A stretch of DNA of 63,504 nucleotides, the filler included, from Fonticula-like sp. SCN 57-25 (taxonomy: Eukaryota), in assembly GCA_001724245.1 (NCBI GenBank). It is 11 parts of 11 records of this genome, joined end to end, with 100 filler letters (N's around TTAATTAATTAA, not from the genome) between each part and the next. Parts side by side here need not be neighbours in the genome. Positions count along the whole stretch, not along the records: positions 49,813 to 55,071 come from MEDX01000603.1; 10 more parts are not named here. One strand, given 5' to 3'. Positions 1 through 63,504 of this stretch are shown here, one piece after another. The number at the start of each line of letters is the position of its first letter. Positions within the stretch are counted from its first letter, which is position 1. The position numbers were made by a program, and so were the translations under genes. The notes beneath the pieces are model-generated. The model did no database searches and was not told the origin of the DNA. It saw only the letters and a list, made by a program, of their open reading frames with translations.

Positions 1-1579
<1,579 letters not shown>

Positions 1580-1900
1580 ATAAGAGTACATACAGGTAAT
1601 ATTATGTAAAAATAAATGTGATCAAATATTGGAATGAAGCATACCAGAAAGATGCCAATAAAAGGCATGTAAACATGACATTGTCAGTACCAATCAGTGT
1701 AGCAAAATGAAGGTAAACATGTCAGAACCATCATAAAAGTTCTTGATCGTTTCTCTTTTTTATCCATAAACATACATAGCAGATTCCTTTATTGTTTGTT
1801 GTTTTTATATCAAAAGTACAAAGGTAGCCTATCGAATGAATACGAGCAAAACAACATAAAACAGTGCCGATATTCCAGTCATACGCGCTTTAAGTTTCCT

Positions 1901-4710
1901 TTACTGCGCCGACCCCGATGGCGGCGCCGATTCGCCCCCAGTCGCCTTGCCATCTTCTTCATTCCTATTGCGCTTGCTATCGGTCTAAAGATAGGACAAG
2001 AAAATACACAGTCAGCATATAGCCATAATATAGAACTAACGATGACGTACATTGGAAGCAGGTTCGTCTTCGCGAGACCGCTTGGCGTCGTCCCGGCGAT
2101 CACGTGATCCACGGCGGTCGCGCGACCAATCGGGCGGCGGCGCGTCATCGTGCGGACGACCGCCACGGTCATAAGGTCGGTCACGAGGTCCATCATACCC
2201 ACGTGGTCCATCACGAGGTCCATCATACCCACGTGGTCCATCACGTGGCCCATCATACCCACGCGGTCCATCACGTGGTCCATCATACGGTCCACGTGGT
2301 CCATCGTAGGGTCCCCTTGGCCCGTCATACCTGTCGCGCGGCCCGTCATAAGGCCCACGCGGTCCGTCATAGGGCCCACGTGGCGGCCCACTATAAGGCC
2401 CCCTCGGCCCATCATACGGCCCACGTGGCGGCCCATCGTACGGTCCACGTGGCCCATCATAAGGCCTCCTGGCCCCATCATACGGCCCACGTGGCGCATC
2501 ATACGGGCTCCCCCGCCCATCATACCCACCTCGGTCATACCCACGTGGCGCATCATACCCACGTGGCCCCTCATACGGCCCACGCGCCCCATCATACACG
2601 CCGCGCCCCTCCCGCGGCCGCTCCCTCTCTCCATAAGGTCCACGTGGCGGCTCATACCGCTGCGGCGGCCCAGCCAATGGCGACCCGCGGCTGTCCCGAT
2701 ACCGATCTCCCATTGGCGGACGGCCGCCATCAGGCCCGCGATACGGCGGCATGATTGGCGGAGGCCGTCCGCGCCCGCCGCTGCTCCCGCCACTTGGCCC
2801 GTGGATGGCGAGGTGGGGCGGCGGGCGGGGGCCGGTCATGGGCGAGCTGTGCGTCGAAGACCCTTTCGTGTGGTAATTGGGGCGAATACTGTAAAGGGGA
2901 AAGGAGAAAGAGGGTAAGAACATGACCATGAACGGCAACATGAACATGCACATGAACATGACCATGAAGATGAACATGAACATGAACATGGACATGAATA
3001 TGAGCATGCACAAGAACAGGAACAAGAACAAGAAGACCAATACCAACCAACCAACCAATAATAAAAACGTACTCGGCAGGTTTACAGGGAAGCGGCGCCT
3101 CAAAGAACCACTGATGATGCAGGACATCCATCGCCATCGGCCGCTTTGCCGGGTCCAGCGTCAACCTACACAGCCCACATCAGTACCCAATACAGTACTT
3201 TATACCCAGCCACGCACAGCTGGTCAAGAAGGTCACATCCACTCGAGCTCAGATGCTCACTAAACCGCGACCGCAATACACGGCGGTGCACAAGCGGGTC
3301 AAACTTTGCCTTGTCATAGTCGGGCAACTTTGACACACCTACCAAACACATATGCCTTGTCAGCACAACATTTCCATCAATACCAAACGAATAAATGACT
3401 CGTACCTGGCCATGTTTCCTCTGTCGGCATTCCCACAATCTGCGTGACCGTATTCAGCTGCCTTATCTGCCCGACATCATCGTCTTCAAAAGTGGTCATG
3501 AAGAGCGGATGACGCAGGTAAAACTCGGTAAAGATGCACCCGGCGGCCCAAATGTCGAGCGAGGCGTTGTATTGGTTGCCGCCGAGGAGAAGTTCGGGGC
3601 CGCGGTACCACATGGTGCACACTTTTTTGGTCATCTGGAACATGCCGTCGTCGAGGCTAGACTTGTCGGGAAGGATCCGCGAAAGGCCAAAGTCGGCGAT
3701 TTTGAGTTCGCCACGTGTGTTCACAAGGATATTTGCGCCTATTTCGTGTCAGAAAATGACTATAATTTGCACGTAAATTTGCACAAAAATGACGTACTTT
3801 TCAAGTCACGGTGGACAATGTCGTTTTTGACAAGAGAAGCGAGGCCCATGAAAAGCTGCTTGACGTACGACTTGATATGGTGCTCGGGAAAGACATTGCT
3901 CTTGTTGGCGAGCAGCGAGCCCAAGTCATAGTCCATGTATTCAAGCACAAGTGCAACAATATTGTCGGCTAAAACAAGGTAAAAGTTAGAAAAAGGGCGC
4001 ACGTGGACAAGTCGTACCTTGACCAAAGGCCATGTCGCGCAGCTGCACGATGCCGGGCGAGCCGCGCAGCCGCTTCAAGATCTTGATCTCGCGAATGGCG
4101 GTAATGGGGAACTTTTACGTGCAAGTTGAATATAAAATTGTTTCTTTCGTTAATATAAAAACGCACCCCGTTGGTCTCCTCGGCGAGCGAGTACTTTTTG
4201 AGCGCCACAACGTCCGTCGTGTCCTTGTACGTCGCGCGGACGACCGAGCTGCGCCACGCGGTGAGCCCGCGCGCACAAAAAAAGCATAGTAAAAACGTAC
4301 CCATAAGTGCCCGCGCCGACGCGCTCTTTCTGGTCAAAATTTTGCAGCTCGCGAAGGCCCGTCATCTTGCGCCGCAGATGCGGGGGGCGCATGTCGGCCG
4401 GCGTCGTCACAATCGGCGACTTTCCGCTGCTGCGCAAAAAATCGGCCGTCGGGCGCGGCAGAGGTGACGAGGCGGACCCGTTTTTGGACGGCGGCGCTCC
4501 GGGCGTGCTCACGTCAGGTACGACCACAGGCGCCTTGTCTGCCAATCCCACCACCGGCGGGGCAGTCGGACCGACGGCGACCTTGATGTCCACCGTCGAT
4601 GCCGACGGCGCTTCTTCCGGCGGCGGCGGCGGTGGTGGTGGCGGCGGAGGCGGAGTCTGCTCCGTCTGGGGAAGCTCGCCTTCCTCCCTCTCCTCGTCTT
4701 CTGGCCGCAT
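1901..4710 (-). CDS. CDK9/12/13-family (Bur1/Ctk1-like) CTD kinase with a C-terminal GPYDGPR repeat tail; multi-exon
   Basis: Spliced motifs VGAGTYG, VALKK, FPITAIREIKIL, HRDLK, ANIL, KIADFGL, VCTMWYRGPELLLG, DIWAAGC. ATG at 4710 and TAA at 1901-1903 after a last short intron. Confidence 0.88.
2180..2650 (-). repeat. Coding tandem repeat with a ~21-nt period (G[P]YDGPR units) in the kinase tail
   Basis: Repeated catcatac(c/g)...ccacgtgg units on the + strand. Confidence 0.9.
2920..3062. repeat. Intronic microsatellites (CATGAA)n, (CAAGAA)n, (CCAA)n
   Basis: They lie inside the kinase intron at ~2889-3071 (GTACGT...TACAG on the minus strand). Confidence 0.85.
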
Positions 4711-5180
4711 GGCTAAGCACTGCAAGCGCTCACGATGCGCGGAAAGATGCGGTTGTGTAGGTGTGCGGCAGTCGTGTTCGCCACGCACTGGGGTGCCGCC
4801 CCCGCCTAGCAACAAAGCCGCGCCTTCTCTATCAAAAGAACCTACACGGCCTTGGTGTCGGGCAGCGCGATGCCAAGGGGGCCGGGTAGCGCACAGATGG
4901 GCCTCGTCGACGGCGGCAGCAAGTCGCGCGAACGCGAAATCAGAAATCAGATCTGATTTCTGATTCATCATAAGCCCGGTGAGACAATGGCAGACATGGG
5001 GGTGTCGGACTGGAATTTCGACTCTACTACGACAAGAGAGAATAGTGTATCGATAATGAAAACAGGGCAAGTCAAAACCGCAATATACTATGATTAAGGT
5101 TGGAGATAGGAAGGAACAAAATATGTATTATACTATACAGGAATCGGAATCGAAAATAAACAGTCACCCATGTTGGAGTA

Positions 5181-5784
5181 CTAAGCTTGGAGGTCGATCG
5201 GCACCGTCCCGCTCCACTTTGCCACCCATTCGTCCTTGTCACCGTCCACTTCTTTTCGCATTTGACGCACCATTCCAATGAACTTTACCGCGTCAGAGGC
5301 CTTGAGTGCGCCTTTGCCCGCCTCGACAACACGTGATGGCGAAAGAGAGCACAGGGCAGCACCATGCCAGCCAGTTGAGACTAAACACGCATATTGGCCA
5401 CCAAGTGTCTTGATCCAGTTTGCAGTTTGCACTTGGTTCCATGATAGAACACTGTCAGTCGGCGGGGCAAACGCGCTGTCATCACTCAACTTATAGTGTG
5501 CAATATAACCATGCAGTTGAAGGGCGGCAGCATCATTGAATGACACCTCATTCTCCATCACATTGTCCACGTGGAACATGGTCAAAGTGGCGCCATCTAT
5601 GTCCTTGAGCGTAGTTTGCAGTTTGCCCATGCCAATGTCACAGAGCCATTCCTTAAAGGTCTCACCGCGAACATCCTCCAATCCGGACACAGATAGGCAG
5701 TCTGTCAAGCTGTCAAGTGTCTGCGTGCAAACATGAATGATGCCAAGCAGTTCATCATGTTGTTCTTTCAGCAAAGTCAAACCA
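5181..5784 (-). CDS. C-terminal fragment of a protein with two tandem SAM domains
   Basis: FKEWLCDIGMGKLQTTLKDIDGATL and VLSWNQVQTANWIKTLGGQYACLVSTGWHGAALCSLS both fit the SAM pattern. Truncated by the linker. Confidence 0.6.
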
Positions 5785-5884
5785 NNNNNNNNNNNNNNNN
5801 NNNNNNNNNNNNNNNNNNNNNNNNNNNNTTAATTAATTAANNNNNNNNNNNNNNNNNNNNNNNNNNNNNNNNNNNNNNNNNNNN
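5785..5884. other. Artificial contig linker. Identical linkers at 12072-12171, 17468-17567, 22857-22956, 28247-28346, 33621-33720, 38991-39090, 44352-44451, 49713-49812 and 55072-55171
   Basis: 44 N + TTAATTAATTAA (stops in all six frames) + 44 N, present ten times. Genes are cut at these points. Confidence 0.99.
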
Positions 5885-8742
5885 AAGTCGGTGAGCGCTG
5901 ATAGGGCGACGGTCGCGAGGCCGCCGAGGGCGCACTCGAGGGCAAAGGTGCCCGTCTGCCATCCCTTTTGGTGTGTCAGCAAGGATAAAAGAAAAGGAAA
6001 AGGCGTACAGAAATGAACTTTTGATAGGCGGCGGTGTCCTCGATGGGCAGGACGGGCGACTCGTTCTTTGAGAGGGACATGCAGTAGGCGCGAAGGGCGC
6101 TCTCCATGTGCTTTTTGGCGTAAAAGTGACCAATCCTGAAGAAGTATTCTAAGTTCACGACTAAAAATAGAACATGGTCGTACGTGGGAAGACCGCCATA
6201 GAGCGTCTGTTCAGCTTCGGCCTCTATCCTGTTCACCAATTGCTATGAACTTCGTTAGTAATCATGACTACATGTGCTGAAAAGGTACCGAAACGCTAGC
6301 AGGTCCCTAAACAATGTGTCAGCATTGTACCAAAAAAGCATCTTTCGCGTACGTTCATCTCGGGCGTGTTTGCCCTCGCCGCCGACCCGCCACTCGGCCC
6401 ATCCGGAATCACAATCGCCGACCTCGTCGCCTCCTCTTCCGCGCGCTTCACAATTGCCGCATTGTCCGCCACAATTGACTCTGCCAAGTGCGCCGGAATG
6501 AAACCTTCGTCGCGCTGAGTGGCGCCCCACTCGCTGCGTGTGTGGTCGCCGCGCGCGTAAAAGAGACAGTAGGCTGATGATGACGTCATCTGGCCAAAGC
6601 TGTGGTGCTGCATCTCATCCTCGGTAACCTACCACGTGGCCGATATATGAGCAAAAAGGGTGGGAAAAAGGTACGTACCAATGAGACGTTGGTGTCGTTG
6701 AAGCACCACCATTGGCCATCGCGGCGGATATACGCCCAATAGTGGCCGCTTCCCGCCGCGCCCGCGTGGACGAGCACGGCCATGAGTGTGTATGGGTGCT
6801 GCATAAGCTCATCGACTTCAAAGAGATTCGACAGCACAGACTTGACTTCGACCTCGCGCGCACGCAGTGCTACAGTCAGCACAAGAAAAAGTGAAATATG
6901 AAGCGCACATTTTTCCTCTTCTTCGATTTTGAAACGCTCCGCGTCAAGTACGTCAGCAAGTGGTTGGCTGCTATCAGTGCGCTTGCGCTTGGCGTCGGCG
7001 TCGGAAGGCGCGCTTGCCGTCTCTTGTGAGCGAAGGTAATCGGCGGCAAGACGAAGTGCCTCACTCAGCGGCACATTCGAATTCTAATATTCTTTAATGA
7101 GCATGTTGACCACGTGGACAACGAATCGCACCTTATAGTTGACGAGTTCTGCTTGACGCTGGCTAATGTCGCGCAGGCGGGTTTTTCCGAGGCTGCGCTG
7201 GTCGCGAAGGTTGGCGAGCCGCGCCGAGCCCTTATTGGCCGCCATGTAGCGGTCCACGTGGAGCAGCGAGGGAAAGGTCAGTTTCCTATTCACCTTTTCC
7301 GACCGATTCCTCTGATTGGACAAAATAAAATGAGACAAAGTGAAAATTGATGTGCCACGTACCTCGGTAGAGTAGACGACGCGCTGCAGCTGGATGGTGA
7401 GCACGGGAGGGAGTGCTGTGAGGTAGCATGTCTGCGTTGCAGTGGTAACAGTCCCGTCGGCGAGGCGGAACTCGTCAAGGCGAGTGGTGCAGTACGCGTC
7501 GAGCGAGTCAAAGAGGTCGTCATGGTTGTCCACATCCAGAATCTGAACCACAAAGTGAGCGACAAAGTAAATATGTCGCGTGGCGTACAAGCTCGGAAAG
7601 TTCTTCTTCGGCGGACTGAATAGGAATGGCGCCGGGGCCGCCCGCCTCAATCGAGCGCTGCAGCTTGCACTTGAACAAGCTAGTACAGTGTGAGGCCAAC
7701 AAATACGAGAAAAATCAACGAACCTGCTGAGCTCGTTCTCGGTGACGGGCGCGCTGTCCACTTCCATTGCGTCAGCGCCCGCAATTGACTGCGACGCCGA
7801 AGCGTCGGAAGAGCGCGCGAATGCCGCCTCAATGCTGTCGAGGACAATGTGGTGGAACTCTGAAAGTCACAGTTGGATGACGTGTACAAAAAAACGAGAG
7901 CGTACCGTTGATGTCTTCCTGGCCACCGACGGGGACAGGGCGGCCCTGCTTGTCAATCAAAGAGCGCAGGACTTCCGACGGGTCGCAAAATTTGCGACGC
8001 GAGAGGAGAAGCGAGCCAAACAGCGACTGAAGCTTACCAACAACTGTATGGCAATGAGTCAGGAATGAAAAGCCGCACGAGATGACGTACATTGTTGCGC
8101 GTTGGTTTGGTATGTCTGCTCAGCGGTGGGCACCACAACGGCCTCAAGAGGCGCGCCGCTCTCAATGCTCATCTGGGACGACAGCGGCGGCTGTGAGGCC
8201 GACTGCCCGGCATCAGGCACAGGGGTGGGGCTGAAGGTCAGGACATGCTCGCGAAAAGCGGGGATCGCAAAGTAGGCTTGCAACAGAGAGTTGACGTAGC
8301 ATGTGTTGCCGACGTTCTGAAGGCCCGCGGGGATGTCAATTGAGCGCAGCGGGACGAGCGGGACGTGGGGCTGATGCGAATCCTTGAGGCTGCGCTCGAT
8401 GGCCGTTTGGTAGTCTGTCTGCAAGCGACATGACGTAAGCAACGGGAATCGGGATGCCACTGGGCGTACGTCATCGGGGATGACGATAGAGTCGACCGGA
8501 GGCGGTGGCGGAGGCAGAGGCAGCAAGCTGAACGGGGCCGGCCCGGGCAGGCTCGGGCTCTCGTTGGTCAGCAGAAAGTTGGCAGCCTTCTCCTCGTCGT
8601 CGTTGAAATCCTGCAAAGCCGTTAGTATACGCATGCGAGCAATGATAGATCGTACACGCAGGGCTCGCTCCACGTGCTCGCGCGTAATGCCCGAAAGGTT
8701 AAGCGACATCAGGCCGGCGACGCGCTCTTCGTGCGACGCCAT
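5885..8742 (-). CDS. USP25/USP28-like deubiquitinase (UBA-like, UIM and USP domains); many introns; 3' truncated
   Basis: N-terminal UBA-like helices, UIM-like DYQTAIERSLKD, Cys box GLQNVGNTCYVNSLLQAYF, QED, His box LMAVLVHAGAAGSGHYWAYIR, FNDTNV, SAYCLFY. Confidence 0.85.
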
Positions 8743-8872
8743 CCTTGCACACAACCGCGAGGGTAGTTTGCGCACTTCTTCGTCAACAGTGAAATGATGA
8801 GTCAGCGTTTCAGGTTCGTTTCCGTCACGAACAGAGTTTCGCGCCTTTCGCTTTCCCTCGACAGACGGCGGC

Positions 8873-10837
8873 ATGAGCAGCTTTGGCGGGGGTACGAGCT
8901 CGGTAAATGCATGCAGCCCATGCTAACCGTGATCTAGACGACGTGTCGGCCATTGTGCTGGAGACAGGCTCGACCTGGACAAAGTGCGGCTTCTCGGGCG
9001 ATGATGCGCCAAAGTCGGTCGTCATGACCGACTACGGCTACTCGACCAATGAGAATGGTACGAGCGCTTCGGCACGGCCGCATATCCCCGATCTTTCCCT
9101 TGCTAATGAACGCAAAGCTATGGATGTTGAGGGTGGCAGCGGAGCGCAGACGCGCGACTATTTTGTTGGCGATTCGCGTGTTCTCTCCCGCCGGGACGGC
9201 ATGGACATTGGCAACCCGATCCAGGACGGCATTGGTACGCGCGCCTCCTGCCGCCGATCCAGCCCGCTCACTCTTTGACGCGCAGTCCAAGACTGGGACG
9301 CGATGGAGAAAATTTGGGAGTATTCGTTTAGCAATCTCCACCTCAAGACGGCGGGTGCCCCGACGCACACGGCTGTCGAGGTGAACGACAAGGAGGGCGA
9401 CCAGCGTGCGGCCTTTATCGACGATGCTGTTAATAAGGTACGCTCATTTGCGAGAGGTTTTGCGGTAGTTGCTGAAACAGGCGCTTAGTATGCGTTGATG
9501 TACGCCGAGCCGACGTTTAATACCCGCGAGTCGCGCGAAAAGGCGGCCGAGATCTTTTTCGAAAAGTATGGCGTGTCGGGCTTTTTCCTCTGCAAGAACG
9601 CCGTTCTTGCTTCGTACGCCACAATTTAGGAGTGTGAGTATTGCGCTAACCAGTTTTAACTAGGTTTGCGTCGCAAAAGTACACGAGTCTCGTCATCGAC
9701 ATTGGCGGCGGCATGATGTCGGTCGCCCCCGTCGTCGACGGCTACGTCCTCAAGAAATGTGCGCCATTCGCCTATAACACACCGCATTCGCTGACTGTAC
9801 CCTTTTAGGTGTTGTTTCGCAGCCGATTGGCGGCAATGCGCTGTCCGACTATGCTCTGCGCGTCCTCCAGGACGAGCTCAGCATCAAGGTCCAGCCGTCC
9901 TACATGATCAGCGACAAGAAGCGTGCGTTATAGATTTGTGGTCGAATGCCATACTGAATATGATTTAATTGCAGCGGTTGAGCCTGGACGCCCCGCCAAT
10001 GTGCGTCTTCGTGATGTGTCGCGCGTCAAGCCGTCCTACGAGGCGTTCATGAAGAGGGTGCGCCTACTTTAGTTTCTTTGAATTGTGTTGACGTGTACTT
10101 TCAGAGAGTCGCGAATAATTACAAGGAGACGGTTTGCCAAGTCGCCGACCGGCCGATCGTCGACGATGCGTACGTTTTTTTGCTTATTTTACCATGCTTT
10201 TTGTTATTTTTCGGCACTTTTGCCTCATTTTGCCTCATTTTCGCTCACTTTTCACGCCATTTTTCCAGTATGCTTTCCACGTACGCCTCAAAGTCGTTCG
10301 AGTTCCCCGACGGCTACAACTACACTGTCGGCGCCGAGCGCTTCCGCATTGCCGAGGCCCTCTTTGACCCCCGCGCGCTCTTCCCCGCCGCTGCCCCCGC
10401 CGACGGCACCGCCGCCCCCGCCGGCAGCCACGTGACCCCCGCCGGCCAGGCCACCAAGGGCATCATGGAGCTCATCTACGACAGCGTCATCGCGTGCGAC
10501 GCCGACACGCGCCAGACGGTGCTTCAGACGACGATCCTCACGGGCGGCGGCAGCCTCATGACGGGCCTCAACGACCGCCTTAACGGCGAGCTCTTGAAGC
10601 GCTTTGGATCGGTGCGCGCAGCGAATCAGCTTTTTTAGTTCGCTTTTGCTGACACACTTTTTGGGTTTGTAGTTCAAGTGCAAGCTGGCGGCGAGCACGA
10701 ACGCGACGGAGCGGCGCTTCTCGTCGTGGATTGGCGGGTCGATCCTTGCGTCGCTGGGGTCGTTCCACCAGATGTGGGTGTCAAAGCAGGACTATGAGGA
10801 TGCGGGGCGCACCATCGTCGAGAAAAAGTGCCCGTGA
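8873..10837 (+). CDS. ARP4: Actin-related protein 4 (ACTL6/BAF53)
   Basis: [18 protein letters not shown]...[57 protein letters not shown]...EKKCP*. First intron 8892-8937 with a GCTAAC branch site. Confidence 0.92.
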
Positions 10838-11077
10838 GCGGGATTTTATTTGGTTTGTTTCTATTTTTTTGTTGTTTACGTTTCGGAACAAGAAATATAC
10901 ATGCAGATATACATGATGACTACACAAAATCTAGATATGCACCACGCTTTTCAGACCGTAAAAAACACCTTGCACCATCCAAGCCATACTTATTCTTACT
11001 GTAGTATTATTGGGATTACATATCATCAACGTCATCATCATGCAGGCACAAAATAACAGAAATGCGATCGATCACTT

Positions 11078-12071
11078 TTACTTTTTGCTCTTCTTCTCCT
11101 CGCCGCCTTCCTTTTTCGGAATCACGCCAAGGTTCGCCAGGTACCCCTTTGTGAACTTTACGGCCTTTTCCATCCGCTCCTTTGACCACGTGGGCGTAGC
11201 ACCTCCCTTGAACTCGCGCTCCATGATGCTGTGCGTGATCTTGCGGGCAAAGTGCTTGAACCGGTCGCCTTCCATCGACGCCCGGTACTTGCTCATAACA
11301 GAAATGACACACTCGGACACGTGGCCGCGATACACGCGGAACTCTTCCGTGTGCTCGGCGGCGTGCTTTGCCTCGGCGGGCTTTTCCGCCTTGGCGGGCT
11401 TTTCCGTCTTGGCGCGCTTGGCGGGCGCCTCGCTCGACGGCGTTTCCGACGGCCGCTTCGGGGCAGACTCTGGGGCAGCGGCGGGCGTCGCCGTCGGCAA
11501 TGTCCACTGTGTCTCGCGCGTATTCACATTGTAGTAGTAGACGGAGCCGTTCGGGGCGGTCGCAGCGCGCCAGTCGTCGGGAAGCGCCGACGCAGAAGGC
11601 GTTGACGACGTTGTTGATGACGTCACTGGGGCGGCTTGGTAGGCGGCCTGCTGAGCCGGCGTCGACTGCGAGTAGGAGGAAGTGGAAGGGTAAGCAGACG
11701 ACTGCGGGTAGGACGAACTCGAAGGGTAGGCCGAAGAGGACGAAGAGGACTGGCTGTTGATTGGCTGCATTTGGCTGCCCATCGGCTGCATCTGACCGCC
11801 GACCGGCTGCATCTGGCCGCCGACCGGCTGCATCTGGCCTCCAATTGGCTGTAACTGACCGCTGGTCGGCGCGTAGCTGCTGCTCTGCGCGTACGAGCCC
11901 GAATTGCCGGACGCTGCGCTGCCGCCGCCGTACGACTGCGAGGACCAGCGGTCGCGATCACGATCACGATCACGATCCTGATCGCGATCCCATTCCCGAT
12001 CGCGACTGCGGGTGGTGCCGTAGGGGCTGCTTGGCGGGCCGCCGCTGGGCGAGCTGGCGGCGGCGCGCGAC
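11078..12071 (-). CDS. SET2: C-terminus of a SET2-like protein (WW + SRI domains); 5' truncated
   Basis: WW LPDDWRAATAPNGSVYYYNVNTRETQWTLP followed by SRI-like VSECVISVMSKYR...FKHFARKITHSIMEREFK. Confidence 0.75.
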
Positions 12072-12171
12072 NNNNNNNNNNNNNNNNNNNNNNNNNNNNN
12101 NNNNNNNNNNNNNNNTTAATTAATTAANNNNNNNNNNNNNNNNNNNNNNNNNNNNNNNNNNNNNNNNNNNN

Positions 12172-14549
12172 ACCCTTCTCATATCACGTGTCTCCCCCCT
12201 CGCCACATCAAACACCGCCGTATACAAATGCCCATCACCCAACCCGCAAAACAAGTACGTCACTCCCTCCAAATCACACAACAAAACCGCCCGCGGCACA
12301 ACTTGAGCTTGCGGCAATTCCTGTTTGATCACGTGATCAAGTGTGGGCAGTCTCAGCACGCGCACGGAAAGATCGCCCCAGAGTCCGACGGCCACAAAAG
12401 GCGCTTTTTCCGCGCCAACCGCGCCAATGCTGACACACGCAATTTCATGGTCAAGTCGCGCCGTTCCCGCCAATTCCAGCATCGTTCCCGCCAAATCCTG
12501 CGCTGATTCCTGCGTCGTTCCCGCCAAATCCGATGGCGCGCGCACAACAAGATAGGCCAAATCTGCGCCGCTCGCCACCACAACATGACACCCATGCACA
12601 GCAGCCACGTGGATGCTCCCTTCTGGCGGCGACCAATGAGCGACGCGCGCGCCGCCACGCCGCCCGTCAATCAGCAGCACTGCTGACGTGGTCACTTGGA
12701 CGAAAAGGCCCGGGAAAAGCGGGACGTCGGCGCAGGCGAGGGTGGGCTCGGCGGTGATGAGGCCGGGGAGGTCGAGGGAGGTTGGCGTGTCGGAGGTGAC
12801 GGAGAGGGCGCGGGTGGCGTTGATAAAGGACATGATGAGCAGCTCATGTTTGCTGTGGAGGAAAGGGGCGTTAGAGAAGGGAAGAATGGGGTGAAATAGG
12901 CAAGAAAAGGAATGAAATACAGTAAAATGCGACTAAAAGTACAATAAAATGCACTAGAATGACTCAATACATGTAACCAATATGACACCAATGTAACCAT
13001 GAAATCCATGTAACACCAATGTAACCATGAAATCCATGAAATTATCCACACAATACACAGAGTATACTCTACACTATCTACACTCTACTTTCCACTTTAT
13101 TTCCACACTTGACCAATTACGTACCCCGACTGGCTCCCCAAACTGAGCGACCACACTCCCTTAAGCCCCGTCATTGGCATAATCGCCGTCTCATTCACCC
13201 CCACCCCATTGCACATCACCCTCAGCGACCCATCATTCAATGTCCCGCAGCACGCCACAATCTGCCCCTGGCCCTGCTTCTCCTGCTCGACCACGACAAA
13301 GTCGGTCGCCTGCCCGAGCGACTGGTACGAGTCGACGACCGAAAACTTTGCCTCGCCGTCCGCGCCGCCGCCGCCGCCGAGCTGGATGAGCTGCGCGTCG
13401 CCCGACAGCGAGCCGATGTAGACGAAGCCGTTGTCGAGGTAGGAGAGCGTCTGCGCGACGACGGTGTCGCCGAGGCGCGCGATGGCGAGCGACGCCGAGC
13501 CCGAGGCGCGCGCGCGGTCGAGCGTGAGGAGGTAGAGGCCGCCGCGGTAGTCGCCGACGAGGATGCGGCGGCCGTCGCGCTCGTCGATGAGCGTGTACGT
13601 GACAAAGTGCGTCTGCTCGACTTGGATGGTGACGACCTTGTGCTCGCCGGCGGGCGACATTTCGCTGTACGAGATCGCGGTTTCGCCGAGGATCACGACG
13701 CCGGCGATGGAGCCGGGGATCGGGATCAGGCGGGTGGCGGCGCCCACGCTGTTGAGGAGCCAGGGGCCGGGGCGCAGGTGGCGGATGGACTCGGTAGAGT
13801 CGGAGGGGACGGACCAGAGGCGCACGTGCATCACGTTCTTGAGATCCTGATGGCGCGCGCGGATCAGAAAAGGGCAAGAAAACGAACAAAAAAAGAAAGA
13901 AAAAAGTGCGTACAGAGTAGAGGACGGCGACGGTGGGCATCTCGCAGCCGTGGACGGCCTTGATGTCGCTCACGCGGATCTCGTCGGTGCGCATGTTGAA
14001 GGCGGGGGTGAGATCGCCGTTCGGCTTGAGGGGGATGCAGCGAAGGAAGCGGTCATACTGCGAGAGCATGATGGCGCGGCAGTCGGGGTCGACGGCGAGA
14101 AAGACGCCAGAGTCGGAGAGGTTGCTGTGGAGATCCTTGGTCTGGTGCGCGCAATGTTAGAAAAGAGGGGATAGGATGAGTGGCGCACCTCGCCATTGGC
14201 CTTGGTGTGGATCTCGCCATTCTCATAGTAGAGCACGGCGAGGGACGACTTGTCAGTCACCACGAGCAGGTAAGTGTGCTGCGAGTCGCGCGGCTTGTAC
14301 AGCGACATGGCAGTGACGCGGCCATAAATGTTAAAGTCGATGGTCAGCTGCAGCCCTTCTTCCGCCAGCGAGTATACTTCAATCCGCGTCACCTTGCACA
14401 GGATCAGATTACGCGCACCAGGACCGGTGAAATCGCCAACGGCGGCGGCCTAAACAACAAAGGTTACATTCAATAGAGAGAGGAAAAAGCAAGGAACGCA
14501 CAGTTACAACCGACGGCGGGAACGCCGTAACCACATAGTTGTACGCCAT
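12172..14549 (-). CDS. DDB1: DNA damage-binding protein 1 (CUL4 adaptor); 3' truncated
   Basis: MAYNYVVTAFPPSVV, TRIEVY, IYGRVTAM, SYLDNGFVYIGSLSGDAQL, GQGQIVACCG...GSLRVMCNGVG, LFCGLGDGHL. Confidence 0.95.
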
Positions 14550-15527
14550 CCGACGCCTGCCCTACCTCTGCTTGTGCAGTCGAGGGGGCCCGCCAAATGT
14601 GTGACGTCACTGATGACGTTGATTTCGTTTTGGCGGGAAAGAAAGGAATCATATGGACGATACAATTTCGCGTGTGTGGAATACCGGGTATGCATGGAGC
14701 GTCTATGGCAATATAAGTATTGAAACCGTATCACAACGCTTGTATTGTACAAGAGCATAATATAATATTGTGTTTTGACGCACAGGAAGTATCCTCAACC
14801 AACAGAAATGCATCATCCCGCTGATGCTTGAAGTGGTCAGAGCGGACAAGAACGACTTTGCGATCATGCGCGTCATAGTAAAGTAGCCTGAAGCCATGCT
14901 GATAGAACCAGTACAAAAGCGCAAAGGGCATTGGATTGCCAGGCCGCAGCGGCTATACCTGTTCATGCATCGGATCCGCGGCATGTGGTGCGCCAGAATC
15001 TGGTCAGAATGGCAAGAGCCATCGACAAAGCACCCATAAAATGCCTTTTGTTTTAAACAAATGTCGTGTGTTTGTGTCATGGTCTTTAGTTAAACATGCA
15101 AGAGTAACATAAAGTATTTTACAGCTCATTTAGCCGCTTGCGTGCTTTGTCTTTCACGCTGATGACGTAGAAAAAATCTGGCGGGAAATTATTTCTCTGG
15201 TGTTTGTCAGGGGTGGGCAAAAAGCGCAACTTCAGAAATCGGAACTGAGCATATGACTGGAAGGCACATATCCAGCGAATACCCAAACAGAGGAGAGGCA
15301 CGCCGTGGGAAAGCTGACTATAAGTACGGCCAATATGAGGAAAAGGGCAGGAGACAAGGGAAAGACGACGCATCGCATTTTCGGGCGAGGGTCGATCGCG
15401 CCTGCCTGCCTGTGCCTGGCCCCCTGATCCGCCGTTGCGTGTTCTATTTACGTACGAGGAGGGCCGTGTTGCTGCGCCCTTGATCAACGAGCCGTCTTTC
15501 GACTGTCTCTGAGCCAACCTTGCACCG

Positions 15528-17467
15528 ATGTCGCCGCCGACGATTACGGACGGCGGATCTTCCGCTGTCCTTGCACCCCTGCTTCTTGCGGAACCGCATG
15601 TTGCCGATGCGCCGTTCAAGTCGACCAAGGAGGCGCAGCAGATCATCGACGGTCTCGTTCGCCGCCGCGAGATCGATTCGTCGTACCTGTATGATGCGCG
15701 CGGGAGCGAGCTCTTTGAGCAGATCACCGGCACGGACGCGTACTACCTGACGCGCCAAGAGTACGCCCTGCTGGAGCAGCACGCCGACTCGATCGTCCGG
15801 TTTGCGTGCGACGAAGGGACAGACAGCCTCGCCGTCCCCAACGACGCGGTTCGCCACCCTTTTTCTATCTATTTTGACCTAATACATGCAATAGGAGGTC
15901 CTGCTGGAGCTCGGCAGCGGATCGTCGCGCAAGACTGTTGTCCTTCTCAAGGCGATGGTGCGCGCGTACGGCCTTGACCGCGTCGTGTACATGCCCGCGG
16001 ACATTTCTGCTTCTGCGCTCGAGGAGGCCGCCGTGGCCGTGCGCGCCGCCCTTCCCGGCCTGTGCGTTCGCCCGCTTCTCGGCACGTACGCGACGTGCAT
16101 CCAGACTGCGCGGCGCGAGCTGCAGGGCGCCCGCACGACACTCCTCTTCCTCGGCAGCACGCTCGGCAACTTTGACGACGCTGCCGCCGTGTCGTTCCTT
16201 CGCAGCCTCGCCGCCGTGATGCGCCCGCGCGACCGCCTGCTCGTCGGCGTCGACACGCCGCACAAGCCCGCCGCAGTGATTGAGCGCGCCTACAACGACG
16301 AAGACGGCGTCACGTCGGCCTTTAACCTCAACATTCTCGCGCACGTTAACCGCGTCGCCGGCACCGACTTTGACATCTCCACCTTTGAACACCGCGCGCG
16401 GTACGACGAGGCCACGTCGACCATCTGCAGTGCCGTCGTCAGCAAGATTGACCAGACGGTGCGCGCCAACGGCAAGGTCATCATGGCGCTCCGCGCCGGC
16501 GAGGCCATTCGCACCGAGGTGTCGCGCAAGTTTTCGCGCGAGGCCGTCGAGACGCTCTTTGCCGCCGCGTCGCTCGCGCCGGCGCGCGCGTGGGAGGGCG
16601 ACCAACGCTCACACCTCATGGTACGAACGCGAATTCAGTTTGGGTTTCATCGCGCGGGAAAAAAAGCTAAATTGCGCGGGAAATCTCTAGATGGAGGCCG
16701 TTGTTGATATTGTGACGGAGACGCTCGAGCGCACGGACCACATTTTTGAGAATGTTATCGGCGACGACAGCATGCTGAGCGTGCCTATCGAGCTCCGCCA
16801 CCCATTCATCTTTTACCGCGGCCACATGCCATGCTTCTTTGACCTTCAACTGCTTCAGTCGCCGCGCACGCGCGACCTGCGCGCCATCTTTGCGCGGTGC
16901 GTTGAGTAAAATTTATTTATCTTGTGCTAAATTATGCGTGCAGCGGCAAGGACCCGCTTGTTGAGGACCCGAGCAAGTGCCACGCGCACTCGTCGCTGTC
17001 GCCCGGCGCCGACTGGCCATCGCTCGCCGCCGTCGTTGCGTACGCGCGGGATGTGCGCGCGGCGCTCAATGAGCTGCCGGCGGCGCACCGCAACAGCGCG
17101 GCGCTCGTCATGTCGGTCGAGCACGAAATGATGCACCAGGAGACGCTGACGTACATGCTGGCGGAGCACAGGCGCGCTGGCAAGGTGGACGCGACGCGGC
17201 TGATTGACATGGAGGCGGCGACGGCGCCGACGGCGGTCGAGGCGCGCATCATCGAAATTGACGTGCGTCAGCAGGCGGCCCTTCAGGCGAATGAAATGGT
17301 ACTTTTTAAAAGGATATGCAGGTGACTGTTTGGCTCATGTTTAATAGGGAAATGATCAGCAAAAGAGCACGGACGCTGTGCTGCACGTCGGTACAAATGA
17401 CCCCGCCACGTGGGACAACGAGCGCCCTCTGCGCACAATTCCCCTTCCTTCCTCCTTCGGCGTCGAC
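15528..17467 (+). CDS. egt1: Fungal-type ergothioneine biosynthesis fusion (EgtD methyltransferase + sulfoxide synthase/FGE domain); 3' truncated
   Basis: YLYDARGSELFEQIT..YYLTRQE, LELGSGSSRKT, FLGSTLGNF, AYNDEDGVTSAFNLNIL, IRTEVSRKF, then PIELRHPFIFYRGH, DPLVEDPSKCHAHS, EHEMMHQETLTYML, WDNERP. Confidence 0.92.
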
Positions 17468-17567
17468 NNNNNNNNNNNNNNNNNNNNNNNNNNNNNNNNN
17501 NNNNNNNNNNNTTAATTAATTAANNNNNNNNNNNNNNNNNNNNNNNNNNNNNNNNNNNNNNNNNNNN

Positions 17568-17752
17568 AGGTAGCCGACAGCGCTAGCGGCATACGAGGCG
17601 GCCTGCTCATTGCGCATGCCGACATAGTGGATGCCTTCCATCTGAAGAGCACCACCAAGCTCGATCGCGGGGTGGCCAACAATGCCAAACGCATACTTGA
17701 CGCCCTGCTCCTTGAGCGCGCGCGCAATCACGACAAAGCCCTCAATGCTCAT
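17568..17752 (-). CDS. HACL1: 2-hydroxyacyl-CoA lyase / oxalyl-CoA decarboxylase family (TPP enzyme), N-terminus
   Basis: [20 protein letters not shown]...[19 protein letters not shown]. Confidence 0.85.
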
Positions 17753-17795
17753 GGCTGACGATCTCTCCAGTTCACACCGGTAACAAACAACTGTT

Positions 17796-17850
17796 CACGT
17801 GACTGCATGACAGTCATTCAGATCACGTGATGTTTTAATGTATCCACGTG
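17796..17850. promoter_or_regulatory. Cluster of three CACGTG E-boxes upstream of the HACL1-like gene
   Basis: CACGTG at 17796, 17824 and 17845. Confidence 0.5.
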
Positions 17851-18128
17851 GCCAATGTTGCTGTGTTGGACCAGAGTTGGCCTTGGACATCAGTATTCGT
17901 AGCAGTGTCGCCGTCGCGCGACCGTTCGCAGACCGTTCGATGCTGAGATGCTCACTCGACACTTTCAAATTACCCGTATAATCTGCGTATAATCGTACCA
18001 GTATGAATATGATAATATGATGATTGTATGATTAGGCACCCACGAATGCACCCACGATTAGCGTAAATCCAACCAATCACAGAATCACAGGTTTTCCGTC
18101 GTCTCGGGCCTCTCGAGTCTCGAACAAG

Positions 18129-19462
18129 ATGGCTGGATGGTGGGCCGTGCTGACGATGCTAGCGGCAGACCTCGTCTGTGGTGTGTGCTCGCGAGTCGTG
18201 TCGTTTTTTTTTTCTCTGACGCAATTGTCAAAAAAAAACACTTTTTCTTTAGCGTGGAGCGTGAATGAGAGCAAAGCATACGAGTTTGCAGGGGTCTACA
18301 CGACCATTCACTACCCTAACAACAATTTTCAACCTACAGGTGCGACGGCGTTCGACACCCTATAGAATCACCGCTGACATAATACTGGTAAAGAGGGCGG
18401 TAATATCTATTATATTAACCAAGGATCTGGGACATCGCCCAATTCCTACATTTACCTAAAGTTCGACTTTGTTTCGTTCGCGGTACGAACCATCGTCAAA
18501 TATTATTTATTTTCTGTGCCCTTTCATTCGGTCGAAAAAGGCTAATAAATCAGCGCCACTCCAAATGTTGTAGCCGACGCCGTCGCGTTTTTGCGCGTAT
18601 GGAACTCCCACCTTCAATATACGGCCCAAAGCGGACAATACCGATTTTTTTGCTCGTACGTTTAGTGAGCTTCGAGTTGACGCGCCAGCGACAACATGGT
18701 GCGCTTGCCTTTCGCAACACGCTGACTCAACCACCTTAATAATGCCTTCTTATAGGAATTCACAGGTAACCTGGAACAATCAACCGTCGCTTACGACACG
18801 ACTGGGAACCCTGGCCACTGCGACGAAGTACATCCAGAACGGAAGGTACGCAAGAAGAATGAATGCCCCTATAGATACAAAACAACCATTAATACATCAT
18901 AGCTTTGGCTCGATCCCAATTACCGCAGCTACGCTGAATGCTGCCGTTCGACTTTCCAATAGCCAGGTATGATTGCTGAGAGAAGTATTCCCCTTGCTGA
19001 ACAATGCGTGCTTCAGACCAGCTTCCGCCACACATACATTGATACCCATGTCGTTTACTATACAAGCAGGGTATCAGGATTGGCGTATCGAGCATTCATT
19101 GAATTTGATTATTATACATGCCACCAAAACGCGACCTGTAACCAGACCAGCGGTACATGTACCTGCAACGCTGGGTACACCGGCTCGGGAACCTCTTGCA
19201 CGTGACGAAAAAGGATTCGTCATATCATTTCACTAACATGAGGCCGATAGGTATTGTCGACCTATGTGCAGTGAATAGTTGCGACCCGAATGCGACCTGT
19301 GACCAGGGAACAGGTGCATGTACCTGCAACCCTGGGTACACTGGCACAGGCACCTCCTGCACGGGTACGCAATTACATCCGACAATTATGTTTCGCTTAC
19401 AAAAAAGTCATGTAGCTATGAGCAAATGTGAAGCCACCGTTACGAAACTATGCCCAGCCTAG
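18129..19462 (+). CDS. Secreted DNRLRE/CBM96-like domain protein with EGF repeats; multi-exon; the second EGF exon may be disconnected
   Basis: Signal peptide MAGWWAVLTMLAADLVC. Spliced YPNNNF...NSYIYLKFDF...TTW|NSQVTWNNQPSL...FIEFDY. EGFs CHQNATCNQTSGTCTCNAGYTGSGTSC and CDPNATCDQGTGACTCNPGYTGTGTSC. In-frame TGA at 19203-19205. Confidence 0.6.
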
Positions 19463-19650
19463 TGAGTAAAAGCTTTGGCTTTGCTTTACGTTTGCTATTT
19501 AATTTCCTTAGGTTGCTCGGCCTTGTTATAGCATTGCTAGAAAGCTGCATTATTGCTAGAAGTTGCCATTTTTTTAGTTTAATAGAGCCGGTATTAACGC
19601 CAATATCCATAGTAGTAAATAATATTATACGAATTTCCTTACATTGAATA

Positions 19651-20723
19651 TTACGTCGGCGGGGCGAGTCTGTTTCGCCGCGCGTCCGTGATGGTCGCGA
19701 CGATCAGCGTCCCCTTGAACTGCGCATTCACCTCTGCAAACGGTTCAGTTTGCACAATAACAAATCAGCCGTTGCGCACCTGCAGCGAGCGCCCTGCACT
19801 CGGCGAGTGGTGCCTCGGTGATGATCACGCTGCGGGGGCACAGCTCGAGGTACTCGTACACAGACTCGTTCGCGATGTCGTCTTTCAGTCTAGCGCGAGA
19901 TCAGTGTATACCGTGGCAGGCATCGGGGGCGCACTTTGGAAAGACGGCCGGCGACGTCGACACAAACTGCACAAAGTCTTTCGACTCGAAAGAGGCCGTC
20001 GGCACGACTACGTGGAACGCGAAAGGAATTCCTGCGTAGGTCGCCCTTGTCCTACGCGGCGTCAGTCGCCAGATGGGTGATCTTTGCGATCACGCACGCC
20101 CAATCAACAATGTGGCCCGCGCCCATCTCGCCCTGCCGCTGCTCTTGCTGCAGCTCGCGCGAAAGCTGGAATGAGCGGCGGCGCAGCATGAGGCTGTCGG
20201 ACGGCGAGCCGCGAAATATTGTGATCTTGCCGTTCAGATGCGCGCCGATCGTGAGCGTCGCGGCGTCGTCGGGCAACATGTCGGCAAAGAGCCGAGAAAA
20301 AATGGTCTGAATGTCCTCAAAGGCGGCCTCGGAATTGATAAGCAGAGCCGTTGACTCGCGACGCGATGTCCACCAGTGGCGACGCCAGTTGCCATCCAAA
20401 ACTTCGGCCGACTCGTCCAGCGGGAGGTACCTAGAGCAAGCTCAGCGATCAAAGTACGAGGCGCAACAGAAAAGAGCAATAGCAAAAAAGAAGCAAAAAA
20501 CAGCTTAATTGAAAAAGGCGTACCCGTCACGCGCGCACACAGACCGCCACAAGAGATCGGACGACAGCCACGATAACCGCCGGCATGAGCGAGAAAGCGC
20601 CGCGACATCGTTTCCGCGAAGATGGGCGCAGATCTCTAGTATCACCTCGTGCGGAAGCCGCACGAGCGCGTTGTTCTTGTTCAGCCGCTTGGGCTTTGAA
20701 GTACCGCTGCTCGGCTTTGGCAT
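19651..20723 (-). CDS. F-box protein, 5 exons
   Basis: LVRLPHEVILEICAHLRGNDVAALSRSCRRL...DLLWRSVC. The frame is restored through four GT-AG introns. Confidence 0.75.
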
Positions 20724-20797
20724 GGCCCCTTGCACCGAGTTTTGAGTTGCTCTGTTTTGATGCAAACTGGTTTGCGTGGTTTTGGCACATTGACAGG

Positions 20798-21574
20798 ATG
20801 GATGATGACCCTGAGGATGCGCGCGCGCCTGACGGCGCCCCGCCCGTGGCGAACGAGCCAGCTGATAATGTCATTATCATAAAGACGGAGCCGGTAGAGA
20901 GCGGAAATGAGATTAGAGTTGAGGGACGGCGGTGGGGCGATCTGAGGTCGCAATTGGGCGTGGAAGCCGACAAGCTGATCGCTAACCAGTGCGTGCTTAC
21001 CTATTCAAACGTCGTTTATATGTGAAATAAGCGTGAAATAATACTAAACTGAATTGTAGCCGCGTTCGAAAACCGGTTTGGGATCCGACGATGAGGTCGC
21101 TCGAAGTGGCCATCGACGAGGCCATGCGCGATGCCGTCAAGGTCGAAATCGAGCCGGCGGCCGGTGATGCCGGCGGCGACCCGCTTTCGGCACTCGTGAA
21201 GGCCGCCACGAGCGAGTCCGCAGCGGCGCAGTACAAGGAACTCGCGCCGGCCGTAATTCTTTCGGTACTCAAGGTGCGCGCCGATGCTGTGCATTTTCCC
21301 GCGCTAATTCGCTTTGGGCGCAGATGCTCACCGACACGCATCGGATATCGACGCCGCTGAAGCAGTTCACCAAGAGCGCACTCATGTTGCCGCCGAGCAG
21401 CAAGACGCGGGTGCGGCAGCAGCAGTGGCTGCAGGCGGGTACGACGTGGCGTACTTTAATAGCGGCGCTAATACTCCGATAGCGTTTCAGCTCTACGTAC
21501 AGGACGGCGACGTGGACGAGTTGGTCGACTCGTTAACAATGGCATTTGCACAGACGAATACAGCGCCTTCTTAA
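20798..21574 (+). CDS. Hypothetical protein, about 4 exons
   Basis: ATG at 20798, GT-AG introns with a branch site, and GC-rich codon usage. Ends AFQLYVQDGDVDELVDSLTMAFAQTNTAPS*. Confidence 0.55.
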
Positions 21575-21864
21575 GAGCAGTATTGACTGTAAATAAGTAA
21601 AGAATACAAGTTTATCATGGACGGTGGCATGGGTCACTGTGTTTAATTCGAGAAATCTGCGAGAAATATACTGATCTCTGCACAAGAAACCGCCGAATCT
21701 ACTGTACAAAATAAAGATACGTGTATAACATTATGCTACACTGTGTGAGAGTTTGCTTGATGCGCTGCCAACGCACAGAAACGCCGTGCATTCAAAGGAA
21801 AATAATATTCGTCACAAGTTAATCCCACGTGGCCCAAGGGCATCGTCATCGTCTGCAGACCTGC

Positions 21865-22856
21865 ATGAGCATCACCAGTGACCGCGATGACAGGCCGCCA
21901 TCGACCCTCCTAGGGCTGTGTATGCAGCGCCTGACGTCCAATATTGAACGCTTTCCTTCGTATGTATCACTTTGTACTTTGGTTTTATCTAACTCCATTA
22001 GGCTTGCGGGCCTGCCGACGTCTATCGGCAACCATGTCATGATGCAATTGTCGCACCGTGAGCTCGGCCTTCGCCTCCTTCTCGAGAACGGCTGCCCCTT
22101 TGACGCCTTGCGCATTACATATAGCACGTCAGTCTCTCCCAAGCTGATCTCCAAGTGCAAGTCGGTCGACACGATCATTCTGGTTCTGCCGATCGCGGCC
22201 GACACGCTGAGCGCCTGCCTGAATCTGCCTCGCGTGGCCGCCATCTCGATCGGGTCGGTCGCGGCGCTGCCCGACAGCCGCCTCTTGCAGCTCGCCCGCC
22301 TCGGCCCGCAGCTACGTTGCCTCCAGCTGTCGGTCCCGATCCCCGCGCGGGATCTCGGCGCCCTCGTCAAGCTCATGCCGCGCCTTACCCAATTGGAGGC
22401 CACGTGGGTGAACGGGCCGGGCGTGATCGACGCGGGCATCCTGCGCGGCCTCTCTGTGCTCGCGCTGCGCCTTATCGGCAACCCGACGGCCCCGGTCATG
22501 TTTGACAAGGCCGTCTTCCCGCGCTTGAAGGAGCTCTACTTTAGCGCGACGCCGGCATTCGACATGTCATGCGGCCCAGAGATGTTTCCCGCGCTCGATG
22601 CGCTCATCGTGCCAATGCCGCTCGATGCCGATGCGCTGCTGCAGATCGCGCCGCAGCTCCGCACTGTTTACCTGGAAAAGGAACTGCCGAGCGAGGCTAT
22701 CGAGGCGTTCCTCGAACGCGCGAAAAAGCTGCGCGTCCTCTGGCTGGAAAAGATCACGATCACGGAGAGATTGACCGAGCTCATGGCGGGCATCGAGACG
22801 CTCGAGGAGATCCACTGCGAAAAGCATGACTGGGAACATAAAGCAAAGCGGCTGCC
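21865..22856 (+). CDS. BC-box / LRR (RNI-like) protein, putative cullin adaptor; 3' truncated
   Basis: PSTLLGLCMQRL (BC-box-like), then LAGLPTSIG, then LxxLxL repeats (FPRLKELYF, FPALDALIV, APQLRTVYL). Confidence 0.6.
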
Positions 22857-22992
22857 NNNNNNNNNNNNNNNNNNNNNNNNNNNNNNNNNNNNNNNNNNNN
22901 TTAATTAATTAANNNNNNNNNNNNNNNNNNNNNNNNNNNNNNNNNNNNNNNNNNNNCTCGCAGGCCAGCCGCCGCGGGATCCAGGATCATCA

Positions 22993-23054
22993 AAAAAGTC
23001 GGTTTCGGTACGTCTCAGATTTGGATTTTCCTATCAACACTTTTGGCTTGAGTG
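22993..23054 (-). repeat. 62-bp dispersed repeat, copy 1 (inverted relative to 28149-28211)
   Basis: AAAAAGTCGGTTTCGGTACGTCTCAGATTTGGATTTTCCTATCAACACTTTTGGCTTGAGTG matches the reverse complement of copy 2 apart from one substitution and one indel. Confidence 0.9.
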
Positions 23055-23604
23055 TTAACTCGTTCGTCAGCTCGTCGTCTCGATTGCTTGTTTACTATAC
23101 GCAGCAATGTCACAACCATGTGGGTATTTGAATAATTCCATTGCCTCAAGTTGAAAGTGATCACAATCCAAACGTGAGCACTTTTGTCAGCGACCATGCA
23201 CACGACGAAAATGAAGCATTAGAGCCATTGATATCAAAAGAAAAGCAATAAATTAGGTATGTGTGCCAACTCCTCTTATTGGTCTGAGCTTCATTATTGC
23301 CCTCTGAAGCCGCAAAGTGCCTGTTGTTCCACGAGGTCTCGAACAGTCAGCATTTCATACCGATCCACGTGCGATCGCGATCGAACCGTGTGAATATCAG
23401 GGCGTAAATAGTGGGGCGGCGCAGCAGTGACGCAGCGACGGTCGCCTGTCCACCGCTGCCCGTCATCGACCTGCACAGCTTGTCCGCCTCGCTTTTGAGG
23501 CGCCTTTAAGTGCTATATCATTTTGCTTTACTTTGGACCGCTTTTGAATTTGTTTTCGAGACCTTGAATAGTGGAGATCTTTCCGCTTTGTCATTGGCGT
23601 CGCC

Positions 23605-24819
23605 ATGGAGCTTCAGCCGGCGCTCTCTGGCGGCCGCGGCCGCTATGATGACACGTACGCCGACGCCCCCTTTGGCAGCGCGCTCGACAACCTCGACGAC
23701 CTCGAGTTTGCCGATCTCCTTCTTGAAGAGGATGGTGAGGCGCCGTCGTCTTCGCTACCCGATGGGAGCGATCCGTGGGCGTCCCAGAACGATGGCTCTG
23801 GGTTCGCCTCCGCCGTCAAAAAGGGCTTTGTGTCTGTTTTCCGGGATCGATTCGTTGGCAGCAGCAGCCCTACCTTGCCGCCAGCGGGCGATGAGGATCC
23901 TGTTTACAAGAAGCGCAAGGTGCAAGAGATGGCGCATGACGATTCGCATGCGCGGCACTACAATGCACCTGCTGCCATGGACGCCGACGCTTCACAAAAG
24001 GCGATGCAATTTAGAATGAGTCTGCAGGTGCTGAACCCGCTTCGTGCGCTTTCGCCTTCAGCGCCTTCCGGCCCGTCGGCATTCCCGCCCTCTGTTGGTG
24101 GCGCTCCGATGCCCCCCGGTCGCACTCCGTTTTCGCCGACCGAAGTACCGATCAAGTTTGATCCCGAGGAGCTCGCTGCGGCGGGCGGCACTCTTTCTTC
24201 GATGCCGACGACGACAGCGGACGACCTTTTGCGCGCTTTGAATGAATCTTTTCTGGAGAGTAATGCGCACAAAGCGCGGCTTGATCAGCAGCGGCGGCGT
24301 TTCCGCGGCGGAGCGGCCGGGGCGGCGGCGGCGGGGCCCGACCGCAGCGCGTCGCCGTTCATTGACGACGACGAGCGCGAGTCGTTTGAGCGCGACAGCA
24401 GGCGGAGAGAGATCCACGCCAGCGTTGAGCGCAAGAGGAGAGACAATATCAACGACTGCATCGGCGAGTTTGCGCGCATCGTGCCGCCCGACGCCCACGG
24501 CGGCGACAATGCAAAGCTGAGCAAAGGGCTCATTCTGAGGCGAGCCGTCGACTACCTCGAGACAGTTCTCGCGGCCAACCAGACCATGGAAGAACACCTC
24601 GGCGTTGCTGTAACGAGATGGGCAGAGGCAAACTGCAAGGCAGAGGCGGCGATCGCCATGCTAAACGCCGCAAACGAAAGGATCGAGGCGCTCACTGCGG
24701 CAAACGAGATGATGAAAAGGTCAATGCTGGCTCAAGAGTTTATCGTTGAGGGAGTGAATGCAGCGAGCATGATGGACGTCGACGAGCCAATAGACGTACG
24801 ATGGGAACCGCAGGAATGA
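23605..24819 (+). CDS. bHLH-leucine zipper transcription factor (Cbf1/USF/MiT-like)
   Basis: HASVERKRRDNINDCIGEFARIVP...KLSKGLILRRAVDYL followed by a coiled coil. The H-E-R basic residues are typical of CACGTG binders. Confidence 0.85.
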   Translation: MELQPALSGGRGRYDDTYADAPFGSALDNLDDLEFADLLLEEDGEAPSSSLPDGSDPWASQNDGSGFASAVKKGFVSVFRDRFVGSSSPTLPPAGDEDPVYKKRKVQEMAHDDSHARHYNAPAAMDADASQKAMQFRMSLQVLNPLRALSPSAPSGPSAFPPSVGGAPMPPGRTPFSPTEVPIKFDPEELAAAGGTLSSMPTTTADDLLRALNESFLESNAHKARLDQQRRRFRGGAAGAAAAGPDRSASPFIDDDERESFERDSRRREIHASVERKRRDNINDCIGEFARIVPPDAHGGDNAKLSKGLILRRAVDYLETVLAANQTMEEHLGVAVTRWAEANCKAEAAIAMLNAANERIEALTAANEMMKRSMLAQEFIVEGVNAASMMDVDEPIDVRWEPQE

Positions 24820-25124
24820 TGGTCATTCTCACGCTCGTGGACGCTTTTAGAATCACCCTTTTAATACTCATCGCTCGACGCTCGCGGATTAGACAATTTT
24901 GTGTACTATAATGTTTACTTTGTATCTATAAACTGTTTTGACGTTACTGAGTTCGCGCACATATTAACGAACGGAAAGAAAGACAGACTGACGTTGAAAA
25001 CACACACGCAGCGCGCGTAAAAGCGAGGAAAAAGAGCAGGGGAACGGAACGGCTACAATGCAAAGCAAAATGTATACAAAAAAGCACTAAAATGCCCCTC
25101 ACGAATATAGGAAAGAACCTTTCT

Positions 25125-28015
25125 TTAGAGCGTGATGAGGATATCTTTCCTGTCGCTTCTGTAGAGCAGCTGCTTCTGTGCCTTGAACGCAGCGCTTTCC
25201 ACGAACGGAACAACGTCGTAGATGCCAAACTCCTTGGCCCTGGCGGCGAGGTCGTCCATCTTGATCGCGATCGTTTCGGGCATCTGCTGCGCGTGCTTGA
25301 GCAAGTGGTAGTTGATCTCCTCCTTTGCCATTGCGTTGAGCGCAAAGAGGAGCAGCTCGTAGTTGTCGCGCTTGTACGTCAGGTAGTGCGCAAAGACGCG
25401 CCTCATCTGCCGCATGACAGAGTACTTTTGGGCCGAGATGAAGCTCTCGAGACAGATGCGGATAGCCATATTGACGTCATCCTGCCTGACGAAATCGTCC
25501 AAACGAATACGCGCGTGCGCCTCGCTCATGCGAATCATGCTCTCAATGAGACGCACGGTGACCGGGATCGAGTCGCCCGACAAACTCTGCTGGCGGAGCT
25601 CGCTGTAGAGGCTGGCAAGGCGGTCGTCGTCCACCTGCTGCAACCGAGGGTGGCGGTTCTCGCGAGCGTACATGATGTACTTTTTTAGCAAGTCCTGCGG
25701 AATCACGTCCGGATCAGACACAATGTCGGGCACAATGTCGCGCGACGCCTGGAATTCGGGGTGATGGCGAATGTGGCTTCCAACGACAAACTCGGCGAGC
25801 ATCTCGTCCTGAAGCGGGTCCACAATGTCCTTGACGACGCAAAGTACATCTGCACAAAGTAGTGAGACAAAAGAAAAGGTCAAAAAGAGTCGAGATGCGT
25901 ACCGAAACGAGAAAGAATCGGCTCTGTGAGGTCGACGTTCCTTGAGAAAGGCAGCGACGCGTCGTACTTTCCCTTGACCGGGTTAGCGGCTGCGATGACT
26001 GCACAGCGCGCCTGCAGCGTCGTGACGATACCGGCCTTTGAAATTGAGATTGACTGCTGCTCCATGGCTTCGTGGATGGAAGTTCTGTCTGCGTCGTTCA
26101 TCTTGTCAAACTCATCAATGAGACAGACGCCCTTGTCGGCGAGGACGAGCGCGCCGCCCTCGAGCGTCCATTCCCTCGTGACGCTATCGCGGTGAACGCT
26201 CGCCGTGAGACCGACCGCGCTAGCACCCTGGCCGGTGGCGTAGATCGCCCTGTGCGACGTCTTCTCGACGTACTTTAGGAACTGACTCTTTGCGGTACCC
26301 GGGTCACCGAGGAGCAGCACGTTGATGTCACCCCTGATGCGGTGCTTGCCCTGCACGTCCTTTGCCTCGCCGCCAAAGAGCGACATTGCAATGGCCGTCT
26401 TGACGTCGCGGTGCCCGTAAATTGACGGCGCAATACTCTTGATGACCTTGGTGACAATGTTGGGATCGCGCGAGAGGCGCATGATCTCCTTGACGTCGTC
26501 GTCGGTGAGGCGGAAGGCGGCAAACTGGTCCTCGCGCTTGCTGATGCTGTTCGCCTCGATGATGGTGGCAAAGACGGGGAAGCCGTTCTTGGTGTTGAGC
26601 GCGCTGTCAAAGTTGTTGCGGTACACGCCAATGACCTCGATCTCCTCACCGGGGCGCGCCGCGTCGATCAGGTCGCGCAGGAGAATGACCTCCTTTTGGC
26701 GCGGGAGACGGCCCGCTGGCACTGTTCCGGGGCTCTCCTGCAGCGTCAGCTTCTGGTAGTTGCGGTACACCGTCTGGCTCGCGTTGATGCTGAACGGTCC
26801 CTTGCTCTGGCACTGCGGGCAGCTACCCACCTCGAGCTCGGACGACGTGTCCTGGTAGAACGGACCGAGCACAAACGAGCACTTGCCGCAGTCGTACTTG
26901 ACGTACTTGAGCTGAGGGAGCACGTTCGTGCGGCGCGTCACGACGCCGACAACGCGGACGAGGCAGTTGAGGTGGTTATGGCGGAGGTCGCGAAGAGAGT
27001 CGATCGAGGGGATGTCCGTGATGCGCACGTGAATCTCGCTGTGAATGCGACCATAATCGCTGAACATGGCGAGCGTGTTCTCCACGGCAACCTCGTCAAA
27101 GATAGCAAGCATCTCAATGGGAGCGTTGTTCAAAAACATGGTCAGGAGGCTGTTGCGGTGAGACAGGTGAACATAGCTCACTTCGAGCGATTCGCCGTTG
27201 CCTAGAGCGGAAAGAGAAAAGGGAAAGGAAAGGGAAACTTAGACAAGGAACACGCAAAGGTAAGTCAGCGTACGTTCGCACATGGCGCGGATGCGCATGG
27301 CGTATACGGGCTGACCCTCGTTGTCGAGATACGTTTGCAAAAAGTGCCTAAACTGGTTCTTGATCGCGTTTCGCGTGTTGGTGAGCGTGACCCACTCGCG
27401 CAGCGAGTGACCCTTCATGTCCTCAAGGTTGTCCACGGGCGCCTCCTGAATGGCGCGCTCGTCGAGATCCATGGCATCGGCATCGCGACCGGCCGCAACC
27501 CTCCGACGCCGGCGCAGGCGACCCGCCGCAGCCTCGTCCTCGCTCTCCTCGTCGTCCATAAAGGCCGCCGGAACGCGGCCCTGCGCGCGGGCGCGATCAC
27601 GCTTGCGCATGCGCAACTCTGCAGCGGCGCGCGCGGTCGGATCCATCGCGGCGTAATCCGTCTCATCAAGATCGCCGGCATCGTACGTGTCAAGTGCGGG
27701 CATCTCGCGGTAGTCGCGCTCGGCGCCCTCCAAAAGATCCTCGCCATCCTCCGCCTCCTCATCGTCAACGGGGATCTCATTCGGGTCGTAAGTCTCATCC
27801 TCAGAGCGAACGAGCGTGTCATCCTCAACGGCATCGTCATCCTCATCTCCGGAGCGATTGCCGTTGCTGCTGCCCGCGGCGGACGTCGTCGGGGGAGAGC
27901 TCGGCAGAGAGCTGCTCTCCGCAAAGCGACGGCGGGGAGGGGAGCTCTGCGATGCGAGTAAGCATCTTACAATTGACACATATCAAAAGGGAAAAAAGCA
28001 CAAGAAACGTACCAT
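25125..28015 (-). CDS. MCM2: DNA replication licensing factor MCM2
   Basis: Acidic N-terminus, Zn finger CGKC...[26 protein letters not shown] arginine finger. The first coding exon is only the ATG (28013-28015); 3 introns. Confidence 0.97.
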
Positions 28016-28148
28016 TTTAGAGAATACTCAAGGGACGCTTTTGACAAAACGTGAACTGACAAGGAACGTCCTTTACGCGCTCACTCTAAGCAGTCCACTC
28101 TGCAAACAAAGAAGGAAAGGGGTGGCCCGACGTCCGACAACCCGCCTG

Positions 28149-28211
28149 CACTCAAGCCAAAAGTGTTGATAGGAAAATCCAAATTTTGAGACGTACCGAA
28201 ACCGACTTTTT
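28149..28211 (+). repeat. 62-bp dispersed repeat, copy 2
   Basis: CACTCAAGCCAAAAGTGTTGATAGGAAAATCCAAATTTTGAGACGTACCGAAACCGACTTTTT. Confidence 0.9.
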
Positions 28212-28346
28212 CGAATCAAATCGTCGTCGCGATGCCGTCGACGATTNNNNNNNNNNNNNNNNNNNNNNNNNNNNNNNNNNNNNNNNNNNNTTAATTAATT
28301 AANNNNNNNNNNNNNNNNNNNNNNNNNNNNNNNNNNNNNNNNNNNN

Positions 28347-28589
28347 GCGGAGAAGTGCCAGCGCGCAGGCGACGCTCAGAGGCGAGACAAAGCCATTGCT
28401 CTGCGAGGGAAGCGCATGATTGGCAAACGACAGGCTAAAGTTTAAGAGACTCATGTCGGAAAGAGATGGCAGTGTTGATGCGTCGCGACTGGAAAGAGTG
28501 TCGGGAAAGACTAAAGGTGAGGTGTACGCGACAAAGAGCGCGACAAGGAAGGCAAGAAAAGATGTCGCTGCCAACAAACCTCGCCACAT
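28347..28589 (-). CDS. Serpin N-terminus with a signal/anchor peptide; 3' truncated
   Basis: Hydrophobic leader, then NFSLSFA...NGFVSPLSVACALALL, matching the serpin N-x-x-x-SP-x-S-(I/V)-x-x-AL motif. Confidence 0.65.
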
Positions 28590-29586
28590 GAAAAGGGCAG
28601 TCGCCAACAAACGAAACAATCGTGATGACGTCAACTATTTAAGGCACTGTGGGAATGTACCTAATACGGCCCAGCCAAGAACATGAGCTTGATGATGACT
28701 GTAGAGCATAATGTATAGGCTGTTGTCACACTGGTCCATGATAGTTCGTGGACATACGGCATCGCTGCAGCAACATCTTTTGATTTACGCGGAACCGAAA
28801 TCAGTCAACGCGGCCGACCGACCACATGTGGCGACAGGATGGCTACGGCCATAATTATCTTTCAAGTAGCAAAAGGCAATAATTATGGTGCTTTATTCGG
28901 CCGCATGGACAAAGAAAGGCAACTCACTATAAGGATCTTCTTCCGCATCAAACACAGACACATGGTCAATGGCCTCATGGAATGGCGCACGTGTACCATG
29001 CTGATCCTAAACTGCACTGCACATGGACTCGTATTGACTGACACACGACACGTGCATCCACATCGTGCACCTGCTCAGATTAGATTGGCCACACAACGGA
29101 TGTACCCACAGCATCGCCAACACACACCTAGCCTCTCTTCAAACACCTCTTCTACTACTTCACTCTCCTCTAGTTTTCATTTGATTTTCATAAAAAGGGT
29201 AACCAGTCAGACTGCGAATCGCTCCTGCCGCGTCTCCAAAGGAGAACACGGCAACGTTCATCAATGGCGGCGCGCATATTCGAACCGACTGATTCGAGCA
29301 GCGCCGCCGGGCTTCGCGCTCAGAGCAACACGCTTCACAATCCTCCTCCTGGTTGGATGCTGCGTCTGGTTTGGGAAACCAAGACAGGACACATACTATA
29401 GAACTGATCCCTAGAGTACGGTCGACTAAAGAAAAAGTGAGAGTGGCATCCGAGTTGATAAAGGTCGAAAATGAGCAATCGAATTGTGGGATCCATTTTG
29501 ATTGAGAATGATGTCTGATTTGGCTGATTTTGGATGATTTTGGCTGATTTGTGCTTGCTCGTTTCCCGCCACGGCAGCAGAGAGGC

Positions 29587-31074
29587 ATGGCGGCGCAGCA
29601 GGGGCTCTCGTTTGGCTCGTTTTCGAGTGAGGAGGCGGCGAGTATACGTGGACAATATAATAGTCTCAGTGGGACGTCTGTCGTTTTGCCGGCGCGCCCT
29701 TTACTTTCCAATGCTACTGTCGCTCCACCAACACCCACGTCGTCGACGCCAATGAGCTGGGCGGCTCGACTTTCCAAGGGATTGCCATCTCGCCCGCCGC
29801 CTTCTTCACCGGCGCGCGCCCCTGTTTCCTCAGAAGACGCCCTTTCGATTCTTGATGCCGCGGCCTCGGCCCCCCTTTCGTCATCGCCACTGCTGATTCC
29901 CCGCGGCCTCGTCAACACGGGCAACATGTGCTTTATGCATGCGATCCTGCAGCCGCTCATCTTTTGCCCTCCCTTTTCCGCTCTTCTCCGCCGCCTTGAC
30001 GCGCACCAGCTCGAGCAGCTCGGCCGCACGCCCCTTCTCACGACACTCGCCTGGTTCGCCCGCGAGTTTTCCGAGATCCCCGACTTGGCCACGTGGCGAA
30101 GCACGCCATTGCGTGATCGCGTCGGCGCATCGCTGACGCCGCACGCCGTCCACGAGGCCGTGCGCCGCGCCCGCGGCGACGTTGCCGTCGGCGGTCGCCA
30201 GGAGGACGCCGAAGAGTTTCTCGGCTTCATCCTGGCGATCCTGCAGGATGAAGTGGCCAAGGCGCGCCCATCGGCATCCAATGGATCCGACGCGCGCGAC
30301 ACCGCCTCGAGTGGCGACTGGGTGGCCGTCGGCAAGCGCAACCGGCTCGCCGTCACGCGCGACGTTGACGAGCGCGTCGATGCGTCGCCCATCTTTTCTA
30401 TTTTTGGCGGGAAACTGTCGTCGGTCGTAAAGTCAAGAGGCAAACCGTCCGTCACTTTGCAGCCTTTTTTCGTCCTTCCACTCGACATTTCCGTACGTAA
30501 TGACACTAAATTTGCCTAAATTTACGTACATTTGACGCTTTCTTTGCTGACTGTGCATTAGGTGGACGGCGTGCGCTCATTGGCGGGCGCGCTCGAGTCG
30601 GTCGCGGCGGCCGAATCGATCGAGGGCTTTGTCGATGCGAAAAGTGGCGTGGCGGTGGACGCCACCAAGACGACTTTAATTGAAAGGCTGCCGCACGTGC
30701 TCATACTGCAGCTGAAGCGGTTTGTTTATGACCCGAGCGGCGGCGTACGAAAGGTCTTCAAGCCAATTTCATACCCGATCAACCTCGACATTCAGCATCG
30801 TGCGTGATCCCGTGGCCGACATCTCATACTGAATTTTGTGGTAGATTTACTTTCGGCGTCGTGCGACGCCACGAGGACGGCGTACCGGCTCGCCGCTGTC
30901 GTGTACCATCACGGGGCGCATGCGCAGGGCGGGCACTACACGTGCGATGTGTGGCATCCGGCGGGGGAATGGCTGCGGATGGACGATGAGAATATTTTGA
31001 CTATTACGGAAAGGCAGGTGACCGACGCAAAGAGCGATAGGGAACCGTATTTGTTATTCTATCAAATTGTATGA
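29587..31074 (+). CDS. USP10: USP10/Ubp3-like deubiquitinase
   Basis: PRGLVNTGNMCFMHAILQPLIFCPPF, GRQEDAEEFL, LQPFFVLPLDI, VLILQLKRFVY, VYHHGAHAQGGHYTCDV. Introns ~30493-30561 and ~30800-30844. Confidence 0.9.
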
Positions 31075-31535
31075 TTTAATGAATATTTAGAGAAGCGTCG
31101 AGATGAAGTTAATGGTGCAGATGGGGCAGTTGAAAATGAGAAGGTGGAAATCAAAGTGATCCATAGAAAGTGAAACATAGCAAAACATGAATAAAGCCAT
31201 GTGTTGATGCTGCGCATTGTCTCTTTCGCGCTCTCTGGCGTGATCCATAGCTAGATGCACGACAGCAAAGTGATCACTGATGCTCATGATTCCCGCATGC
31301 TGATGGGCATCGTTACGGATCGCTGTGAATCATGACTTTACCGTGTTCAGCACTTTCCTTAATGCCTCCTACCCAGCAACATGCCCACACTACACTTTCC
31401 TCGTGGCCATTCCCGGCCATCGACCTTCCCGCCACAACGCTGACATGCGTGTTCCAATCAAAGTGCATCCCACAATTCTTCCCGCCCAAATCGACATCAA
31501 AATCACTTTGCACAATGCGCAGTCACACTTTAGTC

Positions 31536-31671
31536 TGCCTTAAACCAATGAGTAAGGAAAAAACCGCGGTTGGTTAGCGCCGGTCGCAATATAAACATAC
31601 TCTTAATTTTTGCGGGCAAATAGGCCGGCCGTGCGCCGCTGGGACCGCCTCTTTGCGGACCCGGCGGCCCG
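31536..31671 (+). ncRNA. U12: U12 minor-spliceosomal snRNA
   Basis: 5' TGCCTTAAACcaATGAGTAAGGAAAA matches the U12 consensus, including the branch-recognition GUAAGGA. Hairpin GCGGTTGG-ttagcg-CCGGTCGC. Sm site AATTTTTG (31605-31612). 3' stem CGGGC...GCCCG with apical CCGC-CTCTTT-GCGG. Confidence 0.92.
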
Positions 31672-31921
31672 AATATGCTGGTCTCCCATTCTAAATATGA
31701 CAAAGTAATCAAGGAAAACAGATTGACATGAGCATGTTATGTGTCTCATTTGAGTCACATTTGAGCTGCCAAAGTACCCATAAAGTAAACATATTAGGTA
31801 TGGTCACATGAATATAGTACATAAAATTATGGTTTCAGGTGATGAAATGGACACCATTTGTATCAATATCTATGTATCAATAATGTACTATTATTACAAT
31901 GTTACTACAATAATATCTATT

Positions 31922-33620
31922 TTACTGCTGCCTAATCTCAAAAAGAGAGACTCGCGTCTCATCGCACACACCCAAAAACCGCCCATTCCTATTCTCAAAT
32001 GCTCGCAACTGACTCACGCCCTGCCCCTCAAGCGGCATCTCGACCGTCGCCGCCGCCGCCGCGATGCCGCTCACCACGACACATCCCCTTGCCTCATCGA
32101 CTGTCGCGAGCATCGCGCCCTCACCAGCCAATGAAAAGAGCGCATTTCTCACTTGCCGCTGCTGAGTCGCCGCGCCGCCGCCAAACTCGCGAACGATCGC
32201 CGATCGGCCACCGGGGATGCTGCGCGCGATCACGTGGGTAGGTACGGCGCCGCGAAAGGATGCGACAAAGAGGCCGGCATCGGCATCGCACGCGAGCGAT
32301 GTGCACGTGGCCCCCGCCGTGCGGTCTTCGGGGACGATCGGGGTCACCGGACACGTGGCCGTTGGGTTCCAGAGGTAGCAGCTCTGGAGGGTGGTGACGA
32401 GCAGCGGCGCATGGCCGGCATCGGAAGCATCATCGTCAGAGACATGGTCACGTGAAATGTCTTCGTTGTCACGTGAGGTGTCGTCACGTGAATTGAAGTC
32501 ACGTGCTGCATCTTGACCTTCACCCTCTATGACATTGTCCTGATCCTGATGATGGCGCGGGCGCTGGACGGGATCGGGCAGGGGCGCGATGGCCGAGATG
32601 GGCATCTGCCGCGAACCAAACCCCACGTGGCGTGACACGTAAGCACGCGTTTGGCGAATGTCGTAAATGTGAACGGCGCTGTTGTTGAGGCCGGCGGCAA
32701 AGAGAAAGGGCGCGTGTGGCAGCCATGTGACAGCGTTGGCGGCGATGTCGAGGCCGTAGGTCTGCACGACCGTCTCACTGCGCATGCTGGTGAGCTTGCA
32801 GGTGCGGTCGAGGGAGGCAGAGAGGACGAGAGAGTCGCCGCGAGGGCTGAACTGAAGATCGCGAAGACGTTTTTCGTGAATCATGATGCTCGATGTCGAC
32901 GATGCCGATGGGCGATCAATAAGGCTGCATTTGAGGATGCCAGAGGCGCCAGTTTGGGGCGTTTCGAGCGCGGCCGCGAGAAGAAGAGAACTCTTTTCAA
33001 CGTCAAAGATGCGCGTGCGGCGACCGGCGGGGACAGTGAACCGACCGTAAGGTTCAAGAGAAAAAGGCATCCCGGTCGACAGATCCCGCGCGGGATCAGA
33101 TTCGGATGACATGCCCGGAAGCAATCGCGCGCGTAAAAGAGCGCGCTGCGTAACAGAAATTTCTTCGCGAAGCCGCGCGTTCTCTGAAGACAAGAGCCGA
33201 ACTTGCAGCATCAGCTGCGACTCGCGCGCATGCCGCGATGCCCGCTCCGATGCCAGCTGCGCGGCAAGCTGATCCCGATCACCGCCATCCTTGGCGATGA
33301 TTACGCGAGGCACAATCGCGCGAATGTCCTTGGAGGAAGCGCGCGCATTGCAGTCGGGGCAGCGCTGCTTGTCGCCCAGCCAGCGCGCAATGCACGATCG
33401 GCCAAAGAGATGCCCGCAGGAAAGGGAGACAAGCCGATGATCCCCGCAATTCGTCCACGACTCGAAACAAATATTACACGTCGTCATCTGAAAAAACACG
33501 TATTTAGCTTTATTATTGACATAAAAGAGCGAAGAAAAACACAATAGGCGCCACGCGTACGTCATCGAGATCGACCTCTTCTTCCGGCAGCGGCCGCTTT
33601 CGCTCCTCGCCACCAACACG
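31922..33620 (-). CDS. RFWD3: RING-WD40 E3 ligase, RFWD3-like; 5' truncated
   Basis: CNICFESWTNCGDHRLVSLSCGHLFGRSCIARWL...CPDC, a coiled coil, then WD40 repeats (LRDLQFSP...LSASLDRT, FAAGLNN). Confidence 0.9.
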
Positions 33621-33721
33621 NNNNNNNNNNNNNNNNNNNNNNNNNNNNNNNNNNNNNNNNNNNNTTAATTAATTAANNNNNNNNNNNNNNNNNNNNNNNN
33701 NNNNNNNNNNNNNNNNNNNNT

Positions 33722-33856
33722 GAGCGCTTTGAACAAATGCAGGCGGTGACGCTGACGCACCAGATGATGATGATCGGGCGTGCGCAGCGGCGCTTGATCG
33801 AGGAGGCCGAGATGCGGGCGCAGTGGGCGGCCATGGGGATCAGAACTGATGAGTGA
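33722..33856 (+). CDS. 3' end of an unidentified gene
   Basis: GC-rich open frame ERFEQMQ...MGIRTDE* followed by an AT-rich 3' UTR. Confidence 0.4.
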   Translation, partial: ERFEQMQAVTLTHQMMMIGRAQRRLIEEAEMRAQWAAMGIRTDE

Positions 33857-34113
33857 TTATATATTGTACTGCTGCATATTCTGCTATAATTTGCTGTATT
33901 TACTGCTGTATATATTGCTGTATCACATTGTAGTATGGTTTGCATGTGTTTATTGAATGTCCTTTAGTATTCCTTTGTGTGCGAATTGATCTGAAAATGG
34001 TCATTTTCGCTGATGTTGCATCTTGTATCATATGACAATGAACAATGAATGCTGCACTATGACAGTTAAATAATAATTATTATAATACACAAAAAGCATC
34101 AAAATGTACATTA

Positions 34114-35531
34114 TTACGAGTACCGCCACTGACCCGCCCACCGCCACACCCTCACCGAGCTATCCCCCACAACCTTCTCTTCCTCCTCCTCGCTGTCGCT
34201 GTCATACCCAACCGAACCAACCCGCCTCGTCCCCGAGCATGTGGCCAGCAGCGGGAGCGTCGGGTGCGCGCTGGCCGCCGTTACGGGGTCGCCGTGCGCC
34301 TTGAAGGCAGCAAGGGGGGAGCCGTCGCGGCCGCCGTACGCGCGCAAAACACCGTCATGGTCGCCTGCAAACACAATTCCAGCTTGCATGGTGTGTGCAA
34401 ACTGGTCTTGAGTTTGCGTCGCTACTTCGCCATGAGCTGCAAGATCGCCTTGAGAAGTGGCTGCTTGAGTTTGCGTATTGGCTGCGCTCTCTGCTTGCGT
34501 ATTTGTCTCACTCTGACCTTCGGCAAACTGGCCCCCAGTTTGCACCGTCGAGCGAACGCTTGCAATCATATTTGTGGCGATATCAAAGAGAAGGCGCTGG
34601 TTATTGGCGCACGCGCGCGGGAGGAACGCGATGGGCGCCTGCGTGTCGCGAATGTCCCAAAGGCAGAGATGGTTGTCGCGCCGCCCGCCCGAGATGAGCG
34701 TGTGCTCATCCAGAAAGGCGAGGTGTGTTACGCCGCCTACGTGGGCGCCAAAAATGGCCAATGGCTGGGAGACCTCGTCGTGCTCGGATGCATAGATGCC
34801 GATGCACTTACTGAATGATCCCGCGGCAAAGATGGCGCCGGATGGCGAAAAGGCGATCGCGCTGATGATCCCCTTGAGGCCGTCGCGGCTGCCGCGCGAG
34901 GGCGTCGTCGGCATTGACAAAAAGTCGCGGCCGGGGCGCGTCACATCAAACACGCGCACAAGATTCTCATGCCCGCAGTAGAGGTCACGGCCGCCGGGGG
35001 CCATCGACAGGCATAGCGGCGCGGCAATGTCATCGTACGGCGTCGAAGAACAGAACGTAGACACGCACGTCGGAAGGGACAGATCAAAGAGCTGGATCGG
35101 GTGATCGCGGCTGCTGGTCAGAAAGCGATCTGCAATACGTTTAGCGGGGATCACGGCGATGGCTTGCAGCGTACCTGAAGTGAGCCAGATGGCATCGTAG
35201 ACAGACTCGCCATGCGGATAGCGATGCATCACGGTCAGCGGGACAGGCTCCATAGACGACATGGCAAGAGAAGTGTCTCTGCGATCACGGTGTGAGTGGC
35301 AAGATCCCTGCATTGTTCCACGCACAGTGACATGATGCGGACGACATTGTCCTCTGACACGCACAAGAGGCGAGTGCCATCAGGCGACCACTTTACGCTC
35401 CGAAACACGTTCCCTGTGCCGCCCTCCGCCTCCGCGTGCGACATGAGCGTCGGCGGGTGCGACCAGTCCGGCTCAAAGACATAGGCGACCGTCGCAGCGG
35501 CCGGCGCCGCCTCGATCTCGCCGTCCTCCAT
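34114..35531 (-). CDS. WRAP53: Telomerase Cajal body protein TCAB1/WRAP53 (WD40)
   Basis: FRSVKWSPDGTRLL, GESVYD..W, FLTSSRDHPIQLFD, RVFDVTRPGRD, HVGGVTHL, HPTLPLLATCSGTR. Confidence 0.9.
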
Positions 35532-35711
35532 CGACTGATCTTTTCTGATTTCCTCTGATTGCTGACTGATTTGTTGTCGTCGGTCAGCGTCGTTTTGGTA
35601 TGTCAGCGTCGTGTTAGGTCGGTCAGCGTCGGTTTGGGTTGGTTATAATCTCGATAAAAACCTTCCAGATGCTTCGAAAAGTTGCATTCAGTTTTGTACC
35701 ACGTCGGCATC

Positions 35712-36720
35712 ATGTCTCGCCGCACCCTTTACGTGAGCGGGTTTGGACCCGAAATTCGCCAGGACGATCTCCGCTATGAGTTTTCTCGGTACGTTTATTA
35801 GGGAGCGCCTTTCTGTCGACCGACCGCACTTCTCGATAGGGCGGGCCTCGGCATCTCTCGTTTGTCGCGACATCATCGACTGACGCGCTGTTGCTTGGTA
35901 TGTTTATTTTTATCTTTTACCTACGTCGTTCTTCGTCGTTTTCTTGCTTCTTCTTTGGAATGAATATTTAATATTTATCTGCTTTGCTGCGTCTTTTTGT
36001 TCCTGTTCAGCTACGGCCGCCTGGAACGCTGCGACCTTCTCTACTCGAAGCGGGTAGCATTCATCGAGTTTGACGATGAGCGCGATGCCGAGGACGCCAA
36101 GTACGACATGGACGACCGCCGGCTCGGCGGCTCCTACATTGTGGTAGAGTGGGCCAAGCATCGGCCCAGCTCATCATGGAGATACGGCGGACGGTACGCG
36201 ATCTTTTTTTGCGCGGGAAACTTGCGCGGGAAAGTATGACTAACATGATGCCGCCAGGGATTCGAGGGATGATCGCTACTACGACCGCGATTACGACCGC
36301 AGGGATCGCCGCTACGACGACCGCGACTATGACCGCTACGACGACCGCGACTATGACCGTCGGGATGACCGCGACTATGACCGTCGGGATGACCGCGATT
36401 ACGACCGTCGGGATGACCGCGACTATGACCGTGACGACCGCCGGGATCGCCGCGATGACGACCGCCGCGATGACGACCGCCGCGATGACGACCGCCGCGA
36501 TGACGACAAGGATCGCCGGGACGATGACCGGGATCGTCGCGACGATGACCGCCGTGATGACCACAAGAAAGATGACGGTGACCGCCGCAGTGACGATGAC
36601 CGCAAGAACGATGACGGCGATCGCAAGAATGATGACGGCCGTGATGAAGGCCGTGATGATGCCAAGCCTCAAGATGACGCACATCAGGCCGAATCAGCGC
36701 CGACATCCGCCTCGGCCTGA
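35712..36720 (+). CDS. srp1: SR-family splicing factor (S. pombe Srp1-like RRM) with an RD/RDY-rich tail
   Basis: MSRRTLYVSGF...LRYEFSR|YGRLERCDL...AFIEFDDERDAEDA...IVVEWAK. Introns 35789-36010 and 36194-36257. Confidence 0.85.
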
Positions 36721-36927
36721 TCACATTCACTTTGCATTCACTTTTTCTTTTCATTCCCCTTTTCCCTTTAATAAACATGCAATACTAAATCGTTTCCCTC
36801 CATTCATATTTACAATGAGCGATAGAGAAATCAACTTGCGCCGAGCGCAAACAAGGGCGGCGCGTCTAGAGGAACCAACAAATCAAATAATTGCGGCCGC
36901 AGAGAATAAAAGAAAAGAGAAAGGGTA

Positions 36928-37948
36928 TTAAAAGAGCATCTCTGGCGTGCTGTCCTCGTAGCGCGTGCACTGGTCGGGGACGCACGTCGAATTGAAGTAG
37001 GAGCAGGTAGACCGGCGGAAGTCAAGGTAGTTGTCAGCCTCGACCGAGCACGTGCTGTAGCAGCGGCTGGTGACGGTTTCGCTGCCAGTGTAGAACAACA
37101 TATTCGGGCTGAAAAGATGCGTCAGAAAATGGCATAAAAAGAAGAAAAATGGCATGCAATAACACAAATTGACACGTGAATCGCCACAAAAACCATAAAA
37201 GTAACAATTAATTGACGATAAATAACAATGCTCTTGCCAGAAAGCGGCATGACCAATAGACATGTTCATTGTCCCCAATGATCCCTGCATCCATGATCCC
37301 CGACGCGCACCATTCGCTGTAGGGATCGACGGCCCAAAAGTAGACGTTGCCGACGATAATGAGGAGGATCAGGACGGCGCTCAGACCGCCGATCATTCCC
37401 TTGAACTTGGGATCAAGGTCGCCAGCGCGGTACCACTTCCACTATAGTCGGATGACATTAGCCATCGCACCGCAAAAGAGGGGCAAAACCGCATTAAAAG
37501 AGATATAAAACAACAAGAAAAAAGAAAAATTTAAACAAAGCAACAGTTAGATATGAAAACGCACCAAGATAAAGATGCAGGCCGCGAGGGCTGCGACGGT
37601 GGCACCGAGCACAATGTGCATCGGGTTCTTGCTGATGCCATTGACGATCGAAAAGACGAGCGTCAACTGATGGACGGACAGTGGGTAAGACACAAGTAAA
37701 AGGAGAAGCAAAGGGGGGCACGCACGAGGGCGCCGAGCATCAACAGGCCGCCGAGAAAGTACTGGACAAACTTCTCCTATAGGCCAGGGGTGAGCAAAAC
37801 ATCGGGGGGGAAAGGAAGGAGGAAAGCGGCGAAAAGCGCAGAGGTTACAGGCAAGTAGACAAGGAAAGAAAGAGGGAAATAGAGAGGGAATTGGGTAGGG
37901 AAAAAGTACCTTTCCGGTCTCCTCGCCAAAGAGCGGTGTCGAATCCAT
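36928..37948 (-). CDS. TMEM243: TMEM243 (DUF2678)-like membrane protein with a Cys-rich C-terminal extension; 5 exons
   Basis: MDSTPLFGEE, hydrophobic helices, KWYRAGDLDPKFK, GNVYF. Confidence 0.8.
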
Positions 37949-38180
37949 GATTTCAAACCGAGGGTAAAAAGACGGAAAAAGATCTTTCTTTCGGAATCCC
38001 TTTTGGCTTTCGCTCCTTTCGCAACTGCTCCTTTCTCGTTCGCTAGTGCGACCGCGACAAGGCGATTCGCGTCAACGTAAGAGAGAGGGGAGAAGACAGC
38101 GCCCGCTCAGGTAGAAGGAAAAGCGGTACTCGGCACCGCCCCTCCGCCGGCAGGGAAAAAAGAGGAAAACAAGCTCGCAG

Positions 38181-38240
38181 GTACGTCTCGGTCGGTTTTG
38201 GTACGTCTCGGTCGTTTTGGGTATGTTTGGTCGGTTTTGG
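38181..38240. repeat. Three degenerate 20-bp tandem units related to the core of the 62-bp repeat
   Basis: GTCGGTTTTGGTACGTCTC (38191-38209) versus GTCGGTTTCGGTACGTCTC in the 62-bp element. Confidence 0.7.
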
Positions 38241-38639
38241 AGAACGACCGTGGGGTGATTCTGGGGTGATTGGTTCGGGAGCGGGTGCCTTGCAAGTGCG
38301 AGCAAAGAGACTGCAAAAAGCATGCTTGAACATAAAACAAAGTTGTACGGTGTCCATGAGGTTATAATTCAACTGAAAATGACCTTGAATTGCCACGAAT
38401 CATTGATAATTGTGCTGATAAGTATCCTTTGGACACTCCCGCCAGGGATTAATACAGCTTCATGAATTCACATATGTTAAGTGGAGTTGCGGTGCCACAG
38501 TACGTAACAAATACAATAGTTTCTATGAAATTAATACCCCACTATGTGCCGTCTGTATGACTGTATTCATAATCTATTTCAACCATATATATTTCGCATG
38601 ATCCACTATATGATACACGATCACTTCTTCATCACGTTG

Positions 38640-38990
38640 CTACTTCCACTCATTCTTTGTCTTCTTTGCCCTGCTGGCCCTCCTCATCGCCGCGACACCG
38701 ACGATGAGCGACACGATCGTGACGATGAGCGGCGCCTTGAGGAACTCGTCCGTCAGCGCATCAAACGATCCGCTCGGCACGACCGACGTCCAAAACAGGT
38801 CCAGTCCAACCGCAATCACATGACTGGACGACTCGCGCGACATCGAAGGGAATGCGGCCACGTGGTTAATACGCGGGATTGTAATGTTGAGCGAGAGCGT
38901 GTGGTCGGCGGGGAGCGGCACGACGGGGTGGTACGGCGGCACGTGCTCCTCGGCGGGGGGGGCGGGGCGCGAGGCGGAGCGGCGCGGGTC
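38640..38990 (-). CDS. EMC1: ER membrane complex subunit 1, C-terminus
   Basis: DPRR...PYHP, ESSSHVIAVGLDLFWTSVVPSGSFDALTDEF, a TM helix, then a basic tail ending W-K. Confidence 0.88.
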   Translation of the reverse strand, partial: DPRRSASRPAPPAEEHVPPYHPVVPLPADHTLSLNITIPRINHVAAFPSMSRESSSHVIAVGLDLFWTSVVPSGSFDALTDEFLKAPLIVTIVSLIVGVAAMRRASRAKKTKNEWK

Positions 38991-39847
38991 NNNNNNNNNN
39001 NNNNNNNNNNNNNNNNNNNNNNNNNNNNNNNNNNTTAATTAATTAANNNNNNNNNNNNNNNNNNNNNNNNNNNNNNNNNNNNNNNNNNNNCTTTCCTTGT
39101 GAATCTCGGTTGAAGCGTACTCAATCGACAAGAGAGGAATGAAAAAAGAGTGCCGCCAGCACTGCCTTTATATATTGCATCTTACGCACATGTTTCGAAG
39201 CGATTCGAATGTTCGCGCACAATCGGTATCGCACATTCGGCGCCCCTGGAACCTTCTCGAACAAAACCTGCCGGCAGCACTGCTGCAGCACTGTGCACAA
39301 CCCGACCATGCCGGCGGATTGTGCACAGCTTGTTGTCGCCGAGGACGATCGAGTTGCACTCGTAAACTTCTTCATTAGGAAGGGGAGCCTAGAAATGGAA
39401 ACGCGGGGCAAGGGGAATGTGAGAAAACCAATGTATGGGCATACCAGTGAACATATCCATAATTATGATGAACGTACGGGTACCTTGAACAAAATCTCCG
39501 ACAGATTTGGTCGACCATCGTCCCGATATGGTCTTAATCTAATTAAATGGTTGCGCCCTCGCCGCTGATTGGACGGTAAAAATGACCAGGGAATGCGATG
39601 TCACTGTTTCAAGTTACCCGCGCAATGTTGCACCGAAGTCTGACCTTGGCGCCACGTTTTTGCCCCCTAGGGAGCCGTTCTTTAGACGTTCGCTCGCCTC
39701 CTTGTTCAGACCTGTTTCTCCGACCCCTTCCGAGCGGCTTCAGTGGCCGTTGCTGCGTTCGCCGCCGCCTTCACTTCGGTTCTTTTGTTTATCTCTTCCT
39801 TTCGACGCGCCTTTCGAGCGTGTTTGCGAGCAATCATCAGCATCTTT

Positions 39848-40078
39848 ATGAGAATGTCACAGGACGAGTTGGCGGGCGACCAGAGATCTTTCAGCCTGAT
39901 GCCGCCGAGCCCGCTTCGGTCGCCCCGTATTAGGGAGGAGGGCGAGGCGAGGGCCGTGTGGCCAAAGCTGGCCGCAATGGGGGACAGCGCGCCGCCGTCG
40001 CCGACGTTGTACAAGCCGTGCCTGTCGCCGTCGCGGTTCTCGATAAACTCCAAGCCGCTCTGTACGATCCCAGAGTAA
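39848..40078 (+). CDS. Putative ~75-aa disordered microprotein ending in LCTIPE
   Basis: GC-rich ORF with ATGs at 39848 and 39854, several SP sites, an AT-rich 3' UTR, and a CCAAT box at ~39567. Confidence 0.5.
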   Translation: MRMSQDELAGDQRSFSLMPPSPLRSPRIREEGEARAVWPKLAAMGDSAPPSPTLYKPCLSPSRFSINSKPLCTIPE

Positions 40079-40276
40079 GTTCTTTGAAGGCGTTTTTTGC
40101 TCGTTAGACTTTTATGATACTATTATGACCACTGTATTTTAATTGTGTTTCACCATTGTGTTACTTCGACCTATTGATATTTCCGCCCGCATCATGACGC
40201 GGTCGTTTTTGCATTGTACCTGTTTGACACCCCACTAGCTCAATAGAACTTAACTTATTATTACTCTTTTCCAATA

Positions 40277-40879
40277 CTAGTCGTCCACCTTGTACTTTGC
40301 AAAGAGGTTGGCGGGGTTTGTCATGGCCTTGAACTCGAGATTGTTGCCGCTCGGATCCTTGAAGAACATGGTCCACTGCTCCCCGGGCTGATGCTCGAAT
40401 CGCAGGTGCGGCTCAATAATGAACGACACGCCGGCTGCTTTCAGGCGGCTGGACAGCTCCTTGAAGGTCGACACTGAGAGAACAACGCCAAAGTGCGGGA
40501 CAGGGACCTCATCGCCATCTGCGCAATGTCAGCAATGCGGGGTATGCCATGCGATGATGCCATACCTACGGGGTTGAAAAAGTCCATTCCCTTGTACTCG
40601 GGTCCGACATAGTGGCACACAATTTGGTGTCCCTCTCTACCAGATCGGCGTTAGGCACGCTTTTGGGGCTGGATAGCGGCGGGCGCACAGGCTAAAGTCG
40701 ATCCATTTGTTGGAGCTGCGGCCCTCCTGGCACCCCAGAACGTTGCCGTAAAACTCGCGCGACGCCTGTAGGTTGTTGACAGGGAACGCGAGATGGAAAG
40801 GCGCCAGGGGCTTGGATGCCGCGCTGCTTCCCAGCGCGCGGCCCGCGCGCGCCAGCAGCCGCCCCTGTCTCGCGAGCAT
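40277..40879 (-). CDS. VOC/glyoxalase-family protein with a mitochondrial-type presequence; 2 introns
   Basis: PFHLAFPV...[61 protein letters not shown]. Confidence 0.88.
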
Positions 40880-40996
40880 TGCGAGTCAACAGTGGAAATA
40901 TGTTCAAATTTGTCAATTTGCAACAGCCAATCGGAGCGTCTGTTTGATTGCGCTTGCCGCGGCAGAGAGAGACCGGAAGGCGGAAAGCGCGCGACC

Positions 40997-43547
40997 ATGT
41001 CGTATAATGGGCCGCGCACACTGAGCGCTCTTCGGTACGCAGGGAAAGGGAGAATGTAAATTACAGAAGAGTCTCCGATCTCACGATATGACTTTGTTGC
41101 GTGTAGGCCGCTGTGGAAGTCGTTTTTCGATGGCGATCTAAAGTCGGTCAAGGCCAAGGGCATCCACGGTCAGATTGCCGACACGCCGCTCCGTAGCGTC
41201 TGCTGGAAGGCACGCCCGGCTCTTTTTTTCAATTATTCTTGCTTTTTATTAACATTTTGTGTCTCTGCAGCTCTTTTTGGGCGTCCTTTCCGACGAGACC
41301 ACGTCCAGCTGGACCTCGTCGCTCGACACGCTCCGCGACGAATTCGAGCTCCTCAAGAAGCGCTACGTTGATGATCTCCAGGCGCATCTCAAGGCCGAGC
41401 GCGATCTCGCTCTCAACAACCCTCTTTCGCAGGACGACACGAGCCCCTGGAAGCGTTTCTTTGAAGACAGCCAGCTCCAAAAGACGATCGCGCAGGATGT
41501 CGAGCGCACCTTCCCCGACAATGACTTTTTCCGCTCCGATCAAGTCCAGGGCGACATGACCGCCATCCTCTTCATCTACTGCCGCGAGAACGCCTCCGTC
41601 TCCTACCGCCAGGGCATGCACGAGCTTCTCGCCCTGATCCTCTGGGTCGTCTACTCTGATGCCCTCGAGTCCGCCGCCGACGCCGCCGACCCCACCGACA
41701 AGCTGATCGCGCACGTCCTCGACCCGCAGTTCACCCAGCACGACACGTACGCACTTTTCGTCAAGCTGCTCGACACGATGCGCCCGTGGTTCGACTCTGG
41801 CCCCAACCTCGACACGCCGCAGGGCGATCAGCAGCAGCAGTACGAGGAGCAGCTCCTCTTCAAGTCGTCGTCCAAGGCGCTCCAGCAGCAGGCGGCCGCC
41901 AAGGCCGCGCCGGTCATGCAAAAGTGCCACCGCGTGCAGCACGTGCTCCTTGCGCAGTACGACCCGCAGCTGTACGCGCACCTCAGCCAGCTCGGCATCG
42001 AGCCGCAGCTCTACGGAATGTACGCAAACAAAAAAAAAGTTTTTTTGGCGGGATTTAACGCGGAAAAATGATGTTTAGCCGCTGGTTCCGACTCCTTTTC
42101 GCGCGCGAGTTTCATATTCAGGACGTGCTGCGACTGTGGGACGCCATTTTTGCCGATGACAAGCAGCTCAACATCACCGACTATATGGCGCTCGCCATGC
42201 TTCTCTTCCTTCGCGAGCAGCGTACGGCCCTTTTTTTTGCTCTTTTGGTACTTTTGTGGCTGATTCACGTGATTAAAAGTGATTTTGGCCGACTATACGA
42301 TGTGTCTGCACCGCCTGATGCGCTTCCCGCCCGTTGAGGACGTCCTTGCCATCTTTGAGCGCGCCCTTCAGATCCGCGAGTTCCCCATGGTACGTTGAAT
42401 GTTGAATTTTGTATGTGTTCTTTGCCTTTTTGTGTCATTTTGTGTCATTTTCAATGATTTTTTGTGTCATTTTGAATGCCTTTTGTACCATTTTTGTGTC
42501 ATTTTCAATGCCTTCAGTGCCAAATTTCTGCCATTTTCCCCTTGACTTACTCATTTTCTTTTTCAGAACCGCAAGCCTGTGCCTATTAATGGCCCTATTG
42601 CACGTCCGCCGCCGGCCTTTGAGCAGGCCGCCGACTACCCCTCCTACTCTTCCGTCTCCTCCTCCTCTTCCCTTTCCTCCACCGCTCGCCCCAGCCAGCC
42701 CTCGCCCGCTGCCCCCAAAAAACCAAAGAACCCATTTTCCCGCCAGCAGCAGCACCCCTCTAAAGAAGACGGCCCCGTCGGCGCCGCCGCCGCGCACGTC
42801 CGCCTTCTCGAAGAAGAGCTCGAAACGATGCGCACGCGCAACACTCTTCTCAGCGAGCGCATGGACAAGGGCATTTCATTAATGTCGCGCCTGCTCGTCG
42901 ACGCGACCCCCGAAAGCCCGCCCGACCTTGAGCGAGTCCGCCTCGCCCTCGCCGCCATCAAGCAAGTGCGCGACATTCTGCGCGGCGAGCTCGCCTTTGA
43001 CGACATGGTGCTGCACGTCAACGAGAGCGCGTTTGTCGCTGCTGAAGATGACGGCACGAATACTGACGTGAATTCGCCGGCGCTGTCGGGCGTCGCGTCG
43101 GGTGAAAGTGACGCGTCGGGGATGGGAATGATGACGGAGCGCGCGCGCGCAGAGATGGAGCAGCTCGAGCGCGAGAACGAGGAGCAGGCGCGCGCGGACG
43201 CCGAGCGGAACCGTATCAGGCTGGAAGAGCAGGCGGCGCAGGAGGCAAAGGAGGCGGAAGAAGAGGAGAAAAGGCGCGAAGAAGAGGCGCGCGTCGCGGC
43301 AGAGCTCAAGGCGGAGAGGGAGAAAAGAGCGAACCAGCTCAAGGAAGAGTTGTTTGCGGACGAGCCGGGCCAGACGGCGTCGCTAAAGTTCCTTGCGAAT
43401 GTCGGGGAGAAGGTGAAGGCGCCGCAGGGGAATATCTTTGCGGATGATGATGAGGATGATGAGGATGGGATGGACTCGTTTTCGTCAATGTCGCTCGCGC
43501 AGAGGAACGCGACAACGTCGGCAAAGCTCGAGTCGCTCTTTTCATAG
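40997..43547 (+). CDS. TBC1D5: Rab-GAP, TBC1D5/Gyp6-like
   Basis: LRSVCWK|LFLG, NNPLSQ, IAQDVERTFP, YRQGMHELLA, LGIEPQLYG|RWFRLLFAREF, LWDAIFAD. GC-AG intron 41210-41270. Confidence 0.88.
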
Positions 43548-43872
43548 AGGAGGAAAGGTGGTTTTTTGTTTCTTATCCATATATACATTTGGCCTTCTTT
43601 GCTGATCAATAGAGCCTTTTTCATATGAAGTTAAAAGTAAATTGGGTTGATTGAGTGTCAAAATGCAGTCAAAATGTGGCATATTTGAAGGTCATATTTT
43701 GGTAAAAAACTCAATGTGGCTTATTTGAGGACATATTGTGGCTTATTTTGATAGTCAAATAGATAGATATCTTCGCGAAAGAGAAACTAAATTCAGCTAC
43801 TTTTATAGAGTCTTTTATGTATTGACATTATTTTGTTTTCTACAACTAGATAAGACGCGCTGCCTTTGCGCT

Positions 43873-44351
43873 CTATTTCTTCTTGGGCGCGCCCTCTGCC
43901 GCCACAAAGTGGACGAGCTGCTTCTTCTCGGCGACGAGCTCGCCTTCCTTGTACATGACGCGGTCAATGACGCCATCAAAGGGCGCCTTGATGACATGCT
44001 ACAAAGTAAAGTCAGTAAAGAGTAACATCAAAGTAAGGAAAGTGACATAAAAGTGAGGCAAAAGTAAGAAAAGTGACACAAAAGTATGAAAAGTGACATC
44101 CAAAATGACATCCAAAATGACATCAAAAGTGACATAATTTGACACAAAAGTAACAAAATGACACCAAATCAACACACTTTTCACCAAATAACACACATAA
44201 CCAACATATCACCCTTCCGTACCTCCATCTTCATGGCCTCCAGGACAACAAGCGGCTGATCCTTCACCACCTTATCACCCGCCTTGACCATCACCTGCGT
44301 GATCTTGCACGGCATCGGCGTCAGCACCGAGTTCAACCCCGCCGCCGACGT
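43873..44351 (-). CDS. Biotin-dependent carboxylase alpha subunit, C-terminal biotinyl domain (MCCC1-like)
   Basis: TPMPCKITQVMVKAGDKV...LEAMKME|HVIKAP. Intron ~44000-44222. Confidence 0.85.
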
Positions 44352-44451
44352 NNNNNNNNNNNNNNNNNNNNNNNNNNNNNNNNNNNNNNNNNNNNTTAAT
44401 TAATTAANNNNNNNNNNNNNNNNNNNNNNNNNNNNNNNNNNNNNNNNNNNN

Positions 44452-44573
44452 AGGTCGCCGCCAAGCGCAGCTATTGACGTGGGGACCCACCGCAGCCCCA
44501 TGTCACGCAGCGACAGCCGGTGTGAGCCGATGCGCCGCGCGACCTCAATGTCGGCCTCGGCATCGGTCTCCAT
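44452..44573 (-). CDS. N-terminus of a putative LRR protein; truncated
   Basis: IEVARRIGSHRLSLRDMGLRWVPTSIAAL fits an LRR cap plus first repeat. Confidence 0.45.
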
Positions 44574-44701
44574 CAGGTGCCTGTCAGCGTTTGGATTGGA
44601 TGACAATTATGGGCAATTGCAAGGTCTATGAGAGTCTATTGTTGCGGGCGCATTCAATGCGGCCCAGTAGAGAGCCAGTATGATGTACAAACCAAAACAT
44701 A

Positions 44702-46234
44702 CTATTCGGCGTTGTCGCCGAGGAGCGGCGAGTGCTCGCGGACGTCCATGCTGACGCCTGCGAGGAGGCTCTGCGACATGTCGCCTCCCTTTTGCCGGCG
44801 GCGCGCGATCTCCTCCAGAACGTCTGCGTGCCGCTCTGGTGTAATGGGGTAGAGGAACACAAACGGAATGGTGAGAAGCACCATGACAGCAGGCATGACG
44901 CCGGTGAGCAGCCGCAGTGTCCGGTCGATCTCCTCGGTGTACTCGGGGATGCCCTCGCTGTTGTCGTAGCCGCCGGCCTCGAGCACAAAGCCCGACACGG
45001 CGAGCGCGAGGCCAATGGACGTCTTGTAAAAGAGCACGATAAACGACGTCGAGACTCCCTCGCGGCGCTCGCCCGAGCGGTGCTCGTCAAAGTCGATGAC
45101 GTCGGGCAGCAGCATCCACGGCAGCAGGTTGACGCTCGAGAGCGACAGGCCCGTGAAGACGGCGATCACCATGAGGAATGGCACGTTCTCGGCGGGCGCC
45201 ACGGCTACGCAGACGTACGTCACAAGCAGCGACGCCTGGCCGATAAACAGCACCGTCTTCTTTCCCTTCCAGCGCACAATGAACCGCCACAAAAACACCC
45301 ACGCGACCGACGATACCAGCGCGACCACCATGAGCGGCGTAAACATGGACGGCAGCTGCGTGCAATAGTCCACGTACAGCTTGAGGTTGTTCTGCAAGAG
45401 ATAGACCGCCATCCAGTTGATCGTTGCAACGGAAGCCAACGACCAAAACTCGCGCTGGACAATGATGCCGCGGAAAGCGCGCATCGTCCACGCAAGCTCG
45501 GCCTTGAACGACCGCTCGCCGGCACCCGAATGTGGCAGATCGTGCGGCGCGTGCACGCCAAAAACGACGCTCGCAATCGCACCCGACACTAGAAGTGTAA
45601 CGACAATGTTGGCGTAAAAGTAGCGCATCGTCGGCTGGTCAACAAAAAGCGTGTCGACAAAGAGGCCGACGACCATGACGCCGATGAGCGTCGACAAAAA
45701 GTTGAGCGCCGAGCGGCCCTCGGTGAGCTGCGCGCGTTGCGCATCTACTAGCGTCACTTCGGTCGTCATTGAAGAGTACGGGACAAGGAAAAGCGTCACG
45801 CTCAGCGCCACGAGGCACAGCCAGACAAAGTAGTAGCCGACCTTGGCGCCGTACGCCGCGGTCGGCGGCAGCGTGTGCCAGAGAAGGGTGTTGGAAAGAA
45901 TGGCGAGAAGAAGCGCAAACACCATCCACGGCTTGCGGCGGCCATACCGGGAGCGCGTGCGGTCCGTCATGATGCCGATGAACGGGTCTACAACCGCATC
46001 AAAGATCTTTGCGCCGAGAAACATTTGCCCAAGCGTCCCGGGGCTGATGAGCACCGTCTCCAGCAGATACGGGCTAATAAAGAGGCCGGGCACATCCGAG
46101 AGAAGCGCGATCGGCGCGCCGCCGAGCGCAAAGCAGATGCGCGTCTTCCACGGAAGCGGAACCACGGCCTCTTTTACCGCATCATCCGCCGGCGGGGGCG
46201 GCACCTCCCCATCGTGCTCCGCCGGAAGGGCCAT
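44702..46234 (-). CDS. MFS_2/GPH-family transporter (MelB/MFSD2-like), intronless
   Basis: KIFDAVVDPFIGIMTDRTRSRYGRRKPW, LPWMLLPDVIDFDE..GERREG, about 12 TM segments. Confidence 0.92.
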   Translation of the reverse strand: MALPAEHDGEVPPPPADDAVKEAVVPLPWKTRICFALGGAPIALLSDVPGLFISPYLLETVLISPGTLGQMFLGAKIFDAVVDPFIGIMTDRTRSRYGRRKPWMVFALLLAILSNTLLWHTLPPTAAYGAKVGYYFVWLCLVALSVTLFLVPYSSMTTEVTLVDAQRAQLTEGRSALNFLSTLIGVMVVGLFVDTLFVDQPTMRYFYANIVVTLLVSGAIASVVFGVHAPHDLPHSGAGERSFKAELAWTMRAFRGIIVQREFWSLASVATINWMAVYLLQNNLKLYVDYCTQLPSMFTPLMVVALVSSVAWVFLWRFIVRWKGKKTVLFIGQASLLVTYVCVAVAPAENVPFLMVIAVFTGLSLSSVNLLPWMLLPDVIDFDEHRSGERREGVSTSFIVLFYKTSIGLALAVSGFVLEAGGYDNSEGIPEYTEEIDRTLRLLTGVMPAVMVLLTIPFVFLYPITPERHADVLEEIARRRQKGGDMSQSLLAGVSMDVREHSPLLGDNAE

Positions 46235-46630
46235 CGCGATGATCGATCGGCATGTGCCGATTGGTCAAAATGCGCGGGAAACTATGAATGGACACAATGG
46301 AATTCAATGAAGGTCCATACCATGCTGGACGCTGGACGGCGAAAAGAGTTGTTAAATAGTGCCTGTTGAACACAGAGCGTCATTACACTGCATATGTTGC
46401 GGCTCGCTACACTACACATTGCACCATTTGATACAGAAAACATACGTTGCCTCTCAATGTGACATCGTTGGAGAGACTGTGAAAGATTACGGCCGGCACC
46501 TTGTAAATAATTCGCATACACGGCTGTTATTCTCTGCATAGCCAGCTCTCGGCTCTCCTAATTTTATTGCACAATATGTGAAACACAAATGCGCCTGCAT
46601 TGACAAAAGACGACTATTCGTCTATGCACC

Positions 46631-46709
46631 GACGTCAAATCTGACGTCATCGTTTGGCGTCAACCGAGGCAAACAGGCGGCGCATGCAGGGCCGCCCTGC
46701 CTGACGTCA
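46631..46709. promoter_or_regulatory. Two perfect CRE palindromes (TGACGTCA) upstream of the bZIP gene
   Basis: TGACGTCA at 46642 and 46702; partial GACGTCA at 46631. Confidence 0.55.
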
Positions 46710-46989
46710 CCTTCGCGACGCGTCGTTCCACTCGCCTTTTCGCCTTCGTTCCGCCGGGACGCGCGCTCGTCTGTTCCCTGACCGCGCAGTAAAGGGGCCG
46801 CGCCCTGGTTTTTCGCTACTCCTTTCTCTGGTCGAGGCCCACCCGCTCGCTGGCTAGACCCTCGGGGTCGTGCCCTTTTCATCTCTGCTTGTTGTTTACT
46901 TCCGCCGGTCGCTCGCGCTCTCCACCCGCAGTCGCAGGGGAAGCGCGCCTTTCGGTCTTTGCTCTCTTTCCAGTCAGTTTTCTTTCAGG

Positions 46990-48217
46990 ATGATTACCGC
47001 CGACGCCGAGCTGCTCGGCGGATCGTCCTCGTCGGGCGCCGCGCCGCAGCCGTCTGATCTCTGTACGCTCGCATTCTGCTTCCTCTTCCTCTTCTCACCG
47101 CCGTCACCGCAGCAGTGTCCACTGGTATGAACACCAAGCCGCACATCTCGCCGCTCGAATCGTTCCTTCCGTCGTCCGAGAACCCGTACATGATGACGAC
47201 AAGCTCGATCCTGTCTGCGAGCGAGAGCGGGCATCTCGGCCCACTTCACACACCCAAGATCTCTTTGCCATCGCCCGCGCTTCCATCAGCCGCCGTCATT
47301 CCTGGCCCACCCGAGACGAATCCTTTTGAAATGAGCTTTGCCAACAGCGTGCCCGACGCCGATCCGCTCCTTCACCAGCAGACGCAACAGCAGACGCAGG
47401 ATGACGGCGGCCGAATTCAAAGACGCACGAGCTCAATGCACCTTCTCACCGCCGCCGCGGAACTCGAGTACGCAATGACTGGCATTTGGGCTTTTCAATA
47501 ACTCTGTTTCTTGCCAGGCAGCGACTCGATCCCCCGCCGCTTTCGCCGACCTCCTTTGCCTCCGCGGCGCCGTCGGCCTTTTCGAGCCTGGACGTCGCCG
47601 CCGCCTCGTTTCCGTCGGCGATGCCCGCCTCACCTGACGTCCCCTCTACGACAACAACCACAACAATAACGGACCTTGGTAGCGTCGCTGGCGGCCGTAC
47701 TGCCTCGCGGCGGCGCCCAGCAGCGCCCGTGGCAGCCAAGCCACCCGCACAGCGCCGCCGCGAGACGTCCATCGAGTCGTTTGCGAGCGACACGTCGGAC
47801 GACGAAAAACGAAACCGCTTTCTTGAGCGTAACCGCGTGGCTGCTCAAAAATGCCGCAAGAAGAAGAAGGAGCGGCTCGACGAGCTGCGTCAGATCACCG
47901 CCGAGTACGAGCGCGCCAACGAGCAGCTCCTCGGCGACATCAACTACTACAAGGAGGAGAACTTTTTCGTACGCACGCTGCTGCTCGAGAACAAGGGGTG
48001 TCCCGTGATGCAGCAGGCGGGGCTCGCACAGCTGTTTGAGAGCGCTACGAGGCCGTCAATGCCCATCGCGGCCCAGGGCGCTTCGGCGGGCATGCAGCAG
48101 AGGTACGCCAATATCGATAACGTCAGCGAGGCTAACGAATTCAATAGGCCGTTTCCGCCGCTTACTTCACAGGCACTGCGCGCCGCTCTCGCCGGCCCGT
48201 CCATGTTTGCGGGCTGA
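46990..48217 (+). CDS. ATF/CREB bZIP transcription factor (Atf1/ATF2-like); 2 introns
   Basis: EKRNRFLERNRVAAQKCRKKKKE followed by a zipper ending C-P. ETNPFEMSFA motif typical of Atf1/ATF2. Confidence 0.88.
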
Positions 48218-48395
48218 GTATTTTGTTACTTTGCATAGTTATATTTCGCATTTCCCTTGTACAACCATCGGCACAATGTATCAGTCACATCATCAAATAG
48301 TTTGTTTCACTGTCACGACTCATAAATTTACTATTTTCACATGCATAGTGTCAGTTATATTTACGCATTTTGTACAATCACATCTCATTTTTTAT

Positions 48396-49712
48396 CTATG
48401 CAAATGACGGCAAATTTTTAATCTTGCTCTCGCACAGCGCAGCAATTTCGTTGCGCGACGCTGCCGCCCCCTCTGCGGCGCTCTTCGCCTCCCTTGCGAC
48501 CGCCTCCTTGAACTCTTCCGTATCGCCTTCAACAGCCGCGTCCGCCGCCTCGACAGCCGCCGTCGCCGTCGCCGAATCGCCCAACTTTTTCAGCGCCACC
48601 GCGAGATCGGCCACAAACTTGGCGACCGCCGCGGTCGTCTCGGTCACGTGGGCCGGCGCAGTTGCCGCCTTGCGCCCCTTTTTGGAGGGCATCGCCGCCG
48701 ACGCCGCGGTCGCGAAAAGCGCCGCGTGCGACAGCGCCTCGAGCGCGTGCGACTGCGCAGCCACCGACGCAAAGTCAAACGGCGCCGACTCGGTAAGCGC
48801 GCACGCATCGCCAACAAGCGACGAAAGAAGAGAAGAAACCGACGAAAGAGCAGAAATCGCCGCCGGCGCGCCATTTTCGTCGCCGCCAAACACGGCAAAC
48901 GTAGCGTGAGCAGCACGCGCAACGCCCGCCACAGCACTCAACTTGGCAATATCAGAGGCAATAGCCGTTTTTTCAGCGACCATCTTTGCAACAAGCGTTT
49001 CCACATTGCCAGCAAGCTCGCCGAGCTGGGCGCGCTCCTCTGCAGTACCACCCAATCGCCTTGCGATGCGCATGACAATGTTGTGCGCCTCGATATAGTA
49101 TGCGTTCCTGAACGGCGCCGGCCTGAGCTGCTCGGCAATCGCCGGCGTCCCCCACTCGACAAACACGCGTCTGTCGCGGTTGTCGCTAGCAGTAGCGAGC
49201 TGCTCGGCGATGGTAAAGTCGTTTTCCGGGAACTGCGCGACAGTTGCGAGTGTGGCGGCGGGAGTCGCTTCGCCTTCGACGAGCCATGCGCGGCGCATCT
49301 CGAGCGTCAGCAGGTGGCGCTGAATCGAGTTGTCCAGGCGGAGCTGAAAGTTCATAAACTCGCGAATCTTGGAGTATGTCCCGCTGTAAAAGGCCTGAAC
49401 GATCATCTCGGGCGTCTCGCGCTTGTTGTTGCCATAAATGGTGAGCGCGTGCGACACATTCGCAGCGGCTTCCTCGCCGTACACGGCCAGATCAGCGACG
49501 TAGTCAAGCATGAGGTAGCTCAGCGTGTCGTGCTGAACGTGCTTGGTACCGAGTTCCTGGAACAGCTCAGAGGAGCGCATCCAGTTGCCGAGGCGGACGT
49601 GGCAGGCGAGCGCAAACATGCGAAGCTGAAAGTTTTTGCTCGAGGCTTCAAGGCCGCTCTCGGCAAACGCAGTCGCGCGAAGCAAAAGGCGTGTCCGCTC
49701 AGCACCAGAAGA
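48396..49712 (-). CDS. NAA25: NatB auxiliary subunit NAA25/Mdm20, C-terminal half
   Basis: NFQLRM...LGTKHVQHDTLSY, ETPEMIVQAFYSGTYSKIREF...RLDNS. Confidence 0.88.
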   Translation of the reverse strand, partial: SSGAERTRLLLRATAFAESGLEASSKNFQLRMFALACHVRLGNWMRSSELFQELGTKHVQHDTLSYLMLDYVADLAVYGEEAAANVSHALTIYGNNKRETPEMIVQAFYSGTYSKIREFMNFQLRLDNSIQRHLLTLEMRRAWLVEGEATPAATLATVAQFPENDFTIAEQLATASDNRDRRVFVEWGTPAIAEQLRPAPFRNAYYIEAHNIVMRIARRLGGTAEERAQLGELAGNVETLVAKMVAEKTAIASDIAKLSAVAGVARAAHATFAVFGGDENGAPAAISALSSVSSLLSSLVGDACALTESAPFDFASVAAQSHALEALSHAALFATAASAAMPSKKGRKAATAPAHVTETTAAVAKFVADLAVALKKLGDSATATAAVEAADAAVEGDTEEFKEAVAREAKSAAEGAAASRNEIAALCESKIKNLPSFA

Positions 49713-49887
49713 NNNNNNNNNNNNNNNNNNNNNNNNNNNNNNNNNNNNNNNNNNNNTTAATTAATTAANNNNNNNNNNNNNNNNNNNNNNNNNNNNNNNN
49801 NNNNNNNNNNNNTACTACTGCTTCTTGTCTATTGAGTCTACGCCCGATGGCACCTGATAAAAACAAACACATCTCTTTCGTCCCCTC

Positions 49888-51495
49888 TCAGTGGTGGTGC
49901 CCGCGGATCACCTCCTTGCGCCCCTTGGGCCGGGCCGGCATATCAAACTCCTTGAGCTTCTCGGTAATCTCAACCAAGTTGGTGCCGAGGTAGTCGGAGA
50001 GGAACTGACCAACCTCAGTGTTCTCGTGGTTGCCACGGAGCGCCTCGATGGACTCCTGGTCGCCGCCGGCGAAAGCGTACAGGTTGACGTCAACCGCGCT
50101 GTGCCCGGTGGTGCTCCACCCAAGCTCGGCGCGATCGCTGACCATGCCACCGAGCGTGTTGGTCACGCTGTAGGCGTCACCCGCGCGCAGCAGCGAAACG
50201 AGCTGGTTGAGCTCGGTGCTGGTGGGGTCGGCAATGCCAAAGAGGCTGAGGACGGTCGCCGAGATGGCCGTCTTGAGCTCCTCGTCGTCGGGGATGGTGG
50301 CCTCGAGGCCGGCGAGCTCAACAGCGCCCGCCTCGGCGGAGCTCTTGACGCCAGTGATGACGGCCGGCTGCCAGCTGTAGTCAGGGTCGATGGCAACGCT
50401 GAGACCGCCGGTCTCGTGGTCGCTGGTGGAGACGAGGACGGTGCTCGGGTGGTCGCGGACGTACGCCTTGACGTGGTCAATGACCTGGTTGTACATGAGG
50501 ATCTCGTGGATGTGCGCCGCGGGGTCGTTCGAGTGCGCCGCGTGGTCGATGCGCGCGCCCTCGATGAGGAGGAAGAAAGGCCTGCCGCCCGATGCTGACG
50601 TCAGCGAAGCGAGCGCGGTCTTGGCCATGTCGAGCAGCGACGGCTCGGAGCTCGCCTCGCGGTCAATCTCGTACGACATGTCAGAGTTGGTGAAGATGCC
50701 GAGCACGGGGAGCTCAAGGACAGTGTCCACAACCTCACCGGGGGTCTGCACAAAGCGGAAGCCGTTCTCCTCGGCCTGCTTGATCACATCGACACCATCA
50801 GCGCGCATCGACGCGTCAAAGTGGCGGCGACCACCGCCAAAGAGGAGATCGAGGGAGCGGGAGCCAAGAGGGCCCGGGGCGGTAACCTGCTGCACGGCAA
50901 TCTCGTCCTCCATGTCGCGGTGAGGGACGTGCGCGGAAAAGGAGGCGGGGGTCGCATGCGTCACGCGCGACGTCGTGACAATGCCGGTGAGATAGCCGCG
51001 CGCCTTGGCCGCCTCGAGCACGGTGCCGCACGGCACCTCGGAGGAGTCGACAGCAATAGCGCCATTGTAGGACTTTAGCGAGCACGAAAAGGCAGTCGCG
51101 CCGGCGGCGCTGTCCGTCACAAAAGAGTCGCTGCTCCGTGTGCGCGACGAGCCAACAAGGATCGTGTCAAGGGGAAGCTGATAGTCGGTCGAATAGTTGT
51201 TAACAAACTGCGCATAGTTGCGCGCGGCGGTCTGGCTGGCAGGGCCAAAACCGTCCGACACCATGAAGATGACGCTGCCGCGCGGCGATGTCGGGGCAAC
51301 AAAAACAATAATGATTGCCGTGCAGGCCATCATCACAAAGCCCATGCCAGCGATCATGGCCCAGAAAAGCTTGTGCGACTTGACATGCTCCTTGGCGCGG
51401 ACGGAGAAGGACCGCGTCTTCGTCTCAACCTGGGTCTCGACATTGGGATCCTCAAGCAGGATCCGCGAAGTCTCCTCGTCGTCCGGCACACCCAT
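49888..51495 (-). CDS. PHO8: Vacuolar-type alkaline phosphatase with an N-terminal TM anchor, intronless
   Basis: VIFMVSDGFGPAS, VTDSAAGATAFSC, THATPASF, LIEGARIDHAAH, TSDHETGG, GHSAVDV. Confidence 0.95.
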   Translation of the reverse strand: MGVPDDEETSRILLEDPNVETQVETKTRSFSVRAKEHVKSHKLFWAMIAGMGFVMMACTAIIIVFVAPTSPRGSVIFMVSDGFGPASQTAARNYAQFVNNYSTDYQLPLDTILVGSSRTRSSDSFVTDSAAGATAFSCSLKSYNGAIAVDSSEVPCGTVLEAAKARGYLTGIVTTSRVTHATPASFSAHVPHRDMEDEIAVQQVTAPGPLGSRSLDLLFGGGRRHFDASMRADGVDVIKQAEENGFRFVQTPGEVVDTVLELPVLGIFTNSDMSYEIDREASSEPSLLDMAKTALASLTSASGGRPFFLLIEGARIDHAAHSNDPAAHIHEILMYNQVIDHVKAYVRDHPSTVLVSTSDHETGGLSVAIDPDYSWQPAVITGVKSSAEAGAVELAGLEATIPDDEELKTAISATVLSLFGIADPTSTELNQLVSLLRAGDAYSVTNTLGGMVSDRAELGWSTTGHSAVDVNLYAFAGGDQESIEALRGNHENTEVGQFLSDYLGTNLVEITEKLKEFDMPARPKGRKEVIRGHHH

Positions 51496-51560
51496 GATCG
51501 CTATCGCAGTGTGGGGTGTGTCCTCGCGAAAAGTTCTTTTCCCAATATGATACACGCGTT

Positions 51561-51626
51561 TGATTGGCCAACGAGTGACAACACACGCGATTGATTGGCC
51601 AATTAAAAGGCTTCTGTGATTGGTTG
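51561..51626. promoter_or_regulatory. Three ATTGG (CCAAT) boxes about 30 bp apart in the PHO8/RNH1 divergent promoter
   Basis: TGATTGG at ~51561, 51592 and 51617. Confidence 0.55.
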
Positions 51627-51703
51627 GCGCGCGGGACTTTGACTTCACGACCGTGGCGGCAGCGTCAATTCTGGGACGACGGGGCCGCGTCCCTGCTCGC
51701 GAT

Positions 51704-52535
51704 ATGCCGTTCTACGCAGTGCATGTGGGTCGCCAGACCGGTGTGTTTAACACTTGGGCTGAAGCGGAGCAGCAGGTCAAGGGCTTTGCCGGCGCACAGT
51801 TTAAAAAGTTTGATTCTGTGGGCGACGCCGAGTTCTTTGCGGACCGCGGAAGGCAAGCTGCGTCAGCGTACGTTGACCGCCTTTTGCCTGAACTGCTTCC
51901 GCTTGACCGACACTAACGCGGCTGTGCAACGTAGCAGCGCGGCTTCGCCGTACAGCCGCGACCGTGCCAGCGAGCAGCGCGGGAGCAGCTACCAGTACAG
52001 CTCGTTGGATACCCTCGTCGTGCGTCGGCCTGCCGCGTCATCATCGAGTGCGTCTGCGTCAGTGGGAGCAAAGTCTCTTTCCGACCCCGGGCGCACAGTT
52101 GTGTACTGCGACGGGAGCGCAATGGGAAATGGCCGCTCGGGCGCCCGTGCGGGTATTGGAGTGTATTTTGGCACGAATGATGCGCGGAATGTGAGTGAGC
52201 CGCTGGGTGCCGGCGCGCAAACGAACCAGCGGGCCGAGCTGGCGGCGGCTGCGCGCGCGCTCAAGGCATCCAACCCTAAGGAGCCGATCGAAATTCGCAC
52301 CGATAGCACGTACACGATAAAGTGCGCCACCGAATGGCTGCCAAAGTGGCAGCGGAACGGGTTCAAGACGAGCGGCAACACCGACGTCAAGAACCGGGAC
52401 CTCGTCGAGGAGCTCGGTGCCCTCGCAAAGGGGCGCGACATCGTGTGGACCCACGTGAGGGGGCACCAGGGCGAGGAAGGGAATGAGTTTGCGGACAGGC
52501 TGGCCGTCGCGGGGGCCCAACAGAGCAAGAACTAG
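51704..52535 (+). CDS. RNH1: Ribonuclease H1 (hybrid-binding domain + RNase H domain)
   Basis: FYAVHVGRQTGVFNTW, VYCDGS, TNQRAEL, IRTDS, WQRNG, HVRGHQGEEGNEFAD. Intron 51868-51934. Confidence 0.95.
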
Positions 52536-52740
52536 CCAAGAAACCAGCGTGTGAATATGGATTTCGTGTAATATTGTGATTTGAAATTGAAAACACTATA
52601 GCTACAACTAGGCTTGCTTGCATTGAAGGAGCAGAAAGAATTAAAAGAGAGTCGCGATTCTTGGTGGAGAGACACACAACGCGCAGCATTGAGGCACAGT
52701 CGGCCCTGTGATGTGATAGATGATTACCCATTCACAAAAA

Positions 52741-55071
52741 TTAAGAGATGTAGTTTGACGGGAAGAGCCCGCTCGCCCCCGTCCTAAGGTTCTTGCCCAT
52801 GATCCACCCGTCGGGGCGCAGCGTGTCCACCGAAACGGCGTCGCCAACCGCCAGCTCGATCTCGTCCTCGTGCGTCGGCATAAACGAATAGAGCGCCTTC
52901 TTCGTCTTGGACGGCGGCGTCGGGAGCGGCGGCCGCGGCGGGGCAGTCCTTGCCGCCGTGTACGCCGCAGGCATCACAGGCACCGCGGATGGCTTGGGAG
53001 CCGGAACAGGCGCGCCTGTCGGCCTGGGCGCGGCAACCGGCGCGGCCGGCGGCTTGGCTACAGGGGCGGCCGGCGACTTGGCCACCGGGGCGGGTCTGGC
53101 GCCAAGGACGGACGCGGAAGATCCCGACGTCGTGACGAGCGGCGACAACGACGCCTGCGACGTCATTGGGGCGGCGCTGGATTTGGCGGGCGCAGTGCGT
53201 CCGCTGCGAGGGTCAAGAGAGGACCAGCCACTCTTGCGCACGCGCAGGGCCACAAAGACAGCAATGGCGATGAGCACGAGGAACATGATTGAGAGGCCGA
53301 CAGCGAGCCCGATGATATTGGACGAGCCCCCGACCGTTCCGGTGATAGTATACTGCGCGGCGGCATCGCCGACGGCAACGACCGACACGTACACATACCC
53401 GACCGTGTTGGTAATCTCGAGCGTCGTCTCCTCGCCCGCCGAGGCGGCCGCCGTAATGTCAGAGAAGAGCGAGAGCTCGGCGGTGCCGTTGGTGCGCGCG
53501 ATGAGCTGCGCGGCGCCGGCCTGCACGGCCAGCGTGACGCGAAGAACCATGTCGGCTGTGAGAGGCACTGACGATGCTGTGTAGCGGACGGGCTGACCGT
53601 CGGCCGGCGCCGTGCCCGACAGGGTCACGTCGGCGACGACGGCAGGGCCTATCGCGCAGCCGGAGCCGCTGTAGCCGGGGTAGCACGTGCACATGTCGCT
53701 GCAGCAGACGCCCGCGGCGGTGCCCTGGAGCGTCACGGAGCAGTCGCTGGGGCACGACGACACGCGGCAGGAGCCGAGGACGCACGAGAGGCCGCACGAG
53801 TCGCCAGAGGCGACGCAGTCCGAGGCAGTCAAGCACGGCGAGCCGGGGGGGCTCGTCGACGACGGCGGGGCGGGATCCAGGCTGAACGAGTACGCGACCG
53901 CCGTCGACGCCGACGTCGTGAACCCAGAAAGGAAGCCGCGCGCCGTAACAGTCACCGTCACTGTAGACAGGTAAAAAGGGGAAAGATGATGATTAGAGCA
54001 ATGGATAAACCAAAAAGTGCGCACCTTCAGTCGTGCGCGAAACGGTAAACGGCTCAGTGTAGAGCGTCGAGTTGGCGCTCGGCGTCGTGCCGTCGAGAGT
54101 GTAGCGAATCTGCACGTCGGCCATGACATTTGACATTTTCACGACGACACTGCCACCGACGCCGAACGAGCCCGACGCCGGGGTGACGATCGGAGCGGTC
54201 ACCTGCGGCACGGTGGTCATGTCCACGCACTCGCCCTGGATGCACCACTTGTCCGTGCCGCACATGGTTCCTTCGAGCTTGGGGAAAGACGACCCGCGGC
54301 ATCCCGATGTGCCTGACCGGCAGTACTGCTGGCAAATCACCGACTGGAGCGGGCAGCTGGCTGTGCCTGCCTGAATCTGGCACTGGTCGTCCGCAGAGTA
54401 GCACAGGCCGGGGTACGTGTCGCACGGCGACGGCAGCGTCGGGTAGGCCGATGGAACGTTGTTCAGGCACGAAGATGAGGGGCTCGCGAGGGTGGGGTTG
54501 ATATAGGCAACCGTGCAGGTCGACCAGGTCAGGGGCGTCAGCTGCGCCCCGGAATAGGCGGCCATGATAAAGTCGGACGCGTCGCACGAGTTGTCGGTGG
54601 AATCATGTCTAAAAATAGCATCGCGTTAAAAGCGAACAAAAAATATGCGTTGCTTTGATGGTGGCACGTACGATGCACCAAAATTGTGTCCGATTTCGTG
54701 CGCGATGGTGGCGGCGGTGGTAAAGCCCGTGTCCTGGTTGATGTTGGCCGAGTAGAAAGAGTCGCACGTGGTATCGACCCACGCAAGGCCAATAGTACCT
54801 CCGTCCATGTCGACGCGCGAGATGAGCACGGCGTTGTCGTGCGCGTACGTCGTCTTGACCCCGCGCTGCCACGACGAAAAGCTCTGCAGCGTCGTCGACG
54901 GGTTCGTGGCCACGGTGAACGGGTTCGTGGCGGCCGTTACCGTCACCATTGCCTTGAGAACAATATGAATGCGCTTGCTAAAGGTCTCTTCCGACCGATA
55001 CAGATACATGTTGTTCACCATGCTCATGAGGAGGAAAGAGTACGACTGCACGGCATCCACCTGCGAGGCGC
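52741..55071 (-). CDS. M12B (ADAMTS-like) metalloprotease + ADAMTS Cys-rich domain + Fn3-associated domain + EGF + TM + Pro-rich region + SH3; 5' truncated
   Basis: HEIGHNFGAS|HD zinc motif, Met-turn FIMAA, YSADDQC...EGTMCGTDKWCIQGECV, IRYTLDGTTP, EGF CTCYPGYSGSGC, TM IIGLAVGLSIMFLVLIAIAVFVAL, SH3 ALYSF...DGW...GLFPSNYI. Introns 54609-54671 and 53961-54024. Confidence 0.88.
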
Positions 55072-55171
55072 NNNNNNNNNNNNNNNNNNNNNNNNNNNNN
55101 NNNNNNNNNNNNNNNTTAATTAATTAANNNNNNNNNNNNNNNNNNNNNNNNNNNNNNNNNNNNNNNNNNNN

Positions 55172-55600
55172 GCTGGCAAGGATGCCGAGGCGCTGCGCAT
55201 TCTTGCCTACATTATTGTGCGCGACAACCACGACCGGTCCGCCGCGCCGCTTCGGTCGCTGCTTATGACCGCATCGACCATCTACCTTGTTGATGAGGAT
55301 TATGCGCGCTGGCCGACGCCGTGCTTTGCGTCGACGTACGACTACAAGAGGCGGCCGCCGTACCGCGTCGTTGCAGAGCGGCCCATCTCGGCCGTTTTGG
55401 CGGTTGAGACGCCCGCCAACGCGTCAAGTGAGATTTCACTCGTGTTTGAGGACCCGCATGATGGAAAGCAGCTTGACTTTCAGACGGCGTCGTGGGACTT
55501 GATGTGCGCGCTGCCCATGCTGCGTGACAGGTTTGCAAGGCAGCTCGGGACAATTTGGAACGAAATGTTTTCATCAGAGCTGCGCATTATATCTGCCTAA
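55172..55600 (+). CDS. C-terminus of a Nischarin/STK11IP-like protein
   Basis: SLLMTASTIYLVDEDYARWPTPCFA...ISLVFED...LGTIWNEMFSSEL resembles the Nischarin C-terminal domain. Confidence 0.65.
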   Translation, partial: AGKDAEALRILAYIIVRDNHDRSAAPLRSLLMTASTIYLVDEDYARWPTPCFASTYDYKRRPPYRVVAERPISAVLAVETPANASSEISLVFEDPHDGKQLDFQTASWDLMCALPMLRDRFARQLGTIWNEMFSSELRIISA

Positions 55601-55892
55601 TTTGCCAACATTGATGATGATTGATATGAGGATGATGATTGCAATTGATCATGATGTAATGATGTATATATTATCGTTGTATGCCATATGCAATACGTGC
55701 TGCATTTGTACTCTACCCACTAAATATATAGTATGGTGACGAACAATAAACTTGTATTCGAGAATGAGGTTCATTACATGAGCAAAAGCGCAAAAATGCC
55801 GCGTACAACCCAACTTTTTTTTTTCATTAACCAAACAAAAAACTTTGATGCAATTGCGAGTGACCGTGTGTGCCTTTCCGCCGCTCAGTCGC

Positions 55893-57956
55893 TCAGTCGT
55901 CGTCCGACCCCGCGTCCTCGGTGAGCTCGGCGTTGTCGGCGCCGCGCACTAGCGAGCGAATAATGTCGACGAGCACCCACGGCCAGCTTGCGAGCGCCTG
56001 CTTGAGCGCGTGCCTGTGCAGAATCTCGGGCGCCTCCTTGACAATATAAGCAAGCGCCTCCTTCCGGAGCGACTTTAGCTCATACTCGCTCGCCACCATA
56101 AGCGTGCGCAGCGCCGACGTCGCGCTCAGGTTGACGCGCAGCATATGCTCTGAACAAAAATGAGTCAGCAAATGCCTAAAAATAAGGGCAATATTGTTCG
56201 CACCGCACGTGCCGACGAGCGGCTCCTGCTTGACGAGGTCGGCGAGGTCGATCAGCGAGCACGTGTCGCCAATGTCACGCAGTTCGGCCGGCGAGCCGTA
56301 CACCGTCTGCAAAAAGAGGTCGATCGCGTCGGCGTCGACCGTCGGGAACGCGAGCGTCTGCGCCAATCAGCGTCAACTACACATACATAGTTTGCGGATT
56401 GCGTACCAGGTACCTTGTCGACATGGGCAGGCCCTCTGCCTCCTTGGTCCCCGCCGGGATAAAGTCGTAGCAGCGCGCGGCAATGATGCACCTGTGCGCC
56501 CAGATCTCGCCGTTCCGCGTAAAGATCCGCACGTCGGCGTGGTCGAGCGACGTCCGAAGGCGGGCAAGGTCGGCGCGCAGCGAGTCGGGGTGCGCCTGCA
56601 CGTCGGCGAACGAGTGCGCCATCTGCTCGGGCTTCATCGAGAGGACCTGGGAAAGCTGGAGGTACAGCTCGCGGTTCTCGCTCGCGAGCGACGCCACTTC
56701 GGGCTGGCTCAGAATGATCGGGAAACTAACAAAAAGGTCAGAAAAAGTAAACAAAAATAGGCAAGGCGTACCGCTCGGCGTTGTGCACGTAGCTGTACAG
56801 GAAGCGCACAAGCTCCGCCTGCTTGAGCGCGTGGGCGGCCTTGAGAAGAGGCACTATCGAGGCGACCGAAAGGTTCTCGCGGATAAATACAATCGTATTG
56901 TTCCGCAGGCGGTCAATGTGCAGCGACGTCGCTATTTAAAATCGAGTTAGGAAAGAGGAAACTAGCGGCAGCAAAGCGCACCGGCAGCGTAAATGTCGAC
57001 AACGTTCACCAGCGTCATGTCAATGTGGCCAGTGTATACGTAATCAATGACGCGCGCGAAAATAAGCTGCGAGACATCCTTGATGTTGATCGTCGGCGTG
57101 GCAATGGACTGCTGCGCGAGATGCTAAAGTGGCAAAAGGGCAAAATAAGCGGCGCGCGCGACAAAGACAAAGAGGCGCACCGGACACCGCACAGAGAGAA
57201 TGCAGCGGTGCGCAGCAAACTTGGTGCCCGACACCATAAAAGTAACGTCGGGGATGATCTCGCTGCGCAGCATCGAGCGCATGCTCTGGATGAGCTCAAC
57301 GTGCGGCACATCCACCAGCACGGGGACGCCGCTAAAGTCGGCGTGCATATCGCGAACCTGGCCATGTGGATTCAGCGCCACTTGACACACAAAGATCGCG
57401 GCGTACCCATTGGGTCGGCTTGTCGTCCGATGAGGCGACCGGGATAGCGGCGGCCCCTGAATGATGCGCAACCGATCCCGATGCCGCCGTCTCGGTGATG
57501 GCGCCGCCCGATCCGCCCGCGAGCTGACTGCCGATGGACTGGACCCACTCGTCGCGCTCGATGTCGCTCTTGGCCGAAATCAGATACACGCGGCCCTCGG
57601 TGGCGACCGAGAAGAGACACGTCAGCTTGGCCTTGGTGTCGTTCGGCTCGGCTCGGCAGCTGCTCACTGTAGAAAGTTCAATAGAAGAAATGGGGGCAGC
57701 GTCATCGCGCTGCTTGTAGTAGGCAAGCGACGTGGACGTCAGGATGAACCAGCGATCTTTCCAGCTCTTGTGGCTTCCGCCTAGCGACGGGACCACGTTA
57801 ATGCTACGATCTTTACGAAAAGAGACGCGCACCCTGCTTGCGGAGCATCCCTTGCTTCACGACATTACCTGCGCTCGCGCGCGCCGCCTGAATGGGAGCG
57901 GAGCCCGCCCCGGTGCCAAAGCTCGCAAAACGACGCCGAAACGAGCTGTCAGCCAT
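55893..57956 (-). CDS. PH domain + tandem BTB protein; multi-exon
   Basis: VVKQGMLRKQG|GSHKSWKDRWFIL...ERDEWV (PH). DVTFMVSGTKFAAHRCILSVRC and DVRIFTRNGEIWAHRCIIAARC (two BTB domains). Confidence 0.85.
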
Positions 57957-58253
57957 GGTGATGTCGCGGTTCTGCTGTTCTGATCAGTCAACAACCACGC
58001 CACCGTTTTTATTTTAAGAATGTCGTCACGTGACCTGCGAGATTGATGACCATGAAAAAGTTGATGGTGGTCGGGATGGTTCACTTTTCGCGGAATGTTG
58101 AAGAACGCCCTGCAGCCTATCATGGTTAGCCCCTAGATCCATTTTAGGGCAGATTCCCATATTTGGGTTGCATTTCCCAAATTTGGATTGATTGGCATCC
58201 AATGTTCCTTTCGCTCCCAAAGGTTCCGTTGCTACTCCCNTGCGCTGATCAGG

Positions 58254-59921
58254 ATGGGCAAGTACCTTGTGGTGGTGGCGCTTGCCGCTTTGGCCCTTTC
58301 GGCCTCTGCTCAGTGTACGGCAGACGCCCTTGCGACGCGCGAGCGCTTGGCTTACCTTTGACGCTGCGTTGTTAGATTGCATTTCGGGAGCGAAACCGGC
58401 TGGTGTCATGGTGGGGGAAAACTGCGTTTGCGATATCGGCCGCTTCCAGGTAGGCGAGGAGACTGCAAACTGCGACGGCGTCGTGCAGTGTGGTGTGCCT
58501 GTTTCTATGGAACCTCTCTCGATTGGCCAGGTTGTTTCCGACTCGAACCTTGTCCTTGAAGGCAGCAACCTGAGCTTCAACGCCACTTTTGATTTTGCCG
58601 AGCAGCGCCGCGTCGTTGACCTTTACTTTGGCAACCCCGTCTGCGGCCGCAACAACGGCGAACCTAATGGTGTGGTGAACCTTTGGCAGACGCAGTGCAA
58701 GGATAACTACCAGATCCAGCGTGACATTTTTGAGCTTGTTGATTGCGACTTCATTCCTGTCATAGAGGACAATACCATGTATCTCCTCGGCGAGATTCAT
58801 GCCTCTGTTGAGGAGCGCCTTCCGTTCTTTGGCGAAACGACTTTTGCGCGCACCGTTTCTACGATGATTCCCGTTTCCGTTGCCTTGGTGTTGAGCGTCA
58901 ACGTCGTCTCTGACCCGATTTCCGTCGTGCCCCAGATGGACATCCAGGCTCTTGTTTCGTCGGTCGAATCCAGTAGTGGCCTTGTAACTTTTTCTTTGAA
59001 GACTGCTTCTGCCAATGGCTACACGTTTGCGCCCAACGTTGCCTCCTTGCAGGACGCTGTGCGCCACTCTTTGTGTCTCTTCCTGCCACTCACGCTGGTC
59101 GCTCGATAGGTCCCTGCTGCGTCGGAGGCCACCATCGCCTCAGCTGGTGCCACCGCTTGCGTGGAATCTCCTTGTCTGCAGACCTTTACGTTCACTGTGA
59201 CTTTGAACGATGAGTGCTCCATTGACGGTAATTGGGTGATTCCCTTCATCGTCGAGTGCATCGACGAAAACTGTGACCCGTTCCATACGACCATCGCGGT
59301 TGAATTCGATATCGGTACCCTTTGCGCGCAGGTCAGCGTGGGAGGCAACCTTGGGGCCACTATGGACCTTTTGTACGATACCGTTTCCGTTAGCCAGGTC
59401 GAGAGCGGTCTCACCCTCGCGGGTGCCATCACCCTCGATTCTACCCTGGAGCTCTCTGGCGCAACCATTGTCGAACTGACGGTTACTGACAACAATGCCC
59501 CGGGCGAGCCGGAGGTGAAGACGCTTATTGAAGGCGACGAGATTTTGGTACGGGCGAGCGCTTCTTGCTATCAGCGTTAGTAACGTGCCGCGTTCGGTAG
59601 CTCCCGTCCAATTTCGCCCACGGCATCTTTGCGAACGACGTTTTGACTTTTACCCTTATGGTCGACCGCGGCACTGAATCTGGCCTGTTCGTCCGTGCAA
59701 ACGGCGACACTCTTGACGTCACTGTCCGCGCTGTCGTCGAGATTGAGTACGCTGGCGGCTTCCGCCGTCGTCGCACCCTCAGCGGCGGCAAGATGCCGGT
59801 GGCCAGGTCCCTCGAGATTCTCTCCTCCGGTACCGATGACGACTCCGCCGCCAGCACCCTCTTTGCGTCCAGCGTTGCTCTCGTCGCGTCCGCCGCTGCT
59901 GGCTTTGTCGCCTTCTTTTAA
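58254..59921 (+). CDS. Secreted beta-rich, Cys-containing protein with an RRRR site and a GPI/hydrophobic tail (paralog 1)
   Basis: Signal peptide MGKYLVVVALAALALSASAQ. Introns 58315-58375, 59059-59109 and 59548-59600. Ends FRRRRTLSGGKMPVARSLEIL...SSVALVASAAAGFVAFF*. Confidence 0.8.
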
Positions 59922-60210
59922 TTTGCTTTCCACTGTAGGCTGTTGTTCCATTTGATTGAGTTTTATATTAACGCCGTCGGCATCTGTCGGCCAGGCATGA
60001 CAAGTAGTTGCAATAGAATTATTAGGAAATATAATACCATTACATGCCACCAACTGAGATATAAAGCGACTGGCGAGCGGTCAAAGAATGCTCACAAACG
60101 GCCCCGAAACATGTATTGATGAAAGAATTCGATGCGATCCACAGCGACCAATGGCAGTGCTTGGATCCATCCATAATAGTCCAACCGGCGCGCCTACGGC
60201 GACGACAGGG

Positions 60211-61722
60211 ATGGCGGCCCGGACACCGGCCGTGGTGCTCGCCCTAGCGTGCTGCATCGCGCTTGCGGTAGCACAAATATCCGAAAACAATTATTATAAT
60301 AGCCTCGGTCGGTTTGGTACGGCATCTGATGCAATCCCGCCTGGGCCGGTGCTAATCCTTGTTTCAGCTTGCCATGACGTTCAAGGCAACGAGCGGGGGA
60401 TCGCGTCGGACGGGGGCGCCACCTGTAGTTGTGACGTTGGGTTCTATAGCAGCGACCCCATGAATCCCACTTACGACTGCACTTTTGGGGCGTGCGCGTC
60501 GCCCGCCACCCTTGCCTTCTCGCAGGCGGATCCCTCCGGAGTGATCTTTTCGGCTTTTGCTGTCCAGAACAACGACAATGTGCAGTTCAGCTTTACGGCG
60601 GGAGTCGCCTCGGGGCGCCGTGTCATAAATGTCCGTCTGAACGATATGAGTGCGTCGCAAATAACGCGCACATCGGGTGGCTGCATGGATTACTACACTG
60701 TGCGCTTTTTCAACGTCGGGGAGAACTGGGGAACGCCGACCGCCGCCAACACGGTCGTTGTCTACATAGTGATCCACCTCGAGGAAAGACTTCCCGCGCT
60801 CGGCGGTCACCACCCTGTCCGCGAAGTTAGGTGGAAAAAGCCCTACGAAGTGTTCCCCTACGTTGGGAAAGCGGCATCGCCGTCATCGCTCAAGGTCGTC
60901 AGCCCCGTCGTGCTCGAGGCCGCGATCTCCCACGGCCATGCGACCCCTAGCGAGGTGCGCGTCACGGTCGCCGCCATGCTCGACCCTCCCTACTATCTCG
61001 CCCCCACATCCAACCCCGTCGCAAAAGTACGTTTCCCGATCCCTGTCGCGCCCCCCGTGCTCATCCCGGACTAGTACCCAGAGTATCTTGCCCCCTACGT
61101 TACCTTTTCCATCGAGCCCAAGAACGTCACCTGCGAGGCCGAGACTTGCCCCCAGTACTTTGAGCTGGTCATCGATCTCGGAGAATTTGCCGGCACCATT
61201 GACGGGCAGTATGAGCTGCTCTTTGACGCTCTCTGCGATGGCCCGAACTGCTTCGCCGGCGGCGCGGTTCCGATCGTCCCCTTTGAACTGAACCTCGGCT
61301 TCCTTCCAGAGCTCATTGCGCCCGAGCACGAATACACTATCGATCTGCGGCCCGACAAGCCGAGCGCCACGTACCGCGCGGACGAATCAGTCGTCTTTTC
61401 CGTTGTTGTCAACGGCCTCAGCGACATGGCCCCCCAGTTGCAAATCGATGGCGTCTTTGTCTTGCTCGGCGAATCAATGACGGACATCGAGCACATGGTG
61501 ACCATCGTGCCGGCCGAGCCGTACAACATTACTTTGCCGCTGATCGAGCTCGAGGCGGAGCTTCCTGCAATCTTGGGGAGGCCGTTTTATTTGAGGGTCG
61601 ACTTTAGCCTCCCGATGGTGGCCGCGAGGCGGCGCGACGTCCCGGTCAAGGTCAAGCGGTCGGCCACGAGAGAGATCCACTTTGAAGGCGCGAGCAACGA
61701 CGATCATCGGCTATGCATCTGA
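60211..61722 (+). CDS. Secreted paralog 2 of the same family, without the hydrophobic tail
   Basis: Signal peptide MAARTPAVVLALACCIALAVA. Shares CxCD[IV]G, RRV, CxDxY, EERLP, C-x3-C-xQxF, IDGx[WY] and RRR with paralog 1. Intron 61027-61074. Confidence 0.78.
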
Positions 61723-61939
61723 TTATGCATTTAGGCACTGTTTTATGGTTGTTTTGAGTGTGTTTATTTGATATTTCGTGTGTTGTTTGGTGCGCGCCTC
61801 TTTCAGGTTATTCGCATCTGTTTTTAGTATGATTGTATCTCTTGCATATATTGACGCTATTGTATTGTTCGCCAGAAATGTAGCGAGTTTTATCCCACAA
61901 TTCCATCCATAATAACCGTACATGACCACTTTACGATGA

Positions 61940-63504
61940 TTAACGTGATATCCCTTCGTCGCTCGGCGGCTGCGCGTCGCCCGCCTTTCTCCTCTTGTAA
62001 AACAGCACATACGCCGTCGCAGCCTACAACACATTAGAACCATAAAGCACTGCCATTGGCTGCGCACCATGACGTCAGCAGGGCTGGCCGGCGACACGCG
62101 ATCATCATCAAAGTAGTACCACGAAGCGCCGCCTTCGACTTCGCGCAGGCCATGAGCCGTATCTATGCACAGTTAGCTCCATGTTTACTATTATTCAAAT
62201 AGGAAAATGGCGCACAGTGACCACCACTCGTGCTTCCAAAGTGGTGCGAAACACCAAAAAGATCATAAATAGGCGCCTCTGCGCCGTCCTTGTCAAGCAC
62301 AAACTCGGACATGTCCAGCGACCTATCACACAGTCAGCGTATGAATTTTCACCCAATCACAGTGACGCACGAGAGCGGGTAATCAACAGGTGTCGCGAGC
62401 TTTGACCGCATAAGCGACGAAAGGTAATGCTGCGACCTTCCAGAAGAAAAGCGCTTCAAGTGAATGATGAGGACCGGCGGGAGTGACCAAAGCTGCAGCT
62501 GCTTGGAAGCAGAGCGGTGCGTCTTGCAGTCGGAGCAGTACCACGCGTTCTCGTCTTCGAGGAGTTCTTGTTCAAAGGAGAGGTGCATGCAGTCGCTGAG
62601 GGAGACGCGCGTCGGCGGCGGAACATCATACTTGATCACATAATCCTAGAAAGGGGTAGAAAAAGAAGCAAAAGTAGAGAAAAAAGTAAAAAGAAGGACC
62701 AGAAAGTAAAGAAATGGGTACCAAACAGACATGAAAATGGTACAAAATGGACAGAAAGTAACAGAAAAAGGTACCAAACAAACAATAAAGTTGATTGAAA
62801 ATAACCAAAATTGAGCCAAAATTCCATTATTACTGTGCCTTCGTACCCTTGCCTTTGAAAAGTCATAGTACTCGACCATATCCTTGTGGTCCCAATCAGC
62901 AGTGAGCCCAAGCAACCCCGGCGCACTCACCTCAATCGCCACTTCCTCTTCCATCGCCACCACTTGTCCATTCCTCGCAAACCGCACCGGGAAACATCCC
63001 TCTTGCCCCCACTTTTCCCCCCTTTCATCCCTAATATTCCTCGCCACTCCCTCGACAAACCCCTTTTTAATCCTCGCCGGCGTGAGCCCCTCTTCCCCCC
63101 TCACGACCGCCACCCACGGCTGACCAAACGCGCTGTACCGCGCATAGCACGTCAGCCTATGGTTACTGTCGCGCTCCCTGCACGTGTCGCTGCAGTACCC
63201 AACTGCCCTGCACTTTTCGCACGGCGTGAGCGGCTGGCTCGTCTGGCTGCACTCGTAGCAGTAGTAAATGTCTGACCCGAGCGAGCGATTCACAGCGACA
63301 ACAACAACACTATTATCTCCAAACGGGTCGTCGGCCACTTCAAAGGCGTGCAGCATTTGTGTGGTTTTGATGACGTCACCGGGCTTGTAGATGACGTCGA
63401 CGCTACCGTTGTCGTGCTCGAGCAGGACGAGGCGGTCGGGGTGCACGCCGGGCGAGGCGGCGGCGATGGCGGCGCACACGTGGCGCGCGGTCGGCTCGCG
63501 CTGC
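61940..63504 (-). CDS. USP deubiquitinase with an internal MYND zinc finger (USP19-like), C-terminal part
   Basis: CYEC..CEKC...YCSDTC...HRLTC, WYCSDCKTH, LWSLPPVLIIHLKRF, HFGSTSGGH|Y, WYYFDDDRV, AYVLFY. Confidence 0.85.

Follow-up and report, generated by a model that had tools for sequence, protein, structure and literature searches.

A putative membrane-anchored, ADAMTS-like metalloprotease with its own SH3 domain in a Holomycota-like eukaryote

Introduction

How does an ADAMTS-type protease module come to be joined to a predicted membrane anchor and an SH3 domain in the genome of a Fonticula-like eukaryote, and what would such a gene say about a family of animal enzymes? ADAMTS proteases are counted among the extracellular-matrix tools of animals. 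A passage in PMC3002383 calls them 'conserved throughout the metazoa', and the sole non-animal mention found is an 'ADAMTS'-annotated EST mark for unicellular holozoans in a table from 2008 (PMC2346548). The literature searched, mostly outside the subscription journals and without supplements, describes neither an ADAMTS-type protein in Holomycota nor an ADAMTS-like protease that bears a transmembrane (TM) helix and an SH3 domain.

The window, by which is meant the whole stretch of 63,504 nucleotides analysed here, joins parts of 11 records from the assembly of Fonticula-like sp. SCN 57-25 (GCA_001724245.1). A first-pass annotation had described an ADAMTS-type protease built as a single-pass receptor with a cytoplasmic SH3 domain, and all the sequence features that it quoted could be located on the minus strand between 52741 and 55071.

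Gene structure and host lineage

The minus strand from 52741 to 55069 resolves into three exons and two short GT..AG introns, which together give a 733-residue protein with a missing N-terminus (Table 1); the spliced frame consists of 733 open codons with the sole stop at its end. The N-terminus is missing because the contig stops at 55071; the catalytic profile lacks roughly its initial 20 positions, and any signal peptide, prodomain and activation site would lie in the lost part. Linkers of 44 N, TTAATTAATTAA and 44 N repeat every ~5.3-6.2 kb along the window, and the DNA past the linker that follows the protease gene is an unrelated contig. A tblastn search with 10 homologues found neither the missing N-terminus nor any other M12B fragment elsewhere in the window.

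Table 1. Features of the protease gene and its contig end, in order of transcription (positions along the window)
Feature	Position	Strand	Remarks
Contig end and artificial linker	55072-55171	.	44 N, TTAATTAATTAA, 44 N
Exon 1 (partial)	54672-55069	-	N-terminal two thirds of M12B catalytic domain; ends within the zinc motif (HEIGHNFGA-S)
Zinc-binding motif HEIGHNFGASHD	54602-54700	-	at aa 124; interrupted by intron 1
Intron 1	54609-54671	-	63 nt, GT..AG, phase 2, within the codon of zinc-motif Ser133
Exon 2	54025-54608	-	end of catalytic domain, ADAMTS-type disintegrin-like domain, most of CHB_HEX_C_1 domain
ADAMTS-type disintegrin-like domain (ADAMTS_CR_2)	54224-54412	-	Pfam 1.4e-12, 48.3 bits (cut-off 27.3)
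CHB_HEX_C_1 / Fn3_assoc beta-sandwich	53869-54178 (3' limit approximate)	-	split by intron 2
Intron 2	53961-54024	-	64 nt, GT..AG, phase 1
Exon 3	52741-53960	-	single unbroken frame from end of CHB_HEX_C_1 to stop (TAA 52741-52743)
Cys-rich stretch	53656-53835	-	12 Cys, aa 370-429; EGF-like C-x-C-YPGYSGSG-C at end; weak
Jelly-roll beta-sandwich, no recognised family	53326-53631	-	single-sequence AF2 model and Foldseek
Single transmembrane helix	53245-53316	-	aa 543-566, then RVRK; hydropathy prediction
Cytoplasmic Pro-rich region	52903-53100	-	five PxxP between aa 624 and 680
C-terminal SH3	52744-52899	-	Pfam SH3_9 2.9e-11, SH3_1 2.6e-8, both above cut-off

Homology bridges both splice junctions. 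ADAMTS proteins align to the spliced protein in a single HMMER stretch over junction 1 (query 5 to ~265, E 1e-47 to 1e-29), and bacterial CHB_HEX_C repeats (P0001, P0003) align to spliced aa 259-361, spanning junction 2 at aa 328. The remainder, reaching from where CHB_HEX_C_1 ends down to the SH3 domain, is one ORF of 405 stop-free codons in a region of 69% GC, and the locus is therefore read as one gene, as had been proposed. GC3 is even across exons 1, 2 and 3 (0.80, 0.83 and 0.84). A near-identical ORF with one substitution, P0023, is present in a separate data set; it represents genomic DNA, since it reads through intron 1. An assembly chimera within these 2.3 kb is unlikely, as the continuity of the ORF argues against it. 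Pfam searches of the three exon translations, together with hydropathy, recover the domain order of the first-pass annotation, with the EGF element as a weak member of the series.

The same 5.26-kb contig encodes a fungal-type vacuolar alkaline phosphatase, the best named relatives of which come from early-diverging fungi and Fonticula (44-54% identity). In a 40-row tree the phosphatase lies outside 38 fungi and groups with Fonticula (SH-aLRT 94). A 12.7-kb contig of a second public data set carries this phosphatase too. The GC3 of the protease gene (0.83) is equal to that of the phosphatase gene, and because codon usage is the same as in this holomycotan-type neighbour, the protease gene is not considered animal contamination. 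Judged by this one neighbouring gene, the host is a non-animal, Holomycota-like eukaryote, in agreement with the non-animal origin first suggested.

Catalytic and disintegrin-like domains

Exon 1 matches Pfam Reprolysin at 2.2e-16 over profile positions 21-144 of 200, and its PDB matches are snake-venom metalloproteinases, ADAM8 and ADAMTS-5 (1e-13 to 1e-11). The zinc-binding motif is followed by the Met-turn FIMAA at aa 146-150. The columns of the motif's H, E, G, H, H and D and of the Met-turn M are invariant in 42/42 aligned ADAMTS-type sequences, and the query residues are identical. Four of the eight conserved ADAMTS catalytic cysteines are kept (aa 102, 141, 164 and 180), the remaining four columns being occupied by S, D/G and A in the query; the query lacks two of the four disulfides of the ADAMTS catalytic domain. 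Judging from these residues, the domain is probably an active M12B zinc protease.

The ADAMTS-type disintegrin-like domain lies directly C-terminal to the catalytic domain, as in ADAMTS, and keeps all eight conserved cysteines plus two extra. All eight distinct sequences among the PDB matches of exon 2 are ADAMTS-1, -4, -5 or -13 (1.2e-11 to 7e-7). Neither the classical Disintegrin domain (PF00200) nor the ADAM Cys-rich domain gives a Pfam match at E<=1 on any exon, and a local disintegrin HMM finds no match in the query at E<=10. The first reading of this Cys-rich domain as ADAMTS-type, and not a classical disintegrin, is thus borne out. The modules that follow in ADAMTS proteins were also searched for: none of the exons gives a TSP_1-type Pfam match at E<=1, a local HMM for TSP1, made from hits, detects nothing in the query at E<=10, and the Pfam results for all exons contain neither the ADAMTS_CR_3 Cys-rich domain nor a spacer. 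The 41 best relatives scanned contain ADAMTS_CR_2 in 38 cases and a TSP1-type repeat in 35. Since TSP1, Cys-rich domain and spacer are absent and only half of the catalytic cysteines are present, the protein is ADAMTS-like, not an ADAMTS. The label 'ADAMTS-type protease' does not hold in the sense of ADAMTS proper, also because the query branches outside the canonical ADAMTS sampled.

Remaining ectodomain, membrane helix and tail

Downstream of the disintegrin-like domain, exon 2 matches Pfam CHB_HEX_C_1 (1e-12, 48.3 bits, cut-off 22) over profile positions 2-49 of 67, stopping at the exon end, and Fn3_assoc (1.8e-10, 41.2 bits, cut-off 23). A word search with exon 2 returned 15 matches among 1031 candidates, all 15 with bacterial-type CHB_HEX_C architectures and no orthologue among them; identity to the bacterial repeats reaches 50%. 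CHB_HEX_C_1 looks imported from bacteria, and domain capture would therefore occur in this protease gene. Bacterial reprolysin-like proteases (with PKD, BACON or Por_Secre_tail) are about as similar to exon 1 as the animal enzymes are (E 1e-9 to 1e-12), but they lack the disintegrin-like domain and form their own group in the tree, and none among the 39 scanned combines reprolysin with CHB_HEX_C_1.

A Ser/Thr/Pro stalk follows CHB_HEX_C_1 and leads into the Cys-rich stretch. Of the EGF domain that had been claimed here, the cysteine pattern stands, joined by an ESM Atlas lead to EGF_2/EGF_Teneurin (0.83), whereas Pfam gives EGF_Teneurin only at E=1.2. This is the only Pfam match at E<=10 in the Cys-rich stretch, jelly-roll and tail, and the jelly-roll has none. 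ESM Atlas shows no look-alike cluster for exon 3, its best scores of 0.83 (ectodomain part) and 0.76 (whole exon) being leads only. The jelly-roll is a block with pLDDT 60-87 over residues 111-210 of a single-sequence AF2 model, half of which is below 50; Foldseek retrieves generic jelly-rolls of no specific family (best 1pm4, E 2e-5, TM 0.61 on target).

The predicted membrane helix, with a Kyte-Doolittle mean of up to 3.0 over 19 residues, is the sole such stretch in the protein, and both N-x-S/T sites are N-terminal of it. The predicted intracellular tail comprises 167 residues, and one of its PxxP motifs, RTAPPRPPLPTPPSK, immediately precedes the SH3 domain. SH3 domains have signature positions at ALYxF, Trp and SNY, and the alignment with the JIP1 SH3 shows ALYSF, GW and PSNY in register. 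JIP1 is the best of 95 distinct SH3 sequences matched in the PDB at E<=1e-3 (2.2e-11), and by these matches the domain is a generic SH3. The earlier suggestion that the tail links proteolysis to endocytosis or actin accordingly stays a conjecture.

Yeast Fus1p has a tail of similar design, to go by the description in PMC2063912 of a type I membrane protein with a proline-rich region and an SH3 domain in its cytosolic part. The likeness, which is one of architecture alone, lies in the proline-rich cytosolic tail with the SH3 near the C-terminus; Fus1p differs from the query in its short glycosylated ectodomain and in the absence of an enzyme. Sho1p offers a looser likeness, being a membrane SH3 protein but one with four TM helices.

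Relatives and phylogenetic position

An exhaustive HMMER search with exon 1 gave 1202 matches among 1.84 billion representatives, of which only P0023, the window's own ORF, is close; the second-best match has 42% identity (E 3e-14), and no orthologue was found in this set. A word search with exon 1 returned seven animal proteins among 188 candidates, six of them ADAMTS6/7-like, at 34-41% identity and without an orthologue. Neither search retrieved an animal protein more than 45% identical to the query or a holomycotan relative. SH3 or CHB_HEX_C_1 occurs in none of the 85 matches scanned with Pfam. None of 172 fetched proteins matches the spliced protein beyond aa 361, and past aa 330 only tails of bacterial CHB_HEX_C repeats align. 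The architecture as a whole was not seen in any relative found by the homologue searches with exons 1 and 2.

Trees were built from the best 150 of the 1202 exon 1 matches, with family labels taken from domains, not taxa, and with the root assumed on the bacterial-type rows. A quick tree of 146 rows places the query within a 57-row set (SH-aLRT 98) that contains 49 of the 51 ADAMTS-labelled rows, and there as sister to the other 56. In a careful tree of 57 rows the query joins 30 ADAMTS and one long-branched row (support 99/95), and the 30 canonical ADAMTS form a group without it (98/91). These trees attach the catalytic domain, and with it the disintegrin-like module, to the ADAMTS stem, apart from all 30 canonical ADAMTS in the sample. 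Fungal ADAMs include ADM-A/ADM-B, and no row of the trees is labelled as a fungal ADAM. Placement of the catalytic domain in the disintegrin-bearing ADAM group was tried as well and is disfavoured by the AU test (p 0.018 for all 16 disintegrin-bearing rows, 0.022 for the 13 core rows), a modest result at p-AU about 0.02 in a sample with fungal ADAMs unlabelled.

Discussion

The query shares features with two families and departs from both. Animal ADAMTS (MEROPS M12B; ADAMTS-1, -4, -5, -13 and an echinoderm ADAMTS6-like protein) likewise have HExxHxxGxxHD and the Met-turn followed by an ADAMTS-type disintegrin-like domain, and over these two domains they are 30-38% identical to the query. Past this point the animal enzymes have a thrombospondin repeat, a Cys-rich domain and a spacer, all three missing from the query, and they are secreted, whereas the query is predicted from hydropathy to be membrane-anchored. 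Unlike them, it also has CHB_HEX_C_1, a jelly-roll domain, a TM helix, an SH3 domain and a non-animal host. The ADAM proteases have a comparable overall plan: they are M12B enzymes of the type I membrane kind, with Cys-rich and EGF-like modules outside and a PxxP-rich cytoplasmic tail. The query has the PxxP motifs and a Cys-rich stretch, its membrane helix is predicted and its EGF-like match is weak. It has no classical Disintegrin or ADAM_CR domain, and where ADAM tails bind SH3 proteins the tail of the query has an SH3 of its own. Like ADAMs, it probably acts while tethered, as a pericellular protease or a sheddase.

On balance, we favour a working model in which the locus is a genuine single gene belonging to a Holomycota-like, non-animal eukaryote and encoding a type I membrane, ADAMTS-like M12B protease with an SH3/PxxP tail, and consider it somewhat better founded than not. 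The protein would expose its protease outside and keep the PxxP and SH3 tail inside, and the enzyme may cleave proteins on the surface of the cell that makes it, or close by; activity and substrates alike are deduced from the domains. The non-catalytic ectodomains may select a substrate or a surface, perhaps a wall or matrix rich in glycans. ADAM tails recruit SH3 proteins, and by analogy with these and with yeast Fus1p the tail may join the protease to the SH3 network of the cell (polarity, actin or endocytic adaptors), such that proteolysis would be positioned or internalised where the cell requires it.

Several other readings bear on this model. The protein could be mainly an adhesion or signalling receptor, with a ligand-binding or latent protease domain and the SH3 tail doing the work; its large non-catalytic ectodomain (CHB_HEX_C_1, EGF-like, jelly-roll), its signalling-type tail and the two lost catalytic disulfides fit this picture. 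Catalytically silent ADAMs such as ADAM22, however, have lost zinc-site residues, while here all zinc ligands are intact, along with the catalytic Glu, the Met-turn and the Asp that follows the third His, which makes a receptor role improbable. It is very unlikely that the architecture comes from running together, across two genes or through mis-assembly, a protease that is secreted and a TM-SH3 protein independent of it. The model is known from genomic DNA alone, the assembly is fragmentary, with 5.3-kb contigs, and the searches run gave no other protein with this architecture and none that aligns through to the tail; against this, CHB_HEX_C_1 is split by intron 2 with its homology running on into exon 3, the frame is free of stops as far as the SH3, the domains leave no space in between that could hold a promoter or another start, and GC3 is even in the three exons. 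That animal DNA contaminated the assembly is extremely unlikely. ADAMTS-like domains are typical of animals, to judge from the passage in PMC3002383, but the contig is shared with the fungal-type phosphatase at identical GC3, the introns measure 63-64 nt, the TSP1 repeat is absent and all animal proteins in the searches run are at most 45% identical.

The origin of the module is harder to place. Horizontal transfer, ancient or recent, would have brought in a catalytic and disintegrin-like module from an animal, whether host, prey or neighbour, that was then fused to bacterial-type and local domains. The predominance of animal ADAMTS6/7-like proteins in the exon 1 word search and of ADAMTS-type proteins among the best relatives scanned, the lack of a holomycotan relative in the searches run and the bacterial look of CHB_HEX_C_1 all speak for such a capture. 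It is nevertheless judged unlikely, as the query lies outside the 30 canonical ADAMTS, and outside 56 other rows in the larger tree, belongs to no ADAMTS subfamily and lacks four of the eight conserved catalytic cysteines. Codon usage is native and so is the type of intron, which makes a recent transfer unlikely; present data do not separate vertical descent from an ancient transfer out of a stem animal. If transfer were the true explanation, the gene would be silent on the pre-animal origin of ADAMTS.

The alternative is that the gene is a living member of a pre-animal ADAMTS stem, a tentative reading that we regard as possible if doubtful. The opisthokont ancestor would then already have had the module, in a protease tethered to the membrane and tied to the cortex by its own SH3 domain, and the secreted, TSR-bearing matrix proteases of animals would have arisen later, once the anchor was lost and TSRs were gained. 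If true, a stem-type ADAMTS module on the fungal branch of the opisthokonts, within a very different architecture, would shift the origin or a transfer of the module outside animals, and it would provide a concrete protein for asking what role such a protease had before an animal matrix existed. It would also show a design unseen in ADAMs and ADAMTSs, the protease bearing the SH3 domain which animal ADAM tails usually must recruit. The gene is, moreover, a clear case of domain shuffling, in which animal-type, bacterial-type and generic signalling modules are brought together.

Gene model and domain architecture

The M12B protease is read from three exons separated by two short GT..AG introns of 63 and 64 nt, which a script joined into 2202 nt, or 733 codons, with the sole stop at the end. 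Its N-terminus is absent from the window sequence at the contig end: on the 5' side the sequence ends at 55071, followed by 44 N, TTAATTAATTAA and another 44 N, and tblastn with ten homologues found no further M12B fragments in the window. Such linkers recur every ~5.3-6.2 kb throughout the window (5785-5884, 12072-12171, 17468-17567, 22857-22956, 28247-28346, 33621-33720, 38991-39090, 44352-44451, 49713-49812 and 55072-55171). The window is thus a chain of small unlinked contigs of ~5.26-6.2 kb, roughly falling in size, and not one chromosome stretch; gene neighbourhood across a linker is meaningless. The protease contig spans 49813-55071.

Features of the protease and of its contig neighbour, with Pfam run on the translation of each protease exon
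Feature	Position	Strand	Evidence
Protease exon 1	54672-55069	minus	window sequence, six-frame ORF list
Protease exon 2	54025-54608	minus	window sequence, six-frame ORF list
Protease exon 3, TAA stop included	52741-53960	minus	window sequence, six-frame ORF list
Reprolysin	exon 1	minus	Pfam 2.2e-16, profile positions 21-144
Reprolysin, final 50 profile positions	start of exon 2	minus	Pfam
ADAMTS_CR_2	exon 2	minus	Pfam 1.4e-12
CHB_HEX_C_1 / Fn3_assoc	54029-54178 (exon 2 part)	minus	Pfam 1e-12 / 1.8e-10
SH3_9 / SH3_1	exon 3	minus	Pfam 2.9e-11 / 2.6e-8
Alkaline phosphatase, PHO8-like, N-terminal membrane anchor	49888-51495	minus	Pfam 1.3e-88

The first-pass annotation had proposed an ADAMTS-type protease built as a single-pass receptor with a cytoplasmic SH3, and Pfam bears out its catalytic, CHB_HEX_C and SH3 domains. 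In the spliced protein the zinc motif reads HEIGHNFGASHD and the Met-turn FIMAA, and the metzincin-type active-site signature is intact. The proposed membrane helix and PxxP-rich motifs were also recovered: a single hydrophobic helix (aa 543-566) is directly followed by RVRK, and the tail has five PxxP motifs, with RTAPPRPPLPTPPSK immediately preceding the SH3. Both N-x-S/T sites lie N-terminal to the helix, and hydropathy and charge predict a type I topology. The C-terminal domain, whose closest PDB match is the JIP1 SH3 (2.2e-11; 95 SH3 sequences at E<=1e-3), is by sequence a bona fide SH3. The proposed EGF survives as a cysteine pattern closing a stretch of 12 cysteines (aa 370-429), but it scores weakly (Atlas 0.83; Pfam EGF_Teneurin E 1.2). 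Between this stretch and the membrane a single-sequence AlphaFold model has a beta-sandwich (block pLDDT 60-87) and is poor elsewhere (mean pLDDT 57.6); Foldseek returned generic jelly-rolls only (top 1pm4, E 2e-5).

The relatives of the CHB_HEX_C_1/Fn3_assoc domain are all bacterial-type (15 of 15 matches in a word-based search, <=50% identity over the domain), and several carry Por_Secre_tail; the domain looks like a capture from bacteria.

Three observations bear on whether these parts belong to one gene or two. ADAMTS proteins align unbroken from aa 5 to about 265, spanning the first junction (aa 133), and the CHB_HEX_C repeats of two bacterial proteins (P0001, P0003) align over aa 259-361, spanning the second (aa 328); within exon 2 alone the CHB_HEX_C_1 match ends short, at position 49 of the 67 in the profile. 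The second junction is followed by 405 codons without a stop before the terminal one, so the SH3 shares its reading frame with the end of an extracellular domain. Homology over both junctions and the open exon 3 together argue that the pieces are tied, and GC3 is 0.80, 0.83 and 0.84 in exons 1, 2 and 3. The only other copy found, P0023, an ORF from another data set, reads through intron 1 and is therefore genomic. It differs from window 54674-55051 by one amino acid (T to S in GFTTAAT); this reflects either allelic or strain variation or the separate assembly of related reads.

Relationship to ADAMTS and ADAM proteases

On its own, exon 1 is equally similar in the PDB to snake-venom enzymes, ADAM8 and ADAMTS-5, and in an exhaustive search (1202 matches at E<=1e-3, 33 at E<=1e-10) to animal ADAMTS, ADAMs and bacterial reprolysin-like proteins; only its own ORF falls below 1e-30, and the runner-up (3e-14) is 42% identical. 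The post-catalytic domain is decisive for the kind of M12B protease. All eight distinct PDB sequences matched by exon 2 are ADAMTS-1, -13, -5 or -4, and a local ADAMTS_CR_2 HMM matches the query at 2.3e-15, with nothing at E<=10 for local disintegrin and TSP1 HMMs. When the spliced protein was compared locally with 172 retrieved proteins, the top matches (E 1e-47 to 1e-29) spanned both domains; Pfam finds ADAMTS_CR_2 in 38 of the best 41 (37 above cut-off), a TSP1-type repeat in 35 and Disintegrin in two. The domain is an ADAMTS-type ancillary domain, in line with the ADAMTS layout proposed earlier, and not a classical disintegrin.

The trees sampled the top 150 matches to exon 1, and eleven matches with <110 aligned residues were dropped; each row took its label from its domains (51 ADAMTS, 31 ADAM, 16 bacterial-type, 47 unlabelled) and not from its taxon, and the root was assumed. 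A quick tree built from 146 catalytic domains puts the query in a 57-row set (SH-aLRT 98) holding 49 of the 51 ADAMTS rows, as sister to the other 56. For a careful tree of 57 rows, 31 ADAMTS were selected by hand to cover the spread, 16 ADAM and nine bacterial-type rows were drawn at random, and unlabelled rows were omitted. This tree unites the query with 30 ADAMTS and one long-branched disintegrin-bearing row (99/95), and joins those 30 ADAMTS to the exclusion of the query (98/91); P0059, a TSR-bearing row, sits outside the ADAMTS clade. AU tests disfavour grouping the query with all 16 ADAM rows (p 0.018) or with 13 core ones (p 0.022). The phylogeny places the query on the ADAMTS side but outside those 30 ADAMTS, among rows in which fungal ADAMs are not distinguishable.

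The module is built like that of ADAMTS. In an alignment with 42 ADAMTS-type proteins the disintegrin-like domain has 8/8 conserved cysteines plus two extra, and the catalytic domain keeps only 4/8. The protease would work in the manner of an ADAM, but by the defining features of each family it belongs to neither. At the thresholds applied, SH3, CHB_HEX_C_1 and Fn3_assoc occur in none of 85 Pfam-scanned matches (41 + 39 + 5). None of the 172 retrieved proteins matches the spliced protein past aa 361, and the Atlas offered no look-alike cluster for exon 3.

Host lineage and surroundings

The alkaline phosphatase on the protease contig has an identical GC3 (0.83). Early-diverging fungi and Fonticula, which is related to nucleariids, supply its closest named relatives among 120 matches listed (44-54% identity), together with one plant-transcriptome record. 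In a quick tree of 40 named rows, hand-picked from these matches and bearing phylum prefixes, a branch (SH-aLRT 94) separates 38 fungi from the window's protein, which falls with Fonticula. From one gene and a short search, the host can be read only as Holomycota-like, non-animal and apparently without a close sequenced relative; the 63-64-nt introns agree, and the non-animal origin first proposed is upheld.

An identical phosphatase lies on a 12.7-kb contig of another public data set, where the 5' end that the protease lacks here may be found. An RNase H1-type gene (51620-52535, plus; Pfam RNase_H 1.1e-38) converges on the protease, and the two stops lie ~200 bp apart. Upstream, in a different frame, is an ORF (MPFYAVHVGRQTGVF...) resembling the hybrid-binding domain that is usual at the N-terminus, which makes an intron likely.

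On the next contig a protein C-terminus (55172-55600, plus) matches the C-terminal PH domain of Nischarin / STK11-interacting-protein (1.9e-10, 1e-7), a family familiar mainly from animals. ORFs 58249-59109 and 60058-61074 (plus), the latter with a signal-peptide-like start, have no Pfam match and are distant paralogues (22% identity over 210 aa, E 4e-5). Long low-complexity ORFs at 2036-3160 (minus) and 36080-36931 (plus) carry GPRGPYDGP-type repeats in one and MTATTTAT-type in the other.

Proposed function and significance

The protein probably acts as a tethered pericellular protease, its surface or substrate chosen by the CHB_HEX_C_1, EGF-like and jelly-roll modules. The cytoplasmic tail would tie the enzyme into SH3/PxxP networks, either by its SH3, which could take a proline-rich partner, or by its PxxP motifs, which could take other SH3 proteins; this would set the position or uptake rate of the enzyme. 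Among the nearest functional analogues would be the ADAM sheddases; their tails bear PxxP motifs that recruit SH3 adaptors. Another may be yeast Fus1p, described in PMC2063912 as a type I membrane protein whose tail is Pro-rich and carries an SH3.

In the literature searched, ADAMTS is treated as an animal family (PMC3002383), and the sole mention found outside animals is in a 2008 table (PMC2346548), whose Capsaspora column has an EST mark annotated 'ADAMTS'. The same searches yielded nothing on ADAMTS in Holomycota or on a TM/SH3 form. The protease is real and unusual, and the case for it rests on the sequence of one partial gene. If its stem position and vertical descent hold, it would be informative about the origin of the ADAMTS module.
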